In this document: piece by piece, positions 1 to 64,000 of the stretch
Numbering within the stretch: position 1 is the stretch's first letter
Layout of the letters: each line of letters begins with the position of its first letter
Source: Euprymna scolopes
Lineage: Eukaryota
Strand: one strand, 5' to 3'
NCBI GenBank assembly: GCA_053919585.1
Contig: CM132827.1
Length of the DNA stretch: 64,000 bases
Made by a program: the position numbers and the translations under genes
Notes under the pieces: model-generated
What the model saw: only the letters and a program-made list of their open reading frames with translations
The model's database searches: none
What the model was told of the DNA's origin: nothing

Positions 1-169
1 CTATCAACGCTAGAAAGGACGTCCGGCATAGATCTCATAAAATATGCTTATATATTATATTTTAATTCTTGCAGATTTCATATATATATTATTATAGAGT
101 TAATGTTCTATCGACTTTTATATATTATAAAGCTGTGATTTTAAAAAAAATTAAAATATATATATATAT

Positions 170-420
170 ATCCATATGACTTGGGTACATCAGCTTGAAT
201 CAAAACCAAAATCAAAATTTATGAAAAAAATATATGTACATATATATAACTTGAGTTTCTTCAGCTATAATCGAAACCGAAACCAAAACTTATGAAGAAT
301 TCTTGGTAAAATCATTTATTACAAGAAATGGAAGTCCGTAACAATTAAACAACTGGAATTCGGATGTAAGCGTGACACACAGAATAAATAATACACACGC
401 TATCCTATTAATATATACAT
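170..420 (-). repeat. Degenerate interspersed repeat, probable Helitron-like 5' portion
   Basis: 340-418 (acaattaa...ttcggatgtaagcgtgacacac...atcctattaatata) recurs at 1453-1531. 178-225 and 248-297 are two diverged tandem copies. Confidence 0.5.
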
Positions 421-1430
421 AACAGTTTTTCTTCTTACTTCAGTAAAGCTACACACAATGGTGCAATGCCATACAAATAAATTGTTGTTTAAAGAAAGAC
501 TTTGTTCTCCTTATTTAATTAACTTTTTTTTTTATTATTACATTTTCACCCCAAACAAGGCACATTGCCACTTTGATGTAGGGGGCTACTATTAGGGACA
601 CAGGCTACAGGGGTACTAGGTGGGGAGTTGGGCAGCGAGATGTCGGTTCACATTACACTTGAACTTCTGCATGTCAGTACAGTTGGGAAAGCAGGAACTG
701 GCAGGGAGTTCCAAAGTCTAGCGGTTCTGGGTAAGAAACTACTGGAGTAGAAGGCTCTCTTACATCTAGGGATCTCAACTGTGAAGAGGTGGGATTTTGC
801 TGCTTGTCAGAGGTATTTACATAGAAGGGGTACAAGTGCTTGCAGCTTGTCAGAACATTCACCATTATAGTACTTGTAGAATAGGTACAGGGATGTTACA
901 TTGCGTCGATGGGACAGAGGCTGAAGCTTGGATGATATTTCAGGACCTATTAGGTTGGCAACTCTCTTTTGAACCTTGTCTAGGAGTGAGAGACTAGTAG
1001 CAGATGCACTGGCCCAAATATGACAACAGTACTCCATACATGGGCGAATGGTGGCCTTATAGAGGTATAGGATACTTTCAGGCATCAGTAGCTTTCTAGC
1101 ACGGTAGAGAGAACCTACTTTTTTTGTAGCGGTCCTAGCAATGTTCTCAATGTAATTGTTCCAACTCATGTTTCCTGTGAACGTTAGGCCGAGGAGTTTA
1201 AAAGATGTGCTTTCAGATAAAGAGTCTTTGGCCATTGCTATTGGTGGTAGAGAAGGTTTCTTGTAGTTATTGAAGGAAACCATTGAATGTGACCATCCAT
1301 TTTTGTCTCGATTCCACTACAGATTATTATAATTTATACAAAGATTAGTTCCTATACCTTTGCCAGGTGTGCTACGTATCTATTAACTACTTTTCGACCA
1401 AAAACATAAAGTGTGGCAGAGATGATTTCA
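421..1430. repeat. Unclassified repeat X, split by a LINE insertion (421-525 and 1318-1430)
   Basis: Both halves align colinearly to the uninterrupted copy at 3121-3340 (ggtgcaatgcc.tacaaataaattgttgttta ... aatttatacaaagattagttc.tatacctttgccaggtgtgct). Confidence 0.85.
524..1317 (-). mobile_element. 5'-truncated non-LTR retrotransposon, family A (CR1/L2 group), RT C-terminal region plus 3' UTR
   Basis: ORF 807-1283 has the KLLGLTF...SWN.YI and LYKATIRPCMEYCCHIW...LDKVQKR...LQPLSHRRNV motifs typical of LINE RT C-termini. T-rich tail at 524-540. The reading frame is disrupted. Confidence 0.9.
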
Positions 1431-1439
1431 AGTCCAAAC

Positions 1440-1530
1440 AATGAAGTCAATAACAATTAAATGAGAGTCATTCGGATGTAAGCATGACACACAAAATAAA
1501 TAACACACATGCAATCCTATTAATATAGAG

Positions 1531-1531
<1 letters not shown>
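1440..1531 (-). mobile_element. Helitron-like 5' terminus fragment
   Basis: Minus strand reads A|TCTCTATATTAATAGGATTGCATGTGTG. A second copy lies at 340-418. Confidence 0.45.

Positions 1532-1574
<43 letters not shown>
1531..1574. repeat. (ATT)n microsatellite
   Basis: Perfect ATT run. Confidence 0.98.
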
Positions 1575-1575
1575 G

Positions 1576-2256
1576 CCTATATATATAAAATGAACTCATT
1601 TTTCCCCCTCTGATTTTGATCTTAATAGGATTAAAAATCAAGACATTTCATGCAAATGTAATATGCACAAATTGCAGCACAATATCTGAGGGGTGTTATA
1701 GGCCTATTACCTCTCCACTTCCTTGATAATCGTAGATTCCTATATTTTTTCTGTTGAGAGTTCACTGCCAAAATCGGTTAAAAATCAATGGAGGTAGTAA
1801 AATCTTTTCTCTATAATAAATTCCTCCTTCCCTCGCCATCACTTTACACCATTGCAGGATCGTCCACAAGGGACAGTTATGAAAGAACACCGGTTTGGGG
1901 TTTCTTTACGTTGTAGTTGCTTAAAAAACCTGGAATGGACTTAACTGATTCGAAGGGTTATTTATGCCATTTTTTTTTTCTTTACTTTTTGCTGTGTTTT
2001 TTTGTTTTAGTTGTTCCGAACACGTTCATCATTTTTTCCTCTTTTGTTTTTCCGATTTCTTTTTTAAAGAAGTTTTATGTTTGTTCGCTGTTTTTGTTGG
2101 GTTTTCATTTCGCCGATTTTGTACAGAAGTTTACCATCGTTTTTTTATTTTTTTTTATTTAAACAGGGTTATTTACTTCGCTTTTTCTTTACTTTAACCC
2201 CTCCCCCTTACACACACACCTCCAAACAACCGGGCAACGCCGGGTACCCCCGCTAG
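1576..2256 (+). mobile_element. Non-autonomous Helitron-like element
   Basis: 3' end has the GC hairpin CCGGGCAACGCCGGG (2230-2244) followed by CTAG|T at 2253-2257. 5' end CCTATATATATAAAATGAA resembles a mutated TC-start terminus. No TSD seen. Confidence 0.7.
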
Positions 2257-2529
2257 TTATCAAATAATAATAAAATCTGGCTGATCACTCATATCATAAG
2301 TCACTTGAAGATGAACTGTTCCAGGAAAAAACTTTTTGGTGGCCAACATCTAGTAACTTTAATTCCTTTTAATTAAAGAAATTTTAAAATTTTATTTATT
2401 AATTTTTTGAAATGGAGTTGATGTCCAACCCCTATCGATTACCTTCTGTAACGCTAGTGACAATCATCAAACGATACATTACATTGACTAAAATATTAAT
2501 AACCTTCAATTAATCTATCTATTAATCTA

Positions 2530-3026
2530 TCTCCCTCTATTTTTCAGCGACGCGTTTACAATTTCATAGTGATCAAAACTTGATTCTTTACATTATGACC
2601 TTGAAAACATTGCGAACCCGTCTCTGCACTATCGTTGTTTTCATGGCGTTTGTATGAGCTTCAATCTATGTTCCCCGTCGTCAAACTTTCACAAAAAACA
2701 CTCGACTAGCAACAACCATTATTAACAATTCCCCCACTCTCTATCTGTGCCTAAATCTAAATGCAGATTCCATGAACAAAACTTTTTTCCTAGAACTGCC
2801 TGCCTGTGGAACTCTGTTCCACTTTCCGGCTGACTACAATATGGTCGTCTTCAAGTCCAGTGTAAACAAGTTCTTATTGAACCGGCCCCTTAAATTATCA
2901 AATTATACCTAATTTCAACAACGATTACTATGCTGTGTTCTGCAGTAACCACCATACACTCATTAACCCTCATCCTTGAGTGTCCTTCAGGCTTTGATAA
3001 GTAATGACTCCCCCGTGAAAAAAAAA
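2530..3026 (+). mobile_element. 5'-truncated LINE, family B 3' end
   Basis: Decayed frame reads NFFPRTACLWNS...FPADYNMVVFKSSVNKFLL, followed by a 3' UTR and A-tail at 3018-3026. Matches the reverse complement of 9334-9581. Confidence 0.8.
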
Positions 3027-3120
3027 TGAATAATTCAAATGGGTCAGACAGCTTAGTGCATAAGGCCACTGTTTTGGGGGGGGGGACATTTCGTCCAACT
3101 CGATAGCATTATGAATCATG

Positions 3121-3340
3121 ACATTTTTCCTTCTTACTTCAAGCAACCTACACTCAACGGTGCAATGCCGTACAAATAAATTGTTGTTTATAGAAGACCT
3201 TTGTTCTCCTTCATTTAATGAACTTTTTACCGATTCTTGTAATTTATACAAAGATTAGTTCATATACCTTTGCCAGGTGTGCTGTGTATCCATTAACTAC
3301 TTTTCAACCAAGAAACATGAACTGTGGTAGAGATAATTCT
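3121..3340. repeat. Unclassified repeat X, intact copy
   Basis: Matches 421-525 joined to 1318-1430. Confidence 0.85.
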
Positions 3341-3601
3341 CTTCATATACTGCTATTTCTATGGAGCTTATACCGAGTACCCTCCACAAAATGCCACCCA
3401 CGTGATCATTAATAAAATTCACAATCTTTTCTGTAATAATATTTAATACAAATAAACTTGTCAGTACCTGACTTGTCCATAAAGTTTGAGTCAAGCATGT
3501 TCAACAGTCTTCATTTTATTGCCCTTTAATGATTTTGTGGTCATTTTAGTGATCGATTCATCAGAAGCAGATGTGATTTTTATTTACATTAATCTAGAAC
3601 T

Positions 3602-4713
3602 GGCCCCCGCCCTGTGCGGCCCGGGCGACAAGATCAAAGTGTAGTATCTGTTCCGGCAGATACTGCAAGCTATGACTAGCTAGGACTAGCTATGACTAGC
3701 AAAGACCAGATGTGGGGGCAACCCCACATGCCTGACCTTTAACCAGCTCCCACTTCCCACCTCTCGGGAGCTGGTCCCCTTTTTCCCTTCCCCCTCCCTT
3801 CACTCCTCACATTAAAAATCGGCCTTGTGCCTAATTTGCTCAGTGGGGGAGCAAATAAATACCATCTGTTCCGGCAGATACTGCAAGCTATGACTAGCTA
3901 TGACTAGCAAAGACCAGATGTGGGGGCAAACCCACATGCCTGACCTTTAACCAGCTCCCATTTCCCACCTCTCGGGAGCTGGTCCCCATTTTCCCTTCCC
4001 CCTTCCTTCACTCCTCACATTAAAAATCGGCCTTGTGCCTAATTTGCTCGGTGGGGGAGCAAATAAATACCATCTGTTCCGACAGATACTGCAAGCAAAG
4101 ACCATATGTGGGGGCGACCCCACATATAAGACCTTGGTCAATGTAGGGGCAACCCTTCATACCAATTGTCACTATCCAGCTCCCCTACTCCCCGGGGAGC
4201 TGGGTCCCATTTCCCCTTCACTCCTCACATTAAAAATCGGCCTTGTGCCTAATTTGCTCGGTGGGGGAGCAAATAAATACCATCTGTTCCGACAGATACT
4301 GCAAGCAAAGACCATATGTGGGGGTAACCCCACATATCAGACCTTGGTCAATGTAGGGATCACCCTACAGACCAAAAGTTACTATCCAGTTCCAATTTCC
4401 CACCTCTCGGGAGCTGGTCCCCTTTTCCCTCCCCCCTCCCTCTCTCTCCACATTAAAAAATGGCCTTGTGCCTAATTTGCTCAGTGGGGAAGCAAATAAA
4501 TAACACTGCAAGCAAAGACCATATGTGGAGGTAACCCCACATATCAGACCTTGGTCAATGTAGGGATCACCCTACAGACCAAAAGTTACTATCCAGCTCC
4601 CATTTCCCACCCATTGGGAGCTGGTCCCCTTTTCCCTCCCCCCTCCCTCTCTCTCTCCACATTAAAAAACGGCCTTGTGCCTAATTTGCTCAGTGGGGAA
4701 GCAAATAAATATA
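3602..4713 (+). mobile_element. Non-coding retroposon-like insertion of five ~210-bp hairpin-rich tandem units, 17-bp TSD
   Basis: TACATTAATCTAGAACT occurs at 3585-3601 and 4714-4730. Units start at about 3646, 3864, 4072, 4282 and 4505, and each ends GGCCTTGTGCCTAATTTGCTC.GTGGGG.AGCAAATAAAT. Confidence 0.8.
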
Positions 4714-4744
4714 TACATTAATCTAGAACTTATTGCTTCTCAGA

Positions 4745-5267
4745 CATAAGGGACTACTGTTTATTAGCAGCCATATTTATAGAGGCATGATAATTGGGGA
4801 GTTGTGCAGCATGATATTTGTTCACATTACATTTAAATTGCTGCATGTCTGTACAATCAGAACAAAAAAGAGCAAGGAGGGTTTTCCAAAGACAATCCAT
4901 TTGTGAAAAGTTGTTATTAGTGTAAAACCTTGATAGGGAAGAAGGGGTAATTTTGCTGCTTGTCAGGTGGTCGGAAGTATTTATCTTGAGGAGGCATAAT
5001 GCAGCACGTTTGTTAGAACATATTACATTGAGTTATTTGTAAAACAAGTACAAGGATGCAATATTGTGGCAATGAAGCAGAGGCAAGAGCTTGGCAGACA
5101 GTGTGTGATCTATTAAATTAGATGCTCTTTTTTTTTCTTTTTTTTGGGGAGGCATATCTAGGAGAGAGAGGAAGAAAGGATAGTGGTTGGTACACCAGCC
5201 CAGATGTAATAACAATACTCCATGCCTGGGAAAATGGTGGCTTTGTCCAGATATATTTGCCAGGATA
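4745..5267 (-). mobile_element. Old decayed LINE family A fragment
   Basis: Colinear with 590-1075 (gttcacattac, ttttgctgcttgtcag, aacaatactccatg). Translated remnant LLPLLHCHNIASLYLFYK. Confidence 0.8.
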
Positions 5268-5719
5268 CTAGCAGTGAGGGGAGGGCGCCTGGCTTTGCCC
5301 GGGCATAAAATACGCTTAATTTTAATTTGACCAGATTTTGTATATATTATTATAGTCAAGCTTTCAAAATTTAAAAAAAAAAACGTATTTAGGTGCCATC
5401 AGCTAGACTCGAAACCAACACTGTTGCATTCAAAGCTGGTGACGTTACCACTGTACCAACGTGACATTAAAAATTAACGGATTAAAAATTAAAAATAAAC
5501 TAAGATGAATATACAAAATGTATAACGATTTTTTTTTCAATTTTGACCCATTTTTGACCCTTTAAAAACAATTTTAACTGGCTAAAGACTCATAAAAGAA
5601 TGGCCTGTAAAAAATCTAATCATTTGAGACCCCAGTGCTGCTCTGCAACTTTTAATTTTAGAGGAGATAGAATTTGAAAATACACAGACAGACAGACATA
5701 TAGCCGTTTATATATTAGA
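5268..5719 (-). mobile_element. Non-autonomous Helitron-like element
   Basis: Minus strand starts TCTAATATATAAACGGCTATATGTCTGTCTGTCTGTG and ends with the hairpin GCCCGGGCAAAGCCAGGC (5287-5304) followed by CTGCTAG|T. Confidence 0.8.
5391..5460 (-). pseudogene. tRNA-derived segment (pseudo-tRNA / SINE head) inside the Helitron-like element
   Basis: Minus strand GTTGGTACAGTGGTAACGTCACCAGCTTTGAATGCAACAGTGTTGGTTTCGAGTCTAGCTGATGGCACC has an A-box-like TGGTACAGTGG and a B-box-like GGTTTCGAGTC at tRNA-like spacing. The stems are degenerate. Confidence 0.55.
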
Positions 5720-5987
5720 CTAGCAAATGAGAGACGTTTTCTAGTCTGCATGCTGAATCAGCTTCTCAATCATCAGACTTATACCCTCAAGAATTTAATC
5801 TATAAGGTCATCATGTGTGAACTGAAGAAAGTTATTGCAGCTAACATTAGGGTAGTACCAAAAGATTGGTTTGATTTGGAATGTTTCATGGCAATGCGTT
5901 AGTTAATGCTCAATCAAATTGTAACAGAGCGCAGACACAAATATGAAATGCAAAATGACGTCACTTCAAGGAAAAAGGCCATTTAAA

Positions 5988-6257
5988 TGGTTCGTTGGTT
6001 GTTTTACGGCATATCAACCCTTTTCAGGTTATCTAATGCTGAATCCAAAGATTTTGAAGAAAAAATTTTTAATAGAATATATTTGTTGTTTTCAAGTCGG
6101 CTTCTATTTAACCCATAGCTGGGATCCTAACAGGTACTACCACTCCAGGTAGAGTGGACCTGGGAGCAATGGCAATTAAAGGGTGGCTCCACACTCCCCA
6201 AAGCCCACAAGCTGGGGCCTCACCACTGGATATAGTTTGAGGTCATATCCAGGACCA
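5988..6257 (-). mobile_element. SINE-like retroposon, 270 bp
   Basis: 10-bp TSD GCCATTTAAA at 5978-5987 and 6258-6267. (TGGT)-type tail at the left end. Highly similar copy at 10584-10857. Confidence 0.9.
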
Positions 6258-6489
6258 GCCATTTAAAAGAGAGACAACAAGTTACACAGACGATCACGTG
6301 AGAAACGTCACAGGCATAATAAGAAGTCATGTGTGGCGGGAGAATGAGGAAATAAATGTTTTTGCTGCACGAAAAAGTCAGTTCCAGTTATTCTTTGTCT
6401 TGACCTCCTTTCCGACATAGACTGCATACAACGTGTAGGTTCCATGTGTAACGTGTGTAACAGTACAAAATTATCGAATTGAATCGTTT

Positions 6490-6595
6490 CTATTATTTAT
6501 TTTATTTATTTGCGGACTATTATCCTCATCTCCTAGTTGTTGTTTCATGATGTTTCGGCCAATTATTCATATGGCCTTCGTCAGGTGGTTAACCA
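6490..6595 (-). mobile_element. Penelope-like element pLTR remnant with type I hammerhead ribozyme motif
   Basis: Minus strand CAC-CTGACGA-A-GGCCA(10-nt loop)TGGCC-GAAA-C-ATC-ATG at 6587-6546, followed by an A-rich tail. Confidence 0.7.
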
Positions 6596-6759
6596 CAACA
6601 GGATAGGAATGCCGAATCTCCCAACTGCATTTGCAGCAATTATTGCCCTCCATAGTTGTTTTCATCTCACCACGGCTTTTGGCCAACTCATCCTTTGGCC
6701 GTTTTTATTCATTAATTTTTTGTTATCGTTTCTATTCGCTATCTTTTTTATTTTTTAAC

Positions 6760-6925
6760 ATGGTTTCATTTGATTTCATTTGGTTGTTTTGTTTTATGGC
6801 ATAGTAACACTTTTGGGGTTATTTCGTGCTGGATCCAGTAATTTTGTTAAATGTTTTTCTTTTTGCTCCAAGTTCTTTATATCTTCAAATATTTATTTAT
6901 AGTGTTTGGTTTGATTGTTTTGTAA
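6760..6925 (-). mobile_element. SINE-tail fragment (second subfamily)
   Basis: gttttatggcata...ggttattt..tgctg.atcc is shared with the 5988 element, then tgctccaagtt.tttatatcttcaaat as at 7230-7345 and 8256-8432. Confidence 0.7.
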
Positions 6926-7229
6926 AGAAAAATTGTTTTAATTTTTTTAAGATGGTTTGATTTTATTTTGTTTATGTTAAAATGTTTTAGGTAAACATGT
7001 AAAGTATGACTCCCAGAATTTCGATAATCTTATTTAGAACTACGTGTAAGGACAATCAACCAATGAGAAGCCTCCAAACTCATTATAAAAATATCAAATT
7101 TTGGATGCAAGTAAGTTCACTATCAGTCCCTGTCTTGACACAACTGAACCACTGCTTATTGTAACCACATTGATTCTTTGCTGACTGGATTTACTGCCGC
7201 CATCTTTGTTCTACAGAATGGCTCAACAC

Positions 7230-7343
7230 TTAGTTTAGTTATTTTGTTTTATGGCATATCAACCCTTTTCAGATTATTTCATGCTGACTCCGATAATTTT
7301 GTTAAAAGGTTTTATGCTCCAAGTTGTTTATATCTTCAAATAA

Positions 7344-7402
<59 letters not shown>

Positions 7403-7425
7403 TGTTCTGTTTGGTTGGTTTGTTG
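7230..7425 (-). mobile_element. SINE-tail fragment (second subfamily) with internal (ATT)n at 7344-7400
   Basis: gttttatggcatatcaacccttttcag...atgctccaagttgtttatatcttcaaat, followed by a perfect ATT run. Confidence 0.75.
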
Positions 7426-7834
7426 AGGAATTTTTTTTTTGTTTGTTTTTAGTTTTGTAGAGCATGATTGTTGTATTTTTTACAAATAATCTTTTTTTTT
7501 AAGGAAATAAATAACATTAAAGTTTGGTGCATTTAAGCCAGGAAGCTGATATCTTCAGACCAAAAAGATGGTTTGAAGTTAAATTTTATTGAGGAGTTCT
7601 ATTTCTTTAATGAAATTTTAGATATGTGTTTTTGAACAGGTACTTTACACTATTTGAATTATATTGTTTTTTCTTTGTCAGAGATTATTACAGTGCATTA
7701 TTATATGTTTAACTGTCTGTGATTTTTTGACATGAAATAACCACTGGAGACTCTTTACCATTCAGTAAATGCAAGGTGAAGAGAGGATCATGTTAGAGCT
7801 ATTGAGAATTTTGCACATCATATCCAGATGTGCC

Positions 7835-8670
7835 TTTTGTTTTTATTGTTACTCTTGTTCTCCCAGACAAGGCATATTGCCACTGCGACTATGTCTACAG
7901 AAGACTATGTAAGGAGATGAACAAGATCATTATTTAAACTTCTGCACTGGTGTTACCAGATCAGGCTGTCTGAAAATGTTGGCTTCCTAAGATGAAATGT
8001 ACCTAACATTGATGTTTTTTTTTTATTTTTCTACTTCATTTTGCAAAACTTAATTGTATTCTGTAAAACCGAAAACAAAAACCACTTTCCACCTTTTCTT
8101 TCTTCCCATTTCCCCTTTTCTCTTTCTATCCCCCCCCACACTTCCTGACTGGTTTCCTAACTTAAAATGTACTAAACATTAATACTGTAACCCTTTTCCC
8201 ATTGCAAAACTCGTTCATGTTCTGCAGGGCAGGGAACAAAAACAATAAAATCCACTATAAAACAACCAAACCAAACACTACAAACTAACAATTGAAGATA
8301 CAAAGAGCTTGAAGAATAAAAACCTTCTTCAAAATAACTGGATGCAACATGAATACTATTTCCAAAATGACTGGATTCAGCATTAAATAACCCGAAAAGG
8401 GTTGATATGCCATAAAACAAGCAAACCAAATCAAACTTCTGCATATTAGTACAGTCAGGGAAGTAGCAAGCAGGGAGGGAATTCCAAAGTATAGCAAGCT
8501 GATAGAAGAAATTGTTAGAGTAGAAAGCTTTCTGGCATTTAGGGACCTCAACAGTGAAGTGGTGGAATTTTGCTGCTTGTTGTGTTGTATGTATGTTGAG
8601 GGCGCGCATGTGCTATGAGTTCATCAGCACACATTCCATTAAAGTACTTGTAAAACAGACACAGAGATGT
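7835..8670 (-). mobile_element. LINE family A 3' end (7835-7946 and 8433-8670), split by a SINE-like insertion
   Basis: caaggcatattgccact 3' UTR motif. Translated SLCLFYKYFNGMCADEL and EVPKCQKAFYSNNFF...LWNSLPACYFPDCTNMQKF. Confidence 0.85.
7947..8432 (+). mobile_element. SINE-like retroposon, 486 bp
   Basis: 11-bp TSD AAACTTCTGCA at 7936-7946 and 8433-8443. Ends with ggattcagcattaaataacccgaaaagggttgatatgccataaaac plus a CAAAC-type tail, the same tail as the 5988 and 10584 elements. Confidence 0.8.
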
Positions 8671-9126
8671 AATATTGTAATATTGTAATATTGTAACATT
8701 GTAATATTGTAATATTGTAACATTGTAATATTGCAATATTGTAATATTGTAATATTGTAACATTGTAATATTGTAATATTGTAATATTGTAACATTGTAA
8801 TATTGTAACATTGTAATATTGTAATATTGTAATATTGTAACATTGTAACATTGTAATATTGTAATATTGTAACATTGTAATATTGTAACATTGTAATATT
8901 GTAATATTGTAATATTGCAATATTGTAATATTATAACATTGTAATATTGTAATATTGTAACATTGTAATATTGTAATATTGTAACATTGTAATATTGTAA
9001 TATTGTAACATTGTAATATTGTAATATTGTAACATTGTAATATTGTAATATTGTAACATTGTAATATTGTAATATTGTAATATTACAATATTGTAATATT
9101 GTAATATTACAATATTGTAATATTGT
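8668..9126. repeat. 8-bp tandem repeat (TAATATTG/TAACATTG)n, about 57 units
   Basis: Read directly from the sequence. Confidence 0.97.
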
Positions 9127-9333
9127 ATCCGGTACCTTTACAAGGCCACCATTCATCCATGCATGGAGTATTGTTGCCACATCTGGGCTGGTGCATCTAC
9201 CACTAGTCTCTTCATCTTTGATAAAGTCCAAAAAAGAGTTGTCAATCTAATCGGTCCCACTTTATCAACTAAGCTCCAGCCCCGGTCCCATCACTGCAAT
9301 GTTGCATCACTGTGCCTGTTGTACAAATATTTT

Positions 9334-9581
9334 TTCTTTTTACAAAGGCATCACCACTTATCAAGGCCAAGACGCCACTCGAGGATAAGGGTTAAAGGGT
9401 GTACAGTAGACAATTGGACAATAAAGTAATCGTTAGTAATGGAAATTCGGTAAATTTGTTAACCTAAGTGGAACGGCTCATCAAAAACTTGTTTACGTTA
9501 GACTTGAAGACAACCATATTGTAGTCAGCTGGAAAGCAGGAAAACAAAAGACAATTCCATAGGCGTGCAGTTCTAAGAAAT
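9334..9581 (-). mobile_element. LINE family B 3' end nested in family A
   Basis: 9-bp TSD AAATATTTT at 9325-9333 and 9582-9590. Reverse complement of 2780-3026. Confidence 0.85.
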
Positions 9582-9831
9582 AAATATTTTAATGGAATGT
9601 GTTCTGATGAACTCGTTTCATTTGTACCCCCTCGACGTACATATTCCCGACAAGCCCGCTTAACAATAAGATCTCACCCCTTCACTATTGTTGTCCCTAA
9701 ATGCCAGAAAGCTTTCTATTTTAATAGTTTCTTCCCTCGAACAGCTAGACGTTGGAATTCCCTTCCTGCTGCCTGCTTCCCTGGCTATACTGATATGCAG
9801 AAGTTTAAATGTAACACAAACAAATATCTTG

Positions 9832-9915
9832 TTTTTTTTTTGTTTTTTTGTTTTTTTTACACAGTGGTCACCACTTATCAAGGCCCGGAAGCCACTCAGG
9901 GGTAAGGGTTATTGT
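9832..9915 (-). mobile_element. Short LINE family B 3' tail
   Basis: Poly-T followed by tcaccacttatcaaggcc...gccactc...taagggtta, as at 9351-9394. Confidence 0.75.
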
Positions 9916-10029
9916 TAATCTTACCTAGACGTGGCCCCAAATAGTAGCCCCTTACGTCCAAGTGGCGATATGCTTTGTAAGGGGTGAACATGAGTAAAAA
10001 AAAAAATATTGTGGTGATCAGGCAGGGAT

Positions 10030-10180
10030 TGGAGCTTCATTGGTAGTCTAGGGCTTATTAAATTGGAGACTCTTTTTTTGGCTCGGTCTAAGAGAGAGAG
10101 AGACTAGTCATCAGACCAGGTGTTGCAACAATACTCCATGCATGGACGAATGGTGATTTTGTAGAGATACAGGATACTTT
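10030..10180 (-). mobile_element. Older LINE family A fragment (continues at 11108-11176)
   Basis: gagagactagt...gcaacaatactccatgcatggacgaatggtga...aggatacttt is colinear with 960-1078. Confidence 0.8.
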
Positions 10181-11107
10181 ATTTTTTTATTTTTTTTTAT
10201 TCAATTTTCACCCTAAACGCCTCAGTGCCACTTTGATGTAGGGAGCTACTATCAGGGACATAAGTTGCAGGGATACTATGTAAGGAGTTGAGCAGCAAGA
10301 TGTTTGTTCACATTACACTTGAATTTCTGCATGTTGGGGAAGCAGGAATCCGGAAGCGAATTCCAGAGTCTAGCAGTTCTGGGGAAGAAACTATTAGAGT
10401 ACAAGGCTTTCTTACATCTAGGGATCTTTACTGTGTAGGGGTGAGACTTTGCTGCTTGTTGGGTTTGTCATGGGTATTTATGTCAAGGGCGTACAAAGGC
10501 TTGTAGTTCCACCAGTAAAACAGGCAGAGGGATGCAACATATAGTTGATGGGACAGAGGTTGAAGCTTAAATGATAGTTCTGGTTGGTTGGTTGTTTTTG
10601 TTTTACGGCATATCAACCCTTTTCAGGTTATTTAATGCCGAATCCAAAGATTTTGAAGACAAATTTTTAATAGAATATATTTTTTGTTTTTAAGTCAGTT
10701 TCTATTTAACCCATAGTTGGGACCCTAACAGGTACTACCACTCGGTGTCAGAGTGGACCTGGGAGCAATGGTAATTAAAGGGTGGCTCCACACTCCCCAA
10801 AGCCCGCAAGCTGGGGCCTCACCACTGGATATAGTTTAAGGTCATATCCAGGACCAAGATAGTTCTGGACCTATCAGGTAGGCGACTCTCTTTTGAACTC
10901 TCTCCAGGAGTGAGAGACTAGTAGCAGATGCACCAGCACAAATGTGGCAACAATACTCCATACATGGGTGAATGGTGACCTTGTAGAGGTACAGAATATT
11001 TTCAGGCGTAAGTAACTTTCTAACATGGTAGAGAGGGCCCACCTTCCTTGTAGCAGCCACGGCAGTGCCCTCGATGTATCTGTTCCAGCTCATGTTCCCT
11101 GTGAACG
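10181..11107 (-). mobile_element. 5'-truncated LINE family A, split by a SINE at 10584-10857
   Basis: Poly-T tail at 10181-10200, colinear with 541-1184. ORF 10842-11093 reads MSWNRYIE...LYKVTIHPCMEYCCHICAGASATSLSLLERVQKR. Confidence 0.9.
10584..10857 (-). mobile_element. SINE-like retroposon, second copy
   Basis: 11-bp TSD GATAGTTCTGG at 10573-10583 and 10858-10868. Matches 5988-6257 end to end. Confidence 0.92.
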
Positions 11108-11176
11108 TTCAAGTGTGAATAATTTTCTAGTATGGTAGAGGGAACCTACTTTTTCTGTAGCAGTCTTTGTAATATC

Positions 11177-11597
11177 GTAGCCTCGCTGTAGTCACAGCGA
11201 GATCTACTCAAATAGAATAATGGTGCGCAGCCCCCAACTGTAAAATCCAGTTGTCGTGCGTCTGTTTCAAGTTTGTTTCAGCTGCGCCCATGTCGCCTTT
11301 CTATATCCACGCAAATTCTGTGGGTATATAAACAAAACTCTGCTTTTACACACAGATGTCTTTGAAAGCATCTTATGTCGCAAAGATATTTTTTTTTCAT
11401 CCAATCAGATTACGAAAAAAACAAATTTCAAAAATATTTTTTCAGACAGCGTTCGTGGAGCCAGTTAGAAATATATAAAAAGGGCATTTTGTGCCCCAGC
11501 CAGCATGCTGTAGACATCATCATTGACTCCGTCCACGGAACGTTAAACACGCTGGCAATTGATAATTAATTTTCTATAGAAATAGACTTTTTGCCCT
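11177..11597. other. Hairpin-rich unique segment leading into the satellite, possible transposon terminus
   Basis: Starts where LINE homology stops, with the stem-loop GTAG.CTCGCTGT-AGTC-ACAGCGAG..CTAC (11177-11207). Further dyads at 11235-11253, 11302-11328, 11482-11496 and 11528-11539. Confidence 0.45.
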
Positions 11598-14500
11598 TTT
11601 CTATCTCTCTACTAAAGTAATGTTGGATAATTATTTCTATCTCTCTACTAAAGTAATGTTGGATAATTATTCCTATCTCTCTACTAAAGTAATGTTGGGT
11701 AATTATTCCTATCTCTCTACTAAAGTAATGTTGGATAATTATTCCTATCTCTCTACTAAAGTAATGTTGGATAATTATTCCTATCTCTCTACTAAAGTGA
11801 TGTTGGGTAATTATTTCTATCTCTCTACTAAAGTAATGTTGGATAATTATTTCTATCTCTCTACTAAAGTAATGTTGGATAATTATTTCTATCTCTCTAC
11901 TAAAGTAATGTTGGGTAATTATTTCTATCTCTCTACTAAAGTAAGCGATGGATAATTATTTCTATCTCTCTACTAAAGTAATGTTGGATAATTATTTCTA
12001 TCTCTCTACTAAAGTAATGTTGGATAATTATTTCTATCTCTCTACTAAAGTAATGTTGGGTAATTATTTCTATCTCTCTACTAAAGTAATGTTGGATAAT
12101 TATTTCTATCTCTCTACTAAAGTAATGTTGGATAATTATTTCTATCTCTCTACTAAAGTAATGTTGGATAATTATTTCTATCTCTCTACTAAAGTAATGT
12201 TGGATAATTATTTCTATCTCTCTACTAAAGTAATGTTGGATAATTATTTCTATCTCTCTACTAAAGTAATGTTGGGTAATTATTTCTATCTCTCTACTAA
12301 AGTAATGTTGGATAATTATTTCTATCTCTCTACTAAAGTAATGTTGGATAATTATTTCTATCTCTCTACTAAAGTAATGTTGGGTAATTATTTCTATCTC
12401 TCTACTAAAGTAAGCGATGGATAATTATTTCTATCTCTCTACTAAAGTAATGTTGGATAATTATTTCTATCTCTCTACTAAAGTAATGTTGGGTAATTAT
12501 TTCTATCTCTCTACTAAAGTAATGTTGGATAATTATTTCTATCTCTCTACTAAAGTAATGTTGGATAATTATTTCTATCTCTCTACTAAAGTAATGTTGG
12601 ATAATTATTTCTATCTCTCTACTAAAGTAATGTTGGATAATTATTTCTATCTCTCTACTAAAGTAATGTTGGATAATTATTTCTATCTCTCTACTAAAGT
12701 AATGTTGGATAATTATTTCTATCTCTCTACTAAAGTAATGTTGGATAATTATTTCTATCTCTCTACTAAAGTAATGTTGGATAATTATTTCTATCTCTCT
12801 ACTAAAGTAATGTTGGGTAATTATTTCTATCTCTCTACTAAAGTAATGTTGGATAATTATTTCTATCTCTCTACTAAAGTAATGTTGGATAATTATTTCT
12901 ATCTCTCTACTAAAGTAATGTTGGGTAATTATTTCTATCTCTCTACTAAAGTAAGCGATGGATAATTATTTCTATCTCTCTACTAAAGTAATGTTGGATA
13001 ATTATTTCTATCTCTCTACTAAAGTAATGTTGGATAATTATTTCTATCTCTCTACTAAAGTAATGTTGGGTAATTATTTCTATCTCTCTACTAAAGTAAT
13101 GTTGGTTAATTATTTCTATCTCTCTACTAAAGTAATGTTGGATAATTATTTCTATCTCTCTACTAAAGTAATGTTGGATAATTATTTCTATCTCTCTACT
13201 AAAGTAATGTTGGGTAATTATTTCTATCTCTCTACTAAAGTAATGCTTGATAATTATTTCTATCTCTCTACTAAAGTAAGCGATGGATAATTATTTCTAT
13301 CTCTCTACTAAAGTAATGTTGGATAATTATTTCTATCTCTCTACTAAAGTAATGTTGGGTAATTATTTCTATCTCGCTACTAAAGTAAAGTTTGGATAAT
13401 TATTTCTATCTCTCTACTAAAGTAAGCGATGGATAATTATTTCTATCTCTCTACTAAAGTAATGTTGGATAATTATTTCTATATCTCTACTAAAGTAATG
13501 TTGGATAATTATTTCTATCTCTCTACTAAAGTAAGCGATGGATAATTATTTCTATCTCTCTACTAAAGTAATGTTGGATAATTATTTCTATCTTTCTACT
13601 AAAGTAATGTTGGATAATTATTTCTATCTCTCTACTAAAGTAATGTTGGATAATTATTTCTATCTCTCTACTAAAGTCAGCGATGGATAATTATTTCTAT
13701 CTCTCTACTAAAGTAATGTTGGATAATTATTTCTATCTTTCTACTAAAGTAATGTTGGATAATTATTTCTATCTCTCTACTAAAGTAATGTTGGATAATT
13801 ATTTCTATCTCTCTACTAAAGTAATGTTGGATAATTATTTCTATCTTTCTACTAAAGTAATGTTGGATAATTATTTCTATCTCTCTACTAAAGTAATGTT
13901 GGATAATTATTTCTATCTCTCTACTAAAGTAAGCGATGGATAATTATTTCTATCTCTCTACTAAAGTAATGTTGGATAATTATTTCTATCTTTCTACTAA
14001 AGTAATGTTGGATAATTATTTCTATCTCTCTACTAAAGTAATGTTGGATAATTATTTCTATCTCTCTACTAAAGTAAGCGATGGATAATTATTTCTATCT
14101 CTCTACTAAAGTAATGTTGGATAATTATTTCTATCTTTCTACTAAAGTAATGTTGGATAATTATTTCTATCTCTCTACTAAAGTAATGTTGGATAATTAT
14201 TTCTATCTCTCTACTAAAGTAATGTTGGGTAATTATTTCTATCTCTCTACTAAAGTAAGCGATGGATAATTATTTCTATCTCTCTACTAAAGTAATGTTG
14301 GATAATTATTTCTATCTCTCTACTAAAGTAATGTTGGATAATTATTTCTATCTCTCTACTAAAGTAATGTTGGGTAATTATTTCTATCTCTCTACTAAAG
14401 TAATGTTGGTTAATTATTTCTATCTCTCTACTAAAGTAATGTTGGATAATTATTTCTATCTCTCTACTAAAGTAATGTTGGATAATTATTTCTATCTCTC

Positions 14501-17500
14501 TACTAAAGTAATGTTGGGTAATTATTTCTATCTCTCTACTAAAGTAATGCTTGATAATTATTTCTATCTCTCTACTAAAGTAAGCGATGGATAATTATTT
14601 CTATCTCTCTACTAAAGTAATGTTGGATAATTATTTCTATCTCTCTACTAAAGTAATGTTGGGTAATTATTTCTATCTCTCTACTAAAGTAAAGTTTGGA
14701 TAATTATTTCTATCTCTCTACTAAAGTAAGCGATGGATAATTATTTCTATCTCTCTACTAAAGTAATGTTGGATAATTATTTCTATCTCTCTACTAAAGT
14801 AATGTTGGATAATTATTTCTATCTCTCTACTAAAGTAAGCGATGGATAATTATTTCTATCTCTCTACTAAAGTAATGTTGGATAATTATTTCTATCTTTC
14901 TACTAAAGTAATGTTGGATAATTATTTCTATCTCTCTACTAAAGTAATGTTGGATAATTATTCCTATCTCTCTACTAAAGTCAGCGATGGATAATTATTT
15001 CTATCTCTCTACTAAAGTAATGTTGGATAATTATTTCTATCTTTCTACTAAAGTAATGTTGGATAATTATTTCTATCTCTCTACTAAAGTAATGTTGGAT
15101 AATTATTTCTATCTCTCTACTAAAGTAATGTTGGATAATTATTTCTATCTTTCTACTAAAGTAATGTTGGATAATTATTTCTATCTCTCTACTAAAGTAA
15201 TGTTGGATAATTATTTCTATCTCTCTACTAAAGTAAGCGATGGATAATTATTTCTATCTCTCTACTAAAGTAATGTTGGATAATTATTTCTATCTTTCTA
15301 CTAAAGTAATGTTGGATAATTATTTCTATCTCTCTACTAAAGTAATGTTGGATAATTATTTCTATCTCTCTACTAAAGTAAGCGATGGATAATTATTTCT
15401 ATCTCTCTACTAAAGTAATGTTGGATAATTATTTCTATCTTTCTACTAAAGTAATGTTGGATAATTATTTCTATCTCTCTACTAAAGTAATGTTGGATAA
15501 TTATTTCTATCTCTCTACTAAAGTAAGCGATGGATAATTATTTCTATCTCTCTACTAAAGTAATGTTGGATAATTATTTCTATCTCTCTACTAAAGTAAT
15601 GTTGGATAATTATTTCTATCTCTCTACTAAAGTAATGTTGGGTAATTATTTCTATCTCTCTACTAAAGTAATGTTGGATAATTATTTCTATCTCTCTACT
15701 AAAGTAATGTTGGGTAATTATTTCTATCTCTCTACTAAAGTAATGTTGGATAATTATTTCTATCTCTCTACTAAAGTAATGTTGGATAATTATTTCTATC
15801 TCTCTACTAAAGTAATGTTGGGTAATTATTTCTATCTCTCTACTAAAGTAAGCGATGGATAATTATTTCTATCTCTCTACTAAAGTAATGTTGGATAATT
15901 ATTTCTATCTCTCTACTAAAGTAATGTTGGGTAATTATTTCTATCTCTCTACTAAAGTAATGTTGGATAATTATTTCTATCTCTCTACTAAAGTAATGTT
16001 GGATAATTATTTCTATCTCTCTACTAAAGTAATGTTGGATAATTATTTCTATCTCTCTACTAAAGTAATGTTGGATAATTATTTCTATCTCTCTACTAAA
16101 GTAATGTTGGATAATTATTTCTATCTCTCTACTAAAGTAATGTTGGGTAATTATTTCTATCTCTCTACTAAAGTAATGTTGGATAATTATTTCTATCTCT
16201 CTACTAAAGTAATGTTGGGTAATTATTTCTATCTCTCTACTAAAGTAATGTTGGATAATTATTTCTATCTCTCTACTAAAGTAATGTTGGATAATTATTT
16301 CTATCTCTCTACTAAAGTAATGTTGGGTAATTATTTCTATCTCTCTACTAAAGTAAGCGATGGATAATTATTTCTATCTCTCTACTAAAGTAATGTTGGA
16401 TAATTATTTCTATCTCTCTACTAAAGTAATGTTGGATAATTATTTCTATCTCTCTACTAAAGTAATGTTGGATAATTATTTCTATCTCTCTACTAAAGTA
16501 ATGTTGGGTAATTATTTCTATCTCTCTACTAAAGTAATGTTGGATAATTATTTCTATCTCTCTACTAAAGTAATGTTGGATAATTATTTCTATCTCTCTA
16601 CTAAAGTAATGTTGGATAATTATTTCTATCTCTCTACTAAAGTAAGCGATGGATAATTATTTCTATCTCTCTACTAAAGTAATGTTGGATAATTATTTCT
16701 ATCTCTCTACTAAAGTAATGTTGGGTAATTATTTCTATCTCTCTACTAAAGTAATGTTGGATAATTATTTCTATCTCTCTACTAAAGTAATGTTGGATAA
16801 TTATTTCTATCTCTCTACTAAAGTAATGTTGGATAATTATTTCTATCTCTCTACTAAAGTAATGTTGGATAATTATTTCTATCTCTCTACTAAAGTAATG
16901 TTGGATAATTATTTCTATCTCTCTACTAAAGTAATGTTGGATAATTATTTCTATCTCTCTACTAAAGTAATGTTGGATAATTATTTCTATCTCTCTACTA
17001 AAGTAATGTTGGGTAATTATTTCTATCTCTCTACTAAAGTAAGCGATGGATAATTATTTCTATCTCTCTACTAAAGTAATGTTGGATAATTATTTCTATC
17101 TCTCTACTAAAGTAATGTTGGATAATTATTTCTATCTCTCTACTAAAGTAATGTTGGGTAATTATTTCTATCTCTCTACTAAAGTAATGTTGGATAATTA
17201 TTTCTATCTCTCTACTAAAGTAATGTTGGATAATTATTTCTATCTCTCTACTAAAGTAATGTTGGGTAATTATTTCTATCTCTCTACTAAAGTAAGCGAT
17301 GGATAATTATTTCTATCTCTCTACTAAAGTAATGTTGGATAATTATTTCTATCTCTCTACTAAAGTAATGTTGGATAATTATTTCTATCTCTCTACTAAA
17401 GTAATGTTGGGTAATTATTTCTATCTCTCTACTAAAGTAATGTTGGATAATTATTTCTATCTCTCTACTAAAGTAATGTTGGATAATTATTTCTATCTCT

Positions 17501-20500
17501 CTACTAAAGTAATGTTGGATAATTATTTCTATCTCTCTACTAAAGTAATGTTGGGTAATTATTTCTATCTCTCTACTAAAGTAATGTTGGATAATTATTT
17601 CTATCTCTCTACTAAAGTAATGTTGGATAATTATTTCTATCTCTCTACTAAAGTAATGTTGGATAATTATTTCTATCTCTCTACTAAAGTAATGTTGGGT
17701 AATTATTTCTATCTCTCTACTAAAGTAAGCGATGGATAATTATTTCTATCTCTCTACTAAAGTAATGTTTGATAATTATTTCTATCTCTCTACTAAAGTA
17801 ATGTTGGATAATTATTTCTATCTCTCTACTAAAGTAATGTTGGATAATTATTTCTATCTCTCTACTAAAGTAATGTGGGGTAATTATTTCTATCTCTCTA
17901 CTAAAGTAATGTTGGATAATTATTTCTATCTCTCTACTAAAGTAATGTTGGATAATTATTTCTATCTCTCTACTAAAGTAATGTTGGATAATTATTTCTA
18001 TCTCTCTACTAAAGTAATGTTGGATAATTATTTCTATCTCTCTACTAAAGTAATGTTGGATAATTATTTCTATCTCTCTACTAAAGTAATGTTGGATAAT
18101 TATTTCTATCTCTCTACTAAAGTAATGTTGGATTATTATTTCTATCTCTCTACTAAAGTAATGTTGGATAATTATTTCTATCTCTCTACTAAAGTAATGT
18201 TGGATAATTATTTCTATCTTTCTACTAAAGTAATGTTGGATAATTATTTCTATCTCTCTACTAAAGTAATGTTGGATAATTATTTCTATCTCTCTACTAA
18301 AGTAAGCGATGGATAATTATTTCTATCTCTCTACTAAAGTAATGTTGGATAATTATTTCTATCTTTCTACTAAAGTAATGTTGGATAATTATTTCTATCT
18401 CTCTACTAAAGTAATGTTGGATAATTATTTCTATCTCTCTACTAAAGTAAGCGATGGATAATTATTTCTATCTCTCTACTAAAGTAATGTTGGATAATTA
18501 TTTCTATCTCTCTACTAAAGTAATGTTGGATAATTATTTCTATCTCTCTACTAAAGTAATGTTGGATAATTATTTCTATCTCTCTACTAAAGTAATGTTG
18601 GATAATTATTTCTATCTCTCTACTAAAGTAATGTTGGATAATTATTTCTATCTTTCTACTAAAGTAATGTTGGACAATTATTTCTATCTCTCTACTAAAG
18701 TAATGTTGGATAATTATTTCTATCTCTCTACTAAAGTAAGCGATGGATAATTATTTCTATCTCTCTACTAAAGTAATGTTGGATAATTATTTCTATCTTT
18801 CTACTAAAGTAATGTTGGATAATTATTTCTATCTCTCTACTAAAGTAATGTTGGATAATTATTTCTATCTCTCTACTAAAGTAAGCGATGGATAATTATT
18901 TCTATCTCTCTACTAAAGTAATGTTGGATAATTATTTCTATCTCTCTACTAAAGTAATGTTGGATAATTATTTCTATCTCTCTACTAAAGTAATGTTGGA
19001 TAATTATTTCTATCTTTCTACTAAAGTAATGTTGGATAATTATTTCTATCTCTCTACTAAAGTAATGTTGGATAATTATTTCTATCTCTCTACTAAAGTA
19101 AGCGATGGATAATTATTTCTATCTCTCTACTAAAGTAATGTTGGATAATTATTTCTATCTTTCTACTAAAGTAATGTTGGATAATTATTTCTATCTCTCT
19201 ACTAAAGTAATGTTGGATAATTATTTCTATCTCTCTACTAAAGTAAGCGATGGATAATTATTTCTATCTCTCTACTAAAGTAATGTTGGATAATTATTTC
19301 TATCTTTCTACTAAAGTAATGTTGGATAATTATTTCTATCTCTCTACTAAAGTAATGTTGGATAATTATTTCTATCTCTCTACTAAAGTAAGCGATGGAT
19401 AATTATTTCTATCTCTCTACTAAAGTAATGTTGGATAATTATTTCTATCTCTCTACTAAAGTAATGTTGGATAATTATTTCTATCTCTCTACTAAAGTAA
19501 TGTTGGGTAATTATTTCTATCTCTCTACTAAAGTAATGTTGGATAATTATTTCTATCTTTCTACTAAAGTAATGTTGGATAATTATTTCTATCTCTCTAC
19601 TAAAGTAATGTTGGATAATTATTTCTATCTCTCTACTAAAGTAATGTTGGGTTATTATTTCTATCTCTCTACTAAAGTAATGTTGGATAATTATTTCTAT
19701 CTCTCTACTAAAGTAATGTTGGATAATTATTTCTATCTCTCTACTAAAGTAATGTTGGATAATTATTTCTATCTCTCTACTAAAGTAATGTTGGGTAATT
19801 ATTTCTATCTCTCTACTAAAGTAATGTTGGATAATTATTTCTATCTCTCTACTAAAGTAATGTTGGATAATTATTTCTATCTCTCTACTAAAGTAATGTT
19901 GGATAATTATTTCTATCTCTCTACTAAAGTAATGTTGGGTAATTATTTCTATCTCTCTACTAAAGTAATGTTGGATAATTATTTCTATCTCTCTACTAAA
20001 GTAATGTTGGATAATTATTTCTATCTCTCTACTAAAGTAATGTTGGGTAATTATTTCTATCTCTCTACTAAAGTAAGCGATGGATAATTATTTCTATCTC
20101 TCTACTAAAGTAATGTTGGATAATTATTTCTATCTCTCTACTAAAGTAATGTTGGGTAATTATTTCTATCTCTCTACTAAAGTAATGTTGGATAATTATT
20201 TCTATCTCTCTACTAAAGTAATGTTGGATAATTATTTCTATCTCTCTACTAAAGTAATGTTGGATAATTATTTCTATCTCTCTACTAAAGTAATGTTGGA
20301 TAATTATTTCTATCTCTCTACTAAAGTAATGTTGGATAATTATTTCTATCTCTCTACTAAAGTAATGTTGGATAATTATTTCTATCTCTCTACTAAAGTA
20401 ATGTTGGATAATTATTTCTATCTCTCTACTAAAGTAATGTTGGATAATTATTTCTATCTCTCTACTAAAGTAATGTTGGGTAATTATTTCTATCTCTCTA

Positions 20501-23500
20501 CTAAAGTAATGTTGGATAATTATTTCTATCTCTCTACTAAAGTAATGTTGGATAATTATTTCTATCTCTCTACTAAAGTAATGTTGGGTAATTATTTCTA
20601 TCTCTCTACTAAAGTAAGCGATGGATAATTATTTCTATCTCTCTACTAAAGTAATGTTGGATAATTATTTCTATCTCTCTACTAAAGTAATGTTGGATAA
20701 TTATTTCTATCTCTCTACTAAAGTAATGTTGGGTAATTATTTCTATCTCTCTACTAAAGTAATGTTGGTTAATTATTTCTATCTCTCTACTAAAGTAATG
20801 TTGGATAATTATTTCTATCTCTCTACTAAAGTAATGTTGGATAATTATTTCTATCTCTCTACTAAAGTAATGTTGGGTAATTATTTCTATCTCTCTACTA
20901 AAGTAATGCTTGATAATTATTTCTATCTCTCTACTAAAGTAAGCGATGGATAATTATTTCTATCTCTCTACTAAAGTAATGTTGGATAATTATTTCTATC
21001 TCTCTACTAAAGTAATGTTGGGTAATTATTTCTATCTCTCTACTAAAGTAAAGTTTGGATAATTATTTCTATCTCTCTACTAAAGTAAGCGATGGATAAT
21101 TATTTCTATCTCTCTACTAAAGTAATGTTGGATAATTATTTCTATATCTCTACTAAAGTAATGTTGGATAATTATTTCTATCTCTCTACTAAAGTAAGCG
21201 ATGGATAATTATTTCTATCTCTCTACTAAAGTAATGTTGGATAATTATTTCTATCTTTCTACTAAAGTAATGTTGGATAATTATTTCTATCTCTCTACTA
21301 AAGTAATGTTGGATAATTATTTCTATCTCTCTACTAAAGTCAGCGATGGATAATTATTTCTATCTCTCTACTAAAGTAATGTTGGATAATTATTTCTATC
21401 TTTCTACTAAAGTAATGTTGGATAATTATTTCTATCTCTCTACTAAAGTAATGTTGGATAATTATTTCTATCTCTCTACTAAAGTAATGTTGGATAATTA
21501 TTTCTATCTTTCTACTAAAGTAATGTTGGATAATTATTTCTATCTCTCTACTAAAGTAATGTTGGATAATTATTTCTATCTCTCTACTAAAGTAAGCGAT
21601 GGATAATTATTTCTATCTCTCTACTAAAGTAATGTTGGATAATTATTTCTATCTTTCTACTAAAGTAATGTTGGATAATTATTTCTATCTCTCTACTAAA
21701 GTAATGTTGGATAATTATTTCTATCTCTCTACTAAAGTAAGCGATGGATAATTATTTCTATCTCTCTACTAAAGTAATGTTGGATAATTATTTCTATCTT
21801 TCTACTAAAGTAATGTTGGATAATTATTTCTATCTCTCTACTAAAGTAATGTTGGATAATTATTTCTATCTCTCTACTAAAGTAATGTTGGGTAATTATT
21901 TCTATCTCTCTACTAAAGTAAGCGATGGATAATTATTTCTATCTCTCTACTAAAGTAATGTTGGATAATTATTTCTATCTCTCTACTAAAGTAATGTTGG
22001 ATAATTATTTCTATCTCTCTACTAAAGTAATGTTGGGTAATTATTTCTATCTCTCTACTAAAGTAATGTTGGTTAATTATTTCTATCTCTCTACTAAAGT
22101 AATGTTGGATAATTATTTCTATCTCTCTACTAAAGTAATGTTGGATAATTATTTCTATCTCTCTACTAAAGTAATGTTGGGTAATTATTTCTATCTCTCT
22201 ACTAAAGTAATGCTTGATAATTATTTCTATCTCTCTACTAAAGTAAGCGATGGATAATTATTTCTATCTCTCTACTAAAGTAATGTTGGATAATTATTTC
22301 TATCTCTCTACTAAAGTAATGTTGGGTAATTATTTCTATCTCTCTACTAAAGTAAAGTTTGGATAATTATTTCTATCTCTCTACTAAAGTAAGCGATGGA
22401 TAATTATTTCTATCTCTCTACTAAAGTAATGTTGGATAATTATTTCTATCTCTCTACTAAAGTAATGTTGGATAATTATTTCTATCTCTCTACTAAAGTA
22501 AGCGATGGATAATTATTTCTATCTCTCTACTAAAGTAATGTTGGATAATTATTTCTATCTTTCTACTAAAGTAATGTTGGATAATTATTTCTATCTCTCT
22601 ACTAAAGTAATGTTGGATAATTATTTCTATCTCTCTACTAAAGTCAGCGATGGATAATTATTTCTATCTCTCTACTAAAGTAATGTTGGATAATTATTTC
22701 TATCTTTCTACTAAAGTAATGTTGGATAATTATTTCTATCTCTCTACTAAAGTAATGTTGGATAATTATTTCTATCTCTCTACTAAAGTAATGTTGGATA
22801 ATTATTTCTATCTTTCTACTAAAGTAATGTTGGATAATTATTTCTATCTCTCTACTAAAGTAATGTTGGATAATTATTTCTATCTCTCTACTAAAGTAAG
22901 CGATGGATAATTATTTCTATCTCTCTACTAAAGTAATGTTGGATAATTATTTCTATCTTTCTACTAAAGTAATGTTGGATAATTATTTCTATCTCTCTAC
23001 TAAAGTAATGTTGGATAATTATTTCTATCTCTCTACTAAAGTAAGCGATGGATAATTATTTCTATCTCTCTACTAAAGTAATGTTGGATAATTATTTCTA
23101 TCTTTCTACTAAAGTAATGTTGGATAATTATTTCTATCTCTCTACTAAAGTAATGTTGGATAATTATTTCTATCTCTCTACTAAAGTAAGCGATGGATAA
23201 TTATTTCTATCTCTCTACTAAAGTAATGTTGGATAATTATTTCTATCTCTCTACTAAAGTAATGTTGGATAATTATTTCTATCTCTCTACTAAAGTAATG
23301 TTGGGTAATTATTTCTATCTCTCTACTAAAGTAATGTTGGATAATTATTTCTATCTCTCTACTAAAGTAATGTTGGGTAATTATTTCTATCTCTCTACTA
23401 AAGTAATGTTGGATAATTATTTCTATCTCTCTACTAAAGTAATGTTGGATAATTATTTCTATCTCTCTACTAAAGTAATGTTGGGTAATTATTTCTATCT

Positions 23501-26500
23501 CTCTACTAAAGTAAGCGATGGATAATTATTTCTATCTCTCTACTAAAGTAATGTTGGATAATTATTTCTATCTCTCTACTAAAGTAATGTTGGGTAATTA
23601 TTTCTATCTCTCTACTAAAGTAATGTTGGATAATTATTTCTATCTCTCTACTAAAGTAATGTTGGATAATTATTTCTATCTCTCTACTAAAGTAATGTTG
23701 GATAATTATTTCTATCTCTCTACTAAAGTAATGTTGGATAATTATTTCTATCTCTCTACTAAAGTAATGTTGGATAATTATTTCTATCTCTCTACTAAAG
23801 TAATGTTGGGTAATTATTTCTATCTCTCTACTAAAGTAATGTTGGATAATTATTTCTATCTCTCTACTAAAGTAATGTTGGGTAATTATTTCTATCTCTC
23901 TACTAAAGTAATGTTGGATAATTATTTCTATCTCTCTACTAAAGTAATGTTGGATAATTATTTCTATCTCTCTACTAAAGTAATGTTGGGTAATTATTTC
24001 TATCTCTCTACTAAAGTAAGCGATGGATAATTATTTCTATCTCTCTACTAAAGTAATGTTGGATAATTATTTCTATCTCTCTACTAAAGTAATGTTGGAT
24101 AATTATTTCTATCTCTCTACTAAAGTAATGTTGGATAATTATTTCTATCACTCTACTAAAGTAATGTTGGGTAATTATTTCTATCTCTCTACTAAAGTAA
24201 TGTTGGATAATTATTTCTATCTCTCTACTAAAGTAATGTTGGATAATTATTTCTATCTCTCTACTAAAGTAATGTTGGATAATTATTTCTATCTCTCTAC
24301 TAAAGTAAGCGATGGATAATTATTTCTATCTCTCTACTAAAGTAATGTTGGATAATTATTTCTATCTCTCTACTAAAGTAATGTTGGGTAATTATTTCTA
24401 TCTCTCTACTAAAGTAATGTTGGATAATTATTTCTATCTCTCTACTAAAGTAATGTTGGATAATTATTTCTATCTCTCTACTAAAGTAATGTTGGATAAT
24501 TATTTCTATCTCTCTACTAAAGTAATGTTGGATAATTATTTCTATCTCTCTACTAAAGTAATGTTGGATAATTATTTCTATCTCTCTACTAAAGTAATGT
24601 TGGATAATTATTTCTATCTCTCTACTAAAGTAATGTTGGATAATTATTTCTATCTCTCTACTAAAGTAATGTTGGGTAATTATTTCTATCTCTCTACTAA
24701 AGTAAGCGATGGATAATTATTTCTATCTCTCTACTAAAGTAATGTTGGATAATTATTTCTATCTCTCTACTAAAGTAATGTTGGATAATTATTTCTATCT
24801 CTCTACTAAAGTAATGTTGGGTAATTATTTCTGTCTCTCTACTAAAGTAATGTTGGATAATTATTTCTATCTCTCTACTAAAGTAATGTTGGATAATTAT
24901 TTCTATCTCTCTACTAAAGTAATGTTGGGTAATTATTTCTATCTCTCTACTAAAGTAAGCGATGGATAATTATTTCTATCTCTCTACTAAAGTAATGTTG
25001 GATAATTATTTCTATCTCTCTACTAAAGTAATGTTGGATAATTATTTCTATCTCTCTACTAAAGTAATGTTGGGTAATTATTTCTATCTCTCTACTAAAG
25101 TAATGTTGGATAATTATTTCTATCTCTCTACTAAAGTAATGTTGGATAATTATTTCTATCTCTCTACTAAAGTAATGTTGGATAATTATTTCTATCTCTC
25201 TACTAAAGTAATGTTGGGTAATTATTTCTATCTCTCTACTAAAGTAATGTTGGATAATTATTTCTATCTCTCTACTAAAGTAATGTTGGATAATTATTTC
25301 TATCTCTCTACTAAAGTAATGTTGGATAATTATTTCTATCTCTCTACTAAAGTAATGTTGGGTAATTATTTCTATCTCTCTACTAAAGTAAGCGATGGAT
25401 AATTATTTCTATCTCTCTACTAAAGTAATGTTTGATAATTATTTCTATCTCTCTACTAAAGTAATGTTGAATAATTATTTCTATCTCTCTTCTAAAGTAA
25501 TGTTGGATAATTATTTCTATCTCTCTACTAAAGTAATGTGGGGTAATTATTTCTATCTCTCTACTAAAGTAATGTTGGATAATTATTTCTATCTCTCTAC
25601 TAAAGTAATGTTGGATAATTATTTCTATCTCTCTACTAAAGTAATGTTGGATAATTATTTCTATCTCTCTACTAAAGTAATGTTGGATAATTATTTCTAT
25701 CTCTCTACTAAAGTAATGTTGGATAATTATTTCTATCTCTCTACTAAAGTAATGTTGGATAATTATTTCTATCTCTCTACTAAAGTAATGTTGGATAATT
25801 ATTTCTATCTCTCTACTAAAGTAATGTTGGATAATTATTTCTATCTCTCTACTAAAGTAATGTTGGATAATTATTTCTATCTTTCTACTAAAGTAATGTT
25901 GGATAATTATTTCTATCTCTCTACTAAAGTAATGTTGGATAATTATTTCTATCTCTCTACTAAAGTAAGCGATGGATAATTATTTCTATCTCTCTACTAA
26001 AGTAATGTTGGATAATTATTTCTATCTTTCTACTAAAGTAATGTTGGATAATTATTTCTATCTCTCTACTAAAGTAATGTTGGATAATTATTTCTATCTC
26101 TCTACTAAAGTAAGCGATGGATAATTATTTCTATCTCTCTACTAAAGTAATGTTGGATAATTATTTCTATCTCTCTACTAAAGTAATGTTGGATAATTAT
26201 TTCTATCTCTCTACTAAAGTAATGTTGGATAATTATTTCTATCTCTCTACTAAAGTAATGTTGGATAATTATTTCTATCTCTCTACTAAAGTAATGTTGG
26301 ATAATTATTTCTATCTTTCTACTAAAGTAATGTTGGACAATTATTTCTATCTCTCTACTAAAGTAATGTTGGATAATTATTTCTATCTCTCTACTAAAGT
26401 AAGCGATGGATAATTATTTCTATCTCTCTACTAAAGTAATGTTGGATAATTATTTCTATCTTTCTACTAAAGTAATGTTGGATAATTATTTCTATCTCTC

Positions 26501-29500
26501 TACTAAAGTAATGTTGGATAATTATTTCTATCTCTCTACTAAAGTAAGCGATGGATAATTATTTCTATCTCTCTACTAAAGTAATGTTGGATAATTATTT
26601 CTATCTCTCTACTAAAGTAATGTTGGATAATTATTTCTATCTCTCTACTAAAGTAATGTTGGATAATTATTTCTATCTTTCTACTAAAGTAATGTGTGAT
26701 AATTATTTCTATCTCTCTACTAAAGTAATGTTGGATAATTATTTCTATCTCTCTACTAAAGTAAGCGATGGATAATTATTTCTATCTCTCTACTAAAGTA
26801 ATGTTGGATAATTAGTTCTATCTTTCTACTAAAGTAATGTTGGATAATTATTTCTATCTCTCTACTAAAGTAATGTTGGATAATTATTTCTATCTCTCTA
26901 CTAAAGTAAGCGATGGATAATTATTTCTATCTCTCTACTAAAGTAATGTTGGATAATTATTTCTATCTTTCTACTAAAGTAATGTTGGATAATTATTTCT
27001 ATCTCTCTACTAAAGTAATGTTGGATAATTATTTCTATCTCTCTACTAAAGTAAGCGATGGATAATTATTTCTATCTCTCTACTAAAGTAATGTTGGATA
27101 ATTATTTCTATCTCTCTACTAAAGTAATGTTGGATAATTATTTCTATCTCTCTACTAAAGTAATGTTGGGTAATTATTTCTATCTCTCTACTAAAGTAAT
27201 GTTGGATAATTATTTCTATCTCTCTACTAAAGTAATGTTGGATAATTATTTCTATCTCTCTACTAAAGTAATGTTGGATAATTATTTCTATCTCTCTACT
27301 AAAGTAATGTTGGGTTATTATTTCTATCTCTCTACTAAAGTAATGTTGGATAATTATTTCTATCTCTCTACTAAAGTAATGTTGGATAATTATTTCTATC
27401 TCTCTACTAAAGTAATGTTGGATAATTATTTCTATCTCTCTACTAAAGTAATGTTGGGTAATTATTTCTATCTCTCTACTAAAGTAATGTTGGATAATTA
27501 TTTCTATCTCTCTACTAAAGTAATGTTGGATAATTATTTCTATCTCTCTACTAAAGTAATGTTGGGTAATTATTTCTATCTCTCTACTAAAGTAAGCGAT
27601 GGATAATTATTTCTATCTCTCTACTAAAGTAATGTTGGATAATTATTTCTATCTCTCTACTAAAGTAATGTTGGATAATTATTTCTATCTTTCTACTAAA
27701 GTAATGTTGGATAATTATTTCTATCTCTCTACTAAAGTAATGTTGGATAATTATTTCTATCTCTCTACTAAAGTAAGCGATGGATAATTATTTCTATCTC
27801 TCTACTAAAGTAATGTAGGATAATTATTTCTATCTTTCTACTAAAGTAATGTTGGATAATTATTTCTATCTCTCTACTAAAGTAATGTTGGATAATTATT
27901 TCTATCTCTCTACTAAAGTAAGCGATGGATAATTATTTCTATCTCTCTACTAAAGTAATGTTGGATAATTATTTCTATCTTTCTACTAAAGTAATGTTGG
28001 ATAATTATTTCTATCTCTCTACTAAAGTAATGTTGGATAATTATTTCTATCTTTCTACTAAAGTAATGTTGGATAATTATTTCTATCTCTCTACTAAAGT
28101 AATGTTGGATAATTATTTCTATCTCTCTACTAAAGTAATGTTGGATAATTATTTCTATCTCTCTACTAAAGTAATGTTGGGTAATTATTTCTATCTTTCT
28201 ACTAAAGTAAGCGATGGATAATTATTTCTATCTCTCTACTAAAGTAATGTTGGATAATTATTTCTATCTTTCTACTAAAGTAATGTTGGATAATTATTTC
28301 TATCTCTCTACTAAAGTAATGTTGGATAATTATTTCTATCTCTCTACTAAAGTAAGCGATGGATAATTATTTCTATCTCTCTACTAAAGTAATGTTGGAT
28401 AATTATTTCTATCTCTCTACTAAAGTAATGTTGGATAATTATTTCTATCTCTCTACTAAAGTAATGTTGGATAATTATTTCTATCTTTCTACTAAAGTAA
28501 TGTTGGATAATTATTTCTATCTCTCTACTAAAGTAATGTTGGATAATTATTTCTATCTCTCTACTAAAGTAATGTTGGATAATTATTTCTATCTCTCTAC
28601 TAAAGTAATGTTGGATAATTATTTCTATCTCTCTACTAAAGTAATGTTGGATAATTATTTCTATCTTTCTACTAAAGTAATGTTGGATAATTATTTCTAT
28701 CTCTCTACTAAAGTAATGTTGGATAATTATTTCTATCTCTCTACTAAAGTAAGCGATGGATAATTATTTCTATCTCTCTACTAAAGTAATGTTGGATAAT
28801 TATTTCTATCTTTCTACTAAAGTAATGTTGGATAATTATTTCTATCTCTCTACTAAAGTAATGTTGGATAATTATTTCTATCTCTCTACTAAAGTAAGCG
28901 ATGGATAATTATTTCTATCTCTCTACTAAAGTAATGTTGGATAATTATTTCTATCTCTCTACTAAAGTAATGTTGGATAATTATTTCTATCTCTCTACTA
29001 AAGTAATGTTGGATAATTATTTCTATCTCTCTACTAAAGTAATGTTGGATAATTATTTCTATCTCTCTACTAAAGTAATGTTGGATAATTATTTCTATCT
29101 TTCTACTAAAGTAATGTTGGACAATTATTTCTATCTCTCTACTAAAGTAATGTTGGATAATTATTTCTATCTCTCTACTAAAGTAAGCGATGGATAATTA
29201 TTTCTATCTCTCTACTAAAGTAATGTTGGATAATTATTTCTATCTTTCTACTAAAGTAATGTTGGATAATTATTTCTATCTCTCTACTAAAGTAATGTTG
29301 GATAATTATTTCTATCTCTCTACTAAAGTAAGCGATGGATAATTATTTCTATCTCTCTACTAAAGTAATGTTGGATAATTATTTCTATCTCTCTACTAAA
29401 GTAATGTTGGATAATTATTTCTATCTCTCTACTAAAGTAATGTTGGATAATTATTTCTATCTTTCTACTAAAGTAATGTTGGATAATTATTTCTATCTCT

Positions 29501-32500
29501 CTACTAAAGTAATGTTGGATAATTATTTCTATCTCTCTACTAAAGTAATGTTGGATAATTATTTCTATCTCTCTACTAAAGTAATGTTGGATAATTATTT
29601 CTATCTCTCTACTAAAGTAATGTTGGATAATTATTTCTATCTCTCTACTAAAGTAAGCGATGGATAATTATTTCTATCTCTCTACTAAAGTAATGTTGGA
29701 TAATTATTTCTATCTTTCTACTAAAGTAATGTTGGATAATTATTTCTATCTCTCTACTAAAGTAATGTTGGATAATTATTTCTATCTCTCTACTAAAGTA
29801 AGCGATGGATAATTATTTCTATCTCTCTACTAAAGTAATGTTGGATAATTATTTCTATCTCTCTACTAAAGTAATGTTGGATAATTATTTCTATCTCTCT
29901 ACTAAAGTAATGTTGGGTAATTATTTCTATCTTTCTACTAAAGTAAGCGATGGATAATTATTTCTATCTCTCTACTAAAGTAATGTTGGATAATTATTTC
30001 TATCTTTCTACTAAAGTAATGTTGGATAATTATTTCTATCTCTCTACTAAAGTAATGTTGGATAATTATTTCTATCTCTCTACTAAAGTAAGCGATGGAT
30101 TATTATTTCTATCTCTCTACTAAAGTAATGTTGGATAATTATTTCTATCTCTCTACTAAAGTAATGTTGGATAATTATTTCTATCTCTCTACTAAAGTAA
30201 TGTTGGATAATTATTTCTATCTTTCTACTAAAGTAATGTTGGATAATTATTTCTATCTCTCTACTAAAGTAATGTTGGATAATTATTTCTATCTCTCTAC
30301 TAAAGTAAGCGATGGATAATTATTTCTATCTCTCTACTAAAGTAATGTTGGATAATTATTTCTATCTTTCTACTAAAGTAATGTTGGATAATTATTTCTA
30401 TCTCTCTACTAAAGTAATGTTGGATAATTATTTCTATCTCTCTACTAAAGTAAGCGATGGATAATTATTTCTATCTCTCTACTAAAGTAATGTTGGATAA
30501 TTATTTCTATCTTTCTACTAAAGTAATGTTGGATAATTATTTCTATCTCTCTACTAAAGTAATGTTGGATAATTATTTCTATCTCTCTACTAAAGTAAGC
30601 GATGTATAATTATTTCTATCTCTCTACTAAAATAATGTTGGATAATTATTTCTATCTCTCTACTAAAGTAATGTTGGATAATTATTTCTATCTCTCTACT
30701 AAAGTAATGTTGGATAATTATTTCTATCTTTCTACTAAAGTAATGTTGGATAATTATTTCTATCTCTCTACTAAAGTAATGTTGGATAATTATTTCTATC
30801 TCTCTACTAAAGTAAGCGATGGATAATTATTTCTATCTCTCTACTAAAGTAATGTTGGATAATTATTTCTACCTTTCTACTAAAGTAATGTTGGATAATT
30901 ATTTCTATCTCTCTACTTAAGTAATGTTGGATAATTATTTCTATCTCTCTACTAAAGTAAGCGATGGATAATTATTTCTATCTCTCTACTAAAGTAATGT
31001 TGGATAATTATTTCTATCTCTCTACTAAAGTAATGTTGGATAATTATTTCTATCTCTCTACTAAAGTAATGTTGGATAATTATTTCTATCTCTCTACTAA
31101 AGTAATGTTGGATAATTATTTCTATCTCTCTACTAAAGTAATGTTGGATAATTATTTCTATCTCTCTACTAAAGTAATGTTGGGTAATTATTTCTATCTC
31201 TCTACTAAAGTAATGTTGGATAATTATTTCTATCTTTCTACTAAAGTAATGTTGGATAATTATTTCTATCTCTCTACTAAAGTTATGTTGGGTAATTATT
31301 TCTATCTTTCTACTAAAGTAATGTTGGATAATTATTTCTATCTCTCTACTAAAGTAATGTTGGATAATTATTTCTATCTCTCTACTAAAGTAATGTTGGA
31401 TAATTATTTCTATCTCTCTACTAAAGTAATGTTGGATAATTATTTCTATCTCTCTACTAAAGTAATGTTGGATAATTATTTCTGTCTCTCTACTAAAGTA
31501 ATGTTGGGTAATTATTTCTATCTCTCTACTAAAGTAAGCGATGGATAAATTATTTCTATCTCTCTACTAAAGTAATGTTGGATAATTATTTCTATCTCTC
31601 TACTAAAGTAATGTTGGATAATTATTTCTATCTCTCTACTAAAGTAATGTTGGTAAATTATTTTATATCTCTCTACTAAAGTAATGTTGGGTAATTATTT
31701 CTATCTCTCTACTAAAGTAATGTTGGGTAATTATTTCTATCTCTCTACTAAAGTAATGTTGGATAATTATTTCTATCTCTCTACTAAAGTAAGCGATGGA
31801 TAATTATTTCTATCTCTCTACTAAAGTAATGTTGGATAATTATTTCTATCTCTCTACTAAAGTAATGTTGGATAATAATTTCTATCTCTCTACTAAAGTA
31901 ATGTTGGATAATTATTTCTATCTCTCTACTAAAGTAATGTTGGATAATTATTTCTATCTCTCTACTAAAGTAATGTTGGATAATTATTCCTATCTCTCTA
32001 CTAAAGTAATGTTGGATAATTATTTCTATCTCTCTACTAAAGTAATGTTGGATAATTATTTCTATCTCTCTACTAAAGTAATGTTGAATAATTATTTCTA
32101 TCTCTCTACTAAAGTAATGTTGGGTAATTATTTCTATCTCTCTACTAAAGTAATGTTGGGTAATTATTTCTATCTCTCTACTAAAGTAATGTTGGATAAT
32201 TATTTCTATCTCTCTACTAAAGTAAGCGATGGATAATTATTTCTATCTCTCTACTAAAGTAATGTTGGATAATTATTTCTATCTCTCTACTAAAGTAATG
32301 TTGGATAATTATTTCTATCTCTCTACTAAAGTAATGTGGGATAATTATTTCTATCTCTCTACTAAAGTAATGTTGGATAATTATTTCTATCTCTCTACTA
32401 AAGTAATGTTGGATAATTATTTCTATCTCTCTACTAAAGTAATGTTGGATAATTATTTCTATCTCTCTACTAAAGTAATGTTGGATAATTATTTCTATCT

Positions 32501-35500
32501 CTCTACTAAAGTAATGTTGGATAATTATTTCTATCTCTCTACTAAAGTAATGTTGGATAATTATTTCTATCTCTCTACTAAAGTAATGTTGGATAATTAT
32601 TTCTATCTCTCTACTAAAGTAAGCGATGGATAATTATTTCTATCTCTCTACTAAAGTAATGTAGGATAATTATTTCTATCTTTCTACTAAAGTAATGTTG
32701 GATAATTATTTCTATCTCNNNNNNNNNNNNNNNNNNNNNNNNNNNNNNNNNNNNNNNNNNNNNNNNNNNNNNNNNNNNNNNNNNNNNNNNNNNNNNNNNN
32801 NNNNNNNNNNNNNNNNNNCTCTACTAAAGTAATGTTGGATAATTATTTCTATCTCTCTACTAAAGTAATGTTGGATAATTATTTCTATCTCTCTACTAAA
32901 GTAATGTTGGATAATTATTTCTATCTCTCTACTAAAGTAATGTTGGGTAATTATTTCTATCTCTCTACTAAAGTAATGTTGGGTAATTATTTCTATCTCT
33001 CTACTAAAGTAATGTTGGATAATTATTTCTATCTCTCTACTAAAGTAATGTTGGATAATTATTTCTATCTCTCTACTAAAGTAATGTTGGATAATTATTT
33101 CTATCTCTCTACTAAAGTAATGTTGGATAATTATTTCTATCTCTCTACTAAAGTAATGTTGGATAATTATTTCTATCTCTCTACTAAAGTAATGTTGGAT
33201 AATTATTTCTATCTCTCTACTAAAGTAATGTTGGGTAATTATTTCTATCTCTCTACTAAAGTAATGTTGGATAATTATTTCTATCTCTCTACTAAAGTAA
33301 TGTTGGATAATTATTTCTATCTCTCTACTAAAGTAAGCGATGGATAATTATTTCTATCTCTCTACTAAAGTAATGTTGGATAATTATTTCTATCTCTCTA
33401 CTAAAGTAATGTTGGATAATTATTTCTATCTCTCTACTAAAGTAATGTTGGGTAATTATTTCTATCTCTCTACTAAAGTAATGTTGGATAATTTTTTCTA
33501 TCTCTCTACTAAAGTAATGTTGGATAATTATTTCTATCTCTCTACTAAAGTAAGCGATGGATAATTATTTCTATCTCTCTACTAAAGTAATGTTGGATAA
33601 TTATTTCTATCTCTCTACTAAAGTAATGTTGGATAATTATTTCTATCTCTCTACTAAAGTAATGTTGGATAATTATTTCTATCTCTCTACTAAAGTAATG
33701 TTGGATAATTATTTCTATCTCTCTACTAAAGTAATGTTGGATAATTATTTCTATCTCTCTACTAAAGTAATGTTGGATAATTATTTCTATCTCTCTACTA
33801 AAGTAATGTTGGATAATTATTTCTATCTCTCTACTAAAGTAATGTTGGGTAATTATTTCTATCTCTCTACTAAAGTAATGTTGGGTAATTATTTCTATCT
33901 CTCTACTAAAGTAATGTTGGATAATTATTTCTATCTCTCTACTAAAGTAATGTTGGGTAATTATTTCTATCTCTCTACTAAAGTAATGTTGGGTAATTAT
34001 TTCTATCTCTCTACTAAAGTAATGTTGGGTAATTATTTCTATCTCTCTACTAAAGTAATGTTGGATAATTATTTCTATCTCTCTACTAAAGTAATGTTGG
34101 ATAATTATTTCTATCTCTCTACTAAAGTAATGTTGGATAATTATTTCTATCTCTCTACTAAAGTAATGTTGGATAATTATTTCTATCTCTCTACTAAAGT
34201 AATGTTGGATAATTATCTATCTCTCTACTAAAGTAATGTTGGATAATTATTTCTATCTCTCTACTAAAGTAAGCGATGGATAATTATTTCTATCTCTCTA
34301 CTAAAGTAATGTTGGATAATTATTTCTATCTCTCTACTAAAGTAATGTTGGATAATTTTTTCTATCTCTCTACTAAAGTAATGTTGGATAATTATTTCTA
34401 TCTCTCTACTAAAGTAATGTTGGATAATTATTTCTATCTCTCTACTAAAGTAATGTTGGATAATTATTTCTATCTCTCTACTAAAGTAATGTTGGATAAT
34501 TATTTCTATCTCTCTACTAAAGTAATGTTGGATAATTATTTCTATCTCTCTACTAAAGTAATGTTGGGTAATTATTTCTATCTCTCTACTAAAGTAATGT
34601 TGGGTAATTATTTCTATCTCTCTACTAAAGTAATGTTGGATTATTATTTCTATCTCTCTACTAAAGTAATGTTGGATAATTATTTCTATCTCTCTACTAA
34701 AGTAATGTTGGATAATTATTTCTATCTCTCTACTAAAGTAATGTTGGATAATTATTTCTATCTCTCTACTAAAGTAATGTTGGATAATTATTTCTATCTC
34801 TCTACTAAAGTAATGTTGGATAATTATTTCTATCTCTCTACTAAAGTAATGTTGGGTAATTATTTCTATCTCTCTACTAAAGTAATGTTGGATAATTATT
34901 TCTATCTCTCTACTAAAGTAATGTTGGATAATTATTTCTATCTCTCTACTAAAGTAAGCGATGGATAATTATTTCTATCTCTCTACTAAAGTAATGTTGG
35001 ATAATTATTTCTATCTCTCTACTAAAGTAATGTTGGATAATTATTTCTATCTCTCTACTAAAGTAATGTTGGATAATTATTTCTATCTCTCTACTAAAGT
35101 AATGTTGGATAATTATTTCTATCTCTCTACTAAAGTAATGTTGGGTAATTATTTCTATCTCTCTACTAAAGTAATGTTGGGTAATTATTTCTATCTCTCT
35201 ACTAAAGTAATGTTGGATAATTTTTTCTATCTCTCTACTAAAGTAATGTTGGATAATTATTTCTATCTCTCTACTAAAGTAATGTTGGATAATTATTTCT
35301 ATCTCTCTACTAAAGTAATGTTGGATAATTATTTCTATCTCTCTACTAAAGTAATGTTGGGTAATTATTTCTATCTCTCTACTAAAGTAATGTTGGATAA
35401 TTATTTCTATCTCTCTACTAAAGTAATGTTGGATAATTATTTCTATCTCTCTACTAAAGTAATGTTGGGTAATTATTTCTATCTCTCGACTAAAGTAATG

Positions 35501-38500
35501 TTGGATAATTATTTCTATCTCTCTACTAAAGTAATGTTGGATGATTATTTCTATCTCTCTACTAAAGTAATGTTGGATAATTATTTCTATCTCTCTACTA
35601 AAGTAATGTTGGGTAATTATTTATATCTCTCTACTAAAGTAATGTTGGGTAATTATTTCTATCTCTCTACTAAAGTAATGTTGGATAATTATTTCTATCT
35701 CTCTACTAAAGTAATGTTGGATAATTATTTCTATCTCTCTACTAAAGTAATGTTGGATAATTATTTCTATCTCTCTACTAAAGTAATGTTGGATAATTAT
35801 TTTTATCTCTCTACTAAAGTAATGTTGGATAATTATTTCTATCTCTCTACTAAAGTAATGTTGGATAATTATTTCTATCTCTCTACTAAAGTAATGTTGG
35901 ATAATTATTTCTATCTCTCTACTAAAGTAATGTTGGATAATTATTTCTATCTCTCTACTAAAGTAATGTTGGATAATTATTTCTATCTCTCTACTAAAGT
36001 AATGTTGGATAATTATTTCTATCTCTCTACTAAAGTAATGTTGGATAATTATTTCTATCTCTCTACTAAAGTAATGTTGGATAATTATTTCTATCTCTCT
36101 ACTAAAGTAATGTTGGATAATTATTTCTATCTCTCTACTAAAGTAATGTTGGATAATTATTTCTATCTCTCTACTAAAGTAATGTTGGATAATTATTTCT
36201 ATCTCTCTACTAAAGTAAGCGATGGATAATTATTTCTATCTCTCTACTAAAGTAATGTTGGATAATTATTTCTATCTCTCTACTAAAGTAATGTTGGATA
36301 ATTATTTCTATCTCTCTACTAAAGTAATGTTGGATAATTATTTCTATCTCTCTACTAAAGTAATGTTGGATAATTATTTCTATCTCTCTACTAAAGTAAT
36401 GTTGGGTAATTATTTCTATCTCTCTACTAAAGTAATGTTGGATAATTATTTCTATCTCTCTACTAAAGTAATGTTGGATAATTATTTCTATCTCTCTACT
36501 AAAGTAATGTTGGGTAATTATTTCTATCTCTCTACTAAAGTAATGTTGGATAATTATTTCTATCTCTCTACTAAAGTAATGTTGGATAATTATTTCTATC
36601 TCTCTACTAAAGTAATGTTGGATAATTATTTCTATCTCTCTACTAAAGTAATGTTGGGTAATTATTTCTATCTCTCTACTAAAGTAATGTTGGGTAATTA
36701 TTTCTATCTCTCTACTAAAGTAATGTTGGATAATTATTTTTATCTCTCTACTAAAGTAATGTTGGATAATTATTTCTATCTCTCTACTAAAGTAATGTTG
36801 GATAATTATTTCTATCTCTCTACTAAAGTAATGTTGGATAATTATTTCTATCTCTCTACTAAAGTAATGTTGGATAATTATTTCTATCTCTCTACTAAAG
36901 TAATGTTGGATAATTATTTCTATCTCTCTACTAAAGTAATGTTGGATAATTATTTCTATCTCTCTACTAAAGTAATGTTGGATAATTATTTCTATCTCTC
37001 TACTAAAGTAATGTTGGATAATTATTTCTATCTCTCTACTAAAGTAATGTTGGATAATTATTTCTATCTCTCTACTAAAGTAATGTTGGATAATTATTTC
37101 TATCTCTCTACTAAAGTAAGCGATGGATAATTATTTCTATCTCTCTACTAAAGTAATGTTGGATAATTATTTCTATCTCTCTACTAAAGTAATGTTGGAT
37201 AATTATTTCTATCTCTCTACTAAAGTAATGTTGGATAATTATTTCTATCTCTCTACTAAAGTAATGTTGGATAATTATTTCTATCTCTCTACTAAAGTAA
37301 TGTTGGATAATTATTTCTATCTCTCTACTAAAGTAATGTTGGATAATTATTTCTATCTCTCTACTAAAGTAAGCGATGGATAATTATTTCTATCTCTCTA
37401 CTAAAGTAATGTTGGATAATTATTTCTATCTCTCTACTAAAGTAATGTTGGATAATTATTTCTATCTCTCTACTAAAGTAATGTTGGATAATTATTTCTA
37501 TCTCTCTACTAAAGTAATGTTGGATAATTATTTCTATCTCTCTACTAAAGTAATGTTGGATAATTATTTCTATCTCTCTACTAAAGTAATGTTGGATAAT
37601 TATTTCTATCTCTCTACTAAAGTAATGTTGGATAATTATTTCTATCTCTCTACTAAAGTAATGTTGGGTAATTATTTCTATCTCTCTACTAAAGTAATGT
37701 TGGGTAATTATTTCTATCTCTCTACTAAAGTAATGTTGGATAATTATTTCTATCTCTCTACTAAAGTAATGTTGGGTAATTATTTCTATCTCTCTACTAA
37801 AGTAATGTTGGGTAATTATTTCTATCTCTCTACTAAAGTAATGTTGGGTAATTATTTCTATCTCTCTACTAAAGTAATGTTGGGTAATTATTTCTATCTC
37901 TCTACTAAAGTAATGTTGGATAATTATTTCTATCTCTCTACTAAAGTAATGTTGGATAATTATTTCTATCTCTCTACTAAAGTAATGTTGGATAATTATT
38001 TCTATCTCTCTACTAAAGTAATGTTGGATAATTATTTCTATCTCTCTACTAAAGTAATGTTGGATAATTATTTCTATCTCTCTACTAAAGTAATGTTGGG
38101 TAATTATTTCTATCTCTCTACTAAAGTAATGTTGGATAATTATTTCTATCTCTCTACTAAAGTAATGTTGGATAATTATTTCTATCTCTCTACTAAAGTA
38201 ATGTTGGATAATTATTTCTATCTCTCTACTAAAGTAATGTTGGATAATTATTTCTATCTCTCTACTAAAGTAATGTTGGATAATTATTTCTATCTCTCTA
38301 CTAAAGTAATGTTGGATAATTATTTCTATCTCTCTACTAAAGTAATGTTGGGTAATTATTTCTATCTCTCTACTAAAGTAATGTTGGATAATTATTTCTA
38401 TCTCTCTACTAAAGTAATGTTGGATAATTATTTCTATCTCTCTACTAAAGTAAGCGATGGATAATTATTTCTATCTCTCTACTAAAGTAATGTTGGATAA

Positions 38501-41500
38501 TTATTTCTATCTCTCTACTAAAGTAATGTTGGATAATTATTTCTATCTCTCTACTAAAGTAATGTTGGATAATTATTTCTATCTCTCTACTAAAGTAATG
38601 TTGGATAATTATTTCTATCTCTCTACTAAAGTAATGTTGGATAATTATTTCTATCTCTCTACTAAAGTAATGTTGGATAATTATTTCTATCTCTCTACTA
38701 AAGTAATGTTGGATAATTATTTCTATCTCTCTACTAAAGTAATGTTGGATAATTATTTCTATCTCTCTACTAAAGTAATGTTGGATAATTATTTCTATCT
38801 CTCTACTAAAGTAATGTTGGATAATTATTTCTATCTCTCTACTAAAGTAATGTTGGATAATTATTTCTATCTCTCTACTAAAGTAATGTTGGATAATTAT
38901 TTCTATCTCTCTACTAAAGTAAGCGATGGATAATTATTTCTATCTCTCTACTAAAGTAATGTTGGATAATTATTTCTATCTCTCTACTAAAGTAATGTTG
39001 GATAATTATTTCTATCTCTCTACTAAAGTAATGTTGGATAATTATTTCTATCTCTCTACTAAAGTAATGTTGGATAATTATTTCTATCTCTCTACTAAAG
39101 TAATGTTGGATAATTATTTCTATCTCTCTACTAAAGTAATGTTGGATAATTATTTCTATCTCTCTACTAAAGTAATGTTGGATAATTATTTCTATCTCTC
39201 TACTAAAGTAATGTTGGATAATTATTTCTATCTCTCTACTAAAGTAATGTTGGATAATTATTTCTATCTCTCTACTAAAGTAATGTTGGATAATTATTTC
39301 TATCTCTCTACTAAAGTAATGTTGGATAATTATTTCTATCTCTCTACTAAAGTAATGTTGGATAATTATTTCTATCTCTCTACTAAAGTAATGTTGGATA
39401 ATTATTTCTATCTCTCTACTAAAGTAATGTTGGATAATTATTTCTATCTCTCTACTAAAGTAATGTTGGGTAATTATTTCTATCTCTCTACTAAAGTAAT
39501 GTTGGGTAATTATTTCTATCTCTCTACTAAAGTAATGTTGGATAATTATTTCTATCTCTCTACTAAAGTAATGTTGGGTAATTATTTCTATCTCTCTACT
39601 AAAGTAATGTTGGGTAATTATTTCTATCTCTCTACTAAAGTAATGTTGGGTAATTATTTCTATCTCTCTACTAAAGTAATGTTGGGTAATTATTTCTATC
39701 TCTCTACTAAAGTAATGTTGGATAATTATTTCTATCTCTCTACTAAAGTAATGTTGGATAATTATTTCTATCTCTCTACTAAAGTAATGTTGGATAATTA
39801 TTTCTATCTCTCTACTAAAGTAATGTTGGATAATTATTTCTATCTCTCTACTAAAGTAATGTTGGATAATTATTTCTATCTCTCTACTAAAGTAATGTTG
39901 GGTAATTATTTCTATCTCTCTACTAAAGTAATGTTGGATAATTATTTCTATCTCTCTACTAAAGTAATGTTGGATAATTATTTCTATCTCTCTACTAAAG
40001 TAATGTTGGATAATTATTTCTATCTCTCTACTAAAGTAATGTTGGATAATTATTTCTATCTCTCTACTAAAGTAATGTTGGATAATTATTTCTATCTCTC
40101 TACTAAAGTAATGTTGGATAATTATTTCTATCTCTCTACTAAAGTAATGTTGGGTAATTATTTCTATCTCTCTACTAAAGTAATGTTGGATAATTATTTC
40201 TATCTCTCTACTAAAGTAATGTTGGATAATTATTTCTATCTCTCTACTAAAGTAAGCGATGGATAATTATTTCTATCTCTCTACTAAAGTAATGTTGGAT
40301 AATTATTTCTATCTCTCTACTAAAGTAATGTTGGATAATTATTTCTATCTCTCTACTAAAGTAATGTTGGATAATTATTTCTATCTCTCTACTAAAGTAA
40401 TGTTGGATAATTATTTCTATCTCTCTACTAAAGTAATGTTGGATAATTATTTCTATCTCTCTACTAAAGTAATGTTGGATAATTATTTCTATCTCTCTAC
40501 TAAAGTAATGTTGGATAATTATTTCTATCTCTCTACTAAAGTAATGTTGGATAATTATTTCTATCTCTCTACTAAAGTAATGTTGGATAATTATTTCTAT
40601 CTCTCTACTAAAGTAATGTTGGATAATTATTTCTATCTCTCTACTAAAGTAATGTTGGATAATTATTTCTATCTCTCTACTAAAGTAATGTTGGATAATT
40701 ATTTCTATCTCTCTACTAAAGTAAGCGATGGATAATTATTTCTATCTCTCTACTAAAGTAATGTTGGATAATTATTTCTATCTCTCTACTAAAGTAATGT
40801 TGGATAATTATTTCTATCTCTCTACTAAAGTAATGTTGGATAATTATTTCTATCTCTCTACTAAAGTAATGTTGGATAATTATTTCTATCTCTCTACTAA
40901 AGTAATGTTGGATAATTATTTCTATCTCTCTACTAAAGTAATGTTGGATAATTATTTCTATCTCTCTACTAAAGTAATGTTGGATAATTATTTCTATCTC
41001 TCTACTAAAGTAATGTTGGATAATTATTTCTATCTCTCTACTAAAGTAATGTTGGATAATTATTTCTATCTCTCTACTAAAGTAATGTTGGATAATTATT
41101 TCTATCTCTCTACTAAAGTAATGTTGGATAATTATTTCTATCTCTCTACTAAAGTAATGTTGGATAATTATTTCTATCTCTCTACTAAAGTAATGTTGGA
41201 TAATTATTTCTATCTCTCTACTAAAGTAATGTTGGATAATTATTTCTATCTCTCTACTAAAGTAAGCGATGGATAATTATTTCTATCTCTCTACTAAAGT
41301 AATGTTGGATAATTATTTCTATCTCTCTACTAAAGTAATGTTGGATAATTATTTCTATCTCTCTACTAAAGTAATGTTGGATAATTATTTCTATCTCTCT
41401 ACTAAAGTAATGTTGGATAATTATTTCTATCTCTCTACTAAAGTAATGTTGGATAATTATTTCTATCTCTCTACTAAAGTAATGTTGGATAATTATTTCT

Positions 41501-44500
41501 ATCTCTCTACTAAAGTAATGTTGGATAATTATTTCTATCTCTCTACTAAAGTAATGTTGGGTAATTATTTCTATCTCTCTACTAAAGTAATGTTGGGTAA
41601 TTATTTCTATCTCTCTACTAAAGTAATGTTGGATAATTATTTCTATCTCTCTACTAAAGTAATGTTGGGTAATTATTTCTATCTCTCTACTAAAGTAATG
41701 TTGGGTAATTATTTCTATCTCTCTACTAAAGTAATGTTGGGTAATTATTTCTATCTCTCTACTAAAGTAATGTTGGGTAATTATTTCTATCTCTCTACTA
41801 AAGTAATGTTGGATAATTATTTCTATCTCTCTACTAAAGTAATGTTGGATAATTATTTCTATCTCTCTACTAAAGTAATGTTGGATAATTATTTCTATCT
41901 CTCTACTAAAGTAATGTTGGATAATTATTTCTATCTCTCTACTAAAGTAATGTTGGATAATTATTTCTATCTCTCTACTAAAGTAATGTTGGGTAATTAT
42001 TTCTATCTCTCTACTAAAGTAATGTTGGATAATTATTTCTATCTCTCTACTAAAGTAATGTTGGATAATTATTTCTATCTCTCTACTAAAGTAATGTTGG
42101 ATAATTATTTCTATCTCTCTACTAAAGTAATGTTGGATAATTATTTCTATCTCTCTACTAAAGTAATGTTGGATAATTATTTCTATCTCTCTACTAAAGT
42201 AATGTTGGATAATTATTTCTATCTCTCTACTAAAGTAATGTTGGGTAATTATTTCTATCTCTCTACTAAAGTAATGTTGGATAATTATTTCTATCTCTCT
42301 ACTAAAGTAATGTTGGATAATTATTTCTATCTCTCTACTAAAGTAAGCGATGGATAATTATTTCTATCTCTCTACTAAAGTAATGTTGGATAATTATTTC
42401 TATCTCTCTACTAAAGTAATGTTGGATAATTATTTCTATCTCTCTACTAAAGTAATGTTGGATAATTATTTCTATCTCTCTACTAAAGTAATGTTGGATA
42501 ATTATTTCTATCTCTCTACTAAAGTAATGTTGGATAATTATTTCTATCTCTCTACTAAAGTAATGTTGGATAATTATTTCTATCTCTCTACTAAAGTAAT
42601 GTTGGATAATTATTTCTATCTCTCTACTAAAGTAATGTTGGATAATTATTTCTATCTCTCTACTAAAGTAATGTTGGATAATTATTTCTATCTCTCTACT
42701 AAAGTAATGTTGGATAATTATTTCTATCTCTCTACTAAAGTAATGTTGGATAATTATTTCTATCTCTCTACTAAAGTAATGTTGGATAATTATTTCTATC
42801 TCTCTACTAAAGTAATGTTGGATAATTATTTCTATCTCTCTACTAAAGTAATGTTGGATAATTATTTCTATCTCTCTACTAAAGTAATGTTGGATAATTA
42901 TTTCTATCTCTCTACTAAAGTAAGCGATGGATAATTATTTCTATCTCTCTACTAAAGTAATGTTGGATAATTATTTCTATCTCTCTACTAAAGTAATGTT
43001 GGATAATTATTTCTATCTCTCTACTAAAGTAATGTTGGATAATTATTTCTATCTCTCTACTAAAGTAATGTTGGATAATTATTTCTATCTCTCTACTAAA
43101 GTAATGTTGGATAATTATTTCTATCTCTCTACTAAAGTAATGTTGGATAATTATTTCTATCTCTCTACTAAAGTAATGTTGGGTAATTATTTCTATCTCT
43201 CTACTAAAGTAATGTTGGGTAATTATTTCTATCTCTCTACTAAAGTAATGTTGGATAATTATTTCTATCTCTCTACTAAAGTAATGTTGGGTAATTATTT
43301 CTATCTCTCTACTAAAGTAATGTTGGGTAATTATTTCTATCTCTCTACTAAAGTAATGTTGGATAATTATTTCTATCTCTCTACTAAAGTAATGTTGGAT
43401 AATTATTTCTATCTCTCTACTAAAGTAATGTTGGATAATTATTTCTATCTCTCTACTAAAGTAATGTTGGATAATTATTTCTATCTCTCTACTAAAGTAA
43501 TGTTGGATAATTATTTCTATCTCTCTACTAAAGTAATGTTGGGTAATTATTTCTATCTCTCTACTAAAGTAATGTTGGATAATTATTTCTATCTCTCTAC
43601 TAAAGTAATGTTGGATAATTATTTCTATCTCTCTACTAAAGTAATGTTGGATAATTATTTCTATCTCTCTACTAAAGTAATGTTGGATAATTATTTCTAT
43701 CTCTCTACTAAAGTAATGTTGGATAATTATTTCTATCTCTCTACTAAAGTAATGTTGGATAATTATTTCTATCTCTCTACTAAAGTAATGTTGGGTAATT
43801 ATTTCTATCTCTCTACTAAAGTAATGTTGGATAATTATTTCTATCTCTCTACTAAAGTAATGTTGGATAATTATTTCTATCTCTCTACTAAAGTAAGCGA
43901 TGGATAATTATTTCTATCTCTCTACTAAAGTAATGTTGGATAATTATTTCTATCTCTCTACTAAAGTAATGTTGGATAATTATTTCTATCTCTCTACTAA
44001 AGTAATGTTGGATAATTATTTCTATCTCTCTACTAAAGTAATGTTGGATAATTATTTCTATCTCTCTACTAAAGTAATGTTGGATAATTATTTCTATCTC
44101 TCTACTAAAGTAATGTTGGATAATTATTTCTATCTCTCTACTAAAGTAATGTTGGATAATTATTTCTATCTCTCTACTAAAGTAATGTTGGATAATTATT
44201 TCTATCTCTCTACTAAAGTAATGTTGGATAATTATTTCTATCTCTCTACTAAAGTAATGTTGGATAATTATTTCTATCTCTCTACTAAAGTAATGTTGGA
44301 TAATTATTTCTATCTCTCTACTAAAGTAATGTTGGATAATTATTTCTATCTCTCTACTAAAGTAAGCGATGGATAATTATTTCTATCTCTCTACTAAAGT
44401 AATGTTGGATAATTATTTCTATCTCTCTACTAAAGTAATGTTGGATAATTATTTCTATCTCTCTACTAAAGTAATGTTGGATAATTATTTCTATCTCTCT

Positions 44501-47500
44501 ACTAAAGTAATGTTGGATAATTATTTCTATCTCTCTACTAAAGTAATGTTGGATAATTATTTCTATCTCTCTACTAAAGTAATGTTGGATAATTATTTCT
44601 ATCTCTCTACTAAAGTAATGTTGGATAATTATTTCTATCTCTCTACTAAAGTAATGTTGGATAATTATTTCCATCTCTCTACTAAAGTAATGTTGGATAA
44701 TTATTTCTATCTCTCTACTAAAGTAATGTTGGATAATTATTTCTATCTCTCTACTAAAGTAATGTTGGATAATTATTTCTATCTCTCTACTAAAGTAATG
44801 TTGGATAATTATTTCTATCTCTCTACTAAAGTAATGTTGGATAATTATTTCTATCTCTCTACTAAAGTAATGTTGGATAATTATTTCTATCTCTCTACTA
44901 AAGTAAGCGATGGATAATTATTTCTATCTCTCTACTAAAGTAATGTTGGATAATTATTTCTATCTCTCTACTAAAGTAATGTTGGATAATTATTTCTATC
45001 TCTCTACTAAAGTAATGTTGGATAATTATTTCTATCTCTCTACTAAAGTAATGTTGGATAATTATTTCTATCTCTCTACTAAAGTAATGTTGGATAATTA
45101 TTTCTATCTCTCTACTAAAGTAATGTTGGATAATTATTTCTATCTCTCTACTAAAGTAATGTTGGATAATTATTTCTATCTCTCTACTAAAGTAATGTTG
45201 GGTAATTATTTCTATCTCTCTACTAAAGTAATGTTGGGTAATTATTTCTATCTCTCTACTAAAGTAATGTTGGATAATTATTTCTATCTCTCTACTAAAG
45301 TAATGTTGGGTAATTATTTCTATCTCTCTACTAAAGTAATGTTGGGTAATTATTTCTATCTCTCTACTAAAGTAATGTTGGGTAATTATTTCTATCTCTC
45401 TACTAAAGTAATGTTGGGTAATTATTTCTATCTCTCTACTAAAGTAATGTTGGATAATTATTTCTATCTCTCTACTAAAGTAATGTTGGATAATTATTTC
45501 TATCTCTCTACTAAAGTAATGTTGGATAATTATTTCTATCTCTCTACTAAAGTAATGTTGGATAATTATTTCTATCTCTCTACTAAAGTAATGTTGGATA
45601 ATTATTTCTATCTCTCTACTAAAGTAATGTTGGGTAATTATTTCTATCTCTCTACTAAAGTAATGTTGGATAATTATTTCTATCTCTCTACTAAAGTAAT
45701 GTTGGATAATTATTTCTATCTCTCTACTAAAGTAATGTTGGATAATTATTTCTATCTCTCTACTAAAGTAATGTTGGATAATTATTTCTATCTCTCTACT
45801 AAAGTAATGTTGGATAATTATTTCTATCTCTCTACTAAAGTAATGTTGGATAATTATTTCTATCTCTCTACTAAAGTAATGTTGGGTAATTATTTCTATC
45901 TCTCTACTAAAGTAATGTTGGATAATTATTTCTATCTCTCTACTAAAGTAATGTTGGATAATTATTTCTATCTCTCTACTAAAGTAAGCGATGGATAATT
46001 ATTTCTATCTCTCTACTAAAGTAATGTTGGATAATTATTTCTATCTCTCTACTAAAGTAATGTTGGATAATTATTTCTATCTCTCTACTAAAGTAATGTT
46101 GGATAATTATTTCTATCTCTCTACTAAAGTAATGTTGGATAATTATTTCTATCTCTCTACTAAAGTAATGTTGGATAATTATTTCTATCTCTCTACTAAA
46201 GTAATGTTGGATAATTATTTCTATCTCTCTACTAAAGTAATGTTGGGTAATTATTTCTATCTCTCTACTAAAGTAATGTTGGGTAATTATTTCTATCTCT
46301 CTACTAAAGTAATGTTGGATAATTATTTCTATCTCTCTACTAAAGTAATGTTGGGTAATTATTTCTATCTCTCTACTAAAGTAATGTTGGGTAATTATTT
46401 CTATCTCTCTACTAAAGTAATGTTGGGTAATTATTTCTATCTCTCTACTAAAGTAATGTTGGATAATTATTTCTATCTCTCTACTAAAGTAATGTTGGAT
46501 AATTATTTCTATCTCTCTACTAAAGTAAGCGATGGATAATTATTTCTATCTCTCTACTAAAGTAATGTTGGATAATTATTTCTATCTCTCTACTAAAGTA
46601 ATGTTGGATAATTATTTCTATCTCTCTACTAAAGTAATGTTGGATAATTATTTCTATCTCTCTACTAAAGTAATGTTGGGTAATTATTTCTATCTCTCTA
46701 CTAAAGTAATGTTGGGTAATTATTTCTATCTCTCTACTAAAGTAATGTTGGATAATTATTTCTATCTCTCTACTAAAGTAATGTTGGATAATTATTTCTA
46801 TCTCTCTACTAAAGTAATGTAGGATAATTATTTCTATCTCTCTACTAAAGTAATGTTGGATAATTATTTCTATCTCTCTACTAAAGTAATGTTGGATAAT
46901 TATTTCTATCTCTCTACTAAAGTAATGTTGGATAATTATTTCTATCTCTCTACTAAAGTAATGTTGGATAATTATTTCTATCTCTCTACTAAAGTAATGT
47001 TGGATAATTATTTCTATCTCTCTACTAAAGTAATGTTGGATAATTATTTCTATCTCTCTACTAAAGTAATGTTGGATAATTATTTCTATCTCTCTACTAA
47101 AGTAATGTTGGATAATTATTTCTATCTCTCTACTAAAGTAATGTTGGATAATTATTTCTATCTCTCTACTAAAGTAATGTTGGATAATTATTTCTATCTC
47201 TCTACTAAAGTAATGTTGGATAATTATTTCTATCTCTCTACTAAAGTAATGTTGGATAATTATTTCTATCTCTCTACTAAAGTAATGTTGGATAATTATT
47301 TCTATCTCTCTACTAAAGTAATGTTGGATAATTATTTCTATCTCTCTACTAAAGTAATGTTGGATAATTATTTCTATCTCTCTACTAAAGTAATGTTGGA
47401 TAATTATTTCTATCTCTCTACTAAAGTAATGTTGGATAATTATTTCTATCTCTCTACTAAAGTAATGTTGGATAATTATTTCTATCTCTCTACTAAAGTA

Positions 47501-50500
47501 ATGTTGGGTAATTATTTCTATCTCTCTACTAAAGTAATGTTGGATAATTATTTCTATCTCTCTACTAAAGTAATGTTGGATAATTATTTCTATCTCTCTA
47601 CTAAAGTAATGTTGGGTAATTATTTCTATCTCTCTACTAAAGTAATGTTGGATAATTATTTCTATCTCTCTACTAAAGTAATGTTGGATAATTATTTCTA
47701 TCTCTCTACTAAAGTAATGTTGGATAATTATTTCTATCTCTCTACTAAAGTAATGTTGGGTAATTATTTCTATCTCTCTACTAAAGTAATGTTGGGTAAT
47801 TCTTTCTATCTCTCTACTAAAGTAATGTTGGATAATTATTTTTATCTCTCTACTAAAGTAATGTTGGATAATTATTTCTATCTCTCTACTAAAGTAATGT
47901 TGGATAATTATTTCTATCTCTCTACTAAAGTAATGTTGGATAATTATTTCTATCTCTCTACTAAAGTAATGTTGGATAATTATTTCTATCTCTCTACTAA
48001 AGTAATGTTGGATAATTATTTCTATCTCTCTACTAAAGTAATGTTGGATAATTATTTCTATCTCTCTACTAAAGTAATGTTGGATAATTATTTCTATCTC
48101 TCTACTAAAGTAATGTTGGATAATTATTTCTATCTCTCTACTAAAGTAATGTTGGATAATTATTTCTATCTCTCTACTAAAGTAATGTTGGATAATTATT
48201 TCTATCTCTCTACTAAAGTAATGTTGGATAATTATTTCTATCTCTCTACTAAAGTAAGCGATGGATAATTATTTCTATCTCTCTACTAAAGTAATGTTGG
48301 ATAATTATTTCTATCTCTCTACTAAAGTAATGTTGGATAATTATTTCTATCTCTCTACTAAAGTAATGTTGGATAATTATTTCTATCTCTCTACTAAAGT
48401 AAAGTTGGATAATTATTTCTATCTCTCTACTAAAGTAATGTTGGATAATTATTTCTATCTCTCTACTAAAGTAATGTTGGATAATTATTTCTATCTCTCT
48501 ACTAAAGTAAGCGATGGATAATTATTTCTATCTCTCTACTAAAGTAATGTTGGATAATTATTTCTATCTCTCTACTAAAGTAATGTTGGATAATTATTTC
48601 TATCTCTCTACTAAAGTAATGTTGGATAATTATTTCTATCTCTCTACTAAAGTAATGTTGGATAATTATTTCTATCTCTCTACTAAAGTAATGTTGGATA
48701 ATTATTTCTATCTCTCTACTAAAGTAATGTTGGATAATTATTTCTATCTCTCTACTAAAGTAATGTTGGATAATTATTTCTATCTCTCTACTAAAGTAAT
48801 GTTGGGTAATTATTTCTATCTCTCTACTAAAGTAATGTTGGGTAATTATTTCTATCTCTCTACTAAAGTAATGTTGGATAATTATTTCTATCTCTCTACT
48901 AAAGTAATGTTGGGTAATTATTTCTATCTCTCTACTAAAGTAATGTTGGGTAATTATTTCTATCTCTCTACTAAAGTAATGTTGGGTAATTATTTCTATC
49001 TCTCTACTAAAGTAATGTTGGGTAATTATTTCTATCTCTCTACTAAAGTAATGTTGGATAATTATTTCTATCTCTCTACTAAAGTAATGTTGGATAATTA
49101 TTTCTATCTCTCTACTAAAGTAATGTTGGATAATTATTTCTATCTCTCTACTAAAGTAATGTTGGATAATTATTTCTATCTCTCTACTAAAGTAATGTTG
49201 GATAATTATTTCTATCTCTCTACTAAAGTAATGTTGGGTAATTATTTCTATCTCTCTACTAAAGTAATGTTGGATAATAATTTCTATCTCTCTACTAAAG
49301 TAATGTTGGATAATTATTTCTATCTCTCTACTAAAGTAATGTTGGATAATTATTTCTATCTCTCTACTAAAGTAATGTTGGATAATTATTTCTATCTCTC
49401 TACTAAAGTAATGTTGGATAATTATTTCTATCTCTCTACTAAAGTAATGTTGGATAATTATTTCTATCTCTCTACTAAAGTAATGTTGGGTAATTATTTC
49501 TATCTCTCTACTAAAGTAATGTTGGATAATTATTTCTATCTCTCTACTAAAGTAATGTTGGATAATTATTTCTATCTCTCTACTAAAGTAAGCGATGGAT
49601 AATTATTTCTATCTCTCTACTAAAGTAATGTTGGATAATTATTTCTATCTCTCTACTAAAGTAATGTTGGATAATTATTTCTATCTCTCTACTAAAGTAA
49701 TGTTGGATAATTATTTCTATCTCTCTACTAAAGTAATGTTGGATAATTATTTCTATCTCTCTACTAAAGTAATGTTGGATAATTATTTCTATCTCTCTAC
49801 TAAAGTAATGTTGGATAATTATTTCTATCTCTCTACTAAAGTAATGTTGGATAATTATTTCTATCTCTCTACTAAAGTAATGTTGGATAATTATTTCTAT
49901 CTCTCTACTAAAGTAATGTTGGATAATTATTTCTATCTCTCTACTAAAGTAATGTTGGATAATTATTTCTATCTCTCTACTAAAGTAATGTTGGATAATT
50001 ATTTCTATCTCTCTACTAAAGTAAGCGATGGATAATTATTTCTATCTCTCTACTAAAGTAATGTTGGATAATTATTTCTATCTCTCTACTAAAGTAATGT
50101 TGGATAATTATTTCTATCTCTCTACTAAAGTAATGTTGGATAATTATTTCTATCTCTCTACTAAAGTAATGTTGGATAATTATTTCTATCTCTCTACTAA
50201 AGTAATGTTGGATAATTATTTCTATCTCTCTACTAAAGTAATGTTGGATAATTATTTCTATCTCTCTACTAAAGTAATGTTGGATAATTATTTCTATCTC
50301 TCTACTAAAGTAATGTTGGATAATTATTTCTATCTCTCTACTAAAGTAATGTTGGATAATTATTTCTATCTCTCTACTAAAGTAATGTTGGATAATTATT
50401 TCTATCTCTCTACTAAAGTAATGTTGGATAATTATTTCTATCTCTCTACTAAAGTAATGTTGGATAATTATTTCTATCTCTCTACTAAAGTAATGTTGGA

Positions 50501-53500
50501 TAATTATTTCTATCTCTCTACTAAAGTAATGTTGGATAATTATTTCTATCTCTCTACTAAAGTAAGCGATGGATAATTATTTCTATCTCTCTACTAAAGT
50601 AATGTTGGATAATTATTTCTATCTCTCTACTAAAGTAATGTTGGATAATTATTTCTATCTCTCTACTAAAGTAATGTTGGATAATTATTTCTATCTCTCT
50701 ACTAAAGTAATGTTGGATAATTATTTCTATCTCTCTACTAAAGTAATGTTGGATAATTATTTCTATCTCTCTACTAAAGTAATGTTGGATAATTATTTCT
50801 ATCTCTCTACTAAAGTAATGTTGGATAATTATTTCTATCTCTCTACTAAAGTAATGTTGCGTAATTATTTCTATCTCTCTACTAAAGTAATGTTGGGTAA
50901 TTATTTCTATCTCTCTACTAAAGTAATGTTGGATAATTATTTCTATCTCTCTACTAAAGTAATGTTGGGTAATTATTTCTATCTCTCTACTAAAGTAATG
51001 TTGGGTAATTATTTCTATCTCTCTACTAAAGTAATGTTGGGTAATTATTTCTATCTCTCTACTAAAGTAATGTTGGGTAATTATTTCTATCTCTCTACTA
51101 AAGTAATGTTGGATAATTATTTCTATCTCTCTACTAAAGTAATGTTGGATAATTATTTCTATCTCTCTACTAAAGTAATGTTGGATAATTATTTCTATCT
51201 CTCTACTAAAGTAATGTTGGATAATTATTTCTATCTCTCTACTAAAGTAATGTTGGATAATTATTTCTATCTCTCTACTAAAGTAATGTTGGGTAATTAT
51301 TTCTATCTCTCTACTAAAGTAATGTTGGATAATTATTTCTATCTCTCTACTAAAGTAATGTTGGATAATTATTTCTATCTCTCTACTAAAGTAATGTTGG
51401 ATAATTATTTCTATCTCTCTACTAAAGTAATGTTGGATAATTATTTCTATCTCTCTACTAAAGTAATGTTGGATAATTATTTCTATCTCTCTACTAAAGT
51501 AATGTTGGGTAATTATTTCTATCTCTCTACTAAAGTAATGTTGGATAATTATTTCTATCTCTCTACTAAAGTAATGTTGGATAATTATTTCTATCTCTCT
51601 ACTAAAGTAAGCGATGGATAATTATTTCTATCTCTCTACTAAAGTAATGTTGGATAATTATTTCTATCTCTCTACTAAAGTAATGTTGGATAATTATTTC
51701 TATCTCTCTACTAAAGTAATGTTGGATAATTATTTCTATCTCTCTACTAAAGTAATGTTGGATAATTATTTCTATCTCTCTACTAAAGTAATGTTGGATA
51801 ATTATTTCTATCTCTCTACTAAAGTAATGTTGGATAATTATTTCTATCTCTCTACTAAAGTAATGTTGGATAATTATTTCTATCTCTCTACTAAAGTAAT
51901 GTTGGATAATTATTTCTATCTCTCTACTAAAGTAATGTTGGATAATTATTTCTATCTCTCTACTAAAGTAATGTTGGATAATTATTTCTATCTCTCTACT
52001 AAAGTAATGTTGGATAATTATTTCTATCTCTCTACTAAAGTAATGTTGGATAATTATTTCTATCTCTCTACTAAAGTAATGTTGGATAATTATTTCTATC
52101 TCTCTACTAAAGTAATGTTGGATAATTATTTCTATCTCTCTACTAAAGTAATGTTGGATAATTATTTCTATCTCTCTACTAAAGTAAGCGATGGATAATT
52201 ATTTCTATCTCTCTACTAAAGTAATGTTGGATAATTATTTCTATCTCTCTACTAAAGTAATGTTGGATAATTATTTCTATCTCTCGACTAAAGTAATGTT
52301 GGATAATTATTTCTATCTCTCTACTAAAGTAATGTTGGATAATTATTTCTATCTCTCTACTAAAGTAATGTTGGATAATTATTTCTATCTCTCTACTAAA
52401 GTAATGTTGGATAATTATTTCTATCTCTCTACTAAAGTAATGTTGGATAATTATTTCTATCTCTCTACTAAAGTAATGTTGGATAATTATTTCTATCTCT
52501 CTACTAAAGTAATGTTGGATAATTATTTCTATCTCTCTACTAAAGTAATGTTGGATAATTATTTCTATCTCTCTACTAAAGTAATGTTGGATAATTATTT
52601 CTATCTCTCTACTAAAGTAATGTTGGATAATTATTTCTATCTCTCTACTAAAGTAATGTTGGATAATTATTTCTATCTCTCTACTAAAGTAATGTTGGAT
52701 AATTATTTCTATCTCTCTACTAAAGTAATGTTGGATAATTATTTCTATCTCTCTACTAAAGTAATGTTGGATAATTATTTCTATCTCTCTACTAAAGTAA
52801 TGTTGGATAATTATTTCTATCTCTCTACTAAAGTAAGCGATGGATAATTATTTCTATCTCTCTACTATAGTAATGTTGGATAATTATTTCTATCTCTCTA
52901 CTAAAGTAATGTTGGATAATTATTTCTATCTCTCTACTAAAGTAATGTTGGATAATTATTTCTATCTCTCTACTAAAGTAATGTTGGATAATTATTTCTA
53001 TCTCTCTACTAAAGTAATGTTGGATAATTATTTCTATCTCTCTACTAAAGTAATGTTGGATAATTATTTCTATCTCTCTACTAAAGTAATGTTGGATAAT
53101 TATTTCTATCTCTCTACTAAAGTAATGTTGGGTAATTATTTCTATCTCTCTACTAAAGTAATGTTGGGTAATTATTTCTATCTCTCTACTAAAGTAATGT
53201 TGGATAATTATTTCTATCTCTCTACTAAAGTAATGTTGGGTAATTATTTCTATCTCTCTACTAAAGTAATGTTGGGTAATTATTTCTATCTCTCTACTAA
53301 AGTAATGTTGGGTAATTATTTCTATCTCTCTACTTAAGTAATGTTGGATAATTATTTCTATCTCTCTACTAAAGTAATGTTGGATAATTATTTCTATCTC
53401 TCTACTAAAGTAATGTTGGATAATTATTTCTATCTCTCTACTAAAGTAATGTTGGATAATTATTTCTATCTCTCGACTAAAGTAATGTTGGATAATTATT

Positions 53501-56500
53501 TCTATCTCTCTACTAAAGTAAGCGATGGATAATTATTTCTATCTCTCTACTAAAGTAATGTTGGATAATTATTTCTATCTCTCTACTAAAGTAATGTTGG
53601 ATAATTATTTCTATCTCTCTACTAAAGTAATGTTGGATAATTATTTCTATCTCTCTACTAAAGTAATGTTGGATAATTATTTCTATCTCTCTACTAAAGT
53701 AATGTTGGATAATTATTTCTATCTCTCTACTAAAGTAATGTTGGATAATTATTTCTATCTCTCTACTAAAGTAATGTTGGATAATTATTTCTATCTCTCT
53801 ACTAAAGTAATGTTGGGTAATTATTTCTATCTCTCTACTAAAGTAATGTTGGGTAATTATTTCTATCTCTCTACTAAAGTAATGTTGGATAATTATTTCT
53901 ATCTCTCTACTAAAGTAATGTTGGGTAATTATTTCTATCTCTCTACTAAAGTAATGTTGGGTAATTATTTCTATCTCTCTACTAAAGTAATGTTGGGTAA
54001 TTATTTCTATCTCTCTACTAAAGTAATGTTGGGTAATTATTTCTATCTCTCTACTAAAGTAATGTTGGATAATTATTTCTATCTCTCTACTAAAGTAATG
54101 TTGGATAATTATTTCTATCTCTCTACTAAAGTAATGTTGGATAATTATTTCTATCTCTCTACTAAAGTAATGTTGGATAATTATTTCTATCTCTCTACTA
54201 AAGTAATGTTGGATAATTATTTCTATCTCTCTACTAAAGTAATGTTGGGTAATTATTTCTATCTCTCTACTAAAGTAATGTTGGATAATTATTTCTATCT
54301 CTCTACTAAAGTAATGTTGGATAATTATTTCTATCTCTCTACTAAAGTAATGTTGGATAATTATTTCTATCTCTCTACTAAAGTAATGTTGGATAATTAT
54401 TTCTATCTCTCTACTAAAGTAATGTTGGATAATTATTTCTATCTCTCTACTAAAGTAATGTTGGATAATTATTTCTATCTCTCTACTAAAGTAATGTTGG
54501 GTAATTATTTCTGTCTCTCTACTAAAGTAATGTTGGATAATTATTTCTATCTCTCTACTAAAGTAATGTTGGATAATTATTTCTATCTCTCTACTAAAGT
54601 AAGCGATGGATAATTATTTCTATCTCTCTACTAAAGTAATGTTGGATAATTATTTCTATCTCTCTACTAAAGTAATGTTGGATAATTATTTCTATCTCTC
54701 TACTAAAGTAATGTTGGATAATTATTTCTATCTCTCTACTAAAGTAATGTTGGATAATTATTTCTATCTCTCTACTAAAGTAATGTTGGATAATTATTTC
54801 TATCTCTCTACTAAAGTAATGTTGGATAATTATTTCTATCTCTCTACTAAAGTAATGTTGGATAATTATTTCTATCTCTCTACTAAAGTAATGTTGGATA
54901 ATTATTTCTATCTCTCTACTAAAGTAATGTTGGATAATTATTTCTATCTCTCTACTAAAGTAATGTTGGATAATTATTTCTATCTCTCTACTAAAGTAAT
55001 GTTGGATAATTATTTCTATCTCTCTACTAAAGTAATGTTGGATAATTATTTCTATCTCTCTACTAAAGTAATGTTGGATAATTATTTCTATCTCTCTACT
55101 AAAGTAATGTTGGATAATTATTTCTATCTCTCTACTAAAGTAAGCGATGGATAATTATTTCTATCTCTCTACTAAAGTAATGTTGGATAATTATTTCTAT
55201 CTCTCTACTAAAGTAATGTTGGATAATTATTTCTATCTCTCTACTAAAGTAATGTTGGATAATTATTTCTATCTCTCTACTAAAGTAATGTTGGATAATT
55301 ATTTCTATCTCTCTACTAAAGTAATGTTGGATAATTATTTCTATCTCTCTACTAAAGTAATGTTGGATAATTATTTCTATCTCTCTACTAAAGTAATGTT
55401 GGATAATTATTTCTATCTCTCTACTAAAGTAATGTTGGGTAATTATTTCTATCTCTCTACTAAAGTAATGTTGGGTAATTATTTCTATCTCTCTACTAAA
55501 GTAATGTTGGATAATTATTTCTATCTCTCTACTAAAGTAATGTTGGGTAATTATTTCTATCTCTCTACTAAAGTAATGTTGGGTAATTATTTCTATCTCT
55601 CTACTAAAGTAATGTTGGGTAATTATTTCTATCTCTCTACTAAAGTAATGTTGGATAATTATTTCTATCTCTCTACTAAAGTAATGTTGGATAATTATTT
55701 CTATCTCTCTACTAAAGTAATGTTGGATAATTATTTCTATCTCTCTACTAAAGTAATGTTGGATAATTATTTCTATCTCTCTACTAAAGTAATGTTGGAT
55801 AATTATTTCTATCTCTCTACTAAAGTAAGCGATGGATAATTATTTCTATCTCTCTACTAAAGTAATGTTGGATAATTATTTCTATCTCTCTACTAAAGTA
55901 ATGTTGGATAATTTTTTCTATCTCTCTACTAAAGTAATGTTGGATAATTATTTCTATCTCTCTACTAAAGTAATGTTGGATAATTATTTCTATCCCTCTA
56001 CTAAAGTAATGTTGGATAATTATTTCTATCTCTCTACTAAAGTAATGTTGGATAATTATTTCTATCTCTCTACTAAAGTAATGTTGGATAATTATTTCTA
56101 TCTCTCTACTAAAGTAATGTTGGGTAATTATTTCTATCTCTCTACTAAAGTAATGTTGGGTAATTATTTCTATCTCTCTACTAAAGTAATGTTGGATAAT
56201 TATTTCTATCTCTCTACTAAAGTAATGTTGGATAATTATTTCTATCTCTCTACTAAAGTAATGTTGGATAATTATTTCTATCTCTCTACTAAAGTAATGT
56301 TGGATAATTATTTCTATCTCTCTACTAAAGTAATGTTGGATAATTATTTCTATCTCTCTACTAAAGTAATGTTGGATAATTATTTCTATCTCTCTACTAA
56401 AGTAATGTTGGGTAATTATTTCTATCTCTCTACTAAAGTAATGTTGGATAATTATTTCTATCTCTCTACTAAAGTAATGTTGGATAATTATTTCTATCTC

Positions 56501-59500
56501 TCTACTAAAGTAAGCGATGGATAATTATTTCTATCTCTCTACTAAAGTAATGTTGGATAATTATTTCTATCTCTCTACTAAAGTAATGTTGGATAATTAT
56601 TTCTATCTCTCTACTAAAGTAATGTTGGGTAATTATTTCTATCTCTCTACTAAAGTAATGTTGGATAATTTTTTCTATCTCTCTACTAAAGTAATGTTGG
56701 ATAATTATTTCTATCTCTCTACTAAAGTAAGCGATGGATAATTATTTCTATCTCTCTACTAAAGTAATGTTGGATAATTATTTCTATCTCTCTACTAAAG
56801 TAATGTTGGATAATTATTTCTATCTCTCTACTAAAGTAATGTTGGATAATTATTTCTATCTCTCTACTAAAGTAATGTTGGATAATTATTTCTATCTCTC
56901 TACTAAAGTAATGTTGGATGATTATTTCTATCTCTCTACTAAAGTAATGTTGGATAATTATTTCTATCTCTCTACTAAAGTAATGTTGGATAATTATTTC
57001 TATCTCTCTACTAAAGTAATGTTGGGTAATTATTTCTATCTCTCTACTAAAGTAATGTTGGGTAATTATTTCTATCTCTCTACTAAAGTAATGTTGGATA
57101 ATTATTTCTATCTCTCTACTAAAGTAATGTTGGGTAATTATTTCTATCTCTCTACTAAAGTAATGTTGGGTAATTATTTCTATCTCTCTACTAAAGTAAT
57201 GTTGGGTAATTATTTCTATCTCTCTACTAAAGTAATGTTTGATAATTATTTCTATCTCTCTACTAAAGTAATGTTGGATAATTATTTCTATCTCTCTACT
57301 AAAGTAATGTTGGATAATTATTTCTATCTCTCTACTAAAGTAATGTTGGATAATTATTTCTATCTCTCTACTAAAGTAATGTTGGATAATTATCTATCTC
57401 TCTACTAAAGTAATGTTGGATAATTATTTCTATCTCTCTACTAAAGTAAGCGATGGATAATTATTTCTATCTCTCTACTAAAGTAATGTTGGATAATTAT
57501 TTCTATCTCTCTACTAAAGTAATGTTGGATAATTTTTTCTATCTCTCTACTAAAGTAATGTTGGATAATTATTTCTATCTCTCTACTAAAGTAATGTTGG
57601 ATAATTATTTCTATCTCTCTACTAAAGTAATGTTGGATAATTATTTCTATCTCTCTACTAAAGTAATGTTGGATAATTATTTCTATCTCTCTACTAAAGT
57701 AATGTTGGATAATTATTTCTATCTCTCTACTAAAGTAATGTTGGATAATTATTTCTATCTCTCTACTAAAGTAATGTTGGATAATTATTTCTATCTCTCT
57801 ACTAAAGTAATGTTGGATAATTATTTCTATCTCTCTACTAAAGTAATGTTGGATAATTATTTCTATCTCTCTACTAAAGTAATGTTGGATAATTATTTCT
57901 ATCTCTCTACTAAAGTAATGTTGGATAATTATTTCTATCTCTCTACTAAAGTAATGTTGGATAATTATTTCTATCTCTCTACTAAAGTAATGTTGGATAA
58001 TTATTTCTATCTCTCTACTAAAGTAATGTTGGATAATTATTTCTATCTCTCTACTAAAGTAATGTTGGATAATTATTTCTATCTCTCTACTAAAGTAATG
58101 TTGGATAATTATTTCTATCTCTCTACTAAAGTAATGTTGGATAATTTTTTCTATCTCTCTACTAAAGTAATGTTGGATAATTATTTCTATCTCTCTACTA
58201 AAGTAATGTTGGATAATTATTTCTATCTCTCTACTAAAGTAATGTTGGATAATTATTTCTATCTCTCTACTAAAGTAATGTTGGATAATTATTTCTATCT
58301 CTCTACTAAAGTAATGTTGGATAATTATTTCTATCTCTCTACTAAAGTAATGTTGGATAATTATTTCTATCTCTCTACTAAAGTAATGTTGGATAATTAT
58401 TTCTATCTCTCTACTAAAGTAATGTTGGATAATTATTTCTATCCCTCTACTAAAGTAATGTTGGATAATTATTTCTATCTCTCTACTAAAGTAATGTTGG
58501 GTAATTATTTCTATCTCTCTACTAAAGTAATGTTGGGTAATTATTTCTATCTCTCTACTAAAGTAATGTTTGATAATTATTTCTATCTCTCTACTAAAGT
58601 AATGTTGGATAATTATTTCTATCTCTCTACTAAAGTAATGTTGGATAATTATTTCTATCTCTCTACTAAAGTAATGTTGGATAATTATTTCTATCTCTCT
58701 ACTAAAGTAATGTTGGATAATTATCTATCTCTCTACTAAAGTAATGTTGGATAATTATTTCTATCTCTCTACTAAAGTAAGCGATGGATAATTATTTCTA
58801 TCTCTCTACTAAAGTAATGTTGGATAATTATTTCTATCTCTCTACTAAAGTAATGTTGGATAATTTTTTCTATCTCTCTACTAAAGTAATGTTGGATAAT
58901 TATTTCTATCTCTCTACTAAAGTAATGTTGGATAATTATTTCTATCTCTCTACTAAAGTAATGTTGGATAATTATTTCTATCTCTCTACTAAAGTAATGT
59001 TGGATAATTATTTCTATCTCTCTACTAAAGTAATGTTGGATAATTATTTCTATCTCTCTACTAAAGTAATGTTGGGTAATTATTTCTATCTCTCTACTAA
59101 AGTAATGTTGGGTAATTATTTCTATCTCTCTACTAAAGTAATGTTGGATAATTATTTCTATCTCTCTACTAAAGTAATGTTGGATAATTATTTCTATCTC
59201 TCTACTAAAGTAATGTTGGATAATTATTTCTATGTCTCTACTAAAGTAATGTTGGATAATTATTTCTATCTCTCTACTAAAGTAATGTTGGATAATTATT
59301 TCTATCTCTCTACTAAAGTAATGTTGGATAATTATTTCTATCTCTCTACTAAAGTAATGTTGGGTAATTATTTCTATCTCTCTACTAAAGTAATGTTGGA
59401 TAATTATTTCTATCTCTCTACTAAAGTAATGTTGGATAATTATTTCTATCTCTCTACTAAAGTAAGCGATGGATAATTATTTCTATCTCTCTACTAAAGT

Positions 59501-62500
59501 AATGTTGGATAATTATTTCTATCTCTCTACTAAAGTAATGTTGGATAATTATTTCTATCTCTCTACTAAAGTAATGTTGGATAATTATTTCTATCTCTCT
59601 ACTAAAGTAATGTTGGATAATTATTTCTATCTCTCTACTAAAGTAATGTTGGGTAATTATTTCTATCTCTCTACTAAAGTAATGTTGGGTAATTATTTCT
59701 ATCTCTCTACTAAAGTAATGTTGGATAATTTTTTCTATCTCTCTACTAAAGTAATGTTGGATAATTATTTCTATCTCTCTACTAAAGTAATGTTGGATAA
59801 TTATTTCTATCTCTCTACTAAAGTAATGTTGGATAATTATTTCTATCTCTCTACTAAAGTAATGTTGGGTAATTATTTCTATCTCTCTACTAAAGTAATG
59901 TTGGATAATTATTTCTATCTCTCTACTAAAGTAATGTTGGATAATTATTTCTATCTCTCTACTAAAGTAATGTTGGGTAATTATTTCTATCTCTCGACTA
60001 AAGTAATGTTGGATAATTATTTCTATCTCTCTACTAAAGTAATGTTGGATGATTATTTCTATCTCTCTACTAAAGTAATGTTGGATAATTATTTCTATCT
60101 CTCTACTAAAGTAATGTTGGGTAATTATTTATATCTCTCTACTAAAGTAATGTTGGGTAATTATTTCTATCTCTCTACTAAAGTAATGTTGGATAATTAT
60201 TTCTATCTCTCTACTAAAGTAATGTTGGATAATTATTTCTATCTCTCTACTAAAGTAATGTTGGATAATTATTTCTATCTCTCTACTAAAGTAATGTTGG
60301 ATAATTATTTTTATCTCTCTACTAAAGTAATGTTGGATAATTATTTCTATCTCTCTACTAAAGTAATGTTGGATAATTATTTCTATCTCTCTACTAAAGT
60401 AATGTTGGATAATTATTTCTATCTCTCTACTAAAGTAATGTTGGATAATTATTTCTATCTCTCTACTAAAGTAATGTTGGATAATTATTTCTATCTCTCT
60501 ACTAAAGTAATGTTGGATAATTATTTCTATCTCTCTACTAAAGTAATGTTGGATAATTATTTCTATCTCTCTACTAAAGTAATGTTGGATAATTATTTCT
60601 ATCTCTCTACTAAAGTAATGTTGGATAATTATTTCTATCTCTCTACTAAAGTAATGTTGGATAATTATTTCTATCTCTCTACTAAAGTAATGTTGGATAA
60701 TTATTTCTATCTCTCTACTAAAGTAAGCGATGGATAATTATTTCTATCTCTCTACTAAAGTAATGTTGGATAATTATTTCTATCTCTCTACTAAAGTAAT
60801 GTTGGATAATTATTTCTATCTCTCTACTAAAGTAATGTTGGATAATTATTTCTATCTCTCTACTAAAGTAATGTTGGATAATTATTTCTATCTCTCTACT
60901 AAAGTAATGTTGGATAATTATTTCTATCTCTCTACTAAAGTAATGTTGGATAATTATTTCTATCTCTCTACTAAAGTAATGTTGGATAATTATTTCTATC
61001 TCTCTACTAAAGTAATGTTGGGTAATTATTTATATCTCTCTACTAAAGTAATGTTGGGTAATTATTTCTATCTCTCTACTAAAGTAATGTTGGATAATTA
61101 TTTCTATCTCTCTACTAAAGTAATGTTGGATAATTATTTCTATCTCTCTACTAAAGTAATGTTGGATAATTATTTCTATCTCTCTACTAAAGTAATGTTG
61201 GATAATTATTTCTATCTCTCTACTAAAGTAATGTTGGATAATTATTTCTATCTCTCTACTAAAGTAATGTTGGATAATTATTTCTATCTCTCTACTAAAG
61301 TAATGTTGGATAATTATTTCTATCTCTCTACTAAAGTAATGTTGGATAATTATTTCTATCTCTCTACTAAAGTAATGTTGGATAATTATTTCTATCTCTC
61401 TACTAAAGTAATGTTGGATAATTATTTCTATCTCTCTACTAAAGTAATGTTGGATAATTATTTCTATCTCTCTACTAAAGTAATGTTGGGTAATTATTTC
61501 TATCTCTCTACTAAAGTAATGTTGGATAATTATTTCTATCTCTCTACTAAAGTAATGTTGGATAATTATTTCTATCTCTCTACTAAAGTAATGTTGGATA
61601 ATTATTTCTATCTCTCTACTAAAGTAATGTTGGATAATTATTTCTATCTCTCTACTAAAGTAATGTTGGGTAATTATTTCTATCTCTCTACTAAAGTAAT
61701 GTTGGATAATTATTTCTATCTCTCTACTAAAGTAATGTTGGATAATTATTTCTATCTCTCTACTAAAGTAATGTTGGATAATTATTTCTATCTCTCTACT
61801 AATGTAATGTTGGATAATTATTTCTATCTCTCTACTAAAGTAATGTTGGATAATTATTTCTATCTCTCTACTAAAGTAATGTTGGATAATTATTTCTATC
61901 TCTCTACTAAAGTAATGTTGGGTAATTATTTCTATCTCTCTACTAAAGTAATGTTGGGTAATTATTTCTATCTCTCTACTAAAGTAATGTTGGATAATTA
62001 TTTTTATCTCTCTACTAAAGTAATGTTGGGTAATTATTTCTATCTCTCTACTAAAGTAATGTTGGATAATTATTTCTATCTCTCTACTAAAGTAATGTTG
62101 GATAATTATTTCTATCTCTCTACTAAAGTAATGTTGGATAATTATTTCTATCTCTCTACTAAAGTAATGTTGGATAATTATTTCTATCTCTCTACTAAAG
62201 TAATGTTGGATAATTATTTCTATCTCTCTACTAAAGTAATGTTGGATAATTATTTCTATCTCTCTACTAAAGTAATGTTGGATAATTATTTCTATCTCTC
62301 TACTAAAGTAATGTTGGATAATTATTTCTATCTCTCTACTAAAGTAATGTTGGATAATTATTTCTATCTCTCTACTAAAGTAATGTTGGATAATTATTTC
62401 TATCTCTCTACTAAAGTAAGCGATGGATAATTATTTCTATCTCTCTACTAAAGTAATGTTGGATAATTATTTCTATCTCTCTACTAAAGTAATGTTGGAT

Positions 62501-64000
62501 AATTATTTCTATCTCTCTACTAAAGTAATGTTGGATAATTATTTCTATCTCTCTACTAAAGTAATGTTGGATAATTATTTCTATCTCTCTACTAAAGTAA
62601 TGTTGGATAATTATTTCTATCTCTCTACTAAAGTAATGTTGGATAATTATTTCTATCTCTCTACTAAAGTAATGTTGGATAATTATTTCTATCTCTCTAC
62701 TAAAGTAATGTTGGATAATTATTTCTATCTCTCTACTAAAGTAATGTTGGGTAATTATTTCTATCTCTCTACAAAAGTAATGTTGGGTAATTCTTTCTAT
62801 CTTACTACTAAAGTAATGTTGGATAATTATTTCTATCTCTCTACTAAAGTAATGTTGGGTAATTATTTCTATCTCTCTACTAAAGTAATGTTGGGTAATT
62901 ATTTCTATCTCTCTACTAAAGTAATGTTGGGTAATTATTTCTATCTCTCTACTAAAGTAATGTTGGGTAATTATTTCTATCTCTCTACTAAAGTAATGTT
63001 GGGTAATTATTTCTATCTCTCTACTAAAGTAATGTTGGGTAATTATTTCTATCTCTCTACTAAAGTAATGTTGGGTAATTATTTCTATCTCTCTACTAAA
63101 GTAATGTTGGGTAATTATTTCTATCTCTCTACTAAAGTAATGTTGGATAATTATTTCTATCTCTCTACTAAAGTAATGTTGGATAATTATTTCTATCTCT
63201 CTACTAAAGTAATGTTGGGTAATTATTTCTATCTCTCTACTAAAGTAATGTTGGATAATTATTTCTATCTCTCTACTAAAGTAATGTTGGATAATTATTT
63301 CTATCTCTCTACTAAAGTAATGTTGGATAATTATTTCTATCTCTCTACTAAAGTAATGTTGGATAATTATTTCTATCTCTCTACTAAAGTAATGTTGGAT
63401 AATTATTTCTATCTCTCTACTAAAGTAATGTTGGATAATTATTTCTATCTCTCTACTAAAGTAATGTTGGATAATTATTTCTATCTCTCTACTAAAGTAA
63501 TGTTGGATAATTATTTCTATCCCTCTACTAAAGTAATGTTGGATAATTATTTCTATCTCTCTACTAAAGTAATGTTGGATAATTATTTCTATCTCTCTAC
63601 TAAAGTAATGTTGGATAATTATTTCTATCTCTCTACTAAAGTAATGTTGGATAATTATTTCTATCTCTCTACTAAAGTAATGTTGGATAATTATTTCTAT
63701 CTCTCTACTAAAGTAATGTTGGATAATTATTTCTATCTCTCTACTAAAGTAATGTTGGATAATTATTTCTATCTCTCTACTAAAGTAATGTTGGGTAATT
63801 ATTTCTATCTCTCTACTAAAGTAATGTTGGATAATTATTTCTATCTCTCTACTAAAGTAATGTTGGATAATTATTTCTATCTCTCTACTAAAGTAATGTT
63901 GGATAATTATTTCTATCTCTCTACTAAAGTAATGTTGGATAATTATTTCTATCTCTCTACTAAAGTAATGTTGGGTAATTATTTCTATCTCTCTACTAAA
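11598..64000. repeat. 36-bp satellite DNA array, consensus TAATGTTGGATAATTATTTCTATCTCTCTACTAAAG (25% GC), about 1450 monomers, runs off the window
   Basis: Uninterrupted head-to-tail monomers in one orientation. Common variants are GGGT for GGAT, a 37-bp AAGCGATGG monomer and a CTTTCT monomer. Confidence 0.99.
32719..32818. other. Assembly gap (100 N)
   Basis: Run of exactly 100 N, probably a placeholder of unknown true size. Confidence 0.99.

What the first reader, a model, noticed from the sequence alone, without database searches (positions are those of the whole stretch)
3585..4730. TSD-flanked concatemer of five ~210-nt structured units with GNRA/UNCG tetraloops: retrozyme-like architecture without a recognisable ribozyme
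Seen: a perfect 17-bp direct repeat flanks a 1112-bp insert made of a short GC-rich leader and five units, each ending in AATAAAT. Each unit is a string of hairpins. (1) GTAGTATCTGT-TCCG-GCAGATACTGC at 3641-3666 has a UNCG loop, and its closing U.G pair becomes U-A in units 3-4. (2) ATGTGGGG-loop-CCCCACAT has loops GCAA, GCAA, GCGA, GTAA, GTAA, which are always GNRA. (3) CCAGCTCCC...GGGAGCTGG keeps its stem while the loop changes completely. (4) ATTTGCTC...GAGCAAAT. (5) Units 3-5 add TGTAGGG-ATCA/GCAA-CCCT.CA. Known: long TSDs mark target-primed reverse transcription, and animal non-LTR retrozymes are TSD-flanked tandem units of a few hundred nt carrying hammerheads. I find no CUGANGA/GAAA core on either strand. 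Inference: a non-autonomous structured-RNA retroelement whose + strand fold is conserved, possibly with an uncharacterised self-cleaving or RT-recruiting motif. The units are diverged (two subtypes), so this is not a fresh rolling-circle copy of one monomer. It could instead be the repeated 3' UTR of a LINE or Penelope partner.
Basis: partly seen in the sequence, partly recalled or inferred. Interest (0 to 1): 0.75.

Follow-up and report, generated by a model that had tools for sequence, protein, structure and literature searches.

The report
ORF-less LINE derivative with monomer array
The flagged 1.1-kb insert is a gene-less short version of a young jumping gene (an L1-like LINE) of this mollusc genome, built from that LINE's own head and repeated copies of its folded tail; it is an ordinary kind of mobile element and carries no detectable ribozyme.

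Summary
A perfect 17-bp target-site duplication (3585-3601 / 4714-4730) flanks a 1112-bp insert made of a 44-nt GC-rich leader and five hairpin-rich units of about 210 nt.

The retrozyme reading does not hold. No ribozyme family matches at E<=10, and neither strand has a CUGANGA core.

A full-length 7.8-kb LINE elsewhere in the genome (L063) starts with the same leader plus one such unit. It encodes a CCHC ORF1, an APE endonuclease and an RT closest to L1 ORF2p. It ends in a u4-type unit with the same ...GCAAATAAATA+CA terminus and its own TSD. Forty of the 40 best LINE 5'UTR copies are preceded by a unit, and 40 of 40 3'UTR copies end in one.

The window element is therefore leader, 5'UTR monomers and the LINE 3' terminal unit, with no ORFs. 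At least five such short copies have independent 15-18-bp TSDs, and two share an odd internal joint. This favours retrotransposition of a short RNA by the LINE machinery; collapse of a full-length copy after insertion remains possible.

The family is transcribed in polyA RNA-seq, but this copy shows no read-through and no cleavage-like read ends. This is a new member of a known kind.

The parts
3585..3601 (+). Left copy of the 17-bp target-site duplication (TACATTAATCTAGAACT). Its last three bases, ACT, coincide with the conserved first bases of the element (ACTGGCC...) seen in other copies.
3602..3645 (+). 44-nt GC-rich leader, which is the 5' end of the LINE family. It holds a CCCCCGCCC GC-box-like motif (3604-3612). 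It ends in GATCAAAGTGTAGT, a stretch that also precedes the terminal unit in the LINE 3'UTR.
   Evidence: It is 98% identical to L063 46-89 at the 5' end of a full-length LINE. There are at least 913 candidate copies, and the top 40 are 96-100% identical.
3646..3863 (+). Unit u1 (218 nt), a 5'UTR-monomer type with a 10-nt internal (AGCTATGACT-like) triplication.
   Evidence: The same type follows the leader in the full-length LINE at L063 90-306 (98%).
3864..4071 (+). Unit u2 (208 nt), the commonest monomer type in the genome sample.
   Evidence: cluster of 114 distinct units
4072..4281 (+). Unit u3 (210 nt), a second monomer type with an extra TGTAGGGG-CAAC-CCTTCA hairpin.
   Evidence: cluster of 60 distinct units
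4282..4504 (+). Unit u4 (223 nt), of the LINE 3'-terminal-unit type, with a C/T-rich tract.
   Evidence: It is 88% identical to L063 7634-7853, the last unit of the full-length LINE.
4505..4713 (+). Unit u5 (209 nt), of terminal-unit type and lacking the first 16 nt of a unit. It carries the element's 3' end: stem-loop ATTTGCT(4684-4690)/AGCAAAT(4700-4706) with loop CAGTGGGGA, AATAAA at 4704-4709, and a tail ending ...AAATA+TA.
   Evidence: The same odd u4|u5 joint occurs in an independent copy, L003. Other copies end GCAAATAAATA+CA.
4714..4730 (+). Right copy of the 17-bp target-site duplication.
3641..3666 (+). Extended first hairpin (11-bp stem with two U.G pairs, loop UCCG). The full stem exists only where TCAAAGTGTAGT precedes a unit, i.e. 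after the leader and in the LINE 3'UTR. Internal units keep only the 6-bp ATCTGT/RCAGAT stem.

Best explanation
The insert is a non-autonomous, ORF-less member of a young L1-superfamily-like LINE family of this mollusc genome.

The autonomous LINE is about 7.8 kb. It has this layout: a short GC-rich leader; one or more ~210-nt 5'UTR 'monomers'; a unique 5'UTR; ORF1 with a CCHC knuckle; ORF2 with APE endonuclease, RT and a zinc-finger part; a 3'UTR; and one terminal ~220-nt unit that is a paralogue of the 5' monomers and ends in a stem-loop plus ...GCAAATAAATA(CA).

The window element keeps only the leader, four monomers and the terminal unit.

Shown: it shares both ends with the LINE, it has a 17-bp TSD, and sister short copies have other TSDs.

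Inferred: a short RNA, transcribed from a master copy starting at ACTGG..., was recognised through its terminal unit by the LINE's ORF2 protein in trans. It was then copied into a nicked AT-rich target by target-primed reverse transcription.

Inferred roles of the hairpins: the last stem-loop and tail serve as the RT entry site. The tandem 5' copies act like mouse-L1 monomers (promoter or stability modules). The number of units changes easily by unequal exchange or template jumps.
For: 1. Parent LINE. L063 holds the leader (98%) and a u1-type unit (98%) at 46-306, and a u4-type unit at 7634-7853 that ends GCAAATAAATA+CA followed by a TSD. Between them lie a CCHC knuckle, Exo_endo_phos (E 2e-8), RVT_1 (E 8e-30) and zf-RVT. 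The RT is nearest to human L1 ORF2p (E 3e-46, against 3e-23 for R2), and so is the APE.

2. The units belong to the LINE. 40 of the 40 best hits of L063:46-470 have a unit contiguous with the unique 5'UTR, and many have a further unit upstream. 40 of 40 hits of L063:7440-7853 have the 3'UTR contiguous with one terminal unit. The family is large and young: at least 1682 5'UTR candidates at 96-97% identity and at least 448 3'UTR candidates at 97-100%.

3. Independent short insertions. The window copy has a 17-bp TSD, L003 17 bp, L028 about 17 bp (diverged), L056 15 bp and L058 16 bp. All start (N2-3)ACTGGCC... and end ...AAATAAATA+CA or TA.

4. Shared architecture. The window copy, L003 and L028 have the same order leader-u2-u3-u4. 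The window copy and L003 also share the unusual u4|u5 joint that lacks 16 nt. Among about 8 independent leader-bearing insertions of this leader subtype, none is full-length.

5. No coding capacity. The only ORFs (146 and 64 aa) have no Pfam match. No tRNA is found.

6. Expression. PolyA RNA-seq raw reads cover the units at depths of roughly 3-420 per bin (highest over the leader and the first four units, lowest over u5). The flanks 3502-3603 and 4726-4776 have about zero depth.

7. Structure. + strand z-scores are -2.0 to -4.7. 205 of 229 H2 loops are GNRA, in four variants. There are G-C/G.U/A-U series in H3 and a G-C<->A-U change in the GGC/GCC tail hairpin between two tail families.
Against: - The same insertion, with identical flanks and an 18-bp TSD inside a dispersed repeat, exists both as the full-length LINE (L052/L063) and as collapsed leader+units+terminal-unit forms (L032-L057). 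DNA-level collapse or array remodelling therefore does happen. It could have produced the window copy after a full-length insertion.
The count of independent short versus full-length copies rests on about 8 loci.
- No read evidence pins a transcription start at the leader or shows a discrete short RNA.
- Hairpin covariation is modest. G.U and A.C counts in the stems are similar overall, and the LINE's own terminal units often break the outer H3 stem.
- The promoter and RT-recognition roles are untested.
- The clade assignment (L1/Tx1-like) rests only on PDB and Atlas similarity.
Confidence: 0.6

Rival explanations
1. Same LINE family, different route. A full-length (or long) LINE was inserted here by TPRT, which gave the 17-bp TSD. 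It later lost its about 7 kb of interior by unequal homologous recombination or replication slippage between a 5'UTR monomer and the homologous 3' terminal unit, as in solo-LTR formation.
For: One and the same insertion site in a dispersed PIF1-fragment-bearing repeat is occupied by the full LINE in L052/L063 and by collapsed forms with 2-7 units in about 25 other copies. The 5' and 3' units are direct repeats with a near-identical 58-nt tail module. Unit numbers clearly change at the DNA level.
Against: The window copy and L003 have independent TSDs yet share the same unit order and the same rare 16-nt-deleted u4|u5 joint. L028 shares the order as well. Typical LINE 3' ends carry a single terminal unit (39 of the 40 best hits; one has a second unit just downstream), so a u3-u4-u5 end is not the usual LINE 3' end. 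None of about 8 independent insertions with this leader subtype is full-length.
Confidence: 0.25
2. One reading: a retrozyme-like element whose ~210-nt units carry a new, unrecognised self-cleaving (or otherwise catalytic) RNA motif and give small circular RNAs that are reverse-transcribed.
For: The units are tandem, ~210 nt, hairpin-rich and flanked by a long TSD. GNRA and UNCG-type loops are kept across unit variants. + strand folding z-scores reach -4.7. A highly conserved ~80-nt block spans each unit joint.
Against: No ribozyme family matches at E<=10 in 3300-5000, or at E<=1 in the whole LINE locus. There is no CUGANGA on either strand. Unverified notes of this scan say the same genome holds hammerhead retrozymes, which, if right, suggests hammerheads are detectable in this genome (not checked here). 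The conserved block is fully explained as the LINE's 3' end plus the unit start. The units differ within the array. Reads show no unit-periodic begin or end sites; the few 'begin' sites (4006, 4014, 3776) lie where reads from other unit variants start to match. The partner is an APE LINE, not a Penelope-like element.
Confidence: 0.04
3. A DNA-level origin: a piece of satellite DNA carried by a Helitron or other DNA transposon, or reintegrated from extrachromosomal circles. The flanking repeat would then be chance or come from microhomology repair.
For: The units also form arrays of more than 4 kb at many loci. Most leader-bearing copies sit in a dispersed repeat that encodes a PIF1-like helicase fragment (E 4e-38), a domain typical of Helitrons.
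Against: Independent copies have precise, constant ends and different 15-18-bp TSDs. Helitrons do not make TSDs (established knowledge). The copies in the PIF1-bearing repeat are themselves flanked by an 18-bp TSD, so they are an insertion into it. No Rep domain was found beside them. The long arrays examined likewise start with leader variants and end in a terminal unit followed by unique flanks.
Confidence: 0.03

Closest known systems
Mouse/rat L1 5'UTR monomers (A, Tf, Gf types) (own knowledge)
   Same: A LINE of the L1 superfamily whose 5'UTR is a variable-number tandem array of ~200-bp units upstream of a unique region and ORF1. Full-length copies differ in monomer number.
   Different: Here the monomers are paralogues of the element's own 3'-terminal unit and each carries the 3'-end stem-loop and an AATAAA. 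Promoter activity is not tested. The arrays reach at least 17 units and also occur in ORF-less elements.
ORF-less internal-deletion derivatives of LINEs, e.g. RIME (from ingi) and NARTc (from L1Tc) in trypanosomes (own knowledge)
   Same: A short non-autonomous element made of the 5' end and the 3' end of its autonomous LINE, TSD-flanked, and presumably mobilised in trans.
   Different: This one contains a variable tandem array between the ends, so it is VNTR-like, as in primate SVA. The two ends are themselves homologous repeats.
HeT-A / TART telomeric LINEs of Drosophila (PMC5537684)
   Same: Non-LTR elements in which 3'-end sequence also sits at or acts on the 5' side: the HeT-A 3' promoter drives the downstream copy, and TART has repeats in both UTRs. 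This gives an LTR-like logic. Head-to-tail tandems occur here too (L045, L016).
   Different: It is not telomere-specific and is dispersed with 15-18-bp TSDs. It belongs to a different clade (L1-like by RT similarity). Promoter function of the unit is not shown.
Animal non-LTR retrozymes (PMC7229834; bioRxiv 10.64898/2026.07.22.740005)
   Same: Tandem 170-400-nt non-coding units, sometimes TSD-flanked and transcribed. They are derived from the terminal repeat of an autonomous retroelement (the pLTR of Penelope-like elements), as this element derives from the LINE's terminal unit.
   Different: Retrozymes are defined by a type I hammerhead in each unit and by circular RNAs. Here no hammerhead or any known ribozyme is present, and the parent is an APE-type LINE.

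Membership tests
Non-LTR retrozyme | A type I hammerhead ribozyme in every unit (PMC7229834) | tested here: not met
   The Rfam scan at E<=10 gives no ribozyme hit. There is no CTGANGA on either strand.
Non-LTR retrozyme | Tandem non-coding units of about 170-400 nt, with TSDs longer than 4 bp when present | tested here: met
   Five units of 208-223 nt and a 17-bp TSD.
Non-LTR retrozyme | Expressed as monomeric linear and circular RNAs | tested here: inconclusive
   PolyA RNA-seq covers the family, but there are no unit-periodic read ends. In a tandem array, circle junctions cannot be told from unit joints, and polyA libraries would miss circles.
Non-LTR retrozyme | Related to the pLTR of Penelope-like elements (bioRxiv 10.64898/2026.07.22.740005) | tested here: not met
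   The units are shared with an APE+RVT_1 LINE closest to L1 ORF2p.
LINE-derived ORF-less non-autonomous element (RIME-type / monomer-bearing) | The 5' end and 3' end are identical to those of an autonomous LINE in the same genome | tested here: met
   The leader is 98% and the first unit 98% identical to L063 46-306. The terminal unit is 88% identical to L063 7634-7853, with the same GCAAATAAATA terminus.
LINE-derived ORF-less non-autonomous element (RIME-type / monomer-bearing) | The partner encodes endonuclease and reverse transcriptase, and the family is recently active | tested here: met
   Exo_endo_phos, RVT_1, zf-RVT and a CCHC ORF1 are present. Hundreds of copies are 96-100% identical. 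The one full copy examined (L063) is itself broken: it has an in-frame stop between APE and RT and a frame change before the zinc-finger part.
LINE-derived ORF-less non-autonomous element (RIME-type / monomer-bearing) | No coding capacity of its own | tested here: met
   There are only two ORFs (146 and 64 aa), with no Pfam match at E<=0.1.
LINE-derived ORF-less non-autonomous element (RIME-type / monomer-bearing) | Several independent insertions with different TSDs and constant ends | tested here: met
   The window copy, L003, L028, L056 and L058.
LINE-derived ORF-less non-autonomous element (RIME-type / monomer-bearing) | Mobilised in trans as a short RNA | not testable with these tools
   Only indirect support is available: shared derived architecture. 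It needs long-read RNA data and a retrotransposition assay.
Helitron / Helitron-borne satellite | No TSD, insertion between A and T, 5' TC and 3' hairpin-CTRR termini | tested here: not met
   15-18-bp TSDs and ends ACTGGCC... / ...AAATAAATACA. The PIF1 fragment belongs to a host repeat into which the LINE had inserted.
tRNA-, 5S- or 7SL-derived SINE | A head derived from a small Pol III RNA gene | tested here: not met
   ARAGORN finds 0 genes. There is no Rfam hit.

The most novel reading that the evidence does not exclude
The ~210-nt folded module is a dual-use terminal module of an L1-like LINE. As the last unit it recruits the reverse transcriptase. As tandem 5' copies it supplies the promoter, following a pseudo-LTR logic like that of HeT-A.

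New copies of the module would be added by template jumps of the RT between RNAs. The LINE, its ORF-less VNTR-type derivatives and the kilobase-long 'satellite' arrays of the same units would then all grow by an RNA-mediated mechanism rather than by DNA recombination.
Probability: 0.2. Interest if true: 0.55.

Novelty: new member of a known kind. Interest (0 to 1): 0.3.

Why it matters
The result removes a candidate 'new ribozyme retroelement' and replaces it with a documented parent-derivative pair: a young, abundant L1-like LINE of a mollusc and its ORF-less, variable-unit derivative.

The one feature of wider interest is that the LINE's 5' monomers are copies of its own structured 3' end. 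The same units also build long arrays. This makes the family a convenient natural system for three questions: how LINE 5' monomer arrays arise, whether a 3' RT-recognition module can double as a promoter, and how LINE fragments seed satellite-like DNA.

For genome annotation, it explains thousands of ~210-bp tandem units in this 5.9-Gb genome.

Tried and rejected
- Rfam at a permissive threshold on 3300-5000 and on the 10-kb LINE locus gave only chance hits (lincRNA-p21, snoZ188, isrG).
- tRNA scan: nothing found.
- One global MAFFT and RNAalifold run on 262 mixed units gave a poor alignment and almost no consensus structure, because the unit interiors are not homologous between subtypes. I switched to per-hairpin counts. 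My H5 pattern also caught H2 instances there, so I do not use the H5 numbers.
- Whole-element folding does not separate the strands: MFE is -387 for + and -428 for -. Only per-unit z-scores do so, and mildly.
- RNAalifold on two tail families gave a weak structure (-5.65 kcal/mol). The apparent compensatory changes in the terminal stem depend on how the 5-nt indel is placed, so I do not count them.
- ORFs next to the element in the host repeat (L062) gave no Rep or other Pfam domain, so 'Helitron' for that host repeat remains unproven.
- The protein atlas gave only 'RVT_1' and a weak Tx1-like hint. I ran no further search on clade assignment.
- Literature searches for cephalopod or mollusc LINE-derived tandem arrays returned nothing specific. 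Two searches failed on term syntax.
- One regex script timed out.
- After no further genome loci could be cut out, so a genome-wide TSD census was not possible.
- RNA reads gave no transcription start, no discrete short RNA and no cleavage sites. 72-74% of the laid reads run on into other unit variants.
Full report
**What is there**

The window sequence shows TACATTAATCTAGAACT at 3585-3601 and again at 4714-4730, a 17/17 match. The 1112 bp between them (3602-4713) have GC 0.51 in flanks of GC 0.35-0.38. TRF reports periods of 207-210.

I place a 44-nt GC-rich leader at 3602-3645 and five units:
- u1 3646-3863
- u2 3864-4071
- u3 4072-4281
- u4 4282-4504
- u5 4505-4713

Each unit ends in GCAAATAAATA. 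u5 lacks the first 16 nt of a unit. u1 and u2 are 93% alike and u4 and u5 are 88% alike. Between subtypes identity is 72-82%.

**No ribozyme**

Rfam was searched on both strands of 3300-5000 at E<=10 and gave only two chance hits and no ribozyme family. The 10-kb locus of the parent element gave none at E<=1. Neither strand contains CTGANGA. No tRNA-like head is found. The two ORFs (146 and 64 aa) have no Pfam match.

**Copies elsewhere in the genome**

The genome (G000) has 5.9 Gb. RNA runs that hold the sequence are labelled mollusc or invertebrate. The units occur at thousands of places: 4999 first-look candidates, which is a capped number.

In the 30 best loci the units form arrays of three to more than 17 units. 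These mix u1/u2-, u3- and u4-type units and a 183-194-nt variant that shares only the first ~22 nt and the last 58 nt.

The first 79 nt (leader plus unit start) have at least 913 candidates, and the best 40 are 96-100% identical. Leader-bearing copies have a common plan: leader, a variable number of internal units, and a u4/u5-type last unit ending GCAAATAAATA+CA.

Five copies have their own TSDs: the window copy (17 bp), L003 (17), L028 (about 17, diverged), L056 (15) and L058 (16). Their 5' ends read (2-3 extra nt)ACTGGCC.... This is the signature of target-primed reverse transcription with constant element ends.

**The parent LINE**

In one leader-bearing locus (L052, extended as L063) the leader and a single u1-type unit are followed by a unique sequence and then by genes, not by a terminal unit. 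These are:
- an ORF with a CCHC zinc knuckle
- an Exo_endo_phos endonuclease (E 2e-8)
- RVT_1 (E 8e-30)
- a zf-RVT piece

About 7.8 kb from its start the element ends with a 3'UTR, the words TCAAAGTGTAGT, a u4-type unit (L063 7634-7853), then GCAAATAAATA+CA and a TSD. TCAAAGTGTAGT is the same stretch that closes the leader.

The RT is far closer to human L1 ORF2p (E 3e-46) than to R2 proteins (E 3e-23), and the endonuclease also matches L1. The atlas gave a weak Tx1-like hint. I therefore call it L1-superfamily-like, without a firm clade.

This particular copy is broken. It has an in-frame stop between the endonuclease and RT parts and a frame change before the zinc-finger part.

The units are a regular part of this LINE:
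- 40 of the 40 best hits of L063:46-470 have a unit contiguous with the unique 5'UTR. Many have another unit just upstream, and the leader variants differ.
- 40 of the 40 best hits of L063:7440-7853 have the 3'UTR contiguous with one terminal unit, after which the match ends.

The family is large and young. The 5'UTR has at least 1682 candidates at 96-97% identity, and the 3'UTR at least 448 at 97-100%.

**What the window element is**

It is the LINE's leader, four 5'UTR-type monomers and the LINE's terminal-type unit, with everything in between missing. In kind it resembles the ORF-less 5'+3' derivatives of other LINEs (RIME/ingi type, own knowledge). Its 5' array resembles mouse L1 monomers (own knowledge).

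The special point is that the 5' monomers are paralogues of the element's own 3' terminal unit. HeT-A/TART offer the nearest parallel to that arrangement (PMC5537684).

**How it got here**

There are two routes.

(a) A short RNA from a short master copy was reverse-transcribed by the LINE proteins in trans.

(b) A long LINE inserted here and later collapsed between its 5' and 3' units.

Route (b) certainly occurs somewhere. One insertion into a dispersed repeat that carries a PIF1-like helicase fragment (L061, E 4e-38) is found with identical flanks and an 18-bp TSD. It appears as the full LINE in L052/L063 and as collapsed forms with 2-7 units in about 25 other copies of that repeat.

For the window copy I favour route (a), for three reasons:
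- The window copy, L003 and L028 have different TSDs but the same unit order. The window copy and L003 also share the rare u4|u5 joint lacking 16 nt (alignment A1).
- Typical LINE 3' ends have one unit, not u3-u4-u5.
- None of about eight independent insertions with this leader subtype is full-length.

The sample is small because no more loci could be fetched.

**RNA evidence**

Two polyA RNA-seq runs kept as raw reads cover the units at depths of roughly 3-420 per bin, in both mate orientations. Depth is highest over the leader and the first four units and lowest over u5. Depth is about zero in the flanks 3502-3603 and 4726-4776.

Most reads are 95-99% rather than 99-100% alike, and 72-74% of them run on into other unit variants. 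The family is therefore transcribed, but this copy is not shown to be. It is not part of a read-through transcript.

There are no unit-periodic start or end piles. The few 'begin' sites (4006, 4014, 3776) lie where reads from the 183-nt variant start to match. The 'goes back' joints reflect other genomic arrangements, such as a unit followed by a leader-like piece or tandem elements, as in L045.

**Is the fold real?**

Evidence for a conserved fold:
- Per unit, the + strand has z-scores of -2.0 to -4.7 against dinucleotide shuffles. The - strand has -0.5 to -3.0.
- Across 276 distinct units, the H2 loop is GNRA in 205 of 229 cases, with four variants (GCAA, GTAA, GCGA, GAAA). Non-GNRA loops are rare.
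- H3 shows a G-C / G.U / A-U series at one pair.
- A small GGC/GCC hairpin in the tail changes to GAC/GTC in a second tail family.

Evidence against:
- G.U and A.C counts in the stems are similar overall.
- The LINE's own terminal units often break the outer part of H3.
- The compensatory changes I first saw in the terminal stem depend on the alignment.

I conclude that a + strand RNA fold is plausible, above all for the terminal stem-loop plus tail as the RT entry site. It is not proven. It does not point to catalysis.

**Other arrays**

The long arrays I could inspect also begin with leader variants (...GGCC-N-GGCC...GATCAAAGTGTAGT). They end in a different ~160-nt terminal unit with a diverged tail (...GTGGGGAGGCATAGTAAATAGGTACA), followed by unique flanks. 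They appear to be larger relatives of the same kind of element, perhaps served by a second LINE. I could not check this.

**Earlier notes of this scan**

Unchecked notes of this scan report genuine hammerhead retrozymes elsewhere in this genome. If they are right, retrozymes here are detectable with the same tools, which makes the negative result at this locus more meaningful.

**Verdict**

The thing is an ORF-less, monomer-bearing derivative of a young L1-like LINE. It is a new member of a known kind and of modest interest.

Noticed in passing
window 11598-64000: A single 36-bp satellite (unit TTTCTATCTCTCTACTAAAGTAATGTTGGATAATTA) with about 1450 copies, 97% matches and GC 0.26. It runs to the end of the window, 7 kb downstream of the element.
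   Followed up: partly
window 8668-9127: (TGTAATAT)n array with 57 copies and 90% matches.
   Followed up: no
L061 8661-10000 (G000:C44:28519200-28529199), minus strand: A dispersed repeat (over 3 kb, about 95% identical between copies) encodes a PIF1-like helicase fragment (E 4e-38) but no detectable Rep domain. One LINE insertion into it, with an 18-bp TSD AACTGGGGGATATGTATA, is present as the full LINE in one copy and as collapsed 2-7-unit forms in about 25 others.
   Followed up: partly
L021 2134-2295, L025 2136-2296, L007, L020, L024, L027: Long unit arrays end in a different ~160-nt terminal unit (starting ATCTGTTCTTCAGATGCTGCAC..., ending ...GTGGGGAGGCATAGTAAATAGGTACA) followed by unique flanks. 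This is probably the 3' end of a second, related LINE family. The partner was not found.
   Followed up: partly
L016 about 1000-3600; L045 1501-2826: Head-to-tail arrangements. In L016 a LINE 3'UTR runs straight into 12 units and then into the other terminal-unit type. In L045 two short elements lie in tandem, and the 5' end carries three partial leader repeats (ACTGGCCCCCGCCCTTTGC x3). These are possible traces of template jumps.
   Followed up: no
L063 7540-7572: The LINE 3'UTR holds a decayed second copy of the tail module (GGCCATGTGCCTAAGTTTTTTG, compared with GGCCTTGTGCCTAATTTGCTC) about 90 nt upstream of the terminal block. This hints at older unit copies in the 3'UTR.
   Followed up: no
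window 3629 (loose ends of RNA reads): Many transcripts join ...GGCCACGTCCGTGGCCTTCGGGC to GACAAGATCAAAG... This is another leader variant with a perfect small hairpin, so several leader subtypes are expressed.
   Followed up: no
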